Shown in pieces: positions 1 through 64,000 of a stretch of DNA of 64,000 nucleotides. The translations under genes were made by a program, and so were the position numbers. Positions within the stretch are counted from its first letter, which is position 1, and each line of letters begins with the position of its first letter. Source of the stretch: Escherichia coli (GTDB lineage Bacteria; Pseudomonadota; Gammaproteobacteria; Enterobacterales; Enterobacteriaceae); the NCBI RefSeq assembly GCF_030013205.1, contig NZ_CP122648.1; one strand, given 5' to 3'. The notes beneath the pieces were generated by a model. It made no database searches. It was not told the origin of the DNA and was given only the letters and a program-made list of their open reading frames with translations.

Positions 1-59615: not shown

Positions 59616-60170
59616 ATTGCACAGGCCGTAAGAACCAACCACGACTGAATGAAACTGGACTGGCGCCAGCAAGCCTGTTCAGACTGGGGCTGAACTTTTC
59701 CGGACTCTGAAAGATTACCAATACTCATCGTCCATCCGCTTGCTTTAGGCTGACAGGTTCATAATCAACGCAAACCAGAGCTGTACAGGCTTGGGCGCGG
59801 CTTTCAAACCAGTCGTGATCACGGCAATCAATTTTGAACTCTGCTTAACGGACATTTCTGTATAACCCTTACGGCAACGAAAAACGCGAAGTTAAAATTT
59901 TAGAAACCCAAAAACGTGACATGACTAAGTTTAGATTTCAGGGGGGAGATCAAAAAATTTCGCTCTGTGCCAGAGCGGACATTCACGGAGCTGGTTCATT
60001 ACCAATGAGGTTGGGCTTTTGAGGATAAATCAATGATCAGACGCCAACGTAAATCAAAAGCAACCCTGGAACGGAATTGCTAATCCAGTTTCTGACCATC
60101 GATTTTTCTAAAAAGTGTGCGTTTGCTACTACTTAGGTAGGTGCAGCTTTCTTAATCACCGGCAGCCACG

Positions 60171-60502
60171 TTATACAGGCCAGTTGATGGATCGATTGTT
60201 ATCAATGATATCTTTATGAGTCGGTGTCTCACCCAGCTTACCGAAGCTGGCATAAAGTGAAGGCAGACGGGCCCGTCCTTCTCCCTTTTTCGCCAGAGGG
60301 AAAGCGCGAAGCATGGTGGCAGCCTCCCAGTCACAACAATAGGATGGTGTGCACGGCTGCTGACGCCATGATTCAGCGATAGAGCCGGAAAATACGGGGT
60401 CAAAGCCGGTATCATTAACCAGAGTCATCGTGACCTGTACTGCGGCTGGATGATCTCCTGCTACTGCAACTGCTAGGCGACCGCGGCTCCCTTCAGGTAG
60501 TC
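60171..60502 (-). pseudogene. 3' remnant of a gene truncated by IS911 (possibly yjhV-like)
   Basis: Open frame runs into the IS911 right end at about 60503; only about 110 C-terminal codons lie outside the IS. Confidence 0.3.
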
Positions 60503-60510
60503 TGTTGTGG

Positions 60511-61417
<907 letters not shown>

Positions 61418-62638
61418 TGTAGATTCAATTGGTCAACGCAACAGTTATGTGAAAACATGGGGTTGCGGAGGTTTTTTGAATGAGACGAACATTTACAGCA
61501 GAGGAAAAAGCCTCTGTTTTTGAACTATGGAAGAACGGAACAGGCTTCAGTGAAATAGCGAATATCCTGGGTTCAAAACCCGGAACGATCTTCACTATGT
61601 TAAGGGATACTGGCGGCATAAAACCCCATGAGCATAAGCGGGCTGTAGCTCACCTGACACTGTCTGAGCGCGAGGAGATACGAGCTGGTTTGTCAGCCAA
61701 AATGAGCATTCGTGCGATAGCTACTGCGCTGAATCGCAGTCCTTCGACGATCTCACGTGAAGTTCAGCGTAATCGGGGCAGACGCTATTACAAAGCTGTT
61801 GATGCTAATAACCGAGCCAACAGAATGGCGAAAAGGCCAAAACCGTGCTTACTGGATCAAAATTTACCATTGCGAAAGCTTGTTCTGGAAAAGCTGGAGA
61901 TGAAATGGTCTCCAGAGCAAATATCAGGATGGTTAAGGCGAACAAAACCACGTCAAAAAACGCTGCGAATATCACCTGAGACAATTTATAAAACGCTGTA
62001 CTTTCGTAGCCGTGAAGCGCTACACCACCTGAATATACAGCATCTGCGACGGTCGCATAGCCTTCGCCATGGCAGGCGTCATACCCGCAAAGGCGAAAGA
62101 GGTACGATTAACATAGTGAACGGAACACCAATTCACGAACGTTCCCGAAATATCGATAACAGACGCTCTCTGGGGCATTGGGAGGGCGATTTAGTCTCAG
62201 GTACAAAAAACTCTCATATAGCCACACTTGTAGACCGAAAATCACGTTATACGATCATCCTTAGACTCAGGGGCAAAGATTCTGTCTCAGTAAATCAGGC
62301 TCTTACCGACAAATTCCTGAGTTTACCGTCAGAACTCAGAAAATCACTGACATGGGACAGAGGAATGGAACTGGCCAGACATCTAGAATTTACTGTCAGC
62401 ACCGGCGTTAAAGTTTACTTCTGCGATCCTCAGAGTCCTTGGCAGCGGGGAACAAATGAGAACACAAATGGGCTAATTCGGCAGTACTTTCCTAAAAAGA
62501 CATGTCTTGCCCAATATACTCAACATGAACTAGATCTGGTTGCTGCTCAGCTAAACAACAGACCGAGAAAGACACTGAAGTTCAAAACACCGAAAGAGAT
62601 AATTGAAAGGGGTGTTGCATTGACAGATTGAATCTACA
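61418..62638 (+). mobile_element. IS30, complete 1221-bp copy with 2-bp target duplication
   Basis: Ends TGTAGATTCAATTGGTCAACGCAACAG ... CTGTTGCATTGACAGATTGAATCTACA; GT at 61416-61417 and 62639-62640. Confidence 0.9.
61480..62631 (+). CDS. insI: IS30 transposase
   Basis: 383-aa ORF, canonical IS30 transposase. Confidence 0.92.
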
Positions 62639-62904
62639 GTAGCCTTTTTTAATATTTCATTCTCCATTTCAATGCGTTGTAGCTTTTTCCTCAGCTTACG
62701 TATTTCGATTTGTTCTGGTGTTATCGGAGAGGCTTTTGGTGTTTTGCCCTGACGCTCATCACGCAGTTGTTTGACCCATCTTGTCATTGTGGAAAGGCCA
62801 ACATCCATAGCTTTGGCGGCATCTGCCACCGTGTATGTCTGGTCAACAACCAGTTGAGCGGATTCGCGTTTAAACTCTGCGCTAAAATTTCTTTTTTTCA
62901 TTGG
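62551..62904 (-). pseudogene. insN: IS911 orfA (InsN), 3' end replaced by read-through into IS30
   Basis: [21 protein letters not shown]...EILKKAT then sequence diverges at the IS30 junction (62638/62639). Confidence 0.7.
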
Positions 62905-63001
62905 AGCACCTGTGTTGTTCTGAGGTGAGCATATCACCTCTGTTCAGGTGGCCAAATTCAGTAAACCACTTCACCACTTCAGAGCAGACGAGACAAAAAG
63001 A

Positions 63002-63574
63002 ATGGTTGACGCATCAGCTCAACCCCATATAGTTGTAACACTTGAGCCAAACCCTTGGGCCGCTTTTTACTTTGATATTAACATTGCTAATACAGGGAAC
63101 GCACCTGCCTATAATGTTGAGGTTGTGTTTGATCCTCCACTAGTAAATGCGGAGCATAGAGAAAAAAGTGAGATTCCGTTTAGTAAGGTAAGCGTGTTAA
63201 AAAATGGGCAATCACTTACCAGCAATCTCTGTAAGTATGAACAAATCAAAGATCAAATTTATAATATTAATATAAGCTGGGCAAGCAAACCTAAATCAAA
63301 CGATAGAGAAACAAATGAATATGTGTATGACATGGCGACATTTGAAGGAATAAGTTATCTAGGAGCGAGAAGCCCATTGACGCAAATTGCAGAACAAATT
63401 AAAGGTATAAGAGAGGATTGGAAACCTATTGCACAAGGAGCTAAAAAAGTAAAAGCAGACGTATATACTTCAAGCGATAGAAACGAAGAACGCACGTATC
63501 TGCAAGAGCAACACGATTTGGCAATAAAAAGGAGAGATGAGAAAAGAGAAAAAAGATTAGAGTCTGGTGAATAA
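63002..63574 (+). CDS. Hypothetical protein, AT-rich; possibly 5'-truncated by IS911
   Basis: About 190-aa ORF; the frame stays open back into the IS911 end (ORF-track start 62948), so the N-terminus is uncertain; no recognisable family. Confidence 0.35.
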   Translation: MVDASAQPHIVVTLEPNPWAAFYFDINIANTGNAPAYNVEVVFDPPLVNAEHREKSEIPFSKVSVLKNGQSLTSNLCKYEQIKDQIYNINISWASKPKSNDRETNEYVYDMATFEGISYLGARSPLTQIAEQIKGIREDWKPIAQGAKKVKADVYTSSDRNEERTYLQEQHDLAIKRRDEKREKRLESGE

Positions 63575-63622
63575 TTTTAAAGGGAGTGGGTAACTAACCC
63601 ACTCGTAACTATAAACCTGTAA

Positions 63623-64000
63623 TTAATCACTTATTTTTGACAACAGATAATTACTGAACGCACTGCAAGTGACTAACATAAATTTAGCTTCAGCTAAGGT
63701 AGGATTTACATCTTCTTCTGTTAGCGCATGACGTATTCCACCCTGATCACTTGTATAACCATAGAGCTGACTAAAAGCGCCTTTCATTGCAGAGTGTATA
63801 TATCCTTTTTCCTCTATAGCTTTAAGACAAGCCCCCAAGGTTCCTTTATCATTGCCCGTGATTTTCCTGCATAAAGATTCAATTGCAGAGATAGACTCTT
63901 TAATCGAGTTTCTGTAGTCTGGCTGCTCTCTATCCGTCATTAGTTGTAACGCCCTTTCGAAATGGCTACGCGATGAATCAGTGCCATTATCAACTGCGTT
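63623..64000 (-). CDS. Hypothetical protein, 3' portion; ORF appears to continue past the window edge
   Basis: The frame is open from 64000 down to the stop at 63623; the Met at 63940 may be internal; no recognisable family. Confidence 0.35.
   Translation of the reverse strand, partial: NAVDNGTDSSRSHFERALQLMTDREQPDYRNSIKESISAIESLCRKITGNDKGTLGACLKAIEEKGYIHSAMKGAFSQLYGYTSDQGGIRHALTEEDVNPTLAEAKFMLVTCSAFSNYLLSKISD

Follow-up and report, generated by a model that had tools for sequence, protein, structure and literature searches.

Positions 60171-60502 of the window (the whole 64,000-nucleotide stretch of Escherichia coli DNA analyzed here) can be identified with high confidence as the pseudogene yjhV, which holds the last 109 codons (44%) of a Klebsiella-type gene for an NAD(P)H oxidoreductase of the Rossmann family PF03807. 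It is an ordinary, already catalogued gene remnant. In the genome of E. coli K-12 MG1655, pseudogene yjhV (b4286) is annotated at 4509804-4510133, between IS911B-1 and fecE, which corresponds to 60171-60500 of the window, and the K-12 locus (L006) is 99.1% identical across fecD-fecE-yjhV-IS911. The present analysis adds to this entry a family, the exact codon at which the gene is cut, a Klebsiella-type source allele, and the finding that E. coli lacks the 5′ half of the gene. The remnant and its surroundings are composed of the following features.

58848-59615, plus strand: fecE, a 255-aa ORF, annotated as fecE in identical E. coli records.
59616-59960, no strand assigned: spacer toward fec that does not resemble the oxidoreductase loci of Klebsiella or Raoultella.
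59961-60170, minus strand: 3′ flank of the ancestral oxidoreductase gene, delimited by the alignment to a Klebsiella locus (L098); it contains the hairpin CGCTCTGGCACAGAGCG followed by a T-run.
60171-60502, minus strand: yjhV pseudogene, codons 140-248 plus the stop codon and two bases of codon 139 from a 248-codon PF03807 gene.
60503-61417, minus strand: right portion of IS911 (orfB side), 99.1% identical to K-12 IS911B-1; the inverted repeat was read in the sequence.
61418-62638, plus strand: IS30 inserted inside IS911, with a transposase ORF at 61480-62631 (383 aa); 99.4% identical to K-12 IS30D.
62639-62973, minus strand: left portion of IS911 (orfA side), matching K-12 IS911B, with the left tip at 62973.
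62974-63574, plus strand: unrelated left flank of IS911, annotated elsewhere as DUF8453 or hypothetical protein; tblastn with the full-length oxidoreductase finds nothing here.

The minus-strand ORF at 60171-60584 encodes 137 aa according to the ORF list of the window, contains the peptide FDPVFSGSIAESWRQQPC, and stays open for 82 bases inside IS911. The yjhV remnant within it comprises a stop codon (60171-60173), 109 complete codons (60174-60500), and two bases of a split codon (60501-60502). Protein homology in this ORF is confined to 60174-60502 and begins at the base abutting the right tip of IS911 (60503). When a full-length relative was used in tblastn searches, its residues 140-248 were aligned to 60500-60174 of the window, and DNA alignments to Raoultella and Klebsiella ended at 60502. 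Beyond 60502 the ORF consists of IS sequence that happens to be open in this frame. The fragment matched near-identical copies with E = 2e-68 and independent full-length relatives with 51-81% identity. The initial annotation had assigned a 3′ fragment to 60171-60502 and quoted a peptide from it, and both the coordinates and the peptide agree with the ORF list and the sequence. Its view that the frame is open up to the IS911 right end, with only the 3′ part remaining, was borne out by the 109 codons and stop that abut 60503. It was also right that a gene, and not merely intergenic DNA, is broken at IS911, as homology starts at the IS tip.

All full-length relatives are 248 aa in length, with PF03807 (F420_oxidored) matched at residues 2-93 at 67-68 bits (cut-off 21.6 bits). 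PF03446 was also matched by full-length 248-aa relatives, including the Klebsiella protein P0162. Homologs of this length number in the thousands and are usually labeled "NADPH-dependent F420 reductase" or "NAD(P)-binding domain-containing protein". Searches with the 109 residues of the remnant returned mainly truncated E. coli copies, together with an N-terminally extended Raoultella protein carrying NAD-binding domains. The N-terminal Rossmann domain with its GxGxxG motif is found in the full-length orthologs and is missing from the fragment; the link to PF03807 is provided by orthology to the C-terminal part of its members (P0162 residues 140-248). It had been stated that no family could be confidently assigned to the fragment. 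This statement has to be corrected, as the family is the PF03807 Rossmann oxidoreductases, with 108 of 109 residues shared with P0162. The fragment is thus what remains of a PF03807 member and not a functional member.

The substrate is a separate matter. The reconstructed full-length protein scored 28.2 bits against the NpdG equivalog TIGR01915, for which the cut-off is 149.8, and the database name "F420 reductase" is for this reason not to be read as a substrate. F420 production is not known from enterobacteria, so the name probably fails to give the real substrate. The full-length protein was first rebuilt from a frameshift-ridden assembly of Raoultella terrigena and was later replaced by clean Klebsiella proteins. 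In R. terrigena GCA_901420665.1 (L003, 8001-8750), multiple frameshifts were observed in the oxidoreductase gene and its neighbors, including a split LysR gene. Sequencing indel errors, and not true gene decay, are the probable cause, because the oxidoreductase gene is intact in another R. terrigena genome (L015).

The 90% cluster around the closest full-length protein includes proteins from Klebsiella grimontii, K. oxytoca, other Klebsiella, and R. terrigena. The full-length ortholog sought by protein comparison proved to be P0162 ("MULTISPECIES: Klebsiella", 248 aa), residues 140-248 of which are identical to the window fragment at 108 of 109 positions; the sole amino acid difference, E-to-K at 60215, is specific to the window. 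The P0162 locus (L098, NCBI assembly GCA_024432445.1) is 95.6% identical to window positions 60502-59961. Within the remnant itself there are two differences in 332 bases (99.4% DNA identity). The alignment starts exactly at the IS911 tip and ends at a terminator-like hairpin (59977-59961). The Klebsiella-type DNA kept in E. coli thus amounts to 542 bp, that is, 44% of the gene and its 3′ untranslated region. Alignments of the window to L098, L015, and L014 end at 59961, 59987, and 60076, respectively.

Beyond this point, the spacer leads to fecE, the last gene of the ferric-citrate transport operon, which is convergent with the yjhV remnant. No exact match to a 29-mer from the spacer was detected among species-representative genomes, and the entire segment 59616-60502 is 100% identical to that of strain K_EC180. 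In E. coli O55:H7 DEC5A, the match is limited to the first 171 bp past the fecE stop codon (59616-59786) and carries no annotated feature; some lineages appear to have kept a smaller relic of the region downstream of fecE.

The intact gene is adjoined by a divergently transcribed HxlR regulator gene in Raoultella, Pantoea, K. grimontii, and other Klebsiella. No fec genes were found within 6-8 kb of intact orthologs in the isolate genomes examined. A functional tie between an FNO/STEAP-like reductase and ferric-citrate uptake was considered and rejected, because the intact orthologs in these isolates do not lie beside fec. In several Klebsiella genomes that differ in upstream context (loci L096-L105), a block composed of a biotin-lipoyl protein, HxlR, and the oxidoreductase is followed by a common HTH_31/Phage_GPA/AbiJ_NTD4/NERD island, which lies between about 400 bp and 6 kb past the gene. 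The Klebsiella oxidoreductase locus may thus lie at, or be part of, a mobile-element boundary.

The part lost in E. coli comprises 139 codons, including the GxGxxG Rossmann (dinucleotide-binding) domain, together with the promoter and the HxlR gene. Since the cofactor-binding domain is gone, the remnant would be unable to bind NAD(P)H or to work as an oxidoreductase. No match to residues 1-139 was detected by tblastn across the whole 64-kb window, which also lacks HxlR. Three probes, each consisting of the 5′ half and the HxlR gene (of Raoultella, K. grimontii type, and Klebsiella P0162 type), gave no match in 5,426 complete E. coli genomes. It had been proposed that the 5′ portion was removed or displaced by the IS, and a check was suggested of whether the missing part lies past the IS911 left end. 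It was looked for there and is absent, the DNA past 62973 carrying an unrelated plus-strand ORF followed, in related genomes, by an AbiJ-NTD4 (abortive-infection-like) gene. Because the 5′ half is absent past the left end of IS911, from the window, and from all 5,426 genomes, it is removed and not displaced, and only the first half of that proposal stands. The unrelated plus-strand ORF (62948-63574) starts inside the IS911 repeat and is elsewhere named a DUF8453-domain or hypothetical protein by PGAP; it may itself be 5′-truncated or fused. A Pfam scan of this ORF and of the minus-strand ORF at 63623-63940 gave no match.

The right inverted repeat of IS911 starts at 60503 (tgttgtggtcaactaaaactggcc). 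K-12 IS911B-1 (99% identical) ends at the same base, and IS911-like copies in unrelated contexts (H75, H76) align from exactly 60503. Both terminal inverted repeats begin with TG, the right one being tgttgtggtcaac... from 60503 and the left one TGAAGTGGTTTACTGAATTTGGCC, ending at 62973. A simple insertion would also have left a 3-bp target-site duplication and a contiguous target, and these are not seen: the flanking triplets are gtc (60500-60502) versus cca (62974-62976). In K-12 the IS911 flanks are ggc and gac (both in K-12 orientation). The right junction is constant; the left flank is yjhE/yjhD in K-12 versus the DUF8453/AbiJ region in the window. The lack of a duplication and the unrelated, strain-variable left flank point to deletion or recombination after IS911 insertion. 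The IS30 copy, on its part, is flanked by a clean 2-bp "gt" duplication.

Some other details of the IS911 ends were observed. At the left tip, ccacttca (plus strand) is directly doubled by a second ccacttca in the flank (62966-62981), so that the 8-bp terminus is repeated; the second copy could be what is left of a further IS911-type end, or the element could have inserted next to a repeat-like target. The right repeat begins with TGTT (60503-60506), versus TGAA at the left tip of the same copy, and most IS911/ISEc52 copies align to the right repeat from its fifth base onward only. The TGTT start may affect the usability of the right end for transposition.

The yjhV remnant was present in 2,736 of 5,426 complete E. 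coli genomes, and 2,627 of these covered the full length of a 240-bp probe centered on the junction. No form other than the truncated one, with this IS junction, has been seen in E. coli. Matches of E. coli and Klebsiella plasmids to the intact-gene probe begin at the same base as the breakpoint in the window. It was claimed earlier that IS911 insertion "here" inactivated the gene. The break does fall at the IS tip; the word "here" is too literal for a junction that lacks a target-site duplication, has a variable left flank, and is repeated in about 2,627 genomes. The truncation is old and most likely predates the arrival of this DNA in E. coli, because there is no target-site duplication, the left flank is variable, the junction is fixed, and the nearest intact allele is found in Klebsiella.

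Based on these data, the following history can be proposed. In a Klebsiella-like donor, the oxidoreductase gene would have received an IS911 insertion, after which its 5′ side would have been taken away by recombination between IS copies or by an IS-associated deletion. The remnant could then have traveled as a passenger of the fec operon into the leuX island of E. coli and onto plasmids. The IS911 copy, which abuts the second base of codon 139, was later struck by IS30. The breakpoint, the missing 5′ half, and the fixed junction are observed facts, and the donor and the order of events are inferred, since an intermediate (IS911 within an otherwise complete gene, with its duplication) was found in no genome.

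A different order of events, in which an E. coli ancestor had an intact gene beside fecE, received the IS911 insertion there, and lost the 5′ half within E. coli by an IS911-adjacent deletion, is unlikely. Such an arrangement is present in one contig (L010), where HxlR, an intact 248-aa gene, fecE, and fecD are joined and 2,206 bp are 99.4% identical to the window. However, L010 is a 2.9-kb short-read contig of mosaic composition: its 5′ part is of the K. grimontii type (99.9% identical to L008, 96.7% to L014) and its 3′ part is of the E. coli type. Nine of its ten differences from the window remnant are concentrated in 115 bases (60384-60498) adjoining the IS junction. Its sister contigs, L008 and L009, break off at window position 60160, the very point at which the two types part after sharing a 31-mer. 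An E. coli-type fec-yjhV fragment also occurs in the record of a K. oxytoca isolate, which makes a chimera or secondary recombinant plausible, as both sequence types may co-occur in one sample. L010 was not relied on as the ancestral arrangement, because a secondary recombinant or a de Bruijn-graph chimera would account for its mix of alleles and for the points at which L008 and L009 end; whether it is a genuine recombinant or a chimera made in assembly, the verdict on yjhV stands. Insertion within E. coli is further opposed by the complete E. coli genomes, none of the 5,426 holding the 5′ half, and by the closest intact allele, which occurs in Klebsiella without fec nearby. Truncation in a Klebsiella-like donor is therefore preferred.

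Two other readings concern the frame itself. The probability that 60171-60502 is a chance ORF without a homolog is negligible. Pfam and NCBIfam scans of the fragment alone did return nothing significant (the best Pfam hit was DRL_cat with E = 0.085, and NCBIfam gave none), and a DRL_cat identity was dropped as sub-threshold. But the fragment is the C-terminus of P0162 at all but one residue, it shares 81% identity with Pantoea proteins and about 60% with thousands of 248-aa proteins, and the Pfam model spans the N-terminal 94 residues only, which is exactly the part that was lost and the reason why the fragment alone finds no family. It is also very unlikely, if less far-fetched than a chance ORF, that the remnant is a working small gene (the 85-aa PGAP ORF or a 137-aa IS911-yjhV fusion) served by IS-derived signals and retained for function. 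An 85-aa CDS is annotated in the remnant by PGAP (WP_000177060.1), an RpoD-binding site is listed between insM and yjhV by gSELEX (PMC3946193), a YjhV-AceF cross-link is given in one preprint, and conservation of the remnant exceeds 99% across about 2,700 genomes. This conservation reflects recent spread and not selection, because the adjacent fec DNA and spacer are equally conserved. In addition, any product would be without the cofactor-binding domain, frameshifted variants exist (P0014, P0017, P0021, P0034), and a promoter scan around the junction found sites no more numerous than in shuffled sequence. Given the PGAP ORF, the RpoD site, and the AceF cross-link, some expression of the remnant is conceivable. 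That an 85-aa internal-start or 137-aa fusion product is made from IS-derived signals and acts as an isolated FNO-like C-terminal subdomain binding host proteins is highly doubtful, a shade more so than retention for function in general; if true, it would give an additional function to a widely carried fec island.

Reading yjhV as a dead fragment brings together several names. In the literature it appears in list mentions only: the RpoD site upstream of it (PMC3946193), the AceF cross-link of the preprint, and its description as a "virulence-associated" co-passenger of fec in mastitis isolates (PMC7750360). The 85-aa ORF in the remnant is labeled by PGAP as "hypothetical protein" or "NAD(P)-binding domain-containing protein". 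These two labels, "3-hydroxyisobutyrate dehydrogenase, partial", and the "virulence-associated gene" (PMC7750360) all denote one dead fragment. Its family and source are now firmly assigned: it derives from a PF03807 oxidoreductase of Klebsiella type, linked to HxlR and cut at codon 139. Its importance is small. The 542-bp Klebsiella-like piece marks the path that the fec module took into the leuX island of E. coli and onto plasmids.

The closest known counterpart is K-12 yjhV itself (b4286, in the KpLE2 phage-like element), which has the same extent (330 nt, 109 codons and stop), the same neighbors (fecE and IS911B-1), and 99% DNA identity. The window differs from it by the E-to-K change, by the content of the nested elements (IS911::IS30 with an IS600 fragment in K-12; IS30 only in the window, with 120 bp of IS911 kept instead), and by the DNA left of IS911, where yjhE and yjhD lie in K-12. 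Judging by the nested elements, the strain behind the window is not K-12. Similarity to the Klebsiella P0162 gene runs 210 bp downstream of the coding sequence at the DNA level; the E. coli copy has neither residues 1-139 nor the promoter nor the HxlR gene, and it lies beside fec, whereas the Klebsiella gene lies beside the Phage_GPA-bearing island. At the level of fold, solved relatives of the full-length protein include 4huj, the STEAP3 oxidoreductase domain, and archaeal FNO, matched over residues 2-190 (E values 1.5e-9 to 2e-3). The full-length relative shares the PF03807 fold-level family with FNO/NpdG and the STEAP domain (PDB 1jax, 5n2i, 2vns; also 4huj), and it differs from them by an additional C-terminal segment of about 60 aa containing CTPSYCCDW.
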